Assembly: GCA_963713865.1 (NCBI GenBank)
Contig: OY970208.1
Location: 651,957 to 715,956 of the forward strand
From: an uncultured candidate division Zixibacteria bacterium
Lineage (GTDB): Bacteria; Zixibacteria; MSB-5A5; RBG-16-43-9
Length of the DNA: 64,000 nt
Direction: 5' to 3'
Positions 1 to 64,000 of the stretch are shown in pieces. A program made the translations under genes and the position numbers. Below the pieces are notes generated by a model that saw only the letters and a list, made by a program, of their open reading frames with translations, searched no databases and had not been told where the DNA came from. Each line of letters opens with the position of its first letter. Within the stretch, counting starts at the first letter, position 1.

Positions 1-198
1 TATTGTTAGAAAGCGGTTTTAAGCCAAAAGTCTGACCAGAACAAAAAGCTGGTAGAAAAACCAGATTTAAGAAAAGAATTAAAAAAAACTTTTTTCTCAC
101 TCCTCCCTCCTTTAAGATACTGTAGAGGCGCATAGCTATGCGTCTCTATCTTTTATAAATAACCCTAAAGGGAGTGTTGAAAAACCGGAACTAATACA

Positions 199-330
199 GT
201 GTCATTCTGAGTCCGCCATAAGCGGACGAAGAATCTATTCATGGATCAAGGAGATTCTTCAGTCGTCCGCCTTTGGCGAGACTCCCTCAGAATGACAGGA
301 TGGACTTTTTCAACATACCTAAAGGTTCAC
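199..330. repeat. nested-palindrome repeat, H family, with terminal inverted flanks (cctaaaggga…ttgaaaaacc / tttttcaaca…cctaaagg)
   Basis: gtcattctgagtccgcc...gacgaagaatc...gattcttcagtcgtc...ctcagaatgac; copy of 29396-29515 and 59927-60054. Confidence 0.85.
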
Positions 331-344
331 ACTCCAAAATCCTT

Positions 345-1373
345 TCAACCTGACTCCTTTACATCCTCTAACAACTTCTGAATAATCTCAAATGTCCCTA
401 CCCCATCTGCCTCAGCATTAAAGCTGGTAACAATCCTGTGTCGCAAAACCGGCAGGGCAACAGCTCTTACATCCTCGCAGGAAGGGGTATATCGGCCATC
501 TAAAATAGCTTTAGTCTTTGCTCCCAAGACCATATATTGGGATGCCCTTGGACCTGCTCCCCAGGTAACCCAGTTTTTTATATATTCTAATGGCTTGTCT
601 ACCTCAGGCGGATCATTTAAAAGTGGGCGGGTATACCGGGCAAGTTTTACTGCATAATTTATCACATGGTCTGATACAGGTACTTTTCTGGCAAGTTTTT
701 GCAATCTAACGATCTCTTCAGCTCCCATAACCTTATCCAGGTTCCAGGAGTAAGCCGAGGTAGTAGACTTGACTATAAGATTTTCTTCGTCTGTTGATGG
801 ATAGTTTATATAGATATTGAACATAAACCGGTCTAACTGTGCTTCAGGTAAAGGATAGGTTCCCTCCTGTTCAATCGGATTCTGGGTGGCTAAGACAAAA
901 AAAGGTTCCGTGAGCTTGTAGGTTTGTCCACCAGCAGTTACCTCATGCTCCTGCATCGCCTGAAGCAAAGCTGACTGGGTCTTGGGAGGGGTCCTGTTGA
1001 TCTCGTCAGCCAGTATTATATTGGCAAAAATTGGCCCCTGGATGAATTTAAAAGCCCTTTCCCCAGTGGTTATATTCTCCTGAATTATTTCCGTCCCGGT
1101 AATATCTGAGGGCATCAAATCCGGAGTGAATTGGATTCTGCTGAATTTCAAATCTAAAATCCTTGAGATTGTGCTGATTAGAAGGGTTTTGGCTAACCCC
1201 GGAACTCCGATTAAAAGGCAGTGTCCATTGGATAATAAAGCAATCAATAACTCATCAATAACCTTATCCTGACCGATAATAACCTTCCTGATCTCCTTTT
1301 TTATCCTGTCCCTGGCATCTCTTAATTTCTCAACTGCTAAAAGGTCATCACCCACTGGCTTTTCATTAGACAT
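345..1373 (-). CDS. MoxR-like AAA+ ATPase
   Basis: 342 aa; Walker A-like LLIGVPGLAKT, typical MoxR length and motif order. Confidence 0.85.
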   Translation of the reverse strand: MSNEKPVGDDLLAVEKLRDARDRIKKEIRKVIIGQDKVIDELLIALLSNGHCLLIGVPGLAKTLLISTISRILDLKFSRIQFTPDLMPSDITGTEIIQENITTGERAFKFIQGPIFANIILADEINRTPPKTQSALLQAMQEHEVTAGGQTYKLTEPFFVLATQNPIEQEGTYPLPEAQLDRFMFNIYINYPSTDEENLIVKSTTSAYSWNLDKVMGAEEIVRLQKLARKVPVSDHVINYAVKLARYTRPLLNDPPEVDKPLEYIKNWVTWGAGPRASQYMVLGAKTKAILDGRYTPSCEDVRAVALPVLRHRIVTSFNAEADGVGTFEIIQKLLEDVKESG

Positions 1374-1392
1374 TAAACCTCCAGGTTTTTCG

Positions 1393-1612
1393 TTACCGTA
1401 ACGTCCTCACTCCTATTCTCCCCTCCCTTGACGACCGATTAAAGCTTTACGGTCCTACGGGCTACGCCCCCGCCTGTCGGCGGGAGGCTACGCTCCTCGT
1501 AGAGGAGGGGTTAAGGGGGAGGGTGACCCCTCTCCCTACCCTCTCCCACAGGGGGAGAGGGAATTATAATCGTTGTCACTGGAGTGGCAACGCTATCTTC
1601 TCCCTCGTTTTA
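1393..1612. repeat. composite GC-rich hairpin repeat, P family
   Basis: …gattaaagctttacgg…cgtagaggaggggttaagggggagggtga…ccctctcccacagggggagagggaat…. Confidence 0.8.
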
Positions 1613-1768
1613 TATTAATACGCAAAGAAGATAGAGTCAATTTAATTCTGGATGGAAAAAGAAAAATAGAAGATGAAAAATAACGCTCTTTGTGGGTGTC
1701 CTCACCAAAGACCAGCAGAAAGTTCGGAGTGCATCGTCCGTGACGACGCACTTCAAATCACCCAATAC

Positions 1769-2425
1769 TCACTCCACTACTATCTTTTTATCTCTTATAT
1801 AAACTTTCTTTGTTTCCCCTGGCTTCAAAATAAAAGTATCAGATTCAAGCTTCTCAGGTTTAACAAATAAGAGAATCTTTTTCCATTGGTAAATCTTGTT
1901 CCAGATCTCTGTTTGTCCCCCGGAAAGCGTATAAGCCTTCAAATCCTTTTGTAAGGTATCAGAAAATTCCTCTAACCGTGTTAGTTTATATCCATCTCTG
2001 AATCCAAAAAAGCTTAAGGAGTTATCCCAGTTTAAAACCTCTGCTTGGAGCTTGAGTTTTCTATTCCCTGATATCTCAAATGTTTCTTCATAGGTTTTTC
2101 TCTCTTTACCTGCAGAGTAAAGATATAAAGTCAAATAAGAATCACCAGCCGGTTCTGTTTTAATTTCTCCGACAAATTTTTCAGAAACCAAAGAATCATA
2201 AGGACGCAGATAATTCTGCATCTGAAAAAATAACCAGGCAAAAAAGATAAACAGGATTGAGAAAAAGAAAATTATAAATCTGATTAGAGCTCCATAACCT
2301 CTTTTCTCAGACTCGTCTTGAGCATAGCGAGCTCTGGCTAATATCCAGAAAAAGAGTATAAAAAGTAAAACCAAACCCAAGCCAAGAAAAATCCCCCCAA
2401 AAATTGCAATTTTTGTTTCAGGCAT
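1769..2425 (-). CDS. hypothetical membrane protein (downstream partner of MoxR ATPase)
   Basis: 218 aa; two hydrophobic helices at N-terminus; operon position after moxR. Confidence 0.5.
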   Translation of the reverse strand: MPETKIAIFGGIFLGLGLVLLFILFFWILARARYAQDESEKRGYGALIRFIIFFFSILFIFFAWLFFQMQNYLRPYDSLVSEKFVGEIKTEPAGDSYLTLYLYSAGKERKTYEETFEISGNRKLKLQAEVLNWDNSLSFFGFRDGYKLTRLEEFSDTLQKDLKAYTLSGGQTEIWNKIYQWKKILLFVKPEKLESDTFILKPGETKKVYIRDKKIVVE

Positions 2426-2529
2426 AATTCCCCCTCTCCGGGTTTTATGTCCTATAAACCGAAACTCAGATGATGATTTAAACCATTTATTTTACTCTTT
2501 AAGTTAACCCTAAAAAGAGTCAACATTTA

Positions 2530-2640
2530 ACAAAATGGATGTGGATAAATATCTTTTCGAACCCGCATTCTTTTATGATAACCCTTTATATTATAATAAT
2601 TTAACATGCTATCCACATATCCTCTTTTTTTATCCACATT
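2530..2640. promoter_or_regulatory. cluster of three DnaA-box-like sites ~23.6 kb from dnaA (TGTGGATAA 2540-2548; cTATCCACA 2609-2617; TTATCCACA 2630-2638) in an AT-rich intergenic region
   Basis: boxes read from the sequence. Confidence 0.5.
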
Positions 2641-2653
2641 TTGAAAAAAATTC

Positions 2654-3469
2654 CTAATTTATATATTCATCTGGAACCAAAGGTATATCATCTTTTCTTA
2701 TTTCATAATGCAAATGGGGAGTAGGTCTTCCGGTTCTCCCGGAAAGGGCAACTACCTCACCCCTTTTAACCCTGTCACCTTGTTTAACGAAGATTTCCGA
2801 ACAGCTGCAATAATAAGTTTTGTATCCATTTTCGTGATTTATGATAATCAGGTTTCCATATTTTCTATCCTTACCCACAAAATCTATCAAACCATCTGCA
2901 GTTGCTTTGATTTCAGTTCCAATCCTTGCAGAGATATCGATTCCCGAATGCTCTTTTTTTGTTCCGGAATTCAGAGAATAATTTTTAATTATTTTCCCCT
3001 GAAGGGGTAATCCGGATGGAATGGTGGAAAAGATCGGTATTTTCTGGGTTTTCAACTGAGAAACTGTATCCTTAATATTTAATAGAGAAAGCTTTTCCGT
3101 TCTAATATTCTTAATAGAATCCTTATCTACCGGGAATTTCACACCAGCTATCTGGGCTACCTGATGAGCAAATATACGATATTCCCTTAGCTCCTGTTCC
3201 AACTCTTTCACTTTAGAGTTGTACATCTTCAGCTGCTGGTTCTCCTTTGAAAGAGCTTGATTTAATACCAATTGAGAATTAAGTTTACCATAAGAAAAAA
3301 TTAGAAAAACGAAAAAAGCCAAAAGAAGAAAGAGTATACCCATTAAAAGAACAACAATATTAATAGATAATTTGAAATTTAATCCTTTTCCCTGGTCCGG
3401 CTCTACAGGTCCGTTCCCGGATGAAATTGAAAATTTTAGGTGATGGATTTTCTTAATATTTATCTTCAT
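2654..3469 (-). CDS. M23 family metallopeptidase (LytM-like)
   Basis: 271 aa; N-terminal TM/coiled coil; C-terminal HLHYEIR and GxTGxxTGPHLHYE-type M23 signature. Confidence 0.8.
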   Translation of the reverse strand: MKINIKKIHHLKFSISSGNGPVEPDQGKGLNFKLSINIVVLLMGILFLLLAFFVFLIFSYGKLNSQLVLNQALSKENQQLKMYNSKVKELEQELREYRIFAHQVAQIAGVKFPVDKDSIKNIRTEKLSLLNIKDTVSQLKTQKIPIFSTIPSGLPLQGKIIKNYSLNSGTKKEHSGIDISARIGTEIKATADGLIDFVGKDRKYGNLIIINHENGYKTYYCSCSEIFVKQGDRVKRGEVVALSGRTGRPTPHLHYEIRKDDIPLVPDEYIN

Positions 3470-3640
3470 CTTTCCCTTCCTTGATGGCCGATAAAAGCTT
3501 TACGGTGGCTACGCCCTTTGCTCCTCGTAGAGGAGGGATATAAGGGAGGGTGAAAGTATTTTTATTCCCCCTTCTCCCTAATCCTATCCCACGAGGGGAG
3601 AGGGAATAAACTTTCTTGGAACGGGCACCCTTGCCTGTCT
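3470..3640. repeat. composite GC-rich hairpin repeat, P family
   Basis: ttgatggccgataaaagctttacgg…cgtagaggagggatataagggagggtga…cccacgaggggagagggaat. Confidence 0.8.
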
Positions 3641-3663
3641 AATTGTTCCACTTATTAGAGTTC

Positions 3664-4536
3664 TTACAGAGTTATCTTAATCAACTCTAAGATTCTGTTC
3701 AAATCTTCATCCGAATAAAATTCAATTAAAATTTTTCCTCTCTTCCTACCTTTTACTATTTTAACTGAGGTCCCAAAATATTGTTTAAGTTTATCTTCGA
3801 TTAATTGCAGCTGAGGATAAACTCTTTTCAATCTTCTTGCTTTGAGTCTCTTTGTACCATAAATCCTTTCCTCAACTTCTCTAACTGATAACCCCTTCGC
3901 TATAATCTCTTTTGCGAATTCTATCCTTTGACTTTCAGAATCTAAACTTAGAAGAGCTCTGGCATGACCCTCTGAAAGTCTGCCTGAGACTATATGTCCC
4001 TGAATCTCAACCGACAAATTTAAAAGTCTCAAAATATTAGAAATAGTAGTCCGATCCTTCCCAACTTTTTTTGAAATATCCTCCTGGGAAACACCGAATT
4101 CTTCAATTAATTTTTTATAACCTCTACCCTGATCAATCGGATTTAAGTCTTCTCTCTGAATATTTTCAATAATTGATAGCTCTAACAAACCCTCTTTTGA
4201 CAGATTTTCTGTCAAAATGGCTGGAATTATTGACAAGCCAAGCTTTTTTACTGCAACAAGTCTTCTTTCTCCTGCAACTAATTCATATCCATCATCTATC
4301 TTTCTTACTATTATCGGCTGAATAACCCCCTTTTCTTTTATCGAATTTGCTAACTCATTTAACTTTTCAGGATCAAAACTACCTCTTGGTTGATATGGGT
4401 TAGGTTTGATCTCTTCAACTTCCAATTCTAGAACTCTTCTTTTCTCTTTTCCTATAGATTTTTCTTCAGACTTGATTTCCTGAGGTAGATCAGGAATCAA
4501 GGCTTTTATCCCTTTACCTAAAGCTACTCTGGTCAT
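3664..4536 (-). CDS. parB: chromosome partitioning protein ParB
   Basis: 290 aa; ParB box GERRLVAVKKLGL, HTH; overlaps parA as usual. Confidence 0.9.
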   Translation of the reverse strand: MTRVALGKGIKALIPDLPQEIKSEEKSIGKEKRRVLELEVEEIKPNPYQPRGSFDPEKLNELANSIKEKGVIQPIIVRKIDDGYELVAGERRLVAVKKLGLSIIPAILTENLSKEGLLELSIIENIQREDLNPIDQGRGYKKLIEEFGVSQEDISKKVGKDRTTISNILRLLNLSVEIQGHIVSGRLSEGHARALLSLDSESQRIEFAKEIIAKGLSVREVEERIYGTKRLKARRLKRVYPQLQLIEDKLKQYFGTSVKIVKGRKRGKILIEFYSDEDLNRILELIKITL

Positions 4537-5293
4537 GGTCTAAGATCTCCTTAGCTAAATTTATATAGTTCTCTGCCCCGGTGGAGGTGATATCATAAAG
4601 TATAATCGGTTTTCCAAAACTTGGCGATTCAGAAATTCTGACATTTCGGTGAATAACTGTATTATAAACTTTTAGACCGAAAAACTTTTTTGCCTCATCT
4701 GCCACCTGTTTAGACAGATTTAACCTTGTATCATACATAGTTAACAGAACCCCTTCGATCTCTAAGTTTGGATTCAGACTTTTCTGCACTAAATTTATAG
4801 TATTTAATAACTGGCCCAATCCTTCCAATCCGTAATATTCACATTGTATCGGTATAAGAACAGAATCAGATGCAGTCAGGGTATTGATAGTTAGAAGCCC
4901 TAAGGAAGGAGGTGTATCTATCAGGATAAAATTATATTCATCTTTGATGGGTATCAAAGCTGAAGTCAACTTTTTTTCTCTATTTTCTAAATTCACTAAC
5001 TCAATCTCAGACCCAACCAATCTCAAAGAGGATGGAGCAATCTCTAAAAAAGGGATTGTAGTCGGAAGGATTACCTCTTTAATCGGGACTCCATCAATCA
5101 AGACTTCGTAAATTGTTTTCTCTAATTTATTTTTATCAATCCCCATACCGGAAGTTGTATTTGCTTGAGGGTCTAAATCAATCAACAGAACTTTTTTTTC
5201 AGCCATAGCTAAGCAGGCAGAAAGATTTACTGCAGTTGTGGTTTTACCCACTCCCCCTTTTTGATTGGCAATTGCAATTACCTTCCCCATCAC
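4514..5293 (-). CDS. parA: chromosome partitioning ATPase ParA/Soj
   Basis: 259 aa; deviant Walker A KGGVGKTT. Confidence 0.9.
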   Translation of the reverse strand: MMGKVIAIANQKGGVGKTTTAVNLSACLAMAEKKVLLIDLDPQANTTSGMGIDKNKLEKTIYEVLIDGVPIKEVILPTTIPFLEIAPSSLRLVGSEIELVNLENREKKLTSALIPIKDEYNFILIDTPPSLGLLTINTLTASDSVLIPIQCEYYGLEGLGQLLNTINLVQKSLNPNLEIEGVLLTMYDTRLNLSKQVADEAKKFFGLKVYNTVIHRNVRISESPSFGKPIILYDITSTGAENYINLAKEILDHDQSSFR

Positions 5294-5438
5294 ATAAATC
5301 CTTTTTTCATAAAATCAACTCCTTATGATTTTTGTATTTATAAGAGAGAAAAGAGAAAAAATCAAGAGATTTTTTCAAAAAAAGAAGGCCCCGATAAATC
5401 GGAGCTCTTTTTTTATAGGAAATGAAGGAAAAGTAATA

Positions 5439-8349
5439 CTATTTCAGCAAGCTCATCTTGGCAGTCTTGGTAAAAGTTCCAGTCTGCATCCGGTAGAAAT
5501 ATATACCAGAGGCAACCTCTTCACCCCGATCGTTTGTGCCATCCCAGAAGATAGTATAATACGCAGGAGATTGAGTCTCATCCACTAAAACTCTGATTTT
5601 CTGACCCAGAAGATTATAGACCACTAACTTTACCTGGCTTTCCTCAGCCAGAGCATATTTTATGATTGTTCCGAAATTGAAAGGATTAGGATAATTCTGA
5701 AAAAGCTCAAATTTCTCTGGAACAACTGATGAGGCAGTTATCTTTCGTTGCTCAGGGTCTTCTGGAAAACAGTTATTTGTAGTTCCTGAGACTATACTCA
5801 CTGTATTGGAAGGATTACTCAAATCACTCGCATAATCAATAGCATAAACTTTAAAGTTGTAACTTTTTCCAAGCTCCGGCACGCAGAAAATCGTGCTTGT
5901 AGAGGTCGCTGGCACTGTCTGAGATTGAGTCCAACTTCCCCGGATTGCTGTAACCTTATACTGGGTCAAAGTGCCGGCTTTCTGATTTAAAGGTGGTTGC
6001 CAGGATAGAATAATTTCATTGGTATAGCAATAGGGACAGATTCCATTAATACTCATTCCTCCTACTGAACCAAAGCCAGGACAGCAAATCCTGTTCAACC
6101 TGGCAGTTAAATTACGCGGTGGATTAGGAAAATTTTTAACTGTAACCTCGTTGGAATATTCTGAGAAATATTGTTGGTCAAATGCCCGCACCCTGTAATT
6201 ATAAGTCTCACTTCCAACCAAGGTTGTATCAGAATAACTCGTTACATTGGAGTCAGTCGAGCCAATCTGAGACCAATTGGCTCCATCAGCTAATTTTCGC
6301 CACACTTCATAACCGGACTCATTTACATTAGGGTCAGACCAGGAGAGATTGATTCGTTGTGGAGAGCTCTGTCTACTGCCAGATAAATTGGAGGGGAGAA
6401 AGTTTGCCAGTCTGAAGAGCTTACCTTCTCCTGGGTTTAATATAGTATGAAAAATACCATATCCCGGAAAAGTATCAACCACCCCTCCTGTTAAGCAATC
6501 TATGAGATAGAAATAACGGCTTTTTTGTAAAGTAACCCTCTCACAGGGCATCTCGAGATACCCTACCCAGCGGTTCACTAACATCAGATAATCTTCTCCC
6601 AGACTATCATCTTTAAACATCCCCACCTGAACGTAATTTGAGTAGACTGGATATTTACAGGAAAAACCACAGTTAATACACGCTACGCCTGTAACTGATC
6701 CTACAAAACTCTCGGGAGCTGCCAAGACAGAATCACCCGGACCGGCCCATTTCCATTCAAGCTTTCTCAGGACAGGTCCTAAAACATCAAGTTTCTCATT
6801 TATTTGTTTGACTGCATCAAATAAATACTCATGCGTGCCGGCATAATATTGATTCTCAGGGTAAGGGTAAGTCTGAACTGGTATCCCGCTGGTATCTACT
6901 AAACCGCCATGGATAAGCGAATCATTTCGCCAGTAAGATGCATATCTGAAATACCCAACTCCTTTGGCACCATAGGCTAATGCCATATATACTGTGGCTT
7001 TTAACTCATTATTATGTGGATACCTGTAAATATCAGGATATAGAGCTTCCCAGTAAGCATCAGCACCATACCACCATTCTTTACCTTTGGTTTCTGCAGC
7101 ATTAGCTACTTTACTTACCCTCACAGCAAAAGAATCTAAGGTGGCTTGCCAGGCCTCGTTATTATTTTCAGGAGTCCTATCTCTTATTATTGGGTAATCG
7201 TCATAGAAAAGCTCATTGGGATAAGGATAAAGCTCATCCAAATATCTGTAAGTATTCCGAAATATAAAATCACCTGTAGCCTGAATGCCGGGTGCATAAT
7301 GTACTGAATCAAGGATTCGGTGAACTCTTTTACTACTGCGATATTGGTCATAATCTGGTTCATCCTGTAAACACCAGCGATATAAGGATGAATCACCAAA
7401 CTGCTCTTCGAGGGGCTTTATATTTGGGTCATTTATAAGTTTCCATTGATAGACAGTATAAGTTGTATCGGGAAGGTATTTGACGTTGAATAATGAATCG
7501 TAGATATGGTCATAAACTTCAACATAATCTATGTAAAGGTCTGTCTGCTTATACCAGTAAACCTTATAGTCAAATGAATCCCGTGAGTTATATGGTGGTC
7601 TTTCGAAAGTGAGTGTGAAAGGGTAGTATTGACCAGCAAAAGAATCATCATAGATTATAAGCCTTTCAACCAAAACCGAATCATTCCAGGTTTCCGCTAT
7701 CACATCCCAGTCATAAAGATGCACCTCTAAATTTGCCACTGTATCATTAGATGAATAGCCAGAAGGAACCTTTAATTTGAAGATGACATTGTAAACCAGA
7801 ACCACTATCCCTATCCTGCTCCCGGCTGTAATCGATACCATTAGGGTCATTCCAGAGACTATCCAAAACATACCCTCGATTATCATTTGGATTGTTCTTA
7901 GAGACAAACCAGGCATACACATAGGGAATTACTGTGCTATCTACGACTTGCTGACCATGACCAGCGTTATCATATTCCAGTTTAGTGCTCAGAAAACGGA
8001 TTTGGTTCTCAGGATCTGGAGGTTGAAAGTAATCCGGTGCATTATGTCGATCTGCCTGATACATACTGTATTGCCCCCAGGAATAGTATGCAGCATTTGC
8101 ATTTATCAGGTTCAAATGGTAGTTTTGAGCTGCAGTAAAATCATCTGTTTTAAAAGAAGTTCCGCTCTGAATCAGGGCGGTTAAACCAAGGGTATCTACT
8201 GCCTGGCAAAAGTACGGATAATAAGCGGAAGCAGTTGTACTATAAGGTGGCATATAGGCGATTCTGGGTAATTTATCCTCATAAGCAGAGACTATAATAA
8301 TTGAATTTATTATAATCATTAAACCAAATAAAAGAATTTTTTTAAGCAT
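5439..8349 (-). pseudogene. large secreted protein with FN3-like region and T9SS C-terminal sorting domain, split by a frameshift (ORFs 7747..8349 and 5439..7922 overlap in different frames)
   Basis: N-terminal ORF has a signal peptide (MLKKILLFGLMIIINSIIIVSA). The C-terminal ORF ends with a Por/T9SS CTD (NYPNPFNFGTII...GIYFYRM). The two ORFs overlap at 7747-7922, offset by one frame. Confidence 0.55.
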
Positions 8350-8365
8350 TTTTCACCCCAAAAAG

Positions 8366-9883
8366 TTACTTAATAAGTAAAAGTTTTTTACAATCTTTAA
8401 ACTCAACTGTCCCGAAGGGATCCGTACGGACACTTAACTGATAGAAATAAATCCCACTTGACACCTCCTTCCCTGAATTGTCCTTCCCGTCCCAAACAAC
8501 CTGGTAAGTTCCTGACTGTTTTTCTTCATCTACCAGAGTTTTCACTTTTTGCCCTAGTAAATTATAAATCATCAGGGTAGTGGGGATGGGTTTGCCAAAC
8601 TCCAAACTCCCAACTCTAAACTGTATTATTGTGGATGAATTAAAGGGATTAGGGTAGTTTTGGCTCAATTCAAAGTTGTGAGGAAGAGTAGTTTGTTCTT
8701 CTTCAATCGCAGTATAAGGATTTTTATAAACATAAACCCTGCCTGGAGGATAGGATGGATTATTATACCACCAGCCAGGATCGCCTACTATGGCCTCATC
8801 TACTCCATCACCATTGATGTCAGCAACACTTACTTGACTACCATAATCACCCACTTCAGAATCATAATAATGCCAATCTTGTATTGTATCCAAAGGGTTA
8901 GAACCTAAATAGGTCCAAGCTTCCCCGCCAGCTAACGTTGGAACCCCCGAGAGTAGATCCTCATATTTATCTTTATTAAAATTGCCAATTGCCCAGGATT
9001 GACCTCTGATACAAAGAGGCGCGTCTATTAGAGAGTCTATTGTATTGCCTCCAAAATATGTTCCTTCAACTGTTATTATATCCTTATATCCATCTCCGTT
9101 AACATCTCCTAAAATTACAAATCCACCTTTTAATTTTACTCTTGGTATGGTGTCTAACTGCAGTCCCCCGAAATAAATATAGGTAGAGTCATCAGGATAA
9201 TGCTCGCTGGTGGAAACTGCCAAATCTCCATAACCATCCCCATTCATATCCCCTATGGCTAACCCGTCAAAACCAAAATAATTCGGAGGTCCCTGTAAAA
9301 CATAAGCAGGTGAGGTTGACATATCTGCCCCACCCAAATATACGTACACCCAGGTAGGACTTCCATGGATAGCAACATCATCATAACCATCCTTGTTAAT
9401 ATCACCCGTAGCAATATTATCTTCAAAATAAGGGGTTGCCAGAATTTTGTCTGGAACTGTATCAAAAGGAGTACCCCCATAATAAATCCAAACCGCTGAA
9501 AATGAAAATGGAGCTACAAGCAAATCTTCAATACTATCCCCATTCACATCACCAGCAGATATGTATCTAGATGAAAAAAGAAACATAACATCAGGAATAG
9601 TATCAAAATTCTTGGAGCCAAAATAGATAAAGGTTTTCCCTACTTGCCCTACTCCTAAATCTTCAAATCCATCCTTATTTATGTCCCCTATTCCAGCTAA
9701 AACATAACCAAAATAAAGAGTATCCCTTGCCCCTTGCATTACAGCTATCTGTTGCATACCAAACTGAGCTAAAGCGGAGTTACTAAAAAGTAAACTTAAT
9801 AACAAAACGATTAGAAAACTTTTCTTCTCTGACATTTCAAATCCTTGACTTATAATCTCAGTTCCTATCAATAAATTAAGCAA
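8366..9883 (-). CDS. FG-GAP (integrin-alpha-like) repeat protein with T9SS C-terminal sorting domain
   Basis: 505 aa; signal peptide; repeated DxNxDGxxD motifs (DINKDGFEDL, DVNGDSIEDL, DMNGDGYGDL); CTD NYPNPFNSSTII...GIYFYQL. Confidence 0.8.
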   Translation of the reverse strand: MLNLLIGTEIISQGFEMSEKKSFLIVLLLSLLFSNSALAQFGMQQIAVMQGARDTLYFGYVLAGIGDINKDGFEDLGVGQVGKTFIYFGSKNFDTIPDVMFLFSSRYISAGDVNGDSIEDLLVAPFSFSAVWIYYGGTPFDTVPDKILATPYFEDNIATGDINKDGYDDVAIHGSPTWVYVYLGGADMSTSPAYVLQGPPNYFGFDGLAIGDMNGDGYGDLAVSTSEHYPDDSTYIYFGGLQLDTIPRVKLKGGFVILGDVNGDGYKDIITVEGTYFGGNTIDSLIDAPLCIRGQSWAIGNFNKDKYEDLLSGVPTLAGGEAWTYLGSNPLDTIQDWHYYDSEVGDYGSQVSVADINGDGVDEAIVGDPGWWYNNPSYPPGRVYVYKNPYTAIEEEQTTLPHNFELSQNYPNPFNSSTIIQFRVGSLEFGKPIPTTLMIYNLLGQKVKTLVDEEKQSGTYQVVWDGKDNSGKEVSSGIYFYQLSVRTDPFGTVEFKDCKKLLLIK

Positions 9884-9903
9884 AATATCTATTTAGTCAA
9901 CAG

Positions 9904-11394
9904 TTATTTGATTAACAAAAGTTTTTTACAATCTTTAAAACTGCCTGCCTTTAACTGATAGAAATATATTCCACTCGACACCTCCTTTCCTGAATTGTCC
10001 TTCCCATCCCAGATGATACTGTAACTACCTGGGGATTTATCTTCATCTACCAATGTCTTAACCAACTGCCCCTGAATATTATAAATCTTTAAGGTGATGT
10101 GGATGGGCCTCATAGCTCCAAGCTCCAAGCTACCAGCTTGGAAGGGTATGGTGGTGGAGAGGTTGAATGGATTGGGATAGTTTTGACCCAAAGCAAAAAT
10201 AGAGGGTAATTGCTGTGCTTCATCTTCAACCGCTGTATATGGATTCTTATAAATATAAACCCTGCCTGGTGGATAGGATGGGTTATTATACCACCAACCA
10301 GGGTCTCCTACAATTGCTTCATCCACTCCATCCCCATTAATATCTACCGCTCCTACCTGATCGCCGTATGCACCTACCTCATAATCACGATAGTGCCAAT
10401 CCTCTATTGTATCTAAGGGATTACCACCTAAATAAATTACTGCATCACCACCAACTATAGAGCCAGAGCCCCATAGATAATCCTCATATCCATCTTTATT
10501 AAAATTACCAATGACATTAGAGCGACCCCTTGTAAAAAGAGGTGAGTCCATTACTGAATCTATGGTAACTCCTCCAAAATAAGTTCCTTTATCTGTTATC
10601 AAATCCATATAACCATCTCCATTCATATCTCCTAATATAACATCCCCCCCCCTCAACTTCAATCCGGGAATTGTATCTAACTGCACTCCACCGAAATAAA
10701 TATAGGTAGAGTCATCAGGATAATGCTCGCTGGTGGAAACTGCCAAATCTCCATAACCATCCCCATTCATATCCCCTATGGCTAACCCGTCAAAACCAAA
10801 ATAATTCGGAGGTCCCTGTAAAACATAAGCAGGTGAGGTTGACATATCTGCCCCACCCAAATATACGTACACCCAGGTAGGACTTCCATGGATAGCAACA
10901 TCATCATAACCATCCTTGTTAATATCACCCGTAGCAATATTATCTTCAAAATAAGGGGTTGCCAGAATTTTGTCTGGAACTGTATCAAAAGGAGTACCCC
11001 CATAATAAATCCAAACCGCTGAAAATGAAAATGGAGCTACAAGCAAATCTTCAATACTATCCCCATTCACATCACCGGAAGATATATATACAGATGAAAA
11101 AGGAAACACTATATCCGGGATGGTATCAAAGTTTTTTGAACCAAAATATAGAAAGGTCCTACCCACTTGCCCAATACCTAAATCTTCGAATCCATCTTTA
11201 TTTATATCACCTATTCCAGCTAGAATATAACCAAAGTAAAGGTTGTCAGTCGCCCCCTGCATTGTAGCTATCAGTTGCATATCAAATTGGGCAAAAGCAG
11301 GGCTACAAAAAACTAAGCAAAAAAGCAAAAGAGTTAAAAATTCTTTTTTCTCTAACATTTCTACCATTTTCACTTTTTTAAAGATTGACCTCAT
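9904..11394 (-). CDS. FG-GAP repeat protein with T9SS C-terminal sorting domain (tandem paralog of 8366..9883)
   Basis: 496 aa; same architecture; central 385 bp identical to the neighbouring gene. Confidence 0.8.
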   Translation of the reverse strand: MRSIFKKVKMVEMLEKKEFLTLLLFCLVFCSPAFAQFDMQLIATMQGATDNLYFGYILAGIGDINKDGFEDLGIGQVGRTFLYFGSKNFDTIPDIVFPFSSVYISSGDVNGDSIEDLLVAPFSFSAVWIYYGGTPFDTVPDKILATPYFEDNIATGDINKDGYDDVAIHGSPTWVYVYLGGADMSTSPAYVLQGPPNYFGFDGLAIGDMNGDGYGDLAVSTSEHYPDDSTYIYFGGVQLDTIPGLKLRGGDVILGDMNGDGYMDLITDKGTYFGGVTIDSVMDSPLFTRGRSNVIGNFNKDGYEDYLWGSGSIVGGDAVIYLGGNPLDTIEDWHYRDYEVGAYGDQVGAVDINGDGVDEAIVGDPGWWYNNPSYPPGRVYIYKNPYTAVEDEAQQLPSIFALGQNYPNPFNLSTTIPFQAGSLELGAMRPIHITLKIYNIQGQLVKTLVDEDKSPGSYSIIWDGKDNSGKEVSSGIYFYQLKAGSFKDCKKLLLIK

Positions 11395-11422
11395 TCTTAC
11401 AATACATTATCCTCTTAAAAAA

Positions 11423-12115
11423 TCAAGAGATTTTTTCAATGAGGACAAAAATTCTTTTTAAACTAATTTCCGGTATTTCAAAAAATTTTACATCCTTAAT
11501 CTGCAATTTCAGGTTTTCAAATCCCTCCAGAAGCTCTATTATTTCAGTTTTATAGGAGCTCCCCTTATAAGCCACTAAAATCCCTCCTTGCTTTAGAAAA
11601 GGGTAAGAATTATTGATTGTGTCTTTCACTTTCCCGAAAGCTTTGGCAGTAACAAAATCAAAACTCTCTTTGAATCCCTGTAACTCCGGCAAATTTTCAA
11701 TCCTTTCTTGAAAAACGGTTATATCTTTCAAGCCCAAAAACTCGATCATCTTTTTCAGGAATAAAGTCTTTTTACGGATAGACTCAACCAGTGTAATATC
11801 TAAATCCTCTCTTAAGATTTTCATTGGAATTGCAGGAAATCCTGCGCCTGAGCCTAAATCCATGATTTTTGAGCTTTGCGGAATCTGGAGAGCTTTAAAG
11901 ATTAAAAGTGAATCAAAAAAATGTCTGTAGATATCCTCTGGCTTATCTTTTTTTCTGGAGATTAGGTTAATTTTTTTATTCCAGGAGGAAAGCTCATTCA
12001 GATACAGGTTAAATTTTTCTTGAGATTTTAAAGAAAGATTTATATCAAGGTAGGTTTTTAAAAGCTTTTTAAATTCTTCCATAGAAATATTATCAGTATG
12101 TTTCACGTGAAACAT
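11423..12115 (-). CDS. rsmG: 16S rRNA (guanine527-N7)-methyltransferase RsmG
   Basis: 230 aa; SAM motif DLGSGAGFPAIP; position downstream of mnmG. The true start is probably the internal Met at ~12082, because the first 6 codons are formed by an upstream palindrome. Confidence 0.85.
   Translation of the reverse strand: MFHVKHTDNISMEEFKKLLKTYLDINLSLKSQEKFNLYLNELSSWNKKINLISRKKDKPEDIYRHFFDSLLIFKALQIPQSSKIMDLGSGAGFPAIPMKILREDLDITLVESIRKKTLFLKKMIEFLGLKDITVFQERIENLPELQGFKESFDFVTAKAFGKVKDTINNSYPFLKQGGILVAYKGSSYKTEIIELLEGFENLKLQIKDVKFFEIPEISLKRIFVLIEKIS
12098..12115. promoter_or_regulatory. perfect palindrome aTGTTTCACGTGAAACAt upstream of rsmG (candidate operator)
   Basis: identical 16-bp core also at 14026-14041, upstream of mnmG. 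Confidence 0.45.
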
Positions 12116-12121
12116 TCCCCT

Positions 12122-14014
12122 TTAAGCAGGTGTATCTTTAGAAAATACACCGCTTTTGGAAATAAACTGTTTCAGATAGACCATAAGAACGGCAATATCT
12201 CCTGGAGATACTCCTGAGATCCTCGATGCCTGTCCGATAGATCTGGGTTTTATTCTCATTAATTTTTCTTTTGCCTCCCTTTTAAAACCTTTGAGATTGG
12301 TATAATCGAACTCATCCGGGATGACCATATTCTCTAACTTCTTGTATTTCTCTATCTCCTTTAGTTCCCTTTGAATATAACCGTCATATTTTATTTCTAT
12401 CTCCACTTTTTCTTTTACGATTTCCGGGAGTTCCTGAGGAACCTGGTCAATCTTAGCTAAATCTTCATAAGTTATCTCTGGCATTTTCAGAGCATAGGCT
12501 AAAGAGACCCTTTTCCCGTTTTTCTCTTCTTCTAAGAACTTGCCAAATGAGTTTAAAGGTACAAAAACCTGCTTCAATCTTTCCTTTTCCTCTTCAATTA
12601 TTTTCTTATTTTCTTTAAATTCCTTGTATGCCTCATCTGAAATCAGATTATATTTATGACCATAATTTATAAGTCTATCATCCGCATTATCTTCTCTTAA
12701 AATTAATCTGTGCTCCGCCCTGGAAGTGAACATTCTGTAAGGCTCAGAAGTTCCTTTGGTAACCAGATCATCAATCAAAACACCGATATACGCTTGACTC
12801 CGATCTAAGATAAATGGCTTCTCTTTTCTTAATTTAAGAACAGCATTTATCCCTGCAATAATCCCCTGTGCACCTGCTTCTTCATACCCTGAGGTTCCAT
12901 TTATCTGGCCGGCAAAGAAAAGGTTCTCAACTAATTTCGTCTCCAAATTTGGCTTGAGCTGAGTTGGAGAGAAGAAATCATACTCAATCGCATATCCGGG
13001 TCTGGTCATCTCCACCTTTTCCAAACCGTGGACTGTTCTTAAAGCTTTTAGCTGAACATCTTCAGGCAAAGATGTGGCAAATCCATTAACATAATACTCT
13101 GTAGTATTATCACCTTCCGGCTCTAAGAAAAGCTGATGCCTGACCTTTTCTTTAAATTTCACCACTTTATCTTCAATTGAAGGGCAATATCTGGGACCTA
13201 CCCCTTTTATTACACCGCTAAAAAGAGGTGAGCGGTCCAGGTTCTTTAAAATGAATTTATGCGTAAGTTCATTTGTATAAGTCAGATAACAGGGATAATC
13301 CTTATGCTCTAAGCTTTTTGTTCTCATGGAGAAAGGTTTGATATTATTATCCCCTAACTGAGGAATAGTTTTGGAGAAATCAACTGTTTTACCGTCAATT
13401 CTCGGAGGGGTTCCGGTCTTAAGTCTGCCAATCTCAAAGCCAATCTCCTTAAGTTTATCTGAAACTTTTAAAGAAGGGAATTCACCAGCCCTTCCGGCAG
13501 GGAAGTTTACTAACCCAATATGAATTAACCCATTAAGAAAAGTCCCTGCAGTTAATATGACCGCATCTCCAAAATAAATAGTCCCAACTGATGATAAAAC
13601 ACCCCTAACTTTATTATTCTCTATAATAATCTCCTCAATATTCCCCTGTTTTAAAACCAGATTCCTTTGATTTTCTAAGGAGTTCCTCATAGCCATCTTA
13701 TAAGCCACCCTATCACACTGAGCCCTTGAGGACCAGACCGCTGGACCTTTTTTCTTGTTCAGGGTCTTGAACTGGATATAGGTTTTGTCTGTTACATACC
13801 CCATTTCTCCGCCAAGGGCATCGATCTCCCGGACTAAATGCCCCTTTGCCTGCCCTCCAATAGCAGGATTACAGGACATCTGGGCAATAGTCTCTTTATT
13901 CATAGTCAAAAGCAAAGTCTTACACCCCATCCGGGCAGATGCTAAAGCGGCCTCACACCCCGCATGCCCTGCGCCGATGACTATAACTTCAAATCTTTCT
14001 TCGTATTCAATCAT
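12122..14014 (-). CDS. mnmG: tRNA uridine-5-carboxymethylaminomethyl modification enzyme MnmG (GidA)
   Basis: 630 aa; FAD motif VIVIGAGHAGCEAA; full-length MnmG similarity. Confidence 0.95.
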   Translation of the reverse strand: MIEYEERFEVIVIGAGHAGCEAALASARMGCKTLLLTMNKETIAQMSCNPAIGGQAKGHLVREIDALGGEMGYVTDKTYIQFKTLNKKKGPAVWSSRAQCDRVAYKMAMRNSLENQRNLVLKQGNIEEIIIENNKVRGVLSSVGTIYFGDAVILTAGTFLNGLIHIGLVNFPAGRAGEFPSLKVSDKLKEIGFEIGRLKTGTPPRIDGKTVDFSKTIPQLGDNNIKPFSMRTKSLEHKDYPCYLTYTNELTHKFILKNLDRSPLFSGVIKGVGPRYCPSIEDKVVKFKEKVRHQLFLEPEGDNTTEYYVNGFATSLPEDVQLKALRTVHGLEKVEMTRPGYAIEYDFFSPTQLKPNLETKLVENLFFAGQINGTSGYEEAGAQGIIAGINAVLKLRKEKPFILDRSQAYIGVLIDDLVTKGTSEPYRMFTSRAEHRLILREDNADDRLINYGHKYNLISDEAYKEFKENKKIIEEEKERLKQVFVPLNSFGKFLEEEKNGKRVSLAYALKMPEITYEDLAKIDQVPQELPEIVKEKVEIEIKYDGYIQRELKEIEKYKKLENMVIPDEFDYTNLKGFKREAKEKLMRIKPRSIGQASRISGVSPGDIAVLMVYLKQFISKSGVFSKDTPA

Positions 14015-14025
14015 GGTTACATAAA

Positions 14026-14041
14026 ATGTTTCACGTGAAAC
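14026..14041. promoter_or_regulatory. perfect palindrome TGTTTCACGTGAAAC 12 nt upstream of the mnmG start (candidate operator)
   Basis: same sequence as 12098-12115. Confidence 0.45.
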
Positions 14042-14425
14042 TTATTGTCAAGGGAATAATTACCTAACAAACAATTAAATAATCATACTTGTTGGGTAAC
14101 TTTGAATGAACAAGTCTTATAACTCATCCAGGCAGATGCAAAACCGCTTAGCGCCAGCGATACCCTGCTGGCAAATGAGGCGGCAATTGACAATCAGGTT
14201 TATCCTCTTGCTGGCGTCCGGCTGATGCGCTGGTTGGGCGCTTTGCAACTATCTATATGGTACTCTATTGATATGTTTATTTAGCGGACGCTAAATATTT
14301 CCCGGGTTCGTTATTTCCCATATCACTTCCACCCCCCCTTACTTTCAGAATATTCTCAAACTATATTTTTGTTTACTTTGGGCAGCTTCAATAACTCTTT
14401 ACGATTTATTCTCATCTTACTTTTT

Positions 14426-14800
14426 TTACCTGTCCTTAGTTCCGGCTGCAGGAATCTTCCTCAGCTTCATGATAAGGGATAAAATACCCAGTCCTATTAG
14501 CAGAGCGATGATGCCATAAACCCACCAGGGGATGTTCCGCCCAAAGAAGATCACATAGATAAAGGGCGCTACGGTAGCGCATAGAAAGATTGCGGTCCAG
14601 AGTATGACTTTTTTCCAGAGCTTTTTGGTGAGGGATTGAATGGTGCGAAATAATGAATAGTAGAATACCGGCGCACAAACCAGGTAAATAATCAGGAATA
14701 CAACCGGATTGACACCATAATCATCACGAGCCATCTGTAATAGTTCCTCTATCTTTGATATTACATAATCTAACATCCTCTGATATCTCCATTCATTCAA
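14426..14800 (-). CDS. hypothetical small membrane protein
   Basis: 124 aa; three predicted TM helices; inside the inserted region. Confidence 0.45.
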   Translation of the reverse strand: MNEWRYQRMLDYVISKIEELLQMARDDYGVNPVVFLIIYLVCAPVFYYSLFRTIQSLTKKLWKKVILWTAIFLCATVAPFIYVIFFGRNIPWWVYGIIALLIGLGILSLIMKLRKIPAAGTKDR

Positions 14801-14931
14801 TAATACAAGTGTTTAGCACCCAACTGACCCGCTTCACCTACCCGAAGGGTGGTCGGATGCAACCACTTGTTGGGCATCGGCAAGACATCACATCTATCCT
14901 GATTCGTCTCAAAGTCTAATCAGCCTAACTT

Positions 14932-15108
14932 CTCGACAATAAAAAGAAAGTCCACCCGATGCGCCCAGGGAAACCCGAGCGTAACGTTCGGGAATATTGA
15001 GATGACTTCACCCTCCAGGCCGTTCAGGAATTGCTCTAATTTGTTCTGGTCGCTTGTCATCCTGATATCGAACCGGTGCACCCTGTATTTCATCATCCTG
15101 ACTCCTTT
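14932..15108 (-). CDS. hypothetical 58-aa protein (Cse60-like small protein?) not in the ORF track
   Basis: ATG..TGA frame read manually from the sequence: MMKYRVHRFDIRMTSDQNKLEQFLNGLEGEVISIFPNV...; weak resemblance to the Cse60/DUF2758 small-protein family. Confidence 0.3.
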
Positions 15109-15144
15109 TTAAATAATTTACTATCTGTTTATACTACTACCAAG

Positions 15145-15675
15145 TTATGTACCTAACGAGATGCGCTGTATTGTTTTCACTGTATCATTTTCATAATTCG
15201 CCACGTCGAGTATCGCAATGCGTCCTGCTATCGCAAACTCCTCCTTGTTCCAACTTTCAGCCATTTCGATGCACTTTAGCGGGTCTTTTGAGTTCCCTAT
15301 TCCCATATGCGGAACAAAGTTGGCAAAGAGCGCACGATGTGGAAATAGCTTATCAGCGTATAGTTTGTCGTGGAGCTTTACGATTTTGCTGTACCCTTCA
15401 TCTGGCACCAGAAAAGTGTGATAATTATCGTTGAAGGAATCTTTATTGAGAACAGCACAGCGCAGGCAGAACTCAAATGGTCGAACTCCTTGCACTTGCT
15501 TCACGATTTCCGAGATAAAAGGTTTGGCTTCCCAACCTTTACGTATAGGAAATACAAGCGCAAAATGTGGCTCGACCACATGGTAATATAACTCGTCATT
15601 ACGTTTTCGGAATTCCTGTATCCGCTCATAATCGCTTTTTTTAATTTCTGGATACGCAAGCACTAATAGTGCCAT
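15145..15675 (-). CDS. hypothetical protein (weak 2H-phosphoesterase-like features)
   Basis: 176 aa; higher GC than its surroundings; no firm motif match. Confidence 0.45.
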   Translation of the reverse strand: MALLVLAYPEIKKSDYERIQEFRKRNDELYYHVVEPHFALVFPIRKGWEAKPFISEIVKQVQGVRPFEFCLRCAVLNKDSFNDNYHTFLVPDEGYSKIVKLHDKLYADKLFPHRALFANFVPHMGIGNSKDPLKCIEMAESWNKEEFAIAGRIAILDVANYENDTVKTIQRISLGT

Positions 15676-15984
15676 AGCTATTACTCCCCATTATGAAAGT
15701 TGATTTGAAAACTTTCTTGCATTTCGCTGCCTAACGCCATTGTTGGCCACTTTTCTTTTCACGGCTTTCTTGATAAATCGAGCCTCTTTTTCTCCCTCTT
15801 CATTCCGAATCTGGATCCTGTGGACCGGAAGGAGCCAGAGGTGCTCCTCCATCGTCTCAAACCAGTCTGGCATGTTTCGGTTCCTATATGGTCAACTATG
15901 CGGATGAACCGCTCCGGTGAGACCGTCCGCGCTTTATACGGGTCGGCCGAAACCGGTTGGTAGGTAAAAACCGTTAAATGGACA

Positions 15985-16323
15985 TCAATTTTCTGATTTG
16001 GAACGTCTCCCAAACCAATAACCCAATAAGGGACCAACTAAGCTCACCATTACTTCAGTATTGATGAAATTAAAAATGCGCAAGGAGACAATTCCGGCAA
16101 AAATTATTAAGGCAAATAAATATGCGGCCCATAAAGATTGAATACGATACGAATGATTCCTGGGTACGTTACTGGAATGAGCCTCTATAAAGGTCTTAAT
16201 AGAAGTTCGAATTTCCTTACTATTCAGAAGGTCAGCGATAGCTAACCAAGCTTCATCAGAAGGAGGAATTTCTTCATTAGGTTCTTTTTCAATTGGTTCT
16301 TGTTTCTCATCATCTTTGTTCAT
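15985..16323 (-). CDS. hypothetical protein with C-terminal TM helices; preceded by conserved leader module A1
   Basis: 112 aa; start overlapped by the upstream small ORF 16310..16411. Confidence 0.5.
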   Translation of the reverse strand: MNKDDEKQEPIEKEPNEEIPPSDEAWLAIADLLNSKEIRTSIKTFIEAHSSNVPRNHSYRIQSLWAAYLFALIIFAGIVSLRIFNFINTEVMVSLVGPLLGYWFGRRSKSEN

Positions 16324-16425
16324 ATCGAATCTCCTCCAAGTTTTTTTTATAGAGGCCTAACATGGGTTTATCTATACTAATTAAATTGCGATCGTTGGCT
16401 TTCTCAACCATATAAACCTCCTTTA
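16324..16425 (-). promoter_or_regulatory. conserved leader module A1 (SD plus 33-codon small ORF 16310..16411 overlapping the downstream start)
   Basis: aaggaggtttatATGgttgagaaagccaacgatcgcaatttaattagtatagataaacccatgtta…; homologous to the modules at 17873-17962 and 20295-20380. Confidence 0.7.
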
Positions 16426-16435
16426 TTTGTATCTT

Positions 16436-16500
16436 CTATTTCCCTATACAAGACTCCGAAAAAATCTTGTCCAGGATATCTTCAGTACAACTTTCCCTAA
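16436..16500 (-). other. duplicated fragment of the mnmE 3' end (last ~20 codons plus stop), ~5.3 kb from the intact mnmE
   Basis: The reverse complement encodes GKVVTEDILDKIFSESCIGK*, versus the intact MnmE C-terminus GKVVTEDILNKIFSEFCIGK* at 21745-21810. Nucleotide identity is roughly 88% over ~65 bp, by manual alignment. Confidence 0.75.
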
Positions 16501-16590
16501 ATCTGCAAGAGCCGAGCCGTTTTACGTTGTTATGTGATGAAACCGGTAGTTTTTCTTTATTCATAAAACCTATAAGCTCTAATGCAGAGG
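16500..16590. repeat. repeat module B1 (~93% identical to 17968-18060)
   Basis: aatctgcaagagccgagccgtttt.acg.tgttatgtgatgaaa.cggtagtttttct.cattcataaaacctataagctctaa in both copies. Confidence 0.8.
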
Positions 16591-16677
16591 TAAGCGGCGG
16601 GCGAGTTATAGTCTTCCAGAAAAATCAAACCATGTTCAACGCCCGTCCGCTTGACCGAATTGTTCGGCAATTTCCGT

Positions 16678-17121
16678 CTATCTCCATAGGTAGCCTGCCT
16701 CCTTTGCTTTGGCTACCAAGCTGGAATACGACTCAACCTCAATAAATGGCGCCCACTGACCATACTTCTTTTCTAATGAACCATCTTGGTGTTTAACGAT
16801 GTGCCAATAAGGTAACCAAACTGATGAAGAACCCTTATCAATTGACTCGACGATAACCAAGAATGGATAAAATTCGACCTTGCCACCATTTCCGTTCGAC
16901 CAACTTACGATCTGATCAGGGAGAAAGGCTGTCAAAACCCTACAGTGATGCTGACCAGCACCCAAACCAAAATTGAAAGTAAGTTCAATGCTCATGGGCA
17001 ACGCGCACGATTCGCATGCGTGCCCTTGGCCATTGGCATGATCATGGAGAGCAACAAATAGATTTGCTATCCAGGTTTTCTTATGACACGCCCCACAGAC
17101 ATAATATCTCTGCGTTGCCAT
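16678..17121 (-). CDS. hypothetical protein with N-terminal CxxC...CxxC zinc-ribbon-like motif
   Basis: 147 aa; CGAC...CESC cysteine pairs. Confidence 0.5.
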   Translation of the reverse strand: MATQRYYVCGACHKKTWIANLFVALHDHANGQGHACESCALPMSIELTFNFGLGAGQHHCRVLTAFLPDQIVSWSNGNGGKVEFYPFLVIVESIDKGSSSVWLPYWHIVKHQDGSLEKKYGQWAPFIEVESYSSLVAKAKEAGYLWR

Positions 17122-17224
17122 CTTGGATTCCTACTTGTGTGTGGCCCAACGCGGTGTTAATCTGCGAGGTGAACTTTTAGCCCAATTTGAAGTCCTCCAG
17201 TACAGAGTTAGCTTGAACACGTTG

Positions 17225-17872
17225 TTAGCCATTTTTTATTCTGTTAAGCAATTCTTTACAATATGAGGTTTTATATGATATTAAACCCAATTTTCCCCTT
17301 AATTTGTTTGCAGAAATATTTCGTTGTTTTGATAATATTTCTTTTGCCTGAATTTCATAATAACTCTCTTTTAATAATCCAAAATGCCATAAAAGCCTAA
17401 TAAGGGATAAAACATCATCCTTCGGGTCTATTTTTGGATCTTTGCCGATATATAGGATTAAGCCGTCAAGTACTTTAGATTCCAATAACTCGCCTTCAAT
17501 AACAGTTACATCTTTTGGAATTTTATTTTTAATTCGATCAGCAATATTAATTCCAAAAATTGTCTGAATAACTTTTTTGTCTTTCCAACGTTCTTTTGCC
17601 AATTTTCTTGATTCTTTAATTTGTTTTAAAATTCTATCTAGCGATTTATTATGAAATGTACTGTTAATATTGGATTTGCATTCACAAATATTAACCTTTT
17701 TCGGATCTTCCGGATCAATTGCGATTAAATCAAAATCAGTAGTAGCTGTAGATGGACTATATTTTGTTATTTTCTTTCGGTCATATCTAATGGGCAAATT
17801 TTCAATTACAAAAGCACCATTCAATCTTTCCATCCATAATCTACAAATTCGCTCAAACGGATGATAGGCCAT
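17225..17872 (-). CDS. hypothetical protein with PD-(D/E)xK nuclease-like motif
   Basis: 215 aa; DFDLIAID ... ICECK fits the hhhD-x(n)-ExK pattern; very AT-rich and Lys-rich; preceded by leader module A2. Confidence 0.55.
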   Translation of the reverse strand: MAYHPFERICRLWMERLNGAFVIENLPIRYDRKKITKYSPSTATTDFDLIAIDPEDPKKVNICECKSNINSTFHNKSLDRILKQIKESRKLAKERWKDKKVIQTIFGINIADRIKNKIPKDVTVIEGELLESKVLDGLILYIGKDPKIDPKDDVLSLIRLLWHFGLLKESYYEIQAKEILSKQRNISANKLRGKLGLISYKTSYCKELLNRIKNG

Positions 17873-17962
17873 TTTTAATATCCTCTTTTCATAGCCAACA
17901 TAGGTTTATCTGTTCTAATTAAATTGCGACCACTGTCTTTCTTGACCTTATAAGCCTCCCAC
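17873..17962 (-). promoter_or_regulatory. conserved leader module A2 (same element; the small-ORF start codon is mutated ATG->AAG)
   Basis: gggaggcttatAAGgtcaagaaagacagtggtcgcaatttaattagaacagataaacctatgttggct…. Confidence 0.65.
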
Positions 17963-17967
17963 AAACT

Positions 17968-18060
17968 TACTCACAATCTGCAAGAGCCGAGCCGTTTATA
18001 CGCTGTTATGTGATGAAATCGGTAGTTTTTCTTCATTCATAAAACCTATAAGCTCTAACG
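17968..18060. repeat. repeat module B2
   Basis: see B1; lies immediately upstream (in gene orientation) of leader module A2. Confidence 0.8.
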
Positions 18061-18184
18061 GGATTTTCACCGATCAAACCGCAAAGAGATACTTCCCTGA
18101 AAATTGTGATGGACCGAACTCTCAAAATTAGAAAAAGTAGTGCGCGGTTCGATCAGCGTGCAAAATTGGGTTATGGCTATTAAC

Positions 18185-19000
18185 CTACATATCTTTTTTC
18201 TCTATATTATTCCCATGATAATGAGTTATTGATAGAACTTGACGCAATACACTTAATGGTTCATTAGGAATAGGCATTGGTATTAGAATTTTATCAATAG
18301 GATACTGAAAAGGTGATAATATTTTACTAACCATAGTGAGAAGACCAATGATATCTGGTTCTACAGGGTGAAAGGGTATAGCTAATAATTTCCAATGATA
18401 CGTATCACGTTTTGCTCGAATGAACGCTGATCCATATGCATTAACAAAGGGTAATAATACAGTCATTAATTGTTTCTCAACAATTTTCTTACTTTTTATA
18501 GCTCCTTGAAGTGAATCAAATAGATCTATAAAGTTATCTACGGGAATCGATAATATGCCCAGTCTCTTACCCCGAAATTCATCGATATGAGAACGCCAAG
18601 GTATAAGTTGCTCTTGATACTGGGAACCTAGCTGCAAAGCTTCAATCATTGGATATATCATTTGTGCAGAATTAAATTTTTGGTTAAGAAATATAAATTC
18701 ATCAAATGATATTCCAGATAAGGAAAACATAACTGAACAATACGGTGATTCCGCAAGTCTATAAGCATGTCCAGCTATTTCAAAAGATTCTTGTGATCCT
18801 GTTAGGTCAGAGAGCAGTAGAGAGTGAGCAGCAGAACGCCTGAAATATGTGGCAGCAATAAATGCTAAAGAAATGCGATTTTGAATGGTTTCTTCTTTCT
18901 TGGCATGTGTAAAATAGGTATGTCCAATCTCACTATAAACATTACCAAGACGCATAACACGTTCCGAGTCAAGCTCAGCTAGAAATTCATATTTAATCAT
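18185..19000 (-). CDS. hypothetical protein (partner of 19020..19664)
   Basis: 271 aa; 19-nt spacing from the upstream gene suggests a two-gene operon. Confidence 0.5.
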   Translation of the reverse strand: MIKYEFLAELDSERVMRLGNVYSEIGHTYFTHAKKEETIQNRISLAFIAATYFRRSAAHSLLLSDLTGSQESFEIAGHAYRLAESPYCSVMFSLSGISFDEFIFLNQKFNSAQMIYPMIEALQLGSQYQEQLIPWRSHIDEFRGKRLGILSIPVDNFIDLFDSLQGAIKSKKIVEKQLMTVLLPFVNAYGSAFIRAKRDTYHWKLLAIPFHPVEPDIIGLLTMVSKILSPFQYPIDKILIPMPIPNEPLSVLRQVLSITHYHGNNIEKKDM

Positions 19001-19019
19001 TGATGTTTCCTCGTTGAAA

Positions 19020-19664
19020 TCATATAATCACATCACGGATATTAGATATTTCTTCTGGAGAAATGTACTTACGAGTGTTAAAAACTTCACTCGTTGGTCT
19101 AGGTATTTGCCTTGATCTGAACGAAGTAAGAGTAGAATTAATTTCATAATAACAGTATTTCTCGATTTGTGTTGGTGGTATATTTATCTTAGCTGTGACT
19201 TCACCTTCAGGTTGAAAAGGGCTGAAACCTGTGTATATATTTAACTCTCTAACTTCTTCAGAAAAAGGTCGGTGTGCTATGCTTTGTTTACCAAGAACGA
19301 ATAAATAACAATGAAACAAATATCCATCATGCGACCACCCGTCTGTAGCGAATTCAAGTGCAATGAGCCAAGCAGGATGCCGAATATTAATTCCTGCTGC
19401 TGGATTTCTCTCAATAGAACCTGCGGTTGTTGAAATGAATGGAGTATGTTTGTAGAAAGGTTCTCCACCTTCCTGTGGGTCGGGGTCCGTAAATCTGTTC
19501 TGATGCCAAAATAAATTACGATCTGTAAGACGTACATATACTTCTACTTCGGGCATATTATGTACTTTATTCCACCAGTTACATAGAATACCCACATTCA
19601 TTATATTATCAGCTTCATTTTTCGAAATGCCTCCAATCCCTCTTATTACTTTTTGAATAATCAT
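19020..19664 (-). CDS. hypothetical protein; possible R-S-E-type ADP-ribosyltransferase-like motifs (weak)
   Basis: 214 aa; ordered motifs YVRLTD (Arg), FISTTAG (S-T-T), QPEGEV (Q/E-x-E). Confidence 0.4.
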   Translation of the reverse strand: MIIQKVIRGIGGISKNEADNIMNVGILCNWWNKVHNMPEVEVYVRLTDRNLFWHQNRFTDPDPQEGGEPFYKHTPFISTTAGSIERNPAAGINIRHPAWLIALEFATDGWSHDGYLFHCYLFVLGKQSIAHRPFSEEVRELNIYTGFSPFQPEGEVTAKINIPPTQIEKYCYYEINSTLTSFRSRQIPRPTSEVFNTRKYISPEEISNIRDVII

Positions 19665-19757
19665 TTTTAATTTTCCCTTAATTATGCCATAACGTTACAC
19701 TCCACCGGCTCGTAGCCCACCGCGGGCTTCGCGTGCGGTGGGAGCGATAGTTGGACA

Positions 19758-20294
19758 TTAAAATAGTTCTTTCAAACTGTCTGCAAAGGCCTTGAGTTTC
19801 AACATTGTTTCAGGATTGTCTCTTACCTCTCGTGGGAGAAAGTCTTCTTTATGATCCCGCAGGTATTCCCACACGAAATCGCGGATATGAAACGGAAGGC
19901 TGAGGATATTCCCTGATCCTTGGGTGATAATTCCCTTGTTCAAGAGGGAATTAGCCGTTTGGTTGATTGCGGTTGCACTGAGTGTCTGGACATTGTGGAA
20001 CAAGCAGTAGGCGATCCATTTGTATTCCGACAGATCAAGAGTTCGCAGGCGTTTGATTATGACAGCCTTTTGCCTTGCTTTTCCTCGGATTTCAGAAAAC
20101 CAATTGGAGACACATATGGTGGCTGAGAAGATTAGTCCGAGCCAACAAAATCCGAGATAATCGAGCTTGATCTTTTCCAGTCCGAGTGACTTCGATGTGT
20201 CGGTCGGCAAAAGGATTACGAAAAGACAGACGAAGAATACTCCCCAAGCGTACTTCGCTACTGCCTCAAGTATTGTTGATATAGCTTCAATCAT
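19758..20294 (-). CDS. hypothetical 2-TM membrane protein with soluble C-terminal domain
   Basis: 178 aa; two N-terminal hydrophobic helices; start codon overlapped by the conserved upstream small ORF (module A3). Confidence 0.55.
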   Translation of the reverse strand: MIEAISTILEAVAKYAWGVFFVCLFVILLPTDTSKSLGLEKIKLDYLGFCWLGLIFSATICVSNWFSEIRGKARQKAVIIKRLRTLDLSEYKWIAYCLFHNVQTLSATAINQTANSLLNKGIITQGSGNILSLPFHIRDFVWEYLRDHKEDFLPREVRDNPETMLKLKAFADSLKELF

Positions 20295-20380
20295 ATCTTA
20301 CGTCCAACATAGTTTTATCTACACTAATTAAATTGCTTTCACTATCTTTCTTGACCATATAAACCCCCTCCAAACCTCCC
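20287..20380 (-). promoter_or_regulatory. conserved leader module A3 (SD GGAGGGGG plus 23-aa small ORF 20287..20358, MVKKDSESNLISVDKTMLDVRYD, whose stop overlaps the downstream ATG as ATGA)
   Basis: manual base-by-base translation verified against the sequence. Confidence 0.7.
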
Positions 20381-20618
20381 CACATTCTTAATGACAGACT
20401 GTACTTCTCGCCATAGGTCACGCTTGTGAACAAGAAGAAATTCGAGGCCATTTAGATGGGAATGTATTTTTCAAAAATATCAATCTCGTCATAATCAGGA
20501 TTAAAGTCCCTCATTAAAGTTTTTTTCCTATTATCTGCTAAATGTCGAGTAAAAAATATTTCAGGCTCCTGAATAAAACCTCTTTTGACAAAGGTTAAAA
20601 TCCATATTTTTTTCATTC

Positions 20619-21524
20619 TTACACTCCTTTCATTCTCTTAAACCAGCTATACACATCTCTATATTCCATAAAGTTGCAAATATCGGTCAATCCACTCGTC
20701 CTAAAGGTGGGACGACCGATCTGCCTTAGGAACATAGACCGCCTTGTATCATTTGAGACAATGTTGAATTTTAGTTTCAAATTAGGTTCAATAAGATGCA
20801 TATCATTAAATCTGAGTAACCCAGAATATATCGGCGTTGAATATTCAACTTCGAAAATTGCGGTTAGCTCACTAGAACCTCTCTGAATCCATATAACATC
20901 AACTTCCCTGATAATATTGTCAACCTTTTCATATCGCACTGGCAAATCACTTCTACAAGCGTATTCTTCTGCCAAGCTCCAATCCAATTTATTTCTATCA
21001 TTTAATGGTATCCAGATGTCATGACCTTTTATTGTCCCTATTGAGCCGATCAAAGTTTGAATTTGAGAATGACCGAGGTCCGGCATAACCACAATCTTAT
21101 TTTTATCGATCAGATTATCTAAAATATGCCATCCATAAAAACCCTCTATATTGAACCGACCAGCATTGGCAATATAAAGCTCGGTTTCCTCACCAGGATA
21201 AATCTGAACCTTGTATTGACCATCAGAAGCTGGCGTCAGAGAGTTGAATATTTCTTCAAAATCTGTAAAAGGTACAAAAACAGGCTCTGTTTGAGTATCC
21301 CATAAAAAGCAAATAACAGAATTAACTCCTTCCAATTGTTTTATATCATCTCGCCGTAATCCAAAAAATGTCTTGTCTCTATCGTGAACTTTTGAATATC
21401 TTATATATATTCGTGCTAAGCCATCGCCTATCTCAAATAAAGAGAGACTGTTCGGTAATCGTTTTGGTTTACCATATTTACTTCTTAATTGTTCTAGAAA
21501 AGCTTTCTTAAATGGATTTGCCAT
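20619..21524 (-). CDS. hypothetical protein (possible divergent PD-(D/E)xK/restriction-endonuclease-like)
   Basis: 301 aa; VDVIWI...IFEVEYS segment loosely nuclease-like; first cargo gene downstream of mnmE. Confidence 0.45.
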   Translation of the reverse strand: MANPFKKAFLEQLRSKYGKPKRLPNSLSLFEIGDGLARIYIRYSKVHDRDKTFFGLRRDDIKQLEGVNSVICFLWDTQTEPVFVPFTDFEEIFNSLTPASDGQYKVQIYPGEETELYIANAGRFNIEGFYGWHILDNLIDKNKIVVMPDLGHSQIQTLIGSIGTIKGHDIWIPLNDRNKLDWSLAEEYACRSDLPVRYEKVDNIIREVDVIWIQRGSSELTAIFEVEYSTPIYSGLLRFNDMHLIEPNLKLKFNIVSNDTRRSMFLRQIGRPTFRTSGLTDICNFMEYRDVYSWFKRMKGV

Positions 21525-21744
21525 AGGATTGTTATAACGTAATTTCAGTTTATCATCGCACCTGCCCCACGGTGATTGTGACGATTAGTTGCAATGACTC
21601 ATCCGGTATGGTCTTCAGTAGTTCTATACAATCACCGGGATAAACAACAATTTGCTCTGACAGTGCAAATTTCTGAACTATTTTTCTCTTGTCGAACATA
21701 ATACTATGATAATAAAATGTAGGTTTAGAGTCAACGGATTCATT

Positions 21745-23181
21745 TTATTTCCCTATACAAAACTCCGAAAAAATCTTATTCAGTATATCTTCAGTTACAA
21801 CCTTCCCTACAATCTCACCGATTGAATCTAAAGCAACTCTCAAATCTAAAGCCACAAATTCAAAGCTCATATTTTTCAAAAGGCTATCCTTAGCCAGAGA
21901 TAGAGATTGAACTGCTTTTGCTAATGCTTCTTTATGTCTTAAATTACTAATTAATCCGCCTAAGGCGGACTGGTCAAGTCCTTTTTTGGAAAAGAAGACC
22001 TCAGAGGCAATTTTATCTTTTAATTCCTCTATACCCCAGCCTTTCAAAGCTGAGATATTATGAATTTTTTTAGATATTTCTTTTTGCTCTAATCCTTCAG
22101 AGAGCTTCTTTTCTATTTCTTTGACTTTTTCATCTGAGACTAAATCCACCTTATTAATCGCAATTATATAACTAAAATCAGCTAATTCTTTTTCTAAGTC
22201 TTTATCCTCTTTTGTTATACCGGTCTCCGCATCAACAACAAAAACTATGAAGTCAGCTTTACTTATCTCAATCTTTGTCTTTTTAATCCCTTCGATCTCG
22301 ATCTTATCTTTAGAGACCCTGAACCCCGCTGTATCGGTCAACCTCACCGGCAAACCTTTGAAATTAGTATATTCGCTGATCACATCCCTGGTAGTCCCTG
22401 GAATTGGGGTAACAATAGCCCGCTCCTCTTTTAAGAATGCGTTTAAAAGGGAAGATTTGCCAACATTGGTCTTTCCCACAATCACAACCCTTAATCCTTC
22501 TCTCAAAATCTTCCCCTCTTCGTAGGTCTCGATCAAACTTTTTATCTGGGATTCAATCTTCTCTATCTTTTCTAAAACAAAAGACCTGTCCAGATCCTCA
22601 ATCTCTTCCTCTGGAAAATCTATCCTTGCTTCCAATTCAGCTAAAATAGAAATCAACTCTTCCTGGATGAGATTTAGTTTTTCAGATAATTCACCCTGAA
22701 GATGTTTCAGGCTGTGTTTCAGGCTCAAATCTGTCTTCGCCTTTATGATCTCAGCCACTGCTTCAGCCTGGGCTAAATCGATCCGTCCGTTTAAAAAAGC
22801 CCTGAGTGTAAATTCCCCAGGATTGGCAAGTCTTGCCCCACACTTTATTATCTCCTCAAGCACCCTGCAAAGAACAAGAGGGCTTCCATGACAGCTTATC
22901 TCGACCAGGTCTTCTTTGGTATAGCTTTTAGGTGCCCTGAAGACTGTAAGATAAACTTCGTCTATCACCTGCCTGGAATCCGGAGAAATTAGCTTTCCAT
23001 AATTTGCTTTATGGCTTTCTGCTTTGCTAAGTGATATTTCCCCTTTGAAGATTTTATCAGCAATAAAAATAGCTTTTTTGCCGCTAATTCTTACTATACC
23101 GATTCCGCTTTCTCCAAAGGGAGTAGAAATAGCTGTTATGGTATCTTCTGTGTCAGAGAGATACCCCAAAGATTTCTCCAT
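21745..23181 (-). CDS. mnmE: tRNA modification GTPase MnmE (TrmE)
   Basis: 478 aa; G-domain motifs GKTNVGKSSL, DTAG; C-terminal CIGK typical of MnmE. Confidence 0.95.
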   Translation of the reverse strand: MEKSLGYLSDTEDTITAISTPFGESGIGIVRISGKKAIFIADKIFKGEISLSKAESHKANYGKLISPDSRQVIDEVYLTVFRAPKSYTKEDLVEISCHGSPLVLCRVLEEIIKCGARLANPGEFTLRAFLNGRIDLAQAEAVAEIIKAKTDLSLKHSLKHLQGELSEKLNLIQEELISILAELEARIDFPEEEIEDLDRSFVLEKIEKIESQIKSLIETYEEGKILREGLRVVIVGKTNVGKSSLLNAFLKEERAIVTPIPGTTRDVISEYTNFKGLPVRLTDTAGFRVSKDKIEIEGIKKTKIEISKADFIVFVVDAETGITKEDKDLEKELADFSYIIAINKVDLVSDEKVKEIEKKLSEGLEQKEISKKIHNISALKGWGIEELKDKIASEVFFSKKGLDQSALGGLISNLRHKEALAKAVQSLSLAKDSLLKNMSFEFVALDLRVALDSIGEIVGKVVTEDILNKIFSEFCIGK

Positions 23182-23197
23182 ATTCTTGAACTCTTAT

Positions 23198-24853
23198 CTA
23201 AACAGTAGCCACTTTGGGCTTGGTCTTGGACTTAATATAATATTGTTCGATCAAAGAGAGGATATTGAAGAAGGTCCAGTAAAGTGTTAGCCCGGCGGGA
23301 AAACTCTTAAACAGGAAGAAAAATAAAATAGGCATCATATAAACCATAGCCATCTGCTTTGGGTCTTTTATAGTCATCTTTTGCTGCCAGAACATAGTAA
23401 CTGCCATTATTACAGGTAAAATGTAATATTTATCCATTTGAGATAAATCATTTAACCAAAAAATGAATTTAGCACCTCTTAATTCTATTGTGCTTCTGAA
23501 AACGACAAATAGACCATAAAACAAAGGCATCTGAAGTAAAAGCGGAAGACACCCTCCAAAAGGATTAACCTTTTCATCTTTATACAGCTTCATAATCTCT
23601 TGATTCATTCTCTGTGGGTCTTTTTTATATTTCTCTTTTAAAGCTGCCATTTTAGGCTGTAAATCTTGCATTTTGGCAGCAGAGGTAACGCTTTTATGAG
23701 TTAAAGGATGAAAAAGAATCTTTATTAAAATCGTAAAAACGATAATCACCAGCCCATAATTGGGAATAACCTTATGCAGATTAACGAATATCCATAAGAC
23801 TGCTAAAGAAAATGGTTTAATAATCTTCCAGCCTAAGTCAACTATATTCTCCAAACCGATTTTATAATTTTTTAAGATGTGGTGATCGATGGGTCCAACA
23901 TAAACCATAAAACTATCCTGAAAAGAATCACCCGATGCGGGAATCTTTATAGATACCCCGATCTTTTTCTCTTCTATTTTTTTATTCTGCAAATACTTTA
24001 CTGTCCGGATCCCTTCTGCTTTAAATCCTGCTCCTGGCTTGGAAATCGGGACCAGAGAGGCGATGAAATATTTACTTCGAGTGGCCACCCATTTGGTTTC
24101 ACCTGACCTATCCTCTTCTATCCTCCCGATATCTGAACCCTTGGGCTGCTGGAAGCTTTTGATTTTGATAACTTCTGTACCCATCAAGGAGTAGGCGCCA
24201 AAATAGGAGAAATCTTCAAATTTGTTAATCTCCGTAGGTTTGAGTCCACCATCCCAGGAAAGCACATAGTATCTTCCCAGTTTCTTGTCCTTTGAGGAGA
24301 TTTCAAACTGGAGTTGAAAATCGTACCTGTTTTCAAAAAAAAGAAATCTTTTTATAATATTTAATCCCTTTTCATCTGAAAAAGTAAAAGTTAAAGTATC
24401 AACCGGATGAGCCTTAGAGAGAAAAAGAGTGTCTTTATCCACGCTGAAATCGAGCTGGCTTAAATTCAGGGTTAAATCAGGAAAAGTTATATTTAAAGGG
24501 TAAATTGTATCTGAAGGGATAATCTCAATAGGTCCATCCTGGGAATACCTGTATTTTTTAAAAGTAAAACTTTTTAGAATAGCTCCTTTTGTGCTGAAAA
24601 CCCCTCGGTAAAGAGAATTTTCTACAAAAACTTCTTTCTCCGGCAGCGAGGCCGAAGCAGAAGAAATTACAGCCAGGCTTTCCTGGGGAGGCTTTTCCTC
24701 TTTTCCCTGCAGAGTTAGACTATCCGAAATCACTACCTCCTGTTTAGGTGGAGGAGTAATACCTTTGCCGCCGGTGATCAAATGAACATAATAAGGGTAT
24801 AATACTACGATAATACCCACGATGAGCAATCCGATTACAGTCCTTTTATCCAA
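23198..24853 (-). CDS. yidC: membrane protein insertase YidC
   Basis: 551 aa; N-terminal TM plus large periplasmic domain plus conserved 5-TM core; lies in the rnpA-yidD-yidC cluster. Confidence 0.9.
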   Translation of the reverse strand: MDKRTVIGLLIVGIIVVLYPYYVHLITGGKGITPPPKQEVVISDSLTLQGKEEKPPQESLAVISSASASLPEKEVFVENSLYRGVFSTKGAILKSFTFKKYRYSQDGPIEIIPSDTIYPLNITFPDLTLNLSQLDFSVDKDTLFLSKAHPVDTLTFTFSDEKGLNIIKRFLFFENRYDFQLQFEISSKDKKLGRYYVLSWDGGLKPTEINKFEDFSYFGAYSLMGTEVIKIKSFQQPKGSDIGRIEEDRSGETKWVATRSKYFIASLVPISKPGAGFKAEGIRTVKYLQNKKIEEKKIGVSIKIPASGDSFQDSFMVYVGPIDHHILKNYKIGLENIVDLGWKIIKPFSLAVLWIFVNLHKVIPNYGLVIIVFTILIKILFHPLTHKSVTSAAKMQDLQPKMAALKEKYKKDPQRMNQEIMKLYKDEKVNPFGGCLPLLLQMPLFYGLFVVFRSTIELRGAKFIFWLNDLSQMDKYYILPVIMAVTMFWQQKMTIKDPKQMAMVYMMPILFFFLFKSFPAGLTLYWTFFNILSLIEQYYIKSKTKPKVATV

Positions 24854-25103
24854 TTCTTTTCTCCTCAGGCAAATCTACCTTTTTTAGATTATATTTCAAG
24901 ACCGGGTCATATCCTCCAGTAGAAAAAGGATTACATCTTAAAATCCTTTTAAGGGAGAGCCAGCCTCCCTTTAATACCCCGAAGGATTGTAATGCCTGGA
25001 TAGAATATTCAGAGCAGGAAGGGTAGTATCTACAACTCGGAGGGAATATGATTCCCAGGGTGTTCTGATAGATTCTAATTAAAAAAATGAAAAATTTATT
25101 CAT
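24846..25103 (-). CDS. yidD: membrane protein insertion efficiency factor YidD
   Basis: 85 aa; conserved RYYPSCSEY motif. Confidence 0.9.
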   Translation of the reverse strand: MNKFFIFLIRIYQNTLGIIFPPSCRYYPSCSEYSIQALQSFGVLKGGWLSLKRILRCNPFSTGGYDPVLKYNLKKVDLPEEKRIG

Positions 25104-25449
25104 CCGATTTTTGTTTGAGTTTAACCAGGTCCAGAAATTCAGTTAAAATATCATTATACCTTAAATTTTTTCCCTTAGACCGGTAGATCAGGATTACTCT
25201 CTCGCCCGGAAAAAATTTCTCCTTGTTTTTTCTGATTACCTCTCTCAAGATCCTTTTTACTCTGTTCCTCTTGACTGCCCCCTTTAATCCGGAACTAACT
25301 CCGATCCCGAATTTTATATTTTCTTCTTTACTTTCCAAGCGCAAAAGAATTAGATCCTGACCAAAGGTCCTAACCCCTTTTCTCATTACCTCTTCCCATT
25401 CTTTTTTCTTTTTAATTCGAAGAGATTTAGGAAACCCCTCCTTTTTCAT
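25096..25449 (-). CDS. rnpA: ribonuclease P protein component RnpA
   Basis: 117 aa, basic; position after rpmH. Confidence 0.85.
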   Translation of the reverse strand: MKKEGFPKSLRIKKKKEWEEVMRKGVRTFGQDLILLRLESKEENIKFGIGVSSGLKGAVKRNRVKRILREVIRKNKEKFFPGERVILIYRSKGKNLRYNDILTEFLDLVKLKQKSDE

Positions 25450-25598
25450 TATTTGCCTTTAACCTTTACGGTCAGCCTTTTTCTTTTTTTCGTCCTTCTC
25501 CGCTTTAAAACCTTTATGCCACCTTTGGTCTTAATCCTTTTCCTGAAGCCATGACCCCTTAGCTTTTTTATCCTTGAAGGCTGATAAGTTCTTTTCAT
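25449..25598 (-). CDS. rpmH: 50S ribosomal protein L34 (not in ORF track, 49 aa)
   Basis: Manual translation gives [49 protein letters not shown]. Its TAA stop overlaps the rnpA ATG (TAATG). Confidence 0.9.
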
Positions 25599-26134
25599 TT
25601 CTCACGTCTCCTCTGAATTCATTCTGCTTTTCAAGTATTATATAATCCGCTTTGGACGGAGTCAAGCGAAAAGAAAGGCAGATTTACATCTTTTTTTCTT
25701 ATCATCTTTATCTGAATAAAGATAACCGTCTGTTTGATTTTAAAACATAAAAATATCACAACCGATTTTCAAAAATTGCTGAAAATATTTTAAATAAAAT
25801 CTTTTTAATCTATACTTCATTAACGGATTAAATTTTTTCAAAAGTTTTTTTCTAAAATCTCTTGACAAGTAATAAAAGAGTCCTATTATCAAGACAGAAA
25901 CTGATGGAGGGAATTTAAGAGTATAGATTTTAATTTGAAAGAGGAGATTTTATCCAAAAGATATATTCATAGAATTTGAAATTTATTGTTTATAATTAAG
26001 GGCTATTCTATAGATATAACCTTATAACCCTAAGCCCAGCAAAGGATATTTTTTTATACACATCTGTGGATAACCTTCCACATCTAAGGGAATAGGACTG
26101 TTTATTTATCAAGACTCAAAATCGAGAAATAGTT
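25599..26134. promoter_or_regulatory. AT-rich rpmH-dnaA intergenic region with DnaA boxes (perfect TGTGGATAA at 26066-26074; TTATCCAAA at ~25951); candidate oriC part / dnaA promoter
   Basis: DnaA box consensus TTATCCACA read directly from the sequence; AT-rich. Confidence 0.6.
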
Positions 26135-27502
26135 ATGCCTTTAAACAACGAAAAGGTCTGGGAAGAATGTCTTGACATTCTCAGCCAGAAAATAAAAAAA
26201 CAGAGTTTTCATACCTGGCTCAGACCCACCAAGGGGGTCTCCTGTGAGGAGAAGACGTTGAAGGTGGCAGTACCTAACAAATTTGTGGCAGAGTGGCTGG
26301 AAGAGCATTACCTGGAACAAATTCATGAGGCCATAGATAAAGTAACCCGGGAGAGTCTGCCTCTTTCCTTTTTGATCTCAACGGAGATGGGCGAGACCTT
26401 AACCAGAATAAACTTTGAGGAGACAGAAAGGGAGGGAGCCGTTCTTTTAAAAAAATCTTTATTAAGTCAGAAAAAAAATTGCCAGTTCAATCCCAGATAT
26501 ACCTTTGAGACCTTTGTGGTGGGAGAGAGTAATCAGTTTGCCCATGCAGCTGCTTTAGCTGTAGCGGAAGCACCGGGAAAAACCAAGTTTAACCCTTTCT
26601 TTATTTACGGGGGGGTGGGATTGGGGAAAACCCATCTGGCTCAGGCTATCGGGCATTATGTGAACGAAGAATATGTAGAGCTAAACGTGCTCTATGCCAC
26701 CAGCGAGAAGTTCACCAACGACTTCATAAATTCAATAACCAATAATACCTCTCAGGAGTTCGTGAACTTTTATCGAAATGTCGATCTTCTCCTTTTAGAC
26801 GATATTCAGTTTTTGGCTGGCAAGGAGAGCACGCAGGTTCAATTCTTCCATACCTTCAATGCCCTTTACCAGAGCGGCAAGCAGATAGTCTTAACTTCAG
26901 ACCGTCCGCCTAAGGAGATCAAAGGATTAGAGGAAAGGCTCTTATCCAGGATGCAATGGGGTCTGGTTACAGATATCCAGCCGCCGGATTTGGAAACCAG
27001 GATCGCCATCCTTCAGAAAAAAAGCGAATCGGATGGTATAACCATCCCCCAGGAAATAGCAGTATTCATTGCAGACAATGTAACTTCTAATATCCGGGAA
27101 TTGGAAGGTGCACTAATCCGTCTTTTAGCTTATTCCTCCTTAAATGGCAAGGAACTGAGCGTTGATTTATCCAAAGAGGTTTTAAAAGATGTTATTAAAA
27201 ACGGCTCTAAGGAGATAACCATAAGCGATATTCGAAAAAAAGTGGCAGAAAGTTTTAACCTTTCCGAGGAAAACCTTTGTTCCAAGAAAAAAACACAAGA
27301 GATTGCCATAGCCCGGCAGGTAGCAATGTATTTAGCCCGGAGCCTGACCAAAGCCTCCCTGAAAACCATCGGCTTGGAATTCGGGGGAAGAGATCATTCC
27401 ACAGTAATTCATGCCTATAATCTGATCGTGGAATATTTAAAAAAAGATCTGGATTTTAAATTAAAGGTCGATGGGATTATCAACTTTTTGTATTCATCCT
27501 AA
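26135..27502 (+). CDS. dnaA: chromosomal replication initiator DnaA
   Basis: 455 aa; AAA+ Walker A GGVGLGKTHL; C-terminal DnaA-box binding domain. Confidence 0.95.
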   Translation: MPLNNEKVWEECLDILSQKIKKQSFHTWLRPTKGVSCEEKTLKVAVPNKFVAEWLEEHYLEQIHEAIDKVTRESLPLSFLISTEMGETLTRINFEETEREGAVLLKKSLLSQKKNCQFNPRYTFETFVVGESNQFAHAAALAVAEAPGKTKFNPFFIYGGVGLGKTHLAQAIGHYVNEEYVELNVLYATSEKFTNDFINSITNNTSQEFVNFYRNVDLLLLDDIQFLAGKESTQVQFFHTFNALYQSGKQIVLTSDRPPKEIKGLEERLLSRMQWGLVTDIQPPDLETRIAILQKKSESDGITIPQEIAVFIADNVTSNIRELEGALIRLLAYSSLNGKELSVDLSKEVLKDVIKNGSKEITISDIRKKVAESFNLSEENLCSKKKTQEIAIARQVAMYLARSLTKASLKTIGLEFGGRDHSTVIHAYNLIVEYLKKDLDFKLKVDGIINFLYSS

Positions 27503-27748
27503 TTTGTCGAATTTGACCTTGAGGGATACTGTGGATAAACTGTGGATTAGATGGGAGGAAAAGATTTTTTAAATTTTATTGTTGAAATATCTCTAATTTA
27601 TTAATATCTTATCAACCAAAGAGATTTATATAATACATATTAAAATATATGCACTATAAAGAGTTAATGAAAAACAAAATGAAGTTATCCCTAAATCCAC
27701 AGTATTATTAATTATATATATTTATTAAAATAATTAAGGAGGAAGAAA
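27503..27748. promoter_or_regulatory. dnaA-dnaN intergenic region: DnaA boxes (TGTGGATAA 27530-27538, TGTGGATTA 27541-27549, TTATCCCTA 27685-27693, AATCCACAG 27695-27703) plus AT-rich DNA-unwinding-element-like stretch; candidate oriC
   Basis: boxes read from the sequence; AT-rich run ttaattatatatatttattaaaataattaa before the dnaN RBS. Confidence 0.6.
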
Positions 27749-28864
27749 ATGAAGTTCACAATTTTAAAAAGTAAGCTCCTTTCTGCTCTTCAGGATATTG
27801 TCAATGTAGTTCCCAGTAAAACTACTTTGCCGGTTTTATCTCACCTGCTCTTAGAAACGGATGATTCCAAATTAAAATTAGCCGCTACAGACTTAGATAT
27901 ATCAATTGTAACTACCATACCGGCAAATGTGATAAAAAAAGGCGGGATAACTATTCCGGCTAAAACCTTAACTGATATAATCAGGGAATCACCCGAGACC
28001 CAGATAGAGATAAATACCACTGAAAACCGGATGGAGCTAAAGATCGATCAAGGTGTATATAAATTACCAGGCTTGCCAGTGGATGAGTTCCCTAAATTAC
28101 CAACGGTAAATCTATCCAAAGAGATAAAAATATCCGGTACAGATTTATGCCGGATGATAAGAAAAACCATCTTTGCTATTTCTATGGATGAAACCAGACC
28201 TGCTTTAAATGGTGTTCTGTGGCACACCAAAGGTGAAAATATGCAGATGGTAGCCACAGATGGTCACCGCTTAACAAAATTTTCCAGAGTAAATAAAAAA
28301 TTAAAAGGGTTACACGAAGATGTGATCGTACCACCGAAGATCTTAAATCTTTTACTCAGGTTAATCGGAGATCAGGATAAAGAGATTGGGGTGATTTTCG
28401 AGGAAAAAAATCTAATCTTCGATTTAGGGGATACGATTTTATCCACCCGGTTAATAGAAGGACCTTACCCGAACTTCGAACAGGTTATACCCAAGGATAA
28501 CGATAAAAAATTAATCGTGGATAAGGAGCTTTTAGCTTCAACCGTGAGAAGGGTTTCAATACTTTCAAATATGCTCACCCATCAGGTGAAATTCTCAATA
28601 AAAAAAGATAGTCTAGAGCTTTCTTCTGCCAACTTCGACCTGGGTGGAGAGGCCAAGGAGAAAATCCCCTGCGAATACAAAAACGATGAGATGGATATCG
28701 GTTATAATGCCCTTTACATTCAGGACGTCTTAAAACAGACCGATGGGGATGAGGTGGTTTTTGAGTTCTCCAGCCCGGTCTCAGCCGGTGTGGTCTATTC
28801 AACCCAGAAAAAAGAAGATGAAGATTATCTCTGCCTGATAATGCCCCTGAGGTTGGTGGAATAG
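27749..28864 (+). CDS. dnaN: DNA polymerase III beta sliding clamp DnaN
   Basis: 371 aa; three-domain clamp similarity; strong RBS AAGGAGG. Confidence 0.95.
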   Translation: MKFTILKSKLLSALQDIVNVVPSKTTLPVLSHLLLETDDSKLKLAATDLDISIVTTIPANVIKKGGITIPAKTLTDIIRESPETQIEINTTENRMELKIDQGVYKLPGLPVDEFPKLPTVNLSKEIKISGTDLCRMIRKTIFAISMDETRPALNGVLWHTKGENMQMVATDGHRLTKFSRVNKKLKGLHEDVIVPPKILNLLLRLIGDQDKEIGVIFEEKNLIFDLGDTILSTRLIEGPYPNFEQVIPKDNDKKLIVDKELLASTVRRVSILSNMLTHQVKFSIKKDSLELSSANFDLGGEAKEKIPCEYKNDEMDIGYNALYIQDVLKQTDGDEVVFEFSSPVSAGVVYSTQKKEDEDYLCLIMPLRLVE

Positions 28865-28902
28865 TCCCATTTTTTTCGAAATTATATTTTTATAAATTCC
28901 AA

Positions 28903-28956
28903 GGGGAAAGAGTTTTATTTCGTATATAATTAAAAATCTTTCCCCTTATTTTTCTT
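28903..28956 (+). terminator. possible intrinsic terminator after dnaN
   Basis: stem ggggaaaga ... tctttcccc followed by a T-rich tract; long loop. Confidence 0.35.
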
Positions 28957-29021
28957 TCAAAAAAAATCGTAAGTCCAAGAAAAATAGTTGCTTATTAAAA
29001 TCGTAGATATTATATTAAAAT

Positions 29022-29324
29022 ATGAAGATAAGGGATAAAAAAGGACCAGAAAGCCTGGGAGGAGTTCTTCAGAACCTCTTAAGGAACTTGGGATTAGAGA
29101 AAAGAATAAAGGAACAAGAGCTGGTTTTCAACTGGGATAAAATCGTCGGTGAGAAAATAGCAGATAAAGCTAAGGCGTATAAGATAGAAGGGAATAAACT
29201 TTTTGTCAGGGTTGAAAGCTCTTGCTGGAGGAATGAGCTTTTTTATCTTAAAAAAAGTATCATTGAAAAATTAAATCAGTCAGTAAAAAAAGAGATAGTA
29301 AAGGATATAATCTTCCTCAATTAA
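29022..29324 (+). CDS. dciA: DUF721 / DciA-like protein (putative replicative helicase loader)
   Basis: 100 aa; matches the DUF721 pattern (LGxxLxxLLxxLGLEKKxKEQEL...W..IVGE.IA......G.LFV.V.SS.W..EL); dnaN-gyrB neighbourhood; no recF present. Confidence 0.65.
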   Translation: MKIRDKKGPESLGGVLQNLLRNLGLEKRIKEQELVFNWDKIVGEKIADKAKAYKIEGNKLFVRVESSCWRNELFYLKKSIIEKLNQSVKKEIVKDIIFLN

Positions 29325-29395
29325 ATTTTTGATTATTATCTATTTTTGATATGGCGACCCAAAAAGAAACTTTTGAAAAACCAGAATTATCAAAG

Positions 29396-29515
29396 TGTCA
29401 TTCTGAGTCCCCGTAGGGGGCGAAGAATCTCCATATGAATCAAAGAGATTCTTCGGTCGCTACCCTCCCTCAGAATGACAGGGTGGATTTTCTCAACACA
29501 CCCTAAAGGATCGCG
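29396..29515. repeat. nested-palindrome repeat, H family (gtcattctgag...gacgaagaatc...gattcttcg...ctcagaatgac) with conserved flank
   Basis: near-identical to copies at 199-330 and 59927-60054. Confidence 0.85.
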
Positions 29516-29543
29516 CTACGAAAAGACCGGAAGAAGTAGGTAG

Positions 29544-31514
<1,971 letters not shown>

Positions 31515-31568
31515 TTTGGTAGGGGCACGTTGCAACGTGCCATTACTACGTTTCGTTAAAGAAATATT

Positions 31569-32150
31569 ATGCAATACATTTTAATTCCATTAGTAACAAT
31601 TGCCATTATAATAGTAGTAGTTTCAGTTACATTTTGTTTATCCGTCTCGGAAATTGTTCAGCTTGTAGTAGCAGGTGCTACGCTTCTTTTAGCAATTGCA
31701 GCATTCAAAAGTAGTAAGGAAAGCGAAAGACAGTTTATGAGGAGTAAATCACCTGTACTGAAGATAGATTTGAAAAAATGGAATGGATTATCGTCATATC
31801 AAGATAAAGATGGAAAAGAATTTTTCTGTGATAACGCCTTACTTATTATTAAAAATGTGGGCTTTGCATCAACTTTTAATATAAAAATTGTTTGCAAAAG
31901 GGTAGATAAGATATATGAGGTGGATTTAGGAAATAAGCTGTCTTGTTTTGACTTGGAACAATCGGAGAATAAACAAATAAAATGCTCTTGTTCTGAGTTA
32001 ACTAGAGAACATTTGGAAAAACCAATTAATATAGAGACAGTATATATTGGTATTCTGGGAAATAAGTTGAGACAAAACTTTGAATTACCAATACAGCACG
32101 AAGGAGAATATGTAACAGCCTTGAAAACTTATTTGGATTTTGGTGTTTAG
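31569..32150 (+). CDS. hypothetical membrane-anchored protein inserted between gyrB and gyrA
   Basis: 193 aa; N-terminal TM helix; AT-rich and Lys-rich composition unlike its neighbours. Confidence 0.5.
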   Translation: MQYILIPLVTIAIIIVVVSVTFCLSVSEIVQLVVAGATLLLAIAAFKSSKESERQFMRSKSPVLKIDLKKWNGLSSYQDKDGKEFFCDNALLIIKNVGFASTFNIKIVCKRVDKIYEVDLGNKLSCFDLEQSENKQIKCSCSELTREHLEKPINIETVYIGILGNKLRQNFELPIQHEGEYVTALKTYLDFGV

Positions 32151-32156
32151 TACATA

Positions 32157-34664
32157 TTGATATGGTCAATGCACTCCATAAAATATAATATGCCCCTTGA
32201 AAGAGAAAAAGTAGTTCCGGTCCTTTTAGAAGAGGAGATGAAATCCTCCTATATCGACTATTCTATGTCGGTAATCACTGCCCGGGCTCTGCCGGATGTC
32301 AGGGATGGGCTGAAACCCTCTAATCGCCGGATCTTAGTAGCGATGAACGATCTGAATTTAGCCCCGGGCAGACCTCATCGTAAATGTGCCAAGATAGCAG
32401 GTGATACTTCAGGTAATTATCATCCTCACGGTGAGCAGGTGGTCTACCCCACTTTAGTCCGTATGGCTCAGGATTTCAATATGAGATATACTTTAGTCGA
32501 TGGACAGGGTAATTTTGGCTCCATCGACGGGGATGCACCAGCAGCGATGAGATATACAGAGGCGAGGTTTACCCCTTTTGCTATGGAGGTACTGGCTGAT
32601 TTAGAGAAAGATACTGTCAATTTCGTCCCTAACTATGATGGGACCAGAAATGAACCGGTAGTTTTACCTTCTAAATTCCCGAATCTAATCTGCAACGGCT
32701 CCTCCGGGATTGCAGTTGGAATGGCGACCAATATCCCCACTCATAATCTTTCAGAAGTAGTAGATGCTTTAGTATCTTTAATCGATGACCCGGAATTAGA
32801 AGATGAAAAGCTTTTAAAATATATCCAGGGACCTGATTTTCCCACCGGTGGTATCATTTACGGCAGGAGCGGGATAAAAGAATATTTTAGAACCGGAAGA
32901 GGTCGCCTGGTCTTAAGGGCAAGGGCAAATATTGAAAGGCAGAAATCCGGTAAAGAGAGTATCATTGTCACCGAGATTCCTTATCAGATAAATAAAGCCA
33001 ACCTCTTAGAGAAGATAGCGGATTTAGTCACAAATAAAGTCATAGAGGGGATCTCAGATTTAAGGGATGAGTCTGACCGGGAAGGGATGAGGATAGTAAT
33101 AGAGCTGAAAAAGGAAACCCCGGCTGAGATAACCTTGAACCAGCTCTTTAAGCTGACCCAGATGCAGTCAACCTTCGGGGTGATAATGTTAGCCTTAGTG
33201 GATGGGGTGCCTAAGGTTTTAAATCTAAAAGAGCTTCTCATTTTATTTATAGAACACCGGCATACAGTCATAATCCGCAGGACAAAATACGAGCTTGCTC
33301 AGGCAGAACACAGAGCGCATATACTTGAAGGTTTGAAGATTGCCCTGGAGAATATAGATGCGGTTATAAAACTGATCAAATCCTCAAAAGACCCGGCTGA
33401 GGCTAAAGATGGTTTAATGAAGAAGTTCAATATGACGGAGATTCAAGCCCAGGCTATACTGGATATGAGACTGCAGAGGCTTACCGGCCTGGAAAGAAAA
33501 AAAGTTGAAGAGGAATATTTAGAGTTAATTAAACTGATTGCTACCCTGAAAGGGATATTGGAAAGTAAAGCTAAGAGGATGAATATCATTAAAGAGGAGC
33601 TTTTGGCTTTAAAGAAAAACTTTGGGGATCTAAGGAGGACTGAGATCCGGGAAGAGGAGGAGGAGTTCACCATAGAAGACCTGATCGCCGAAGAAGATAT
33701 GGTGATCACTGTTACCCATTATGGATATATAAAGAGACTGGGCATTGATGCTTACAGGAGACAGGGTCGTGGTGGCAAGGGGGTTATCGGTATAGAGACC
33801 AGGGAAGAGGATTTTGTGGAGCATCTTTTTATCGCTTCAACTCATGATTATATCCTCTTCTTTACCAATATCGGGAAATGCCACTGGCTTAAAGTTCACG
33901 AGATCCCGGTTGGTGGAAAGGTTACCAAAGGTAAATCGATTACCAACCTTCTGGATTTAGCTGAAGGGGAGAGGATAAGAGCTTTTGCACCGGTTAAGGA
34001 GTTTGTTGAGAACCGCTATGTGGTGATGTCGACTAAAAAAGGGACCATCAAAAAAACCGAGCTTTCTGCCTTTTCAAACCCGCGAAGGGGTGGGATTAAT
34101 GCTATAAATATTGACGAAGGGGATGAGCTGATTGAGGCGACCATAACTGATGGAACCTGCGATATAGTTTTAGGGACAAAAGAAGGTTTGGCTATAAGAT
34201 TCCCTGAAGATAAGGTTAGAAGTATGGGTAGGACAGCTTATGGGGTTAAGGGAATCTCCCTGCGGGGGAAAGCCGATAAAAGCCTTACGGCTCGTAGAGA
34301 TGAGGTCGTAGGGATGGTGGTGATAAAGAGGGATGCAACATTACTGGTAGTAACTGAAAACGGTTTTGGCAAGAGGACTCCAATTTCCGATTACCGGGTA
34401 ACTAACAGGGGTGGTAAGGGGGTTATAAATGTTAAGACTTCTGAAAGAAACGGTAAAGTTGTGGCAATAAAAGAGGTTTTGGAAGATGACGAGCTGATGA
34501 TTATAACCGAGAAGGGGATTATAATAAGACAGCCAGTAAAACAGATTAAAGAGATTGGGAGAAATACCCAGGGGGTTAAGCTGATTAATCTGGATGAAGG
34601 GGATAGGGTGGTGGATGTGGCACGGGTAGTTAAGAGCGAAGAAGAAAGTTCAAACGTTCAATAA
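32157..34664 (+). CDS. gyrA: DNA gyrase subunit A
   Basis: 835 aa; active-site region AMRYTEARFT; C-terminal beta-pinwheel repeats; the true start is possibly the downstream Met (MPLERE...). Confidence 0.95.
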   Translation: MIWSMHSIKYNMPLEREKVVPVLLEEEMKSSYIDYSMSVITARALPDVRDGLKPSNRRILVAMNDLNLAPGRPHRKCAKIAGDTSGNYHPHGEQVVYPTLVRMAQDFNMRYTLVDGQGNFGSIDGDAPAAMRYTEARFTPFAMEVLADLEKDTVNFVPNYDGTRNEPVVLPSKFPNLICNGSSGIAVGMATNIPTHNLSEVVDALVSLIDDPELEDEKLLKYIQGPDFPTGGIIYGRSGIKEYFRTGRGRLVLRARANIERQKSGKESIIVTEIPYQINKANLLEKIADLVTNKVIEGISDLRDESDREGMRIVIELKKETPAEITLNQLFKLTQMQSTFGVIMLALVDGVPKVLNLKELLILFIEHRHTVIIRRTKYELAQAEHRAHILEGLKIALENIDAVIKLIKSSKDPAEAKDGLMKKFNMTEIQAQAILDMRLQRLTGLERKKVEEEYLELIKLIATLKGILESKAKRMNIIKEELLALKKNFGDLRRTEIREEEEEFTIEDLIAEEDMVITVTHYGYIKRLGIDAYRRQGRGGKGVIGIETREEDFVEHLFIASTHDYILFFTNIGKCHWLKVHEIPVGGKVTKGKSITNLLDLAEGERIRAFAPVKEFVENRYVVMSTKKGTIKKTELSAFSNPRRGGINAINIDEGDELIEATITDGTCDIVLGTKEGLAIRFPEDKVRSMGRTAYGVKGISLRGKADKSLTARRDEVVGMVVIKRDATLLVVTENGFGKRTPISDYRVTNRGGKGVINVKTSERNGKVVAIKEVLEDDELMIITEKGIIIRQPVKQIKEIGRNTQGVKLINLDEGDRVVDVARVVKSEEESSNVQ

Positions 34665-34729
34665 TTCAAAAGTTTAAAAGAATAAATTATTAATAGACTC
34701 GCCTTGCCCTCAAGGCGGGGGAAATGTAG

Positions 34730-34760
34730 AGTCCGGGTTTATCCCGGACGTTTTTTTTTC
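34730..34760 (+). terminator. intrinsic terminator after gyrA
   Basis: hairpin gtccgggtttatcccggac followed by T9. Confidence 0.7.
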
Positions 34761-34881
34761 GTAGAGCGACCCTTTTAGGGTCGCCTCTACGAAAAAACTC
34801 CAAACTGTATTTCAGAGGCGGAACTGGTTGAAAACTATTTTTGATTTGTCAAACAGTCCGCCCAAGGCGGACATGCTTAAC

Positions 34882-35381
34882 CTACGAGCTGCGGTCGTCA
34901 TAAATTTTTTGTAATAGATGAACATCCAAAAGTTTCCCAAATTTTCGACCAACTTCCCTCATAATTCCTATGTGCTCAAAATCCACCGATTCGTGAAGAT
35001 GAATACTTGCTTTTCCATCCTCAGCCACTCTAGCTATTACTGTATGGAGGCCTACTTTTTGACCTTCCTGCATAATTGCTTCCAAAAGCTTCTTCCCAAT
35101 TCCCTTGCCTTGAAATTCTTCCTTAACATAGAGTGAAATTTCAGCAGTATCAGAATATGCACATCTATCAGACCATTTGCTTAAAGACACCCAACCACAA
35201 GACCGTTCTCCTCTGCAACTAATATGGGATACTTAGTGCCATGATTTGAAAACCATGCACTCTGTTCCTTAAGAGTTTTAGGCTGGGTGTCGAAGGTGGC
35301 TACTGTTCTAACAATAGCTTCATTGTATATCTCTGTAATTCGATCCAGATCCTTTAGTTCCGCCTTCCTAATTCTCAGCAT
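34882..35381 (-). pseudogene. GNAT N-acetyltransferase (phosphinothricin/MnaT-like) split by a frameshift into 66-aa and 102-aa ORFs
   Basis: ORFs 35181..35381 and 34882..35190 overlap out of frame; together they cover a full GNAT (…PILVAEENGLVVGCL | SLSKWSDRCAYSDTAEISLYV…QGKGIGKKLL). Confidence 0.6.
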
Positions 35382-35739
35382 ATATACTCTTTAGATGATT
35401 TTAGTCCGCCAGAAGCGGAGATGGTTGACAACCATTTTTGATTGTCAAGCAGGCTAAGCCATACTTGATCTACAAGCTGTCTGTTCCTTTGTATTTGAAC
35501 TCAGATTGTCCGTTCGGCTGAGCTCACGATGAAGCCCTCTCCTAAAAGGAGAGAAGAAATTAAGTAGGGGTGGGGTCACCCCGCCCTTTGGCGGGTCGCC
35601 ACTACGAAAATATTGTAAGGACAGAACATTGTTCTGTCCCTACGCTGATTTGTCATTGCGTTCCCGTAGGGGGACTTCTTGCAATGACCAGATTTTCATA
35701 GGGGCGTATTGCAATACGCCCCTACCTTTTGTTCCATAA

Positions 35740-36735
35740 TTAAAAATGTCTATAACCGGTTTTCTTCAAATTTCTGATTTTACCATCCTGATTTAAAATC
35801 TTAACCCCTTCCTCTTTTCTCTTAATCTCTCCTATTAAGCTAACCTGAAATTTACCCTGAGTAATTTTTCTTAGCTTCTCTTGTTCCTCTGGGCTTAAGG
35901 TGAAAAGAAGCTCGTATTCCTCTCCTGAGCTTAAAGCTAAATTTAGAGGTGAAAGGTTTAAAAGCTTACAAGCCTCTCTCGTTTTCTGGCTAACAGGAAT
36001 TTTGTCAGCAGAGATTAAAGCTCCCTTATTGCTCTCCTCGCAGATATGATATAGATCAGAAGAAAGCCCGTCGCTAATATCGATCATCGAGGTTACCTTC
36101 AAGTTCTTCACTAAAAGCCTGCTTTCCTCTATCCTCGGATAAGGGGTAAGATGTTTTTTTATAATGGAGCTATTAAATGGGATTTTATTCTTTGAGGATT
36201 TTTTCAAAAATCTTAATCCAGCCTCAGCTTCCCCCAAATCACCTGTCACGCAGATTAAATCCCCGACTTTTGCACCTGACCTGGTCTTAAACAGATTTTT
36301 TTCAACCTCTCCTAAGAGTGATATGGTTATCACTAAAGACTTAGATGAGAAAATATCTCCTCCTACAACCGGGCACTTGAATCTTGAAGATAGGGTTTTC
36401 AGTCCGGAATAGAGCTTCAGAATATCTTCAACTTTTGTTCTTGATGAAACCCCCAAGGAAATTATCCCGGCTAAGGGAATCCCTCCCATAGCGGCAATAT
36501 CGGATAGATTTGCAGCTATACTTTTCCAGCCCACATCTCTGTAAGAACAATATTTTAAGTCGAAATGGACTTTCTCCATCAGGGTATCGGTGGTGAAAAC
36601 CAAGAGTTTATTTTTTGAGTATCTGAGGACCGCCGCATCATCCCCGATATTTAAAACAACTCTTTTGTCCCTGGTATAGATTTTCTTTCGGATTAAATCA
36701 ATCAGCCCGAACTCGCCTATATTTTTTAATTCCAT
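35740..36735 (-). CDS. thiL: thiamine-monophosphate kinase ThiL
   Basis: 331 aa; N-terminal GEFGLIDLI...IGDDAAVL signature of ThiL/AIR-synthase-related fold. Confidence 0.8.
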   Translation of the reverse strand: MELKNIGEFGLIDLIRKKIYTRDKRVVLNIGDDAAVLRYSKNKLLVFTTDTLMEKVHFDLKYCSYRDVGWKSIAANLSDIAAMGGIPLAGIISLGVSSRTKVEDILKLYSGLKTLSSRFKCPVVGGDIFSSKSLVITISLLGEVEKNLFKTRSGAKVGDLICVTGDLGEAEAGLRFLKKSSKNKIPFNSSIIKKHLTPYPRIEESRLLVKNLKVTSMIDISDGLSSDLYHICEESNKGALISADKIPVSQKTREACKLLNLSPLNLALSSGEEYELLFTLSPEEQEKLRKITQGKFQVSLIGEIKRKEEGVKILNQDGKIRNLKKTGYRHF

Positions 36736-36749
36736 TTTTCAGTTTCCCT

Positions 36750-36975
36750 CGTTGTCACAGGAGTAACAACGCTACCATCATTTCCTCCTGTAGCGTCCTC
36801 ACTCCTGTCCTCCGGATCCGCTCCTAAGGATGAAGACGACTGTATTTCTCCTCCTTTGATGGCCGATAAAAGCTTTACGGCTCGTAGAGGAGGGGATAAA
36901 GGGGAGGGTGATTCCAAAATACCTTTATATTTACCCCTCTCCTTAATCCTCTTCCACAAGGGAAGAGGAAAATAT
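36750..36975. repeat. composite GC-rich hairpin repeat, P family (…gataaaagctttacgg…cgtagaggagggg…ggggagggtga…ccctctcc…ggaagagg)
   Basis: shares modules with 1393-1612, 3470-3640 and 59150-59345; ORF 36726..36959 is an artefact of this repeat. Confidence 0.8.
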
Positions 36976-37017
36976 CTTCTGCTATGCTGTTAATCATACA
37001 ACGTTATAATCTTTTTA

Positions 37018-38505
37018 CTAATCTATCCTTAAAGGATTATTCCAGTAAAATCTGGTTGCACCTCTTTCAGTCCCAAACCAGATATAATCCCCATCTAAAA
37101 GCAGTGTTTGAATGTTGTTGTCCAGAAGCCCATCCTCTTTATAATACCCCTTCCAGATATTATTTTGCTTATCCAATCTCCATGCCCCCATAATCGTCCC
37201 TACCCAAAGATATTTATCATCGCAGACCAGTTTAGTAACCTCTATACCAGGATAATTAACTGGTGATTGGTAAATCTTCCTGTTCTTGTTAACAAGATCT
37301 ACACTTACGACTGCATCCCTGGTTCCAAACCACAGCTCATCTTTATATTTGTAAATGGACTTTACCTCCTGATTCAAAATCCCTTCAGGAATATTAAAGG
37401 GAATCACCTCTCCTGATTTCTTATTCAGCTGAAAAGCTCCCCTATCCGTTCCTATCCAGATAAAGTTTGAATCCTTCTCAATCGAATAGATGTAAGCACC
37501 TTTAATTAATTGATCTTTTATCCGGGCAACTGTGTCTCTTTTAGCTAAATATAAATTTAGCCCCGACCGTGTTCCAATCCAGAGTAATCCCTGGTCGGAC
37601 TTCAAAGCTGTAACATCATTATCCCAGAGCCCCTTGAAACTATCATAAGTTTTCCATCGATTTTTCTTCTTATCATAACGCAAAAGTCCCCTGTCAGTTC
37701 CAAACCAGACATATTGAGAATCTTTTTCCATACAGGTAATATTTCTGTTCGCCAGCTCTATTATAGAGGTAGAAACAAAATAATCCCAAACTCCCTCTTT
37801 ACGGTTATATCTGCTTATTCCGTTCTCTCTCTGGAGAAAACTTTCACCCCCGAAAAAAAGATTATCCCCATCTATGATCAGAGCCTTGACATCCTGATTA
37901 AAAAGCCCGGTTTTAAACACTTTAAGTTCTAAATAGCGGGGAGAGCCCAATCCCACATTCAACCCCCAGGTCCCTATCCACAGGTTTCCCCATTCATCAA
38001 AAAGGTAATCTGTGACTTTATACCTATTCAGATAAAGATCGGTGATGTAACCTTCCGGGTAAAAATAATAACCGAAATCCATAAAGAAGGATGGAAAAAC
38101 GAAATTGGAGGAATCTCTATGCACCAACTCGTAAGGGAAATCACTTTCAGTATAAAATTCCTGAAAAGCTGGAATATAACTGCAGACTCCGGAATAGGTT
38201 TTAAAATAAAGTTCATTTCTCTGGGGGTCATAAGCTATCTTTTCCACCCGGTTATCCAGGAGACCATCGCTTTCAGTTAAAGGCTCCACCCATTTGTCAG
38301 CAAAAAAATCATACATGGAGACTCCGCCCGTGGTTCCAAAGTAAATAAAGTTGAAATCTTTCTCGATGCAGTTCACATATCTTAAAACCGTATAGCTTTT
38401 CCAGTCTCCTGGACGATAAGGAGGCTTGGCATAGGAAGAAATAGAAAAGAGTAGGATTAATAAAATGGATAAAACAAATAAAGTTATGATTTTCTTGTTT
38501 TTCAT
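37018..38505 (-). CDS. secreted two-component-regulator-propeller (Reg_prop) repeat protein
   Basis: 495 aa; signal peptide; repeated WIGTxxGL / WFGTxxG beta-propeller motifs. Confidence 0.7.
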   Translation of the reverse strand: MKNKKIITLFVLSILLILLFSISSYAKPPYRPGDWKSYTVLRYVNCIEKDFNFIYFGTTGGVSMYDFFADKWVEPLTESDGLLDNRVEKIAYDPQRNELYFKTYSGVCSYIPAFQEFYTESDFPYELVHRDSSNFVFPSFFMDFGYYFYPEGYITDLYLNRYKVTDYLFDEWGNLWIGTWGLNVGLGSPRYLELKVFKTGLFNQDVKALIIDGDNLFFGGESFLQRENGISRYNRKEGVWDYFVSTSIIELANRNITCMEKDSQYVWFGTDRGLLRYDKKKNRWKTYDSFKGLWDNDVTALKSDQGLLWIGTRSGLNLYLAKRDTVARIKDQLIKGAYIYSIEKDSNFIWIGTDRGAFQLNKKSGEVIPFNIPEGILNQEVKSIYKYKDELWFGTRDAVVSVDLVNKNRKIYQSPVNYPGIEVTKLVCDDKYLWVGTIMGAWRLDKQNNIWKGYYKEDGLLDNNIQTLLLDGDYIWFGTERGATRFYWNNPLRID

Positions 38506-38594
38506 ATAGCTTGGCGGGCAAGGGTGCCCGTCTTACGAGTCATAAAAGGGGTAAAATCGTAGGCAGGGCTCCCAGCCCTGCAAATAAAAATATT

Positions 38595-39890
38595 TTAAAA
38601 ACCTCTCAAAAAATCAAAAACCACCTGAGCCAACAAGCTTGAACCTATATAAATTCCCTCCTCATCTACTTTCCATTTAGGATGGTGCCAGGGATAGACT
38701 GCCCCGATTTTTTCATTTCTGATTCCCAGTCTTATAAACGAACCTTGAACCTCTCTTAAATAATAGGCAAAATCCTCAGCCCCCATCATCGGCTCTTTGA
38801 TCTCGTGAATTGCCTCTTTGCCGAATAAGTCAGTAATTGAACCCCTGACCAGGTCTGTCATAACTATATCATTTATCAAAACCGGATAGCCATAATTATA
38901 TCTCAGTTCAAAATCAGCACCATAACCTTTGGCAACACCTGCGACGATCTCTTTTATCAGGGCTGGTATTTTTCTGGTAATGGATTTCTCTAAAGTTCTG
39001 GCAGTTCCTTTTAAAACCACCTTATCGCAGATTATATTTCTGGCAGTTCCGCCTTCGATTACCCCTACACTTACAACCACTGGTTTTAAGGGGCTAATTC
39101 TCCGGCTGGGAATAGTCTGCAATGCCTGAATAACCGCTGAGGCAACTACAATTGCATCCACTCCATCCTGGGGTTTGGCACCATGCCCTCCTTTGCCGAT
39201 TATGGTAATATCAAAATCATCTGCTTCTGCCATCATCGGACCATTTTTTACACCAATTTTCCCAACCGGGATATTGGAATCACAATGTAAGCCGAATATC
39301 CCATCAACTTCAGGATTTTTAAGCACCCCAGCTTTAATCATCGGATAGGCACCACCTGGAGTTGCCTCTTCACTCGGCTGAAAAATAAATTTTACCTTTC
39401 CCGGCAGTTCATCTTTTAAACTCGATAAAATTTTAGCAGCCCCTATAACACAAGACATATGCACATCATGTCCACAGGCATGCATCTTTCCAGAAATCTT
39501 AGATTTGTAAGGAAGACCAGTCAACTCCGTGACCGGCAGGGCATCAATATCCGCCCGCAGTGCAACAGTTTTACCCTTTTTATTTCTATTCAATAACCCA
39601 ACCACACCCGTCTTAGCCACACCCTTTTTAATATCCAGACCAATCTTTTGAAGCTCCCGAACGATAATCTCTGAAGTTTTAAATTCCGTATAGGCAACTT
39701 CAGGATACTGATGAAGCTCCCTTCTCAGTTTAACCAATGAGGGGAAAAACTCTTCAGATAGATTTTTTATTTTTTCTTCAATCTTCATTCTATAACTCCT
39801 CCAGAAAGAGTAATTGGAGTGTAAAGCTTTAGCTTTACCTTTTGGCAAACCTAAGGGTTCGCACTCCAAAATCTTTTTAACATACCTCAA
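38595..39890 (-). CDS. M20 family amidohydrolase (N-acyl-L-amino-acid amidohydrolase-like)
   Basis: 431 aa; HACGHDVH metal-binding motif. Confidence 0.8.
   Translation of the reverse strand: MRYVKKILECEPLGLPKGKAKALHSNYSFWRSYRMKIEEKIKNLSEEFFPSLVKLRRELHQYPEVAYTEFKTSEIIVRELQKIGLDIKKGVAKTGVVGLLNRNKKGKTVALRADIDALPVTELTGLPYKSKISGKMHACGHDVHMSCVIGAAKILSSLKDELPGKVKFIFQPSEEATPGGAYPMIKAGVLKNPEVDGIFGLHCDSNIPVGKIGVKNGPMMAEADDFDITIIGKGGHGAKPQDGVDAIVVASAVIQALQTIPSRRISPLKPVVVSVGVIEGGTARNIICDKVVLKGTARTLEKSITRKIPALIKEIVAGVAKGYGADFELRYNYGYPVLINDIVMTDLVRGSITDLFGKEAIHEIKEPMMGAEDFAYYLREVQGSFIRLGIRNEKIGAVYPWHHPKWKVDEEGIYIGSSLLAQVVFDFLRGF
39823..39888. repeat. hairpin repeat, T family (tggagtgtaaagc…gctttac…cgcactccaaaatc)
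   Basis: related copies at 300-345, 47070-47135, 51229-51300 and 63815-63950. Confidence 0.65.
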
Positions 39891-39909
39891 TCTCAGCCGA
39901 TTTGGTTTA

Positions 39910-41481
39910 TCACTCGACTAACTGTTTCAACACCTCTGGCAATTTCTCCATCATATCCCCGGCAATCATCCCCATCTCACCTTTTTCCTCCTTAGCTAAA
40001 TCTCCACATAGTCCATGAATGTAAACCCCGGCTAAAGCAGATTCAAGCATGCTCTTTTTAATATCCTGTTTCTTCAGCAGAATCATCTGAGCTAAAAGCC
40101 CGATTATAATCCCGGTCAAAACATCCCCAGAGCCTGCGGTTGCCATACCGGCATTGCCAGTAGGATTAACATAAATTTCTCCTTCTGGCTCACCGATAAT
40201 CGTAGGTGCTCCTTTAAAGACAAGCACACAATTAAATTTCTTGGCTGATTCGGAAGCATACCTTATCCTGTTTTTGGCAATCTCTTCTATGGGGACACTA
40301 GTCAATCTGGACAATTCGCCTATATGCGGAGTTAAAATCAGAGGAGCTTTTGACTGATTTAATATCGAAGAATCTTTGGCAATAGCATTCAATCCATCCG
40401 CATCTATGACCATAGGCAGCTCGATCTTAGTAATCAATCTTCTGACTAACTCCACAGTCTCGAAATGCTGACCCAGGCCCGGACCTAAAGCCACACAATC
40501 CGCCCATTTTAAAGCCTGCATTATCTCACCTAATCCCCGCAGGGCTAAAACTCCTTTTTTTCTCACATCCGGCAATGGTTTGGTCATAACCTCAGTAACT
40601 TTTATCTCCATTATCTCGTTCAGGCTTTTTGGAATCCCCAAAATTGCCATCCCGGCACCAGCTTTTAAACAGGATAAAGAAGCTAAAGTTGCTGCACCGG
40701 TCATCCCGGTTGAGCCAGCTATAAGAAAAGCCTTACCGCAGTTTCCCTTATGCGCATCTCCCAGACGTTGAGGAAGAGAACTCTTAACCTCTTGTTCGGT
40801 TATTAAATTCAGATTTATTTTCTGCTCCTCTATTACCCCTTGAGGTACACCTATATCTATAACATCTACTTTTCCGCAAAAACTTTTACCTGGAAAGAAA
40901 AATTGTCCTATCTTGGGCAATCCCATAGTTGGGGTAGAGTCTGCTTTCACACATACCCCTTCAACAGAGCCGGTATCAGCATCCAAACCTGAGGGGATAT
41001 CTATGGATAAAACTTTTATCGGGGTCGAATTCATCAGGAGTATCGCCTTTTCTTCCAAACCAGTTGCTTTACCTTTGAAGCCGGTGCCGAAGATCGCATC
41101 CACTATCAGATCAGCTTTAAACTCAAAGGGAAGCTCCTTTTCTTTTAAAATCTCTTTGACAGGTAAGTTTAAATCAATTGCCTTTTTTAAATTAACCAGA
41201 GCATCCCCTTTAACCTCTTCTTTTTTTCCTAAGAGGTAGAATTCTACTTCCGCTCCCCAGGAAGATAAATATCTTCCTACGACAAATCCATCTCCACCAT
41301 TGTTTCCTTTTCCGCAGAAGATAATCACTTTTTTATCCTCAACTTCTCCATTCAGAATCTTTTTTGCCACAAGAGATGAACCCAGTCCAGCTTTTTCCAT
41401 TAGCTCCAGGCCGGGAATACCTATCTCTTCGATAGTGGTCTTATCTATTTTTCTCATCTGCTCTGAGGTTACTAATTTCAT
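39910..41481 (-). CDS. nnr: bifunctional NAD(P)H-hydrate repair enzyme Nnr (epimerase + dehydratase)
   Basis: 523 aa; YjeF-N motif CGKGNNGGDG; C-terminal carbohydrate-kinase-like domain. Confidence 0.85.
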   Translation of the reverse strand: MKLVTSEQMRKIDKTTIEEIGIPGLELMEKAGLGSSLVAKKILNGEVEDKKVIIFCGKGNNGGDGFVVGRYLSSWGAEVEFYLLGKKEEVKGDALVNLKKAIDLNLPVKEILKEKELPFEFKADLIVDAIFGTGFKGKATGLEEKAILLMNSTPIKVLSIDIPSGLDADTGSVEGVCVKADSTPTMGLPKIGQFFFPGKSFCGKVDVIDIGVPQGVIEEQKINLNLITEQEVKSSLPQRLGDAHKGNCGKAFLIAGSTGMTGAATLASLSCLKAGAGMAILGIPKSLNEIMEIKVTEVMTKPLPDVRKKGVLALRGLGEIMQALKWADCVALGPGLGQHFETVELVRRLITKIELPMVIDADGLNAIAKDSSILNQSKAPLILTPHIGELSRLTSVPIEEIAKNRIRYASESAKKFNCVLVFKGAPTIIGEPEGEIYVNPTGNAGMATAGSGDVLTGIIIGLLAQMILLKKQDIKKSMLESALAGVYIHGLCGDLAKEEKGEMGMIAGDMMEKLPEVLKQLVE

Positions 41482-41483
41482 AT

Positions 41484-42299
41484 CTACCCCTTTTTTCTAT
41501 ATAGATTGAATGAATCTCTTAATCTCTTTGCCTCTTCTCTGGCAGATTGAGCAAAATCTTTTTCGGATGAAGCATAGATGACCCCTCTGGAGGAATTAAT
41601 TATGGCTAACTCCCCGTTCTTGTCAGTTCCATACTTAACAGTAAGCTCCGCATCCCCTTTCTGAGCTCCTACTCCCGGGATTAAGATAGGGAAATCTTGA
41701 GCTATTTCCCTTATCTCTTTCAACTGTTCAGGATAAGTAGCACCAACTACCAAACCGCAATTCCTTTTCTTATTCCAGCTTTTGACCTTTTCAGCCACGA
41801 TCTTGTATAATGGTTTCCCATCAATATTCTGAAGTTGAAAATCTTTAGCTCCAACATTAGAAGTTAAACAGAGGATAAAAGAGCATTTATCCTCATATTC
41901 CAGGAAGGGAGCTAAGCTATCCTCACCTAAATAGGGATTCAAAGTCACACCATCTGCTTTGAATTCATCAAAAATTGCTTTAGCATACATCTTGGATGTA
42001 TTTCCGATATCCCCTCTTTTAGCATCCAAGATAACCGGGATATTTTCAGGGATGTATTCGCAGGTTTTCTTCAAAGCCTCAAGCCCTTTTATCCCATAAG
42101 CCTCATAAAAGGCTAAGTTTGGCTTATAAGCACAAACCATATCCTTGGTCGAATCTATAATTTTTTGATTAAAACTAAAAATCGGGTCTTTTTCCTGAAG
42201 TAAATATTTAGGGATTTTCTCTAATTCAGTATCCAAGCCAACGCAGAGAAGAGAGTTGTTTTTGTGAGACACATTTTTTAGTTTTTCGATGAATTTCAT
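41484..42299 (-). CDS. pyrF: orotidine 5'-phosphate decarboxylase (type 2)
   Basis: 271 aa; LCVGLDT ... DAKRGDIGNT motifs. Confidence 0.85.
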   Translation of the reverse strand: MKFIEKLKNVSHKNNSLLCVGLDTELEKIPKYLLQEKDPIFSFNQKIIDSTKDMVCAYKPNLAFYEAYGIKGLEALKKTCEYIPENIPVILDAKRGDIGNTSKMYAKAIFDEFKADGVTLNPYLGEDSLAPFLEYEDKCSFILCLTSNVGAKDFQLQNIDGKPLYKIVAEKVKSWNKKRNCGLVVGATYPEQLKEIREIAQDFPILIPGVGAQKGDAELTVKYGTDKNGELAIINSSRGVIYASSEKDFAQSAREEAKRLRDSFNLYRKKG

Positions 42300-42384
42300 T
42301 TAATATCCTTTCGAAATTAACCTCACAGCTGATTATTAAGATTAAGCTGATGCTCTGCTGTAAAAATTTGTTTAATCCGCTCAA

Positions 42385-43305
42385 TCAGCTATGAACCTTC
42401 AACTTTCCTACCAAATCTCCAATCTTTTTTATCCTCTTTTCCTTAAAATATTTTCTTAATCCTTCAACAATTTTTACCGAGCATTCCGGGTCAACGAAAT
42501 TTCCAGTGCCTATTTGTATCATAGAGGCACCAGCTAAGATAAATTCTAAAGCATCCTGGTAATTCATAATCCCGCCTATCCCTATAATCGGGATTTTCAC
42601 CTGTTGGGCTACTTTCCAAACCATAGCCAAAGCCACGGGCTTAATCGCTGGACCGGAAAGGCCTCCAGTTATATTTTTAAGTTTCGGTTTTTTAGTCTCT
42701 AAATCTATTGCCATACCCACCAGGGTATTGATTAAAGAGATCGCATCTGCACCAGCATCCTTTACTGCTAAGGCAGTTTTCACGATATCGCTGACATTTG
42801 GGGAAAGCTTAGCTATAATCGGAAAAGAGGTACTCTCTTTTACAGCTTTTATGCATTTATAAGCAGATTCAGAATTGGAGCCGAAAGCAATCCCGCCTTC
42901 TTTGACATTAGGGCAGGAGATATTTATCTCTAAGAGGTCTATCCCCTTTTTACATTCTAATCTTTTCACCACCTCAACATATTCTTCTATTGAGCTCCCC
43001 GCTACATTGACAATCACTTTTGTCTTAAGGGTTCTTAAAAAAGGCAGCTTCTCTTTGATAAACCTTTCTACCCCCACATTAGCTAAGCCTATGGCATTCA
43101 GCATCCCGGCTGGGGTCTCGCAGGTTCTGGGTGGAGGATGACCTTCTCTGGGGTTTAAGGTGACCGACTTGGTGATTATCCCGCCTAATCTATTCAAATC
43201 GAAAATGGAACCATATTCTTCACCATATCCAAAAGTCCCTGAAGCCACCAGTACCAGGTTGGAGAATTTGACCTTTCCTATTCTAACTGAAAGATCCGGG
43301 TTCAA
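42385..43305 (-). CDS. pyrD: dihydroorotate dehydrogenase catalytic subunit (class 1B)
   Basis: 306 aa; NISCPN, GGI..GG motifs. Confidence 0.9.
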   Translation of the reverse strand: MNPDLSVRIGKVKFSNLVLVASGTFGYGEEYGSIFDLNRLGGIITKSVTLNPREGHPPPRTCETPAGMLNAIGLANVGVERFIKEKLPFLRTLKTKVIVNVAGSSIEEYVEVVKRLECKKGIDLLEINISCPNVKEGGIAFGSNSESAYKCIKAVKESTSFPIIAKLSPNVSDIVKTALAVKDAGADAISLINTLVGMAIDLETKKPKLKNITGGLSGPAIKPVALAMVWKVAQQVKIPIIGIGGIMNYQDALEFILAGASMIQIGTGNFVDPECSVKIVEGLRKYFKEKRIKKIGDLVGKLKVHS

Positions 43306-44129
43306 TCTAAGATCACCTCCCTGGCATCAAATACCGGTCCCTCTTTACACACCCTCTTATACCCTTTAACTGTATTTACCACACATCCTAAGCAGGCACC
43401 TATACCGCAGGGCATATGGTTTTCTAAAGAGACCTGGCAGTTAAGATTTAATCTTCTTGAAATAGAAGAGACCTCCTTGAGCATCGGATTTGGTCCACAG
43501 GCATAAAACTTCGTATTTTTTAAATTTATTCTTTTTTCTTTTAACTCCTGATAAAAAAGTGAAGTTATCATCCCCCTGTATCCGACGCTACCGTCCTCTG
43601 TAGCAATATGAAGTTTAATCACGGATGAGACAAGTTCCTCTATCAAGATAAGTTCCTCCTTTTTTTTAACACCGAAGAAAAGAGTGATCTTTTCTGGGCT
43701 ATATTTTTTCTTTAAAAGAAAATCTATAAGATAAAATAAAGGAGCTATCCCCATTCCTCCAGCTAAAAGAACTGTATATTCTCCTTTATCAGGAAAAGTA
43801 AAGGAGTTCCCCAGAGGAGCCAAAAGGTCAATTTTCTCTCCCGGATTTTTCCTGGATAAAATCTCTGTGCCGGGTCCTACAACTTTAATCAGAAGCTCAA
43901 AACTATTCTTCTCTTTTTCCATCTGATGAAGACTGAAAGCCCTTCTCAGAAGAGGAAAATAAGTTTGGTTTACTCTCAGATGGCAGAAGTTACCAGGCAA
44001 AGCTTTCTGTGCGATATTCGGTGAAAAAATCTTTAATCTGAATACCTTCTGGTTTAAACTCTCAATTGAAAAAATCGAGCCTTCTTCTTTATAAATCATC
44101 TTTTCTTTTACGCTCCATTTTTCGTTCAA
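43302..44129 (-). CDS. pyrK: dihydroorotate dehydrogenase electron-transfer subunit PyrK
   Basis: 275 aa; FAD/NAD binding; C-terminal CGIGACLGC 2Fe-2S motif; overlaps pyrD. Confidence 0.85.
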   Translation of the reverse strand: MNEKWSVKEKMIYKEEGSIFSIESLNQKVFRLKIFSPNIAQKALPGNFCHLRVNQTYFPLLRRAFSLHQMEKEKNSFELLIKVVGPGTEILSRKNPGEKIDLLAPLGNSFTFPDKGEYTVLLAGGMGIAPLFYLIDFLLKKKYSPEKITLFFGVKKKEELILIEELVSSVIKLHIATEDGSVGYRGMITSLFYQELKEKRINLKNTKFYACGPNPMLKEVSSISRRLNLNCQVSLENHMPCGIGACLGCVVNTVKGYKRVCKEGPVFDAREVILD

Positions 44130-44141
44130 AAAGTTATTCTT

Positions 44142-46154
44142 TTAATCAGTGCTTTGAGGAGGTGGATTGACATCTATCTCATATAAGAACCATTTCCCCA
44201 AATCCAATGGGTCAATAAGCTGAGGGTTAAAGGTAGTATTTAAAGCGGCATTTTTAGCCGCTTCGTCGATCTCCGCATTGTTCAGGGAATTTAAAATCAC
44301 CGCTTCAGTTACTTTCCCGGTGTAATCAATTATTATCTTCAAAACCACTTTGCCTTTTGTTCCCGTCTCTATCTGGGACTCAGGATAAATAAATGTACCT
44401 GTAGTCACTGGCTGAGGTGCCTTGGGTATTTCCGGGGGTTTGGGTACTTTGGTCGTATCGGAAGTATCTGCAGGGGTTGTGGTTTGAGTCTGCGGCTGGG
44501 TTGCTGGAGCAGGTGTCTTAGCTGCTTTCTGTCCTAATTTCTTTCTGGCGAAATCAGCATACTCTGTTCCCGGATATTTATCGATTAGAGATTTATAAGC
44601 TAAAGCTACACTGCTGTCCCCGGGATTATTGTAGTTCTCTAAAATCCAGGTAAGTGCGAACTCAGATTTAGAGGCATATTTGGATTGAGGATAATCATTA
44701 ACGATCTTTTTAAATATGGCTACAGCAGAATCAACCTTTTCAGCTTTAAAGAGGAGGCTTTCCGCTAATATATACTCCTTTTCCACCAAATTTATCCCAA
44801 GAGAGTCCTCAGATAGACCAAGGAATAAAAGCGATTTTTTAGCATAATCACAATTCGGATATTTATCTACTATCTCCTGATAGTAATCCTTTGCCTTTGT
44901 GCTATCCTGAAAGATATTCTCATAGATCCAGGCAATAGCATAAAGCGATTTCGGAACATATTCGGTTTCCGGATATTTATCTACAATGCCCTGGTATTCA
45001 GCTAAAGCTGATTCAGGCAGGTTCATCTTGATAAGATAGAACTCCGCCAGAAGGAAAAGGGGCTGGACCGCTTTTTCCGATTCCTCTTTGGTTACCTGCT
45101 CCTGGTAGCTGGATAATTTTGAGATATCCGCACTCTTCTCTAAGGCTAATTTGGCAGAAGGTGAGTCTGCTTTATCGGTTTTAGCCTTATCGAAATACTC
45201 CTGGGCTTTTTTAAAATCCTTTTTTTGTTCTAAATAGATCATCCCGATTCTATAGAAAGCCTCAGATGATTCGTTGGTTTTCGGATAGGCCAGGCTTATC
45301 TTTTCAAATTTCCCTAAGGCTAAATCCAGACTGTCCTGCAGTTTATATCCTTCTGCTATCTTCAGCTCTATCTGGGGAAGGTATTTAACATACTTTTTCT
45401 CCCTGGATAAGTCTGAAAAAATATTTAACCCCTCTTTATAGTTTTTTAAATTGTAAATCGCCTCTCCGGTCCAGAAAATCGATTTATAAACCAGCTCTCC
45501 CTGTTCCCCGTATTTTCTTACTGCGGAGAAGCTCTCTTTTGCCTGGGTAAAATCTTTTAGCTTAAAATAACCCTCTCCAATCCTGAACTGAGCTAAGGCG
45601 TTCAACTCATCTTTAGGATATTGAGAAAGCATCCTTTTGTAGAAGGTTATTGCTTCAGCATATTCGCCTTCCTCAAATTTTATCTCCCCTAATTTGAAAC
45701 AGACTTCAGACTTCCTTTTCTTCAGCTTGGGATTATCCAGAAGTGATTTTAAAGCTTCTGTAGCTTCAAATCTATTCCCCTGTTTATACTGACTTAAACC
45801 TAAGTAATAATAGGATTCCTCACTAAATTCGCTTTTAGGAAAATTAGTGATCAGCTCCTGAAACTTCCTTTCCGCCTTGGCATAATCCCCCATATTGAAA
45901 TAGGACTTTCCAATCAGAAAAAGGGCATCATCCACCCATTTGGATTTAGGATGAAAAGTCAGAACTTTGGAAGCTTTCTTTATAGCTTCATCATAATACT
46001 TAGCCTCACCCGAGGAAGCCACTTCCCTCCCTGCCTTTTTTTGAGCTTTCTCCGCCTTTTTATAACTTTCCTCTGCATGATAAAAGGTGTTATAATATAT
46101 ACAGGAGAAAATAAAGAGCAAGGAAATCCCCAGGATTAAAACACCTTTTCTCAT
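44142..46154 (-). CDS. TPR-repeat protein with Pro-rich linker and C-terminal TonB-like domain
   Basis: 670 aa; signal/TM; many TPR-like helices; PKPPEIPKAPQP linker; C-terminus resembles TonB_C. Confidence 0.65.
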   Translation of the reverse strand: MRKGVLILGISLLFIFSCIYYNTFYHAEESYKKAEKAQKKAGREVASSGEAKYYDEAIKKASKVLTFHPKSKWVDDALFLIGKSYFNMGDYAKAERKFQELITNFPKSEFSEESYYYLGLSQYKQGNRFEATEALKSLLDNPKLKKRKSEVCFKLGEIKFEEGEYAEAITFYKRMLSQYPKDELNALAQFRIGEGYFKLKDFTQAKESFSAVRKYGEQGELVYKSIFWTGEAIYNLKNYKEGLNIFSDLSREKKYVKYLPQIELKIAEGYKLQDSLDLALGKFEKISLAYPKTNESSEAFYRIGMIYLEQKKDFKKAQEYFDKAKTDKADSPSAKLALEKSADISKLSSYQEQVTKEESEKAVQPLFLLAEFYLIKMNLPESALAEYQGIVDKYPETEYVPKSLYAIAWIYENIFQDSTKAKDYYQEIVDKYPNCDYAKKSLLFLGLSEDSLGINLVEKEYILAESLLFKAEKVDSAVAIFKKIVNDYPQSKYASKSEFALTWILENYNNPGDSSVALAYKSLIDKYPGTEYADFARKKLGQKAAKTPAPATQPQTQTTTPADTSDTTKVPKPPEIPKAPQPVTTGTFIYPESQIETGTKGKVVLKIIIDYTGKVTEAVILNSLNNAEIDEAAKNAALNTTFNPQLIDPLDLGKWFLYEIDVNPPPQSTD

Positions 46155-47074
46155 TCTATAAACCCTTCCTTCTGCACCCAGCCACAGGATAAGCCACAGG
46201 AGTCAAAGTAGTTAAAAGCTAACTCATATTCCGATTTTTTTATCCTGCGATCCAGTGGAGGGAAATCTTTTGCCTGATAGGCAGGGAAATATTGCCCCAT
46301 CAGGCTGATCCAGACTTTAGCTGAAACCTCTTTTGCTAAAAATTCAAAGGATTCAAAACTCCCAGCTATATTTTCAGGCAGAACCAGATGCCGAACTATA
46401 ATTCCGGATACGGCCAGACCGGAACTATTCAATTTCAGATTCCCTGTCTGTCTAAACATCTCTTTTATATTTCTCCGATTTATCTTGACATACTCTTCAG
46501 CTCTTGAAAAGTTATATGCTTTATCATCTTCAGAATAACGCATATCCGGTAGGTAGACATCCACAACCCCATCTAAAAGAGACAAAGCTTCTTTTGATTC
46601 ATAACCTGAGGTATTATAAACTACAGGCAGAGAAAAACCTTTCCCCCAGGCAAAAAAAAGCGCCTCTAAGATCTGAGGGATAAAATGAGTTGGAGTTACC
46701 AGGTTGAGATTATGGGCACCCTTTTTCTCCAAATCAAGGAACTTCTCGGCTAACTCTATAGTGGAAACCTTTTTACCTTTTCCCATCTGGCTAATGGGAT
46801 AGTTCTGACAATAGACACAGCTCAGACTGCAGTTGGTAAAAAAGATTGTGCCTGAGCCCTTTTCTCCTGAAATGGGTGGCTCCTCACCAAAATGCAGATT
46901 GGCACTCGAAATAAATACCTCCTTGCCACTTCTACATCTTCCTTTTTCACCCTTAAGCCGATTAACACCACATTCAAACCCACAAAGATGGCAGGAGCTC
47001 AAGATTTTATAACCTTCCTCAACCCTACTCTCAATGTCGTTTACTCTCATACAAATTAATACGATACAAACCAA
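46151..47074 (-). CDS. radical SAM protein, PflX-like (COG1313)
   Basis: 307 aa; N-terminal CHLCGFEC...RCR; CSLSCVYC radical-SAM cysteine triad. Confidence 0.7.
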   Translation of the reverse strand: MVCIVLICMRVNDIESRVEEGYKILSSCHLCGFECGVNRLKGEKGRCRSGKEVFISSANLHFGEEPPISGEKGSGTIFFTNCSLSCVYCQNYPISQMGKGKKVSTIELAEKFLDLEKKGAHNLNLVTPTHFIPQILEALFFAWGKGFSLPVVYNTSGYESKEALSLLDGVVDVYLPDMRYSEDDKAYNFSRAEEYVKINRRNIKEMFRQTGNLKLNSSGLAVSGIIVRHLVLPENIAGSFESFEFLAKEVSAKVWISLMGQYFPAYQAKDFPPLDRRIKKSEYELAFNYFDSCGLSCGWVQKEGFIE

Positions 47075-47184
47075 CTGGAGTGTAATCCGCCTTTGGTGGA
47101 CAGCTTTACTTTATACCCTGGTCGATTCAAAAACAAAACGATTCATTTTGATAAACCTGAAGGTTTATAATCCAAAAACCTATC

Positions 47185-47970
47185 CTATGGATTTACTTCT
47201 CGCATAGAGTCTATTATCTCAGGCATAATTTCCCCAGCCTTCCCCAGGAAAACCTCATCCGCTAAACTGGAGAGTTCAGTCCTTTCTAAATTCACCTCAA
47301 TTAAATAAGCTCCTGCTCTTTTAGCTATCAATGGCAAGGAAGCTGCTGGATAGACTATGGCGGAAGTCCCGATGGAGAAAAAAAGGTCGCAGAAGGAGGA
47401 GAATTCAAAAGCTTTCTTTATCGCCTCTTCAGGAAGCATCTCCCCAAACCAGACTACATCCGGGCGTAGCATCCCACCGCATCTGCATTTGGGCGGAATC
47501 TCCTCAGATGAAAACTCCAGCTCTTCTAATTTTTGCCCGCAGTCTATACATTTATTTCTCTTGATATTCCCGTGAAGCTCGATAACCTCCTTTGACCCAG
47601 CTTTCTGATGCAAGCCATCCACATTCTGGGTTATCAGATGGAAATTTTCAAAATAGGATTGCATTTCCACTAAACTCCAGTGAGCAGGATTAGGCTTAAC
47701 CTCAGAGATAAGTTTTCTCCGGTATTCGTACCATTCCCAAACCAATTGCGGGTTGGAGATAAAAGCATCAAAAGTGGCTAATTCCTCCGGCTTGAACTTC
47801 TTCCAGAGCCCATCTTCTCCTCTAAAAGTAGGAACACCGCTTTCCGCAGAAATCCCAGCCCCGGTTAAAACCACCACCCTTTTATCTTTTTGAAGATAAG
47901 ATTTTAAAACATCTGAAAGTATATATCTATCCATTTGAATAATAATATATTTTTGATAAAAAAATATCAA
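47185..47970 (-). CDS. cobB: NAD-dependent protein deacylase (Sir2/CobB family)
   Basis: 261 aa; GAGISAESGVPTFRG; Zn ribbon CxxC...CxxC. Confidence 0.85.
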   Translation of the reverse strand: MIFFYQKYIIIQMDRYILSDVLKSYLQKDKRVVVLTGAGISAESGVPTFRGEDGLWKKFKPEELATFDAFISNPQLVWEWYEYRRKLISEVKPNPAHWSLVEMQSYFENFHLITQNVDGLHQKAGSKEVIELHGNIKRNKCIDCGQKLEELEFSSEEIPPKCRCGGMLRPDVVWFGEMLPEEAIKKAFEFSSFCDLFFSIGTSAIVYPAASLPLIAKRAGAYLIEVNLERTELSSLADEVFLGKAGEIMPEIIDSMREVNP

Positions 47971-47986
47971 GGATTTATTTTTAGTA

Positions 47987-49432
47987 TGTTATAGCAAGAT
48001 TAAAATGTCCTAATTTCTACAAAGTTAAAATGTCCTGTTTTCATGTTTTAGTTAATAGTAGCTTTTGTTCTTTTTGTTCATAAGGTCTATATTGTGAATT
48101 AACCTTAAACTTCCGCCAGGGATGATCCACTGGAGGTATATAAGCCGTTTTGAGTTTTAATATGGGTAGTTTTGGAGTTTCTTTTTCTCTCTTAGGCCTG
48201 ATGATAATCTCTTTAAACTTCAAGATGGTATCTTTATAGGTAATTAGCATAGAGCCATCTATCATATCTTCTACTATCACATTGTTAGTTCTTACATTAT
48301 CCTTTATCTGATAGAGCCTGTTATTATGCGCTACCGTGAAGTCGTTCCTTAAAGCCCTTTCGGTCTTAAAGCATAGTATTCGATCCAGGTTAAGAGCTAT
48401 GGGAACAGGTCTATGAAGATCAAGCTCTTCTGCCGCCCTAAAGCTGAATCGCTTATTATATATGGGCAGGTAGTATCTTAAGAGTCGATTGGCTTCTTCT
48501 ATGGTCTTAATACCTCTTAGCCTCATCTCCTTTATTAGGCGATCCTGGAAAGTCCTGAATTGTCTCTCTATCCTCCCCTTAGCCTGAGGAGAATGGGCAT
48601 AGATAATCTTAACTCCCAATTCCTTAAAAGCTCTGGCAACCTCACTCAACGGCTCTATTCCCTTAAGCTGGTCTTCTATAGAAGGCTTCTTAGTTGATTT
48701 ATATGTGGTATGCTTGTCTAAATATATGCTCAGCGGAATACCATATTTTTTGATATAACGTTTAAAACTGTCCATAGCTGGAATGGTGCCTTCATAAGGA
48801 TAAAATCTTGCAAAGACATTACCGGTAGCGTCATCCACATAACCCATAAGAACACATTCCGGACCCCTGCTCTCCAGCCAATCATGATGAGAACCGTCCA
48901 GCTGGATCATCTCGCCAAAATAACGCCTCCTCTGACGCCACTGACGATGAGCCTTTCTCTTTCGACCCCGGTACTCTATCCCTTTCTCCTTGAGCCAGTT
49001 CCTTAAGGTCTCTCGACTTAAACCTATCTTGTCTATCTCTAAAAGCTTCTCTGTCGCTAAGGTCGGACCAAATCCTGCATATCTCTCCTCATAAAGCTCA
49101 AGAACCCTTGTCTTTATCATATCCGGTGTCATATTATGCGATGGTTTTCCTCGAGATCTGTGGACTATACCTCGGTCGCCTTCTTCTATCACCCGCTTTA
49201 TTATTCTTCTGACCTGCCTATCGCTTAAACCTAATATCCCAGCTGCCTCTACTTGAGTTAAACCCTTGTCAATTGCCTGGTGAATCACATTTATCCTCTT
49301 TAGCTCCTCCTGGCTCATCTTTATTATGTCCTTCCCTGCCATAATATCCTCCTTTGGAAAAAGATACTATGGCAATCTCTAAATAGGACATTTCTGCTTT
49401 GCTAAAACAGGACATTATTATATTGCGATTAC
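47987..49432 (-). mobile_element. insertion sequence (IS481/ISNCY-like, rve-family DDE transposase) with imperfect terminal inverted repeats containing duplicated AATGTCCT motifs, flanked by a 17-bp direct repeat aggatttatttttagta (47970-47986 and 49433-49449)
   Basis: transposase ORF 48041..49342; ends aaaatgtcctaattt/aaaatgtcctgtttt at left and aaacaggacatt/taggacattt at right; direct repeat read from the sequence. Confidence 0.7.
48041..49342 (-). CDS. DDE transposase (integrase core domain, N-terminal HTH)
   Basis: 433 aa; HTH LTQVEAAGILGLSDRQVRR; rve-like core with D..D..E spacing. Confidence 0.8.
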   Translation of the reverse strand: MAGKDIIKMSQEELKRINVIHQAIDKGLTQVEAAGILGLSDRQVRRIIKRVIEEGDRGIVHRSRGKPSHNMTPDMIKTRVLELYEERYAGFGPTLATEKLLEIDKIGLSRETLRNWLKEKGIEYRGRKRKAHRQWRQRRRYFGEMIQLDGSHHDWLESRGPECVLMGYVDDATGNVFARFYPYEGTIPAMDSFKRYIKKYGIPLSIYLDKHTTYKSTKKPSIEDQLKGIEPLSEVARAFKELGVKIIYAHSPQAKGRIERQFRTFQDRLIKEMRLRGIKTIEEANRLLRYYLPIYNKRFSFRAAEELDLHRPVPIALNLDRILCFKTERALRNDFTVAHNNRLYQIKDNVRTNNVIVEDMIDGSMLITYKDTILKFKEIIIRPKREKETPKLPILKLKTAYIPPVDHPWRKFKVNSQYRPYEQKEQKLLLTKT

Positions 49433-49653
49433 AGGATTTATTTTTAGTAAGGCAAACCTCCAGCTTTGCTCAGGCAACTCAAAAAAATAGAGACGCATAG
49501 CAATGCATCTCTACAAATTCTTTTCCCCTCTCCTCCCAGGAGAGGGTGAGGCTACCATTTCGCAACCTCATCTTGCTCTAAAAGTGAAATCGTAGGGGCA
49601 ATGCATGTCCAATTGGATCCATCTCGAAATTGCCCCTACCAGAATATTTAATC

Positions 49654-50070
49654 CTACTTCATCTTCAAGAGAGTCTTAAACGAATCCAGATGCCCTTCTT
49701 CATCCCCCAGGATTTCTTCAAACAACCTGCGGGTGGTGACATCATCTTCTTTATTTGCCAATTTGATGATCCCCTTATAAAGCTTAATAGCATCCAGCTC
49801 TGCCGCGATGTTGTCCTTAATCATCTTCGGTAAGCTACCACCAACCATAATCGTGGTGGGCTTGGTCGTAGGGGTTCCACCCAGGAAGTTTAACCTCTCC
49901 GCAATAGCCTCAGCATGTTTCATCTCCGTAATTGCGGTTTTCTCAAAAATCCCACTCACCCCCGGGCTTTCCATCCCCTCGCCCATCACATGCTGCCACA
50001 TATACTGGATGGATACCGCGATCTCCCGGGCAATTGCCTGATTCAGCCTGTTATTTAGCTCCTTGCTCAT
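49654..50070 (-). CDS. ferritin-like protein (bacterioferritin family)
   Basis: 138 aa; four-helix-bundle di-iron ligand pattern E..E..H / E..E..H. Confidence 0.65.
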   Translation of the reverse strand: MSKELNNRLNQAIAREIAVSIQYMWQHVMGEGMESPGVSGIFEKTAITEMKHAEAIAERLNFLGGTPTTKPTTIMVGGSLPKMIKDNIAAELDAIKLYKGIIKLANKEDDVTTRRLFEEILGDEEGHLDSFKTLLKMK

Positions 50071-50253
50071 CCTATCCCTCCGTTTTTGATTATGGGTTAA
50101 CTTATTTATTCTATTTTAATAAAACTACTAATTATAAAGAAAGCAAGGAAATTTTTGAAGTATAAAAAGATATTTTTTGTTTTCTATCTTATCCTGTCAT
50201 TGCGAGAAGTCTCGCCGAAGGAGGGACTCGCAATGACGTCCTATTAATAGCCT

Positions 50254-51219
50254 TTATTTCTTCCTCAAAAAATCCAACAGATTTTTCATATCCTCTGGCA
50301 ATTCCGATTCAAATTCCATATATTTTTCAGTTCTCGGATGAACAAAACCGATTTTTTTTGCATGCAGGGCTTGTCGGTCTATTAATTTCAAGACCTGATT
50401 AGCTTGAGTCTGCAAACTTTCCTTTATCATTCCAAGATGCTTTTTCCTGCCACCATATTCCGGATCGCCCATAATCGGGTGGTTCAGAAACAAAAAATGG
50501 ACCCTGATCTGATGAGTCCTTCCGGTTTTTAACTTTATGCGGAGACGATCTCCGAGTGGAAATCTTTCCAGTACTTCATATTCGGTAATAGCCTCCCTAC
50601 CGTCTTTTCTTAACACAACCATTTTCTTCCGGTCCTTTACCGATCTACCGATCAGAGTCTCAATTATACCCCTTTCCTTGGTGATATTACCCCAGCAGAA
50701 TGCTGCATATTCTCTGGTTAGAGTTCTTTCTTTAAGTTGAGCGACCAAACCATTATGGGCATAATCGTTTTTAGCCACAACTAAAAGTCCGGAGGTATTC
50801 TTATCCAGGCGATGGACAATACCTGGACGCAAAACCCCGTTTATCCCAGATAAATCTTTGCAGTGAAATAAAAGGGCATTGACTAAAGTATCTTTATAAT
50901 TCCCGGCAGCAGGATGAATCACCATCCCGACAACTTTGTTCACCACCAAAAGGTCTTTATCCTCATAAACAATATCTAAGGGTATATCCTGTGGCTCCAA
51001 AGATAATTTCTCGAGTGGTGGAATCTGAATGGAGATTTTCTCTTCGCCTTTTATCTTGTAATGCGATTTAACCATTCTATCCTGAACTAAAATCTTCCCT
51101 TCTTTGATCAACTTCTGAATCCGGGAGCGGGAGAGACCAAGCTCTTTCTCAGACAAGAATATATCTAACCTTTTGCCTTTATCCTCTGGTGCGGTTATTA
51201 ATTTAAGAAGCTCATCCAT
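50254..51219 (-). CDS. rluD: 23S rRNA pseudouridine synthase, RluD/RluA family
   Basis: 321 aa; S4 domain; catalytic HRLDKNTSGLL. Confidence 0.85.
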   Translation of the reverse strand: MDELLKLITAPEDKGKRLDIFLSEKELGLSRSRIQKLIKEGKILVQDRMVKSHYKIKGEEKISIQIPPLEKLSLEPQDIPLDIVYEDKDLLVVNKVVGMVIHPAAGNYKDTLVNALLFHCKDLSGINGVLRPGIVHRLDKNTSGLLVVAKNDYAHNGLVAQLKERTLTREYAAFCWGNITKERGIIETLIGRSVKDRKKMVVLRKDGREAITEYEVLERFPLGDRLRIKLKTGRTHQIRVHFLFLNHPIMGDPEYGGRKKHLGMIKESLQTQANQVLKLIDRQALHAKKIGFVHPRTEKYMEFESELPEDMKNLLDFLRKK

Positions 51220-51375
51220 TTAATTTTCACTGGAGTGTAAAGCCATCAAGGTCTTGTCCACAGGATCCTGGTGAAGACTTTAGCTTTACAATTTTCTTAT
51301 TATCTTTTATAAACCTAAAAGTTTATACTCCACCCTCTGGTAGCGTCCTTTTTCTGTGGTGACGATATACGTTTT

Positions 51376-51466
51376 TCGTCGTTGCGAGGAGTCCCGCCTT
51401 TGGCGTGACGACGAAGCAATCCGTACCTCATTGCGTGAACAGATTGCTTCGCAATGACAACTCAAA
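51376..51466. repeat. nested-palindrome repeat, G family
   Basis: tcgtcgttgcgaggagtcccgcctttggcgtgacgacgaagcaatc…gattgcttcgcaatgac. Confidence 0.8.
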
Positions 51467-51484
51467 TCTGCTTCGTCTGCTCCA

Positions 51485-52009
51485 TCAATCAGGTGTGAAT
51501 GCTCCTTTCCGGGGTCTTATCACATACCACAAAATCAATAACATTCCTATCGTTACTGCGCCATCTGCAACATTAAAGACTGGCCAGCGGTCTAAATAAA
51601 TGCCTGAGAAGTTTATATATCCGAATTTAATCGGGGGTATTCGAATATCGAAAAAATCAAAATCCAAAAAATCCAATACCTCGCCATATCTGAAGCGGTC
51701 TATAAGATTTCCTAAAGCCCCTCCTAAGATCAGGGGAAAAGTAAAATGTAAAAATTTTTCCTCTTTCTTGCTTTTGAAATAAAACCAGACCGCTACGATT
51801 ATTGCTAAAACCGAGAGGATGGTATAGAAGATATTGCTGCCTAACTTAGTTCCAAAAGCCCCACCGGGATTTAAAACATAGGTTAACCTAAAAAAATTGC
51901 CCAAAACCGGGATGGACTCACCCATTTTCATAGATGAGGACACCACAGTCTTGGACAATTGATCCAAAACCAATACCAACAGGCTAAACCATAAAAATTT
52001 TTTTCCCAA
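51485..52009 (-). CDS. lspA: lipoprotein signal peptidase II
   Basis: 174 aa; NPGGAFG, FNVAD motifs. Confidence 0.85.
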   Translation of the reverse strand: MGKKFLWFSLLVLVLDQLSKTVVSSSMKMGESIPVLGNFFRLTYVLNPGGAFGTKLGSNIFYTILSVLAIIVAVWFYFKSKKEEKFLHFTFPLILGGALGNLIDRFRYGEVLDFLDFDFFDIRIPPIKFGYINFSGIYLDRWPVFNVADGAVTIGMLLILWYVIRPRKGAFTPD

Positions 52010-52028
52010 TTCCTAAAAGCTAAAAAGA

Positions 52029-52418
52029 CTATTCGCTCTCCACCAGTTTCTTCTTCTCTTCCTTAGCCTTGCAATTGATACAGAGCCGTGCATGAGGGAC
52101 TGCTTCTAATCTGGTCGTATTTATCTCCTGATCACATTCCTGACACTTGCCGTAAGTTTTGTCTTTTATGCGGCGCAGAGCCTCGTCGATGTGATAGAGC
52201 AGTCTTCCGTTCTTGGAGGCGAAAAGAAACGCCTTTTCCCTTTCCATGGCATCGGTTCCCTGATCAGCCATATGATAGGAATAAGAGGACAGGTCTCCGG
52301 TGGAGTCCTTAATAGTTGTATCCAGAGCCTCCTTCTTCAAAAAACCCATCTCCGCTATCAGCTCAGCCCTTTTAGCCAGAAGGAGCTTCTCGTATTTTTC
52401 CAGATCTTTTTTCTTCAT
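52029..52418 (-). CDS. DksA/TraR family C4-type zinc-finger protein
   Basis: 129 aa; CQECDQEI...CINC zinc finger; coiled coil. Confidence 0.75.
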   Translation of the reverse strand: MKKKDLEKYEKLLLAKRAELIAEMGFLKKEALDTTIKDSTGDLSSYSYHMADQGTDAMEREKAFLFASKNGRLLYHIDEALRRIKDKTYGKCQECDQEINTTRLEAVPHARLCINCKAKEEKKKLVESE

Positions 52419-52421
52419 AAT

Positions 52422-55400
52422 TTAGATCCTGGTTACAGAGATTTCTGCTTTTTCTCCATTTATATCCCATTCTAAGGTGAGTTCTCCTTTCTCTCCCTTG
52501 TGGGATATAACCTTGGCTAAAGTCTCCTTTTTTATATAATCCTCAAAAGATTTTATAGCCTTTTCTAATCTTTCGGTTCCAATTATATTAACTTTAATCC
52601 GATCCATAACCTGAAATCCGGCCTGTCTCCTCATATTCTGTATCTTGTTCACTAACTCCCGGGCAAAACCCTCATCTTTTAAAGCCTCATTGATATACGT
52701 ATCAATCCCTACTTTGTATCCATCTCCGGACTCAACTAAAAGACCTTCTTTCTCTTTTTCTTCCAATTCCAGATCCTCTAAGGAAAGCTCAATCTTTTCA
52801 CCTTCTGATTCTACCTGAATTTTTTCCTGAGCTTTCAGCTCCTTCAGCTTCTCAGAACTTAAAGACCGTATAAGCTCAACCACCTGATTTACTTTCTTCC
52901 CGAACTTCGGACCCAGGCACTGGAACTTAGGCTTGGCTTTATAATCGACCAGAAATAGTTCATCCTGAACCAGGTTTATATGTTTAATATTTATTTCCTC
53001 AGAAATCAAGAGTAAAATTGGCTCAAGCTCATCTTTTTTTGCCCGCGGAGGGATTAATACGAACATCTTCTCCAAAGGCTGTCTTATCTTTATTCCAGCC
53101 CTGTTCCTTCCGGCACGGGCTAAGGATGCGATGATCCTGGCCTTGTCCATCCTCTCCTCTAATTTGAGATCGATTAACTTCTCCTTATAATCGGGGTAAT
53201 CCTCTAAATGAACGCTTTCATGAGTGCTATCAAACCTTCCAGCTAATTCTTGAAAGAGCTCCTCTGAGATAAAGGGAACAAAAGGAGCAATCAATTTAGT
53301 CAAGCTTACCAGAACCTCCCAGAGAGTTTGATAAGCACAATATTTATTTGAATCCAATCCGGATTGCCAGAACCTTTTGCGGTTTCTTCTCACATACCAG
53401 TTAGATAAATCCTCGATCACGAACTCCTGTATCTTCCTGGATGTCCTGGTAATATCATAATTATCTAAATCTGCTATCACTTCTCTGGTCAAAGAATTAA
53501 GTTTGGAGATAATCCACCTGTCGATCTCCGGACGATTCTTTACCTCGATTTTTTCCTTTTCAGGCTCGAACTTATCAATGTTAGCATAAAGGGCAAAGAA
53601 GGAATAGGTATTCCTCAGGGTGCTCAAGAATTTCCTTTCGACTTCCGTTACCCCCTCCATATCAAAACGGGTAGGAAGCCAGGGCTGGCTTACCCAGACC
53701 AGATACCATCTTAAGGCATCTGCTCCTTGATTATTCAGCACGTCCCAGGGATCAACCACGTTCCCGATATGTTTGCTCATCTTCTGCCCTTCTTTATCCT
53801 GTATGAACTCGATAACGATAACGTTCTTATAAGCCGGCTGGTCAAAAAGGAAGGTAGATATGGCTAAAAGTGAATAAAACCATCCACGGGTCTGATCTAT
53901 GGCCTCGCTTATAAACTCAGCCGGGAACATCTCCTTAAAATATTCTTTATTCTCAAAGGGATAATGAAACTGGGCATAAGGCATAGAGCCGGAATCAAAC
54001 CAGCAGTCGATAACCTCAGGCGTCCTTTTCATTAAACCCTTACATTTCGGGCAGGTTAAAGTTATTCCGTCTATCATCGGCTTGTGCAAATCTAATCCTT
54101 CAGGAACCTCTTTGCTCAAATCCTTTAATTCCTGAATACTGGCAACAGATTTCTCCTCACCACATTTCTGGCAGATCCAGATATTCAGGGGGGTTCCCCA
54201 GAACCTTTCTCTGGAGAGTGCCCAGTCGACGTTATTCTCCAGCCACTCCCCAAACCTCCCTTCTTTGATCTCCTCCGGATACCAGTTTATCTTCTTATTA
54301 TTAGAAATCAATTTATCTTTATAAGCAGTGGTCTTGATGTACCAGGATTTACGCGCATAATAAATTAAAGGGGAATCACATCTCCAGCAGAAAGGATAGG
54401 TATGCAGGTATTTTCCAGAATAGTAAAGGATTCCTCTTTTTTTCAAATCCTCCAGGATCAAAGGGTCAGCATCTTTTACAAATTTACCTTTCCAGGGGGT
54501 CACTTCATCTGTAAAACTTCCGGTAGAATCCACTGGTTGGACTAAAGGCAGGTTGTAAACTATTGATAAGTTGTAATCATCCGCTCCAAAAGCTGGTGCA
54601 ATATGCACAATCCCGGTTCCATCTTCAGTGGTAACAAAATCAGCCAAACAGACATAGAACGCTTTTTTCCGGTCTAATTTCGCATATTCAAACAGTGGGA
54701 AATACCTTATCTTTTCTAAGTCTTTCCCCTTAAACTCTTCTAAGATTTTATATTCACCTCGAATGACTTTATCTAAAAGTGGTTTTGCCAGGATTAATTT
54801 ATCTCCTTTATGTTCGATTTTAACATAATCGACATCCGGATGAACTGCTAAGGCAACATTGGAAATCAAAGTCCAGGGTGTAGTAGTCCAGACCAAGAAA
54901 TAGGTGTCCTCAAACTCCTCCAATCTTATTTTCACAAAAACCGAAGGATCTTCTACTTCTTCATAACCCTGGGCAACCTCATGGCTGGAAAGGGTTGTGC
55001 CGCACCTGGGGCAGTAAGGAACGATCTTGTGTCCTTTATAGATTAACCCTTTCTTATAATACTCTGATAAAATCCACCAGACCGATTCTATATATTCATT
55101 GGTATAGGTGATATAGGCATCTTTTAAATCCAGCCAGTAACCGATCCTCTCGGTCAGCTCATCCCAGTCCTTTAAATACCTGAAAACGCTTTCCTTGCAT
55201 TTAGCGTTGAAATTCTCAATCCCGTATTTTTCAACATCCTCCTTGGTTTTTAAACCTAATTCCTTTTCAACTTCAATCTCCACTGGAAGGCCATGCGTAT
55301 CCCAGCCAGCTTTCCTATCCACCCTGTATCCCCGCATAGTCTTGTATCTACAGATCAAATCTTTTATGGTCCGGGAGATAACATGATGAACCCCTGGTTT

Positions 55401-55559
55401 TCCATTGGCAGTAGGCGGACCTTCATAGAACACGAATTTTGGAGAATCCTTCCTTTTCTGGATGCTCTTTTCAAAGATTTTATTCTCCTTCCAGAAGGAT
55501 AAAATCCTTTTCTCCATCTCCGGATAGTTAAAATCTTCCTTTATCTCTTTAAATGCCAC
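52422..55559 (-). CDS. ileS: isoleucine--tRNA ligase
   Basis: 1045 aa; class I motifs (HHV-type HIGH, KMSKH); editing domain; ileS-lspA linkage. Confidence 0.95.
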   Translation of the reverse strand: MAFKEIKEDFNYPEMEKRILSFWKENKIFEKSIQKRKDSPKFVFYEGPPTANGKPGVHHVISRTIKDLICRYKTMRGYRVDRKAGWDTHGLPVEIEVEKELGLKTKEDVEKYGIENFNAKCKESVFRYLKDWDELTERIGYWLDLKDAYITYTNEYIESVWWILSEYYKKGLIYKGHKIVPYCPRCGTTLSSHEVAQGYEEVEDPSVFVKIRLEEFEDTYFLVWTTTPWTLISNVALAVHPDVDYVKIEHKGDKLILAKPLLDKVIRGEYKILEEFKGKDLEKIRYFPLFEYAKLDRKKAFYVCLADFVTTEDGTGIVHIAPAFGADDYNLSIVYNLPLVQPVDSTGSFTDEVTPWKGKFVKDADPLILEDLKKRGILYYSGKYLHTYPFCWRCDSPLIYYARKSWYIKTTAYKDKLISNNKKINWYPEEIKEGRFGEWLENNVDWALSRERFWGTPLNIWICQKCGEEKSVASIQELKDLSKEVPEGLDLHKPMIDGITLTCPKCKGLMKRTPEVIDCWFDSGSMPYAQFHYPFENKEYFKEMFPAEFISEAIDQTRGWFYSLLAISTFLFDQPAYKNVIVIEFIQDKEGQKMSKHIGNVVDPWDVLNNQGADALRWYLVWVSQPWLPTRFDMEGVTEVERKFLSTLRNTYSFFALYANIDKFEPEKEKIEVKNRPEIDRWIISKLNSLTREVIADLDNYDITRTSRKIQEFVIEDLSNWYVRRNRKRFWQSGLDSNKYCAYQTLWEVLVSLTKLIAPFVPFISEELFQELAGRFDSTHESVHLEDYPDYKEKLIDLKLEERMDKARIIASLARAGRNRAGIKIRQPLEKMFVLIPPRAKKDELEPILLLISEEINIKHINLVQDELFLVDYKAKPKFQCLGPKFGKKVNQVVELIRSLSSEKLKELKAQEKIQVESEGEKIELSLEDLELEEKEKEGLLVESGDGYKVGIDTYINEALKDEGFARELVNKIQNMRRQAGFQVMDRIKVNIIGTERLEKAIKSFEDYIKKETLAKVISHKGEKGELTLEWDINGEKAEISVTRI

Positions 55560-55582
55560 TTTGTATCACCTCAAGTTTATTA

Positions 55583-55650
55583 TATACGCAAATTTCATTG
55601 TCCTAAGTTGCACAAGTGAAACTTATTACAGGGTAACCGCTCCCTGCATA
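55583..55650. repeat. direct repeat flanking the HNH endonuclease gene (copy A, upstream of ileS)
   Basis: atatacgcaaatttcattgtcctaagttgcacaagtgaaacttattacagggtaacc versus 57174-57240 catatacgcaattttcattctcctaagttgcatactggaaacttactacaggctaaac (~80% identity). Confidence 0.7.
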
Positions 55651-55738
55651 AAAGAAGTTCCGCCGAAAACGGAATTTGGGTGAAGGTGCGAAGCACAAAC
55701 ACCGTGTTAGCTGAAGTATTTTTAATTTTCACTTTTCT

Positions 55739-57070
55739 TTAATAAATTGTATCCAATTTGCCTAAATTACATTCTTTACAAAGTGTCTGTAGATTATCAA
55801 AAGTTGTTTCTCCTCCATTTGAATATGGTATTTTATGGTCAATCTGTAATTCAATTTCAGGTGGTTTTCTTCCACATATCACACACATAAATTTATCTCT
55901 CTGCAAAACTCTAAAACGTAATCGAGGAGATGGAATCCTGGGAGTTTTCATTTCAATAATTTGAGTTTCTCCAGTTTTTTTTGCTTCAGTTGTTCCCTTT
56001 TGGGTTATCAAAGGGGTTACTTCTTGCTTATCCTCTTCAATATTCGTTTTAAACTCTTTATTTTCTGTATGCTCCTCATAATCACCTTTACGGTCATCAA
56101 CAAATGAATAAATTGCTTTCGTCCAGCTTCCAAATTTCTTTGCAAAAACACTCCGTGAAATTTGGCTATATTGATTCATTTCCCTCCATGTTGGCTGTCT
56201 TCCAAGCTTTTCCCAAATTCTTTGTAACTCAGAAAAAAGTTCCTCTCGTGAGTATTTTACATGACCGTCTTTCATACCAATCTTTTTTACGGCATTTTCC
56301 CAGCTACCAAAATGATTTTGAAAAGTTCCAATAGAATATTTGCCTCCATATTTTTTATAAGCTGAAAACTTCAATACCTTTAATTTATTTTTTTCAGCTA
56401 TTGTCTTTAATTGGGATAATAATAATTCAGGTGTAGCTTGACCTACCAATCCTTTTATATCATAACCAAATTTTAAACAAAATACTTCTACTGATTTTTT
56501 CCATGTTCCAAATTTTCGCTCGTAAACCCTCATGCTTATATTACTATTATCTCTAAATTCATCATAGGAAGGGCGTCTGCCGAACTTACCCCATACTCTT
56601 GACATTTCTAAAAATAATTCTTCTTCTGTAAATCCCCTTGGCTTAGGTTTAATAATTTTAATAATCTTTGGCTGTTTTTTCAAAGATAAAACATTTTCTA
56701 ACAGGTTCTGCCAGGAATTATGCCCTAAACGCTTTTTTAATGTTTCTACGCTATATTTTCCACCATTCTTAACATAGAAAGTCTGAGTAAAATACTTTCC
56801 TTGATTTAAGTCCTTTATTTTATTTAAATCTTTTGTCAAATCTATCGAGTTAATTGGTCCTCTCTCATATGGAAACCCACCTTTTTTCATTGCCTCTGGC
56901 CAAGAACCAAAGCGCTTGATTATAGTACTCGTATGAACTCTTGAATACCTATTAAAATCCCCTGTCTTTGGGGCTTTATTCATAAAATATGTAGATACTA
57001 CTCTCTTAATTTCAGCGATTATTGCTTCATCGCTATAATTTGTTAAACGATTTGGTTCGAAATTATTCAT
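55739..57070 (-). CDS. free-standing HNH endonuclease with N-terminal FGSW-repeat domain
   Basis: 443 aa; C-terminal HNH motif IDHKIPYSNGGETTFDNLQTLCKECN; four repeats of FG(S/T)WxxA; AT-rich; flanked by ~65-bp direct repeats. Confidence 0.75.
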   Translation of the reverse strand: MNNFEPNRLTNYSDEAIIAEIKRVVSTYFMNKAPKTGDFNRYSRVHTSTIIKRFGSWPEAMKKGGFPYERGPINSIDLTKDLNKIKDLNQGKYFTQTFYVKNGGKYSVETLKKRLGHNSWQNLLENVLSLKKQPKIIKIIKPKPRGFTEEELFLEMSRVWGKFGRRPSYDEFRDNSNISMRVYERKFGTWKKSVEVFCLKFGYDIKGLVGQATPELLLSQLKTIAEKNKLKVLKFSAYKKYGGKYSIGTFQNHFGSWENAVKKIGMKDGHVKYSREELFSELQRIWEKLGRQPTWREMNQYSQISRSVFAKKFGSWTKAIYSFVDDRKGDYEEHTENKEFKTNIEEDKQEVTPLITQKGTTEAKKTGETQIIEMKTPRIPSPRLRFRVLQRDKFMCVICGRKPPEIELQIDHKIPYSNGGETTFDNLQTLCKECNLGKLDTIY

Positions 57071-57173
57071 TGCAATTTTTTCAATTTAAAAATATTTCCG
57101 CTAACTTGTTCATCTCTGCATTGCCGATAAAAGCCTTACGGTTCGTAGAGCGAATATTATCCCATTTTAGGGG

Positions 57174-57240
57174 CATATACGCAATTTTCATTCTCCTAAG
57201 TTGCATACTGGAAACTTACTACAGGCTAAACATTCCAACT
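57174..57240. repeat. direct repeat flanking the HNH endonuclease gene (copy B, overlaps the 3' end of the CDF transporter gene)
   Basis: see copy A. Confidence 0.7.
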
Positions 57241-58117
57241 GCAAAGTGGTATGGGTAATGCCAAACTTCTCCTGCAAAATTCTATTTGCCTCTTTTAACA
57301 TCTGGTCGCTTTTGCTCACCATCTGGTCCTCTATAACTAAATGCCCGGATAAAGCGTAGATCCCTGAAGATATAGTCCAGAGATGCAAATCATGCACATC
57401 CTTAACTCCTTTGATCTTCTTGATCTCCCCAGCGATAGTTTCCGCATTCAGATGTTTAGGAACCGCCTCCAAGAGTATATTACTTGACTCGGTAATCAAA
57501 CCTATAGCCCCTCTCAAGATTATTCCGCCGATCAAAATTGCAACAATCGGGTCAATTAAATAGAATTTAGTAAAAAATATAATTATCCCTGCTACTATTA
57601 CTCCGATCGAAGACAAGGCGTCCCCTAAGATATGCAAGAATGCTCCTCTGATATTCAGATTACCCCTGCTTGAGCCTTTTAATATTAAGATCCCAATTAT
57701 ATTTACCACAAGCCCTAAGGTTGCAACTCCTAACATCAAAGGTGCTTTTATCTGCGGAGGGGCAAGAAAGCGTCTATAAGCTTCATAGAATATGTATCCA
57801 GAAATAAAAATCAAGGTTACTCCATTCAAAAGGGCAACTAAGATTTCCGTTCTGTGAAATCCGTAGGTTCTCCTGGCATCTGCCGGTCTTCTGGATAATT
57901 TTAAAGCAAAAAAACTCAAAGCCAGGGCTAAAGTATCGGTGAGCATATGCCCGGCATCACCGATTAGGGACAAACTACCGGATAATATCCCACCCAGAAA
58001 CTCCACTAAGGTCATCAGTGCAGTTAATAATAGAGGAATTACTAAAACCTTTGGCTCAGGTTTGAAATTATTGTTGTGATTATGCTCAGACATATTGATC
58101 TTTCGTAGCGTCCTCAC
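57188..58117 (-). CDS. cation diffusion facilitator (CzcD-like) transporter
   Basis: 309 aa; 6 TM helices plus C-terminal cytoplasmic domain; HxxxD-type motifs. Confidence 0.85.
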   Translation of the reverse strand: MRTLRKINMSEHNHNNNFKPEPKVLVIPLLLTALMTLVEFLGGILSGSLSLIGDAGHMLTDTLALALSFFALKLSRRPADARRTYGFHRTEILVALLNGVTLIFISGYIFYEAYRRFLAPPQIKAPLMLGVATLGLVVNIIGILILKGSSRGNLNIRGAFLHILGDALSSIGVIVAGIIIFFTKFYLIDPIVAILIGGIILRGAIGLITESSNILLEAVPKHLNAETIAGEIKKIKGVKDVHDLHLWTISSGIYALSGHLVIEDQMVSKSDQMLKEANRILQEKFGITHTTLQLECLACSKFPVCNLGE

Positions 58118-58218
58118 TTTTTGTCATTGCGAGGAGTCCACAGGACGACGAAGCAATCCGTCCCTCACAGAGTAAACAGATTGCTTCGTCTCGCCTTTGT
58201 GGCGGACTCGCAATGACA
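58105..58218. repeat. nested-palindrome repeat, G family (gtcattgcgag...gacgaagcaatc...gattgcttcg...ctcgcaatgac)
   Basis: copies at 50195-50239, 51376-51466, 58105-58218, 35652-35688; covaries with the H family. Confidence 0.85.
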
Positions 58219-58283
58219 AGAGAAGATGATAGCCGCAACCTTTAGGTTGCGTAAATCCTGATTTCGCAGGCTTAAGCCTGCGG

Positions 58284-59111
58284 CTACCACTTCAACTCCT
58301 CAACCACCTTAACTATAATCTTCTTCAGATTTGGCTCAGCCTTATTGGCTGTAGCTATTATCTCCTCTAAATTTGTCGGCTTTAAAGCATCTGGTAGCCC
58401 CATATCCGTGACAATCGAAAAACCCAGAACCTTCATTCCCTGATGCCTTGCTACTATAACCTCAGGCACAGTTGACATCCCAACCACATCTGCTCCAGTT
58501 CCTCTTAAAAATCTATATTCAGCTGCAGTTTCCAAATTAGGTCCGGCTACTGATACATAAACCCCTTTTTGCAATTTTGTGCCTAATTTCAATGCACAAT
58601 TTTCTGCTAAAGCGATCAATTCTTTATCATAGCAGTTATACATATCCGGGAACCTTGGACCTAAAAACTCATCATTTGGACCAATCAGAGGATTACTCCC
58701 TAAAAGATTTATATGGTCAGAAATAACCATTATATCTCCAGCTTTATATTGAGGATTCAATCCTCCGCAGGCATTAGAGACAATCAAAAGCTCAATCCCA
58801 AGGGCTTTCATCACCCGTAAGGGGAAGGTTACCTGCTGCATTGTATAACCTTCATAATAATGGAACCTCCCCTGCATAGCTAAAACCTTTTTATCTGAGA
58901 TTTTGCCAAATAAAAGCCTTCCAAAGTGGCTTTCCACAGTTGAGACCGGGAAATGGGGAATGTCCTGGTAATCTATCTTATGTTCTACTTTAATCCCTTC
59001 AGCTAAGGAACCCAGCCCTGTGCCCAGGATAATCCCTATCCGGGGCTTGTAATCTGCTTTTTTTAGAATAAAATCTTTTGCCTGTTTGATTTTTTCTTTC
59101 AGGTTTTCCAT
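58284..59111 (-). CDS. punA: purine nucleoside phosphorylase (PNP family I)
   Basis: 275 aa; GRFHYYEGY and VGMSTVPE motifs. Confidence 0.8.
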   Translation of the reverse strand: MENLKEKIKQAKDFILKKADYKPRIGIILGTGLGSLAEGIKVEHKIDYQDIPHFPVSTVESHFGRLLFGKISDKKVLAMQGRFHYYEGYTMQQVTFPLRVMKALGIELLIVSNACGGLNPQYKAGDIMVISDHINLLGSNPLIGPNDEFLGPRFPDMYNCYDKELIALAENCALKLGTKLQKGVYVSVAGPNLETAAEYRFLRGTGADVVGMSTVPEVIVARHQGMKVLGFSIVTDMGLPDALKPTNLEEIIATANKAEPNLKKIIVKVVEELKW

Positions 59112-59149
59112 TATTTACATCCGTTTTTTAAGATTCAAATTTCTTTCTA

Positions 59150-59345
59150 AGGTAGCGTACCCACTCTCGTCCTGCGGATCCGTTAATAGGATGAGGACGA
59201 GCATATTTCCCCTCCCTTGATGGGAGGGGATGAAGGGGAGGGTGAGATTATTTTTATTCCCCTCTCCCTAACCCTCTCCCACAAGGGGAGAGGGAATCAT
59301 ATCTCCGCTACCAGAGCAAGCCCTTGTTGGGCACGAGTGGCATCG
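59150..59345. repeat. composite GC-rich hairpin repeat, P family (ccctctccc...gggagaggg)
   Basis: ccctctccctaaccctctcccacaaggggagagggaat; related to the copies at 1393-1612, 3470-3640 and 36750-36975. Confidence 0.8.
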
Positions 59346-59900
59346 CTACCGTCTATCTCCTCTAAAATTTTCCTTCTTTTCAAACTGGTCAATCACCTTT
59401 TCCATCTCCTCATCTGATAAATCTTTTCTCTTTTCAGACCGAGATCCATCAGAGGATTCCTCTAAGCCCTCTAAAAGACTTTTATGCAGATCAAGCATAG
59501 ATTTAACCTTCAGGAGATACCCATCCTTCAGGTTTTTTAACTCATAAATCCCCCTCTTAAGATCGGACAGCTTCAAATTCGATTCCTCTAATAACCTCTG
59601 GCTTTTAAGCTTTGCCTCCCGGATTAATAGTTCAGCTTCCTTTTCTGCGTTTTTCTTAAGCTCGTCTGCACTTTTCTGAGTGGTGAGGATGACATTCTGA
59701 AGAGTCTCTTCCATATTCCTGTATTCGGAAAGCTTGTTTTCAAAGGAGGAAAGCTTCTCCTTTAAAAGATTAATTTCTTTTGTCCCCTCCTCAATCTCTC
59801 CTGCTAATATCTCTAAGAAACCATCCACCTCTAAGGGGTCATACCCCTTAAATTTCTTTTTAAACTTCTGATTCTTTACTTCAAAAGCTGTTATCTTCAT
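59346..59900 (-). CDS. DivIVA domain protein
   Basis: 184 aa; N-terminal FKKKFKGYDPLEVDGFLE DivIVA signature; coiled coil. Confidence 0.8.
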   Translation of the reverse strand: MKITAFEVKNQKFKKKFKGYDPLEVDGFLEILAGEIEEGTKEINLLKEKLSSFENKLSEYRNMEETLQNVILTTQKSADELKKNAEKEAELLIREAKLKSQRLLEESNLKLSDLKRGIYELKNLKDGYLLKVKSMLDLHKSLLEGLEESSDGSRSEKRKDLSDEEMEKVIDQFEKKENFRGDRR

Positions 59901-59926
59901 CTTTCACCTCCGGGATTTACTTGGGC

Positions 59927-60054
59927 TGTCATTGCGAGTCCGCCAAAGGCGGGTCATTCTGAGTCCGCAGGACGAAGAATCTTCATTTGAATCAACGAGA
60001 TTCTTCGGTCGTCTCGCTAAAGGCGGACTCCCTCAGAATGACAGGTTTTATTTT
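59927..60054. repeat. nested-palindrome repeat, H family, preceded by a partial G-family arm
   Basis: gtcattgcgagtccgccaaaggcgg + gtcattctgagtccgcaggacgaagaatc…gattcttcggtcgtc…ctcagaatgac. Confidence 0.85.
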
Positions 60055-60736
60055 CTGGGACCAAAAATAGCTGTCCCAACTCTAATCATATTTGCTCCTT
60101 CCTCAATCGCCATTTCAAAATCCGAGCTCATCCCCATAGAAAGATATTTCATCTCTACATTTTCCTTTCTCAAATTCTTCATGGACTCAAATATATTCCT
60201 TAACTTTACAAAACAGGGTCTTGCTTTTTCTAATTCATCCGTGAATAGACCAACGGTCATCAAACCTTTTATCTTTATATTCTCCAACCTCGACACTTCT
60301 TCCACTAATCCCGAATCTCACCCGGTTTAACTCCATATTTAGATGGCTCATTTGAGGTATTCACCTCAATTAAAACATCTGCTAACTTTCCCTTTTCTTT
60401 TGCTCTTTTTGATATCTCCCGAGCTAAATGCAGGCTATCTACGGACTGTATCAGATCAAAAAGCTCCAGCGCCTTTTTAACTTTATTGGTCTGCAGATGC
60501 CCAACTAAATGTTTTTCGACATCTCTTTTAATAAACTTGAACTTCTCCTCAGCTTCCTGAATACGATTTTCTCCTATTATCTTTATCCCGGCATCAATTG
60601 CCTCATTTATACTCTCCGGCTCAACGTTTTTAGTTACCGCTACCAGGGTTATATCTTCCCTTTTGCGACCTGATTTTATAGCCGCTTTCTTAATCCTCTC
60701 CTCTAATCTTTTTAAATTCTCAACTAAAGAGTTCAT
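60048..60736 (-). pseudogene. yggS: PLP homeostasis protein YggS split by a frameshift into 143-aa and 85-aa ORFs
   Basis: ORFs 60305..60736 and 60048..60305 abut out of frame; together they form a complete YggS/alanine-racemase-N fold (…KYGVKPGE | LVEEVSRLENIKIKGLMTVG…). Confidence 0.6.
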
Positions 60737-61546
60737 CGAATTAAATTATTATAATATATATTTTTAATAAAAAAGCAACTGAAATTAATGTTTTTAGGGA
60801 TAGGACGGTGTCCTGTCCTCTAAGTATTCCCTCTCCTTTTTAAGGGGAGAGCAGGGCGAGGTTTATGTAGGGGAAACCTTAAGGTTTCCCCTAAAAACAA
60901 TGGAAGGTTGAAGCCTTCCGCTACAAACAAAAAACGCAGAGTCGGGATCAGGCGTTACAATTTTTTTCCTTTGAACCTTAATCCTTTTAACTATTGAACA
61001 TTTATTTTGGCAGCCATTGGATGCACTTCATAGTTTGAATAACTAATACCTTTTCACTGCTCTCTTCTTTTTAAGGAGAGGAGGAATGCATAGGGGTTAC
61101 CCCCTCCTTCGGCTCTGCTCAAGACGGTGCGCTTATCGAACCGTGTGGTCGCCCATTATCAGGGCAGGCACGGGGGCCTACCCCAATAATATATTTGACC
61201 TCTCCTCTCCTACGGATACCTATTGGGAAAGACCCGTTTTTCGGGAAAAGAGAGGGTAAAAAATTTTTGTAGCGTGTCCCTTTCAGATTCGTCTAAAAAA
61301 GAGACGTATTGCTATGCATCTCTACCTCTGATATTCGCAGAGGGGTGGGTAGTTTGAAGCCCACCCTTACTCCTCTTTCCCTGCGATATACCAATCATGC
61401 ATTGTCACGGACGGTGCACTCCGTATATTAAAAAACTGTTGACATTTTTTTTCAAAACATTACTTTGCCTTCAAAAGTTGGGGTGAACGAAGCGCAAGGA
61501 TTTAGTCTTCTCCCCTACGGGGAGGGAAAGGGAGGTGGGGTAAGGT

Positions 61547-61738
61547 ATGGAAAAAGATTTTCCAGAGTGCCTTAAGTGTAACAAAGGAATTCTTTTGCCT
61601 CTCTCCGATTATGGCAGAGAGGGTGCAAGCATAAGATATAAAGCCTGGGTTTGCTCTAACCCAGCCTGCGGATTTTCCATCCGCATAGACAACGGTGAGA
61701 TAAGCTTTGGCAAGACCATAGCTAATTCTAATAAGTAA
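61547..61738 (+). CDS. small zinc-ribbon protein
   Basis: 63 aa; CLKCNKG...CSNPACG. Confidence 0.5.
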   Translation: MEKDFPECLKCNKGILLPLSDYGREGASIRYKAWVCSNPACGFSIRIDNGEISFGKTIANSNK

Positions 61739-61845
61739 ATAATTTTTTTAGTCTTTTAAATGCGCTTCGTTCCTTCTCAACTTTATTAAGTTATTTCGGG
61801 AAACGGATCCTTCCAGTCTAGGATGGATCCAGAAGATAGGGAAAG

Positions 61846-62769
61846 ATGTGGGAGAAATTGTTGGATAATCTCTGGCTGAAATTTGGGGCGATCCTTTTAG
61901 CCTTCCTTTTGTGGTTTTATGCTTCAACTGATAAGCCTTATGAATATACTTTCAATTACGATTTGAAATTGATTAACCTTTCCCCGGAGCTAATCTTGGC
62001 TGAACCTCTGCCGGATATGGTTAAGGTGAAAATCTATGGCAAGGGGAAGGAGCTTTTAAAGCTATTTGTTTTAAAAGAAAGAAGCTTGAAAATCGACGTT
62101 CAGAAATATTCTGGTGGAGAGTTTGAGTACCAAATTAAAGCTGAGATGGCAACTATTCCAGAGGGATTAAATCTATCAGCCATTGAGGTCGTTTCACCTA
62201 AGATCCTGAAGATCAATTTACAAAAAGTTGAAGAGAGAAAAGTTCCAATAATCTCTCAGCTTTCTTTTTCATTAGAGGAAGGTTATTTTCAGAAAGGAGA
62301 GATAAGATTTACTCCAGAGAAGGTCTGGATTAAAGGTCCATCTGAGAATGTTAACAAAATCAAATATATTCTGACCCAGAAGAAGGAATTTCAGGACTTA
62401 AGTGAATCTTTTACCGGAAAGATAGATTTAATTTCTCCACCTTTTTTTAATCTCAAGATATCGCCTCCGAGGGTTGATTTCTCTGTAGAGGTTCAAAAGG
62501 GAGAGAAGAAAAGGTTAGAGAATTTACCAATCACAATCATAAATATCCCCAGGGGGAGAAAAATCCACCTGACACCCAAGACTATCAATCTGGAGCTTTT
62601 GGGAGAAAAAGAAATACTTGAAAAACTTACTTTAGAGAAAATAAAAGTAATTATAGACTGTCAAGGAATAAAAAGGGGAGAGACAAAAACTTCTCCTTTG
62701 ATTCAGCTTCCAGAAGATATACTACTTTTTAAGACAGAGCCAGATAGTTTTAACTTAATTGTAAATTAG
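61846..62769 (+). CDS. YbbR-like domain protein
   Basis: 307 aa; N-terminal TM; repeated YbbR-like beta modules. Confidence 0.6.
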   Translation: MWEKLLDNLWLKFGAILLAFLLWFYASTDKPYEYTFNYDLKLINLSPELILAEPLPDMVKVKIYGKGKELLKLFVLKERSLKIDVQKYSGGEFEYQIKAEMATIPEGLNLSAIEVVSPKILKINLQKVEERKVPIISQLSFSLEEGYFQKGEIRFTPEKVWIKGPSENVNKIKYILTQKKEFQDLSESFTGKIDLISPPFFNLKISPPRVDFSVEVQKGEKKRLENLPITIINIPRGRKIHLTPKTINLELLGEKEILEKLTLEKIKVIIDCQGIKRGETKTSPLIQLPEDILLFKTEPDSFNLIVN

Positions 62770-62770
62770 T

Positions 62771-63781
62771 ATGCTTGTCTTAGGAATTGAAACCTCCTGC
62801 GATGAAACCTCAGTAGCTGTAATTCAGGATGGGCGGAGGATACTTTCCAATGTGGTTTTCTCCCAATGGGTTCATAAAAGATACTGGGGCGTTGTCCCAG
62901 AGCTTGCCTCCAGAGAACATATAAAGACGATTTTGCCCATTTTAAAGACTGCTCTGGATGAAGCTAAAGTCACTCTAAAGGAGATCGAGGGTATCGCGGT
63001 TACCTGTGGTCCAGGTCTGGTTGGCTCTCTTTTAATCGGGCTTTCCTTAACTAAGGGATTAGCTTATGGTTTAAAGGTCCCGTTTATCGGGATAAATCAT
63101 CTTGAAGGGCATATCTTCGCCAATTTCTTAGAGTATCCTGACCTTTCACCTCCTTTGATCTGCCTTATAGTCTCTGGAGGGCACTCCACCTTAGTTTATA
63201 TTAAAGATAAGGGAGAGTATAAGGTTCTGGGACGAACGAGAGATGATGCTCCTGGGGAGGCATTTGATAAGGTGGCAAGGATTCTGGACTTAGAATATCC
63301 GGGGGGGCCTTCTATTGATAAATTAAGCCAGAGTTGCAAATCTTCTAAGATGAAATTTCCCAGAGCTTTTTTAGAAGAAGGGAGTTTTGATTTCTCTTTT
63401 AGCGGATTGAAAACTGCAGTAGCTATATATGTTTCTAAATTATCTGTAAAGGAGAAGGAGGAACAAAAGTCCTGTATAGCTAAAGGATTTCAAGAGGCAA
63501 TCGTGGATGTACTCGTAGAGAAATTTTTAAAAGCTGCCATGGAACTTAAAGTAAAGAAGATCGCTTTATCCGGAGGAGTGGCTAATAATAGTTACTTAAG
63601 GCAGAAATTGAGTCTGGAAGCTAGCAAAGAAGGGTTGGAGCTTTATGTCCCCTCACCTGTCTTGTGTACAGACAATGCAGCCATGATAGCTTCAGCTGGT
63701 GATTTTCATCTTCAAAGAAAAGAAAGCTCTTCTCTTAATCTAAACGCCTTTCCACATCTTCCTTTGGGTCAAAAAGTATAA
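62771..63781 (+). CDS. tsaD: tRNA N6-adenosine threonylcarbamoyltransferase TsaD
   Basis: 336 aa; GIETSCDETSVAV and metal-binding HxxxH-like motifs of the Kae1/TsaD family. Confidence 0.9.
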   Translation: MLVLGIETSCDETSVAVIQDGRRILSNVVFSQWVHKRYWGVVPELASREHIKTILPILKTALDEAKVTLKEIEGIAVTCGPGLVGSLLIGLSLTKGLAYGLKVPFIGINHLEGHIFANFLEYPDLSPPLICLIVSGGHSTLVYIKDKGEYKVLGRTRDDAPGEAFDKVARILDLEYPGGPSIDKLSQSCKSSKMKFPRAFLEEGSFDFSFSGLKTAVAIYVSKLSVKEKEEQKSCIAKGFQEAIVDVLVEKFLKAAMELKVKKIALSGGVANNSYLRQKLSLEASKEGLELYVPSPVLCTDNAAMIASAGDFHLQRKESSSLNLNAFPHLPLGQKV

Positions 63782-64000
63782 ACTAAAATTTATTTTAAAA
63801 GATGTTTTAGGAATTCTGGAGTGTAAATCTTCAGGTTTACTAAAATTAACTTCACAGCTCTTTTTCACGGATTTTTCAATCCACCTTCAGCAGAAAGGTA
63901 AAGCTATCCCGCTGATGGCGGGATACACTCCAGTTTTTTATAAAGCATGACGATAAAGTATATATAAAATTCTTTAATTGTCCAAAAGGGGGCAGAAAAG

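Follow-up and report, generated by a model that had tools for sequence, protein, structure and literature searches.

The stretch of DNA analysed here, which we call the window, is 64 kb (64,000 nucleotides) long and comes from an uncultured member of the Zixibacteria. An open reading frame of 443 residues with an HNH nuclease domain lies between czcD, which encodes a CDF cation efflux transporter, and ileS, a conserved gene that borders the interval (the slot) on its downstream side. The open reading frames and the Pfam assignments thus agree with the gene order given in an earlier, sequence-only reading of this DNA. The features of the locus are as follows.

52422..55559, minus strand: ileS, isoleucyl-tRNA synthetase, GTG start (open reading frame; Pfam tRNA-synt_1, Anticodon_1 and DUF5915)
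55560..55581, minus strand: ileS leader with a GAGGTG ribosome-binding site (from the sequence)
55582..55643, minus strand: DR1, the ileS-proximal repeat copy, attR-like, a displaced copy of the czcD 3' end
55644..55705, minus strand: RF, the right cassette arm, a conserved spacer with secondary structure that includes a terminator-like hairpin (55674-55658), after which comes CTTCTTTTAT
55706..55728, strand not assigned: inverted-repeat arm 3' of the HNH stop, gene-strand reading AAATTAAAAATACTTCAGCTAAC
55739-57070, minus strand: HNH open reading frame, 443 aa, the cargo gene (open reading frame list, Pfam)
57083..57105, strand not assigned: inverted-repeat arm 5' of the HNH start, gene-strand reading GTTAGCGGAAATATTTTTAAATT
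57106..57174, minus strand: LF, the left cassette arm, a conserved spacer past the czcD stop ending in ..CAATGCAGAGATGAACAA (seven-locus alignment)
57175..57236, minus strand: DR2, the czcD-proximal repeat copy, attL-like (direct-repeat comparison, table of 16 copies)
57188-58093/58117, minus strand: czcD, CDF cation efflux transporter (Pfam Cation_efflux and ZT_dimer)

Counted from its ATG (57188..58093), czcD encodes 301 residues, and its 3' end is the target of the insertion. In eight slot loci, one of which (L165) is cut before ileS, and in one empty site, an ortholog with 81-94% identity lies at the corresponding position. The order PNP-ileS-dksA-lspA, without czcD or the HNH gene, is kept in 80 related loci and is ancestral. 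The GC content is 0.31-0.35 across the HNH gene as opposed to about 0.41 in the flanks. The flank repeat of roughly 65 bp and 80% identity that had been noticed before was measured as a direct repeat of 62 nt (55582-55643 and 57175-57236) with 51/62 identical positions (82%), a score reached by none of 60 flank shuffles. It does not stand immediately upstream of the HNH gene, as had been stated: one copy ends 104 nt before the start codon, the other lies 95 nt past the stop. A dispersed repeat family was considered and, for the window, rejected, as the repeat core, which occurs only twice in the 64-kb window, and the left-arm motif are both confined to the slot there.

The cargo protein matches PF18780 (HNH_repeat) in 4 stretches (E=2.5e-49, 165.9 bits, cut-off 26) and PF01844 (HNH) at residues 396-438 (49.1 bits, cut-off 21.4); both domains are above the gathering score and the PF18780 repeats are N-terminal to the HNH domain, which places the protein in this family. 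The HNH domain had been recognised correctly, but where four repeats had been counted, the AF2 model and a self-alignment give five helical units (10-66, 71-131, 145-204, 210-266 and 271-331). Between the repeat part (10-331) and the zinc-finger HNH nuclease domain (376-438) runs a disordered linker (331-375); the pLDDT of the model is 79 and falls below 50 in the linker. The protein has an intact HNH motif for catalysis (D-H .. N .. N) together with two CxxC pairs of zinc ligands; across 25 homologs, C396, C399, D411, H412, N426, C431, C434 and N435 do not vary. Nor is the repeat unusual for such enzymes, as had been supposed: PF18780, whose title in Pfam is 'Homing endonuclease associated repeat', occurs in 3,657 cluster representatives, frequently together with an HNH domain at the C-terminus, in arrays of 3 to 15 or more units per protein. 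The members that NCBI and UniRef name 'homing endonuclease associated repeat-containing protein' or 'HNH endonuclease' resemble the window protein in architecture, in length (about 440 aa) and in the invariant catalytic and zinc residues. Relatives at E<1e-5 number 160, and the closest of them, at 58% identity, stands in an unrelated context.

As for function, one candidate considered was a Type IV (modification-dependent), McrA-like restriction enzyme, in which an HNH nuclease is joined to a reader of modified bases. PADLOC gave only weak matches restricted to the HNH motif (mREase_IV, E=5.4e-4), and the Foldseek matches to EcoKMcrA and ScoMcrA involve the HNH domain only. The PF18780 repeats match no known modified-base reader domain, no solved structure covering the repeat was found, and no characterised member of the PF18780 plus HNH family was apparent in the literature searched, where PF18780 is mentioned in one paper. 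The protein is most likely a sequence-specific DNA endonuclease in which the five helix-turn-helix-like repeats would bind the DNA and the HNH domain would cut it. More speculatively, arrays of PF18780 units fused to an HNH domain might serve as a modular scaffold for DNA recognition. A repeat with thousands of members merits biochemical study. On its own the gene is ordinary, because the family is known, though unstudied; it is the cassette slot that is notable.

The state of the locus without an insert is preserved in a close relative, L171 (czcD 89% identical at the amino acid level), where there is one copy of the repeat and 35 nt separate the czcD stop from the ileS GTG. When positions 55582-57174 (1593 bp) are taken out of the window, the remainder aligns to this junction without a gap. 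An empty site is also found in the more distant L167 and L168, where the two genes are 22 nt apart. This comparison of czcD-ileS spacing, which the sequence-only reading had proposed as a check, bears out its claim of an insertion, as does the absence of a vertically inherited HNH ortholog: none was found at the slot in any slot relative. In L158, L160, L163, L164, L166 and L170 the same repeat pair and the same arms enclose unrelated cargo. The repeat pairs of these six full loci are 34-63 nt long and 76-87% identical, and the cargo, identified with the help of PADLOC and NCBIfam, comprises three different restriction-modification (RM) systems, a HepT/MNT toxin-antitoxin pair, an SbcCD-like pair and others. 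R and M genes occur together in L163 and L166, and probably in L158/L160. The HNH gene is therefore one of at least six alternative cargoes at this slot in related Zixibacteria. Because the same repeat pair and arms enclose unrelated cargo, the repeat is a mark of the slot and not a product of the nuclease; the duplication, which had been put down to the HNH gene taking over the ileS leader, is a real one and comprises the czcD 3' end together with the leader, but the nuclease is not its cause.

Two of the relatives contain more than one cassette. In L164 two tandem cassettes are separated by a complete junction, consisting of right arm, repeat and left arm. L170 also has two in tandem, with a (more diverged) mid-array repeat and a left arm between them, and its first cassette is without a left arm. 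No recombinase gene was found in any cassette or in the 12-15 kb around the slot loci, nor among the 10 open reading frames of 270-370 aa that were scanned in the window. All the relatives are metagenome contigs with about 80-93% nucleotide identity and are therefore different species; exchange within a population was not seen among the contigs compared, each being of a different species.

The two repeat copies differ in what they encode. DR2 consists of the final 16 czcD codons (..ECLACSKFPVCNLGE and stop), the stop codon and 13 nt past it. The C-terminal Cys motif that it specifies is ancestral, as the gene ends in ECLVCKQFPVCNLGQ before the stop in L171 and in ECTECNQLSVCSLNERI in L167. DR1, read in the czcD frame, gives ..ERLPCNKFHLCNLGQ before a stop. 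The table of 16 copies from 9 loci shows a 12-nt core, ATGCAACTTAGG, that is near-invariant (the DR1 copy of the window has GTGCAACTTAGG), next to left parts that differ according to whether they are coding or non-coding. The left part of DR1 is of the non-coding CGTTACCCTGTAATAAGTTTC type, common to the ileS-proximal copies and the mid-array copy of L164. The ileS leader adjoins the repeat directly in empty and filled sites alike; it is near-identical in L158, L160, L164 and the empty site of L171, and more diverged in L163, L166 and L170. DR1 probably carries the ileS promoter as well. Counted by hand, the 11 differences between DR1 and DR2 comprise 4 at first, 2 at second and 4 at third codon positions, and one that is non-coding. 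This pattern fits a non-coding relic and does not separate the models discussed below.

The arms, about 70 nt (LF) and about 62 nt (RF), are themselves conserved. RF is homologous in 7 copies that have a three-helix structure in common: 81.7% of cells are paired as opposed to 66.1% in shuffles (0/500), and the covariation score is 0.442 against 0.217. In the window copy the outer stem no longer has its 5' half. LF carries the motif AATGCAGAKATGAAYARGTTA, found in slot loci only, and has a promoter-like site at its 5' edge (promoter-like hexamers at 57191-57164, minus strand). One arm sequence of the slot cassettes is GTTAKMYGMAAT. The window and L158 have a private insert in the left arm in common and yet differ in cargo, and we therefore conclude that the swap took place inside the arms. 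A left-arm hairpin (TTGCGTATAT..ATATCCGCAA) was also considered, but with one compensatory pair in L160 and a broken stem in the other copies it was judged too weak. A dif/Xer-like site was discarded too: by eye, TTATATGAAAT looks like the part of dif bound by XerD, but neither border has a matching XerC arm 6 nt away. Rfam gave no T-box or other RNA leader 5' of ileS at E<=1 between 55000 and 58000, and over the full 64 kb no match reached the gathering score.

A 23-nt inverted repeat (55706-55728 and 57083-57105) that the earlier reading had missed flanks the HNH open reading frame at a distance of 10-12 nt. It is complementary at 20/23 positions, none of 100 shuffles matches its score, and the chance expectation is 0.01 per window. 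The arms in L158, L160 and L163 share homology with its outer 12 nt, where the changes co-vary, and its inner part is cargo-specific; inverted repeats of 20-23 nt surround the cargo in four slot loci. We also considered such repeats as a possible hallmark of the HNH family, but only 4/21 family loci reach 0/100 shuffles and two more <=5/100, so they are a property of some contexts and not of the gene.

Taken together, we consider it fairly probable that positions 55582-57174 are a single-gene cassette inserted where czcD ends, which occupies a slot used repeatedly within one lineage of Zixibacteria. The repeat duplicates, in the manner of an att site, the 3' end of czcD plus the ileS leader, and is common to a family of cassettes without a recombinase. 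The target is about 62 nt that span the czcD stop and reach into the ileS leader; in filled loci DR2 completes czcD and DR1 stays joined to ileS, with left arm, cargo and structured right arm following one another between the two copies. The joint between the cassettes of L164 is the one that would be expected of a circular cassette. We infer that cassettes enter and leave by Campbell-type recombination within the repeat, whose 12-nt core is near-invariant, and, because no cassette encodes a recombinase, that the agent is either an enzyme of this kind encoded elsewhere and acting in trans or else RecA, using the 62 nt of homology. The arms would supply a promoter for the cargo and a terminator that shields ileS, and DR1 would then serve as the ileS promoter. 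The HNH protein itself, we infer, did not bring about the insertion but is carried along, retained as a defence-type or selfish gene. Several points weigh against the cassette model: no recombinase gene was found in the DNA scanned, the arms could be conserved for transcription alone, the Campbell model gives no account of the 20-23-nt inverted repeats around the cargo, the first cassette of L170 has no left arm, and the contigs, being of different species, show no exchange within a population.

It is useful to compare these features to site-specific integrative elements of the ICESt1 type, which integrate at the 3' end of a gene so that its sequence is restored, and whose integrase-less (cis-mobilizable) derivatives accumulate by 'tandem accretion'. 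The slot is similar in as much as the repeat restores the 3' end of the target, the arrays have internal att copies and the elements have no recombinase of their own. It differs in that the elements measure only 1.6-5.3 kb and hold one to three genes, a parental element that bears an integrase was not seen for the slot, and the target is czcD rather than a tRNA or typical housekeeping gene.

A possible although on balance unlikely alternative is that the later variety arose by homologous recombination with the DNA of relatives, without any site-specific step, through allelic replacement via czcD and ileS homology and through unequal crossing-over between repeats, which would give arrays and empty sites. 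The closest precedent is the RM units described by Furuta, Abe and Kobayashi (2010, NAR; PMC2853133), which are inserted with a long target duplication and flanked by inverted repeats, and which were recognised by direct repeats >30 bp that align to one empty-site copy, an insert under 20 kb and the absence of a mobility gene. The window agrees with this description on several counts: its direct repeats exceed 30 nt and are single-copy in L171, its 1593-bp insert has one open reading frame and no transposase or integrase, the cargo of the relatives is without a recombinase domain, three relatives carry RM cargo, and the inner inverted repeats are missing from the empty site. In addition, the flanking genes are 85-93% identical and can recombine, unequal exchange between repeat copies would yield the L164 junction, and the private variant GAAAAATACG that both repeat copies of L166 carry suggests conversion between copies. 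The slot departs from the RM units, on the other hand, in that its target and arms are reused by many cargoes, non-RM ones included and also in tandem, in that the repeat has a near-invariant core and is separated from the inverted repeat by a conserved arm of about 62-80 nt, and in that the window carries an HNH nuclease by itself, with no methyltransferase to make up an R plus M pair. Homologous recombination leaves unaccounted for that unrelated cargo sits between the same two arms at the same nucleotide, the conserved outer part of the inverted repeat is with its 12 nt too short for RecA, and the near-invariance of the 12-nt core in non-coding copies, beside neighbours that vary, is not explained. 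When the window was compared with L158, L160 and L163 by sliding identity, no clear tract emerged beyond the arms, a result that is uninformative on co-conversion.

The cassette model can also be extended. The slot may be a previously undescribed cassette-capture platform, integron-like but without an adjacent integrase, although taken as a whole this reading is speculative and we hold it to be rather unlikely. Its parts are that small circular cassettes may carry a junction of about 200 nt with two hairpin modules around the 12-nt core, that an unlinked recombinase may insert them into the coding 3' end of czcD and rebuild the gene, that the conserved arms may give promoter and terminator, and that the 20-23-nt GTTA..TAAC inverted repeats may be a second recombination site for swapping the cargo alone. 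If this is true, cassettes would be captured in an integron-like manner with no integrase nearby.

Capture of genuine integron cassettes at a secondary site by an integrase encoded elsewhere, with the right arm as an attC-like imperfect palindrome (..TAAC .. GTTACCC) and a cassette start at G|TTA.., appears improbable to us. The slot cassettes resemble integron cassettes and integrase-less attC clusters (CALINs) in several respects: they are promoter-less or small, with one to three genes, all in one orientation and in tandem, the cargo has GTTA.. and ..TAAC boundaries (compare GTT.. / ..AAC) with structured imperfect palindromes between, and it is rich in defence and toxin-antitoxin genes. 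In L158, L160 and L163 the right arm pairs ..TATAAC with GTTACCC and has an inner stem in an R''-L''..L'-R'-like layout that covaries; HNH-family genes in the unrelated contigs L084, L082 and L090 have inverted repeats ending in GTT..AAC and long 3' palindromes, and a 46-nt upstream repeat in L090 ends in ..TTCGTTG. Against this, no IntI, attI or Pc was found beside the slot (DNA around eight slot loci; 10 window open reading frames), and the boxes only approximate the strict RYYYAAC/GTTRRRY consensus. The inverted repeats span 20-23 nt across the open reading frame rather than a 7-nt core. Sites of the attC type are 57-141 nt long; the composite junction of about 200 nt is longer. The right arm measures about 85 nt from ..TAAC to GTTACCC and has a covarying stem, with boxes off consensus and half of the stem missing in the window copy. 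Integron insertion moreover yields no 62-nt duplication of a protein-coding gene such as is seen here, and the stems of the right arm would also be expected of a terminator, with its matching A and U tracts.

That a free-standing HNH homing endonuclease cut the empty allele and copied itself in, duplicating or hijacking the ileS leader, is very improbable: the empty site in L171 shows a presence/absence polymorphism, the GC dips over the gene, the Pfam title refers to homing and other family members adjoin highly conserved genes (thrS in L108, a class-I aaRS and priA in L107), but six relatives have the same duplication and arms around cargo without an HNH gene, homing by double-strand-break repair leaves its target unduplicated, and toxin-antitoxin genes of unrelated loci surround the closest HNH homologs. 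Since the same site also takes unrelated cargo, the polymorphism does not point to the nuclease in particular. The search for phage relatives that had been suggested gave no full-length match: the 76 hits among 50,697 phage records all cover only residues about 374-442, i.e. the HNH domain, and 16 of the 17 among 2.9 million viral contigs are confined to it, the remaining one (L141, cut at the contig end) covering residues 263-438 and so adding the last repeat. Thus, of the homing-endonuclease-type insertion that had been proposed, the insertion stands and the homing is not supported, as nothing found here links the gene to phage, intron or intein homing.

On the cassette model, the slot invites comparison with defence hotspots flanked by core genes, such as the core defence hotspots of Pseudomonas aeruginosa (PMC10250203) and the defence islands of E. 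coli (PMC10121019). At these sites a fixed position between conserved genes is reported to hold defence systems that differ from genome to genome, and the interval between czcD and ileS conforms to this with three RM types and HepT/MNT. Compared with what is reported there, the slot is different in its nucleotide-precise borders and duplicated target, its promoter-like and terminator-like arms, its complete tandem junction and its occurrence in an uncultured phylum. The locus shows the exchange of defence genes at one position, with nucleotide precision, in that phylum, and it records an empty site, single and double occupancy, a full inter-cassette junction and structured arms, which makes the mechanism of exchange directly testable. 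It also illustrates how an insertion can keep both the C-terminus of czcD and the leader of an essential neighbour by duplicating a stretch common to both. The slot can be used as bait for new defence genes of Zixibacteria. Candidates are the SbcCD-like pair and a 466-aa protein, which is the cargo of one slot (both with weak or no matches to the defence library), a 328-aa protein, and the HNH protein itself.

Between czcD and ileS lies a compact cassette slot with nucleotide-precise borders; in the window it holds a gene for an HNH protein. The genes and the direct repeat at this locus are as follows.

52422-55559, minus strand: ileS, an ORF with Pfam class-I synthetase domains
55582-55643 and 57175-57236: direct repeat, 62 nt, 82% identical
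55739-57070, minus strand: 443-aa HNH ORF, Pfam PF18780 HNH_repeat (E=2.5e-49) and PF01844 HNH (residues 396-438)
57188-58093/58117, minus strand: czcD, CDF transporter, Pfam Cation_efflux/ZT_dimer

The flanking repeat noticed in the sequence-only reading is real. Its score was reached in 0 of 60 shuffles of the flanks, and its core occurs just twice in the window. The upstream copy had been placed immediately upstream of the HNH gene; both copies actually lie about 100 nt away from the ORF. The upstream copy consists of the last 16 czcD codons, the stop codon and 13 nt past the stop, and the GTG start of ileS is 22 nt beyond the end of the downstream copy. Nearer to the ORF there is a 23-nt inverted repeat that was overlooked earlier (55706-55728 and 57083-57105, 20/23 matching, 10-12 nt from the ORF ends). 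The GC content over the HNH ORF is 0.31-0.35, as opposed to about 0.41 in the surroundings, and an Rfam search found no known RNA at the locus.

Related metagenome loci show what else occupies the slot.

Contents of the czcD-ileS slot in related loci (percent identity of czcD in brackets)
L171 (89%): empty, 35 nt, single repeat copy
L167 and L168 (62%): empty, 22 nt
L158 and L159 (94%): 328-aa unknown protein and a methyltransferase/specificity fusion
L160 to L162 (88%): cargo as in L158
L163 (82%): methyltransferase and MwoI-like endonuclease
L166 (82%): methyltransferase and HinfI-like endonuclease
L164 (81%): SbcD-like and Rad50/SMC-like genes followed by a 466-aa MPN635_N gene
L170 (82%): MNT/HepT toxin-antitoxin pair followed by a methyltransferase fragment, an EVE-domain gene and others
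L165 (82%): cargo present after czcD, locus cut by the contig end

With window positions 55582-57174 (1593 bp) deleted, the sequence aligns to the junction of L171 without gaps; the HNH gene is therefore an insertion, as had been proposed, and close relatives differ in what the slot holds. The czcD-ileS spacing in relatives includes empty sites as well as loci with unrelated cargo. A vertically inherited HNH ortholog in the same place was not found: among these slot loci the HNH gene is present in the window only. In L164 (1915-6933) the cassettes are in tandem, the first with the SbcD-like phosphoesterase and a 773-aa Rad50/SMC-like ATPase, the second with the MPN635_N protein; these could be uncharacterised defence genes. 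In L170 (2506-5208) no left arm of the usual kind precedes the MNT/HepT pair, which begins directly after the czcD stop and is followed by a repeat-like stretch, a left arm and a second cassette.

Close czcD orthologs, at 81-94% amino acid identity, follow PNP and precede ileS, the position that czcD has in the window. Nucleotide identity of the flanking genes is 80-93%, so these loci come from different species within one lineage. Scanning with the N-terminal part of IleS gave 80 loci, and the order divIVA-PNP-ileS-dksA-lspA is kept in many of them (MAGs of Ignavibacteria, Calditrichota, Krumholzibacteriota, Bacteroidota and Zixibacteriota); none of these conserved-order loci has czcD or an HNH gene upstream of ileS. 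In the best match of the scan, the Zixibacteriota MAG locus L002 (81% identity), ileS begins 10 nt after the stop codon of PNP and czcD is absent (L002:3699-4560). As this is the closest genome by IleS, czcD was gained or lost here within Zixibacteria. The PNP-czcD spacer (window 58094-58283) also varies in length and sequence with respect to L158, L160 and L163, its identity dropping to 0.02-0.5 between genes at 0.8-0.95.

The sequence-only reading held the HNH insertion responsible for duplicating or hijacking the ileS leader or promoter region, and the distribution of the repeat contradicts this cause: the pair (34-63 nt, 76-87% identity) is present in all six full slot loci regardless of cargo. 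A 12-nt core, ATGCAACTTAGG, is near-invariant in 16 copies from nine loci. To the left of it the copies adjacent to czcD are coding, and the copies adjacent to ileS share a common non-coding part, CGTTACCCTGTAATAAGTTTCCCTT, with the mid-array copy of L164. To the right there is either the conserved left arm (..CCCCTAAAATGGGATAATATCCGCAATGCAGATATGAACAG) or the ileS leader (AATAAACTTGAGGTGATACAAAGTG). A complete joint of right arm, repeat and left arm lies between the two cassettes of L164 (approximately L164:5303-5500), and L170 has a repeat inside the array followed by a left arm. Campbell-type integration with tandem accretion gives this attL/attR/attP/attB pattern. Repeat copies that exchange unequally could just as well produce the same arrangement; under either origin the duplication belongs to the slot and predates the arrival of the HNH gene. 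The upstream copy encodes the czcD C-terminus, which up to the stop reads ECLACSKFPVCNLGE in the window, ECLVCKQFPVCNLGQ in L171 and ECTECNQLSVCSLNERI in L167. Since the empty sites share this C-terminus, it is ancestral, which makes the copy next to ileS the displaced duplicate; translated from the window sequence in the czcD frame, that copy still reads ERLPCNKFHLCNLGQ followed by a stop.

In the window, L158, L160 and L163 the cargo lies between inverted repeats of 20-23 nt, with equal scores in 0-1 of 100 shuffles; the first cassette of L164 has a weaker 16-nt pair, and none was detected in L166. Their outer 12 nt are homologous across loci, and a change on one side is matched on the other (GTTAGCGG/CAGCTAAC, GTTATATG/CATATAAC, TTATACGC/GCGTATAA), and the inner part varies with the cargo. 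The window and L158 share a private left-arm insert (33-52 nt) and differ in cargo, so the last swap took place inside the arms, at or near the inverted repeats. This insert (CTCTACGA..CCGTAAGGCTTTTATCGG; window 57106-57150, L158:6935-6990) forms a hairpin in L158, is partly deleted in the window and is absent in the other five loci. The inverted repeats may be the ends of a unit mobilised in trans or a second site of recombination, or they may pair in the cargo mRNA as a long-range 5'-3' stem.

An alignment of seven loci shows that the left arm (57106-57174) is conserved; its end motif is confined to slot loci, and a promoter-like hexamer pair lies at its 5' edge (57191-57164). The right arm (55644-55705) contains a terminator-like hairpin and then a T-rich tail (55674-55658). 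Seven copies of it share a conserved three-helix structure, with 81.7% of cells paired compared to 66.1% in shuffles (0/500), at most 56.8% in slid controls, and a covariation score of 0.442 compared to 0.217 (0/500). We infer that the arms would provide a promoter for any cargo and end its transcript ahead of ileS, and that the ileS-proximal repeat copy would provide the ileS promoter, originally within the czcD 3' end. The arm hairpins could also be recombination sites, instead of or besides this role in transcription: the arms of L158, L160 and L163 fold with ..TATAAC pairing GTTACCC, which resembles the integron attC layout. In the window copy, the 5' half of this outer stem has been lost.

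Taken by itself, the HNH gene is ordinary and belongs to a known, so far uncharacterised family. In the AF2 model (pLDDT 79, pTM 0.27) five units of four helices each are followed by a disordered linker (331-375) and then by a small HNH domain, and the low pTM indicates a predicted beads-on-a-string arrangement. Across 25 homologs neither the zinc ligands nor the catalytic residues vary. Matches from Foldseek and from a PDB profile search are limited to the HNH domain (Gme HNH nickase 4h9d, EcoKMcrA, IscB, Cas9 HNH domains, 5h0m), and PADLOC matches are weak and restricted to the HNH motif. A two-repeat model (pLDDT 90) has no structure match at E<0.1, and its resemblance to TetR-type helix-turn-helix domains and a SauUSI segment is local only. 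The repeat region retrieved 3,657 cluster representatives (1,495 at E<=1e-10) of 194-2,237 aa with 3 to 15 or more units; some of those scanned also have the HNH domain. Four proteins (P0243, P0244, P0254, P0296) have 15 or more tandem PF18780 units in 1,000-1,400 aa. Unit number is highly variable, which would parallel modular nucleic-acid-binding repeat proteins. The protein is probably a DNA endonuclease with sequence specificity that uses its repeat array to bind DNA, and it would be kept as a defence-type or selfish passenger. Being a lone nuclease without a methyltransferase, it would need either a modified target or a long, rare site.

A look for homing-endonuclease relatives in phages or introns had been suggested as a check. 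None of 50,697 phage records contains a full-length relative, and 16 of 17 matches in 2.9 million viral contigs cover the HNH domain only (one cut contig also includes the last repeat). Distant full-length relatives (23-24% identity) occur on haloarchaeal megaplasmids; some of the plasmid records H13-H24 (e.g. NZ_LN831304.1, 74743-75903) have 2-4 matching places per plasmid. Among close relatives, one follows VapBC (L082) and another RHH/PemK with ParE close by (L169). A 56% identical homolog (L172:162-1729) has a 69-aa HTH_XRE gene upstream that overlaps its start by 4 nt, a layout that resembles a controller or antitoxin with a nuclease. One relative is 36 nt downstream of thrS (L108:2932-6485) and one has a class-I Trp/Tyr-type tRNA synthetase on one side and priA on the other (L107:2550-8749); together with ileS these make three tRNA synthetase neighbours among a handful of contexts, which could be chance.

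The nearest description of the slot is that of Furuta et al. 2010, who reported RM units inserted with target duplications of >30 bp, one copy at the empty site and no mobility gene, as well as RM units bounded by inverted repeats (PMC2853133). Three of their four criteria apply to the window; the fourth, an insert that carries both R and M genes, applies to relatives but not to the window. Unlike those insertions, the slot reuses one target and one arm pair for many cargoes, has arrays with complete junctions, and has a repeat with a near-invariant core. Some features are also in common with integron cassettes and CALINs, with integrase-less elements accreting in tandem at a gene 3' end, and with core-gene defence hotspots (PMC10250203, PMC10121019). 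The slot is not established as a member of the integron class: no integrase is near it, its boxes are approximate only and its junction is too long. Overall, the sequence-only observation is confirmed and its interpretation finds support in part. We consider the cassette/att-like account more likely than not to be correct in its outline, with recombination being either site-specific or homologous.

[quoted passage not shown] These arrangements look like candidate integron-type cassettes. The window also codes for dnaN (DNA polymerase III beta subunit, 27749-28864, plus strand), ParB and a MoxR-type AAA ATPase (3664-4536 and 345-1373, respectively, both minus strand), and it may lie near the replication origin.
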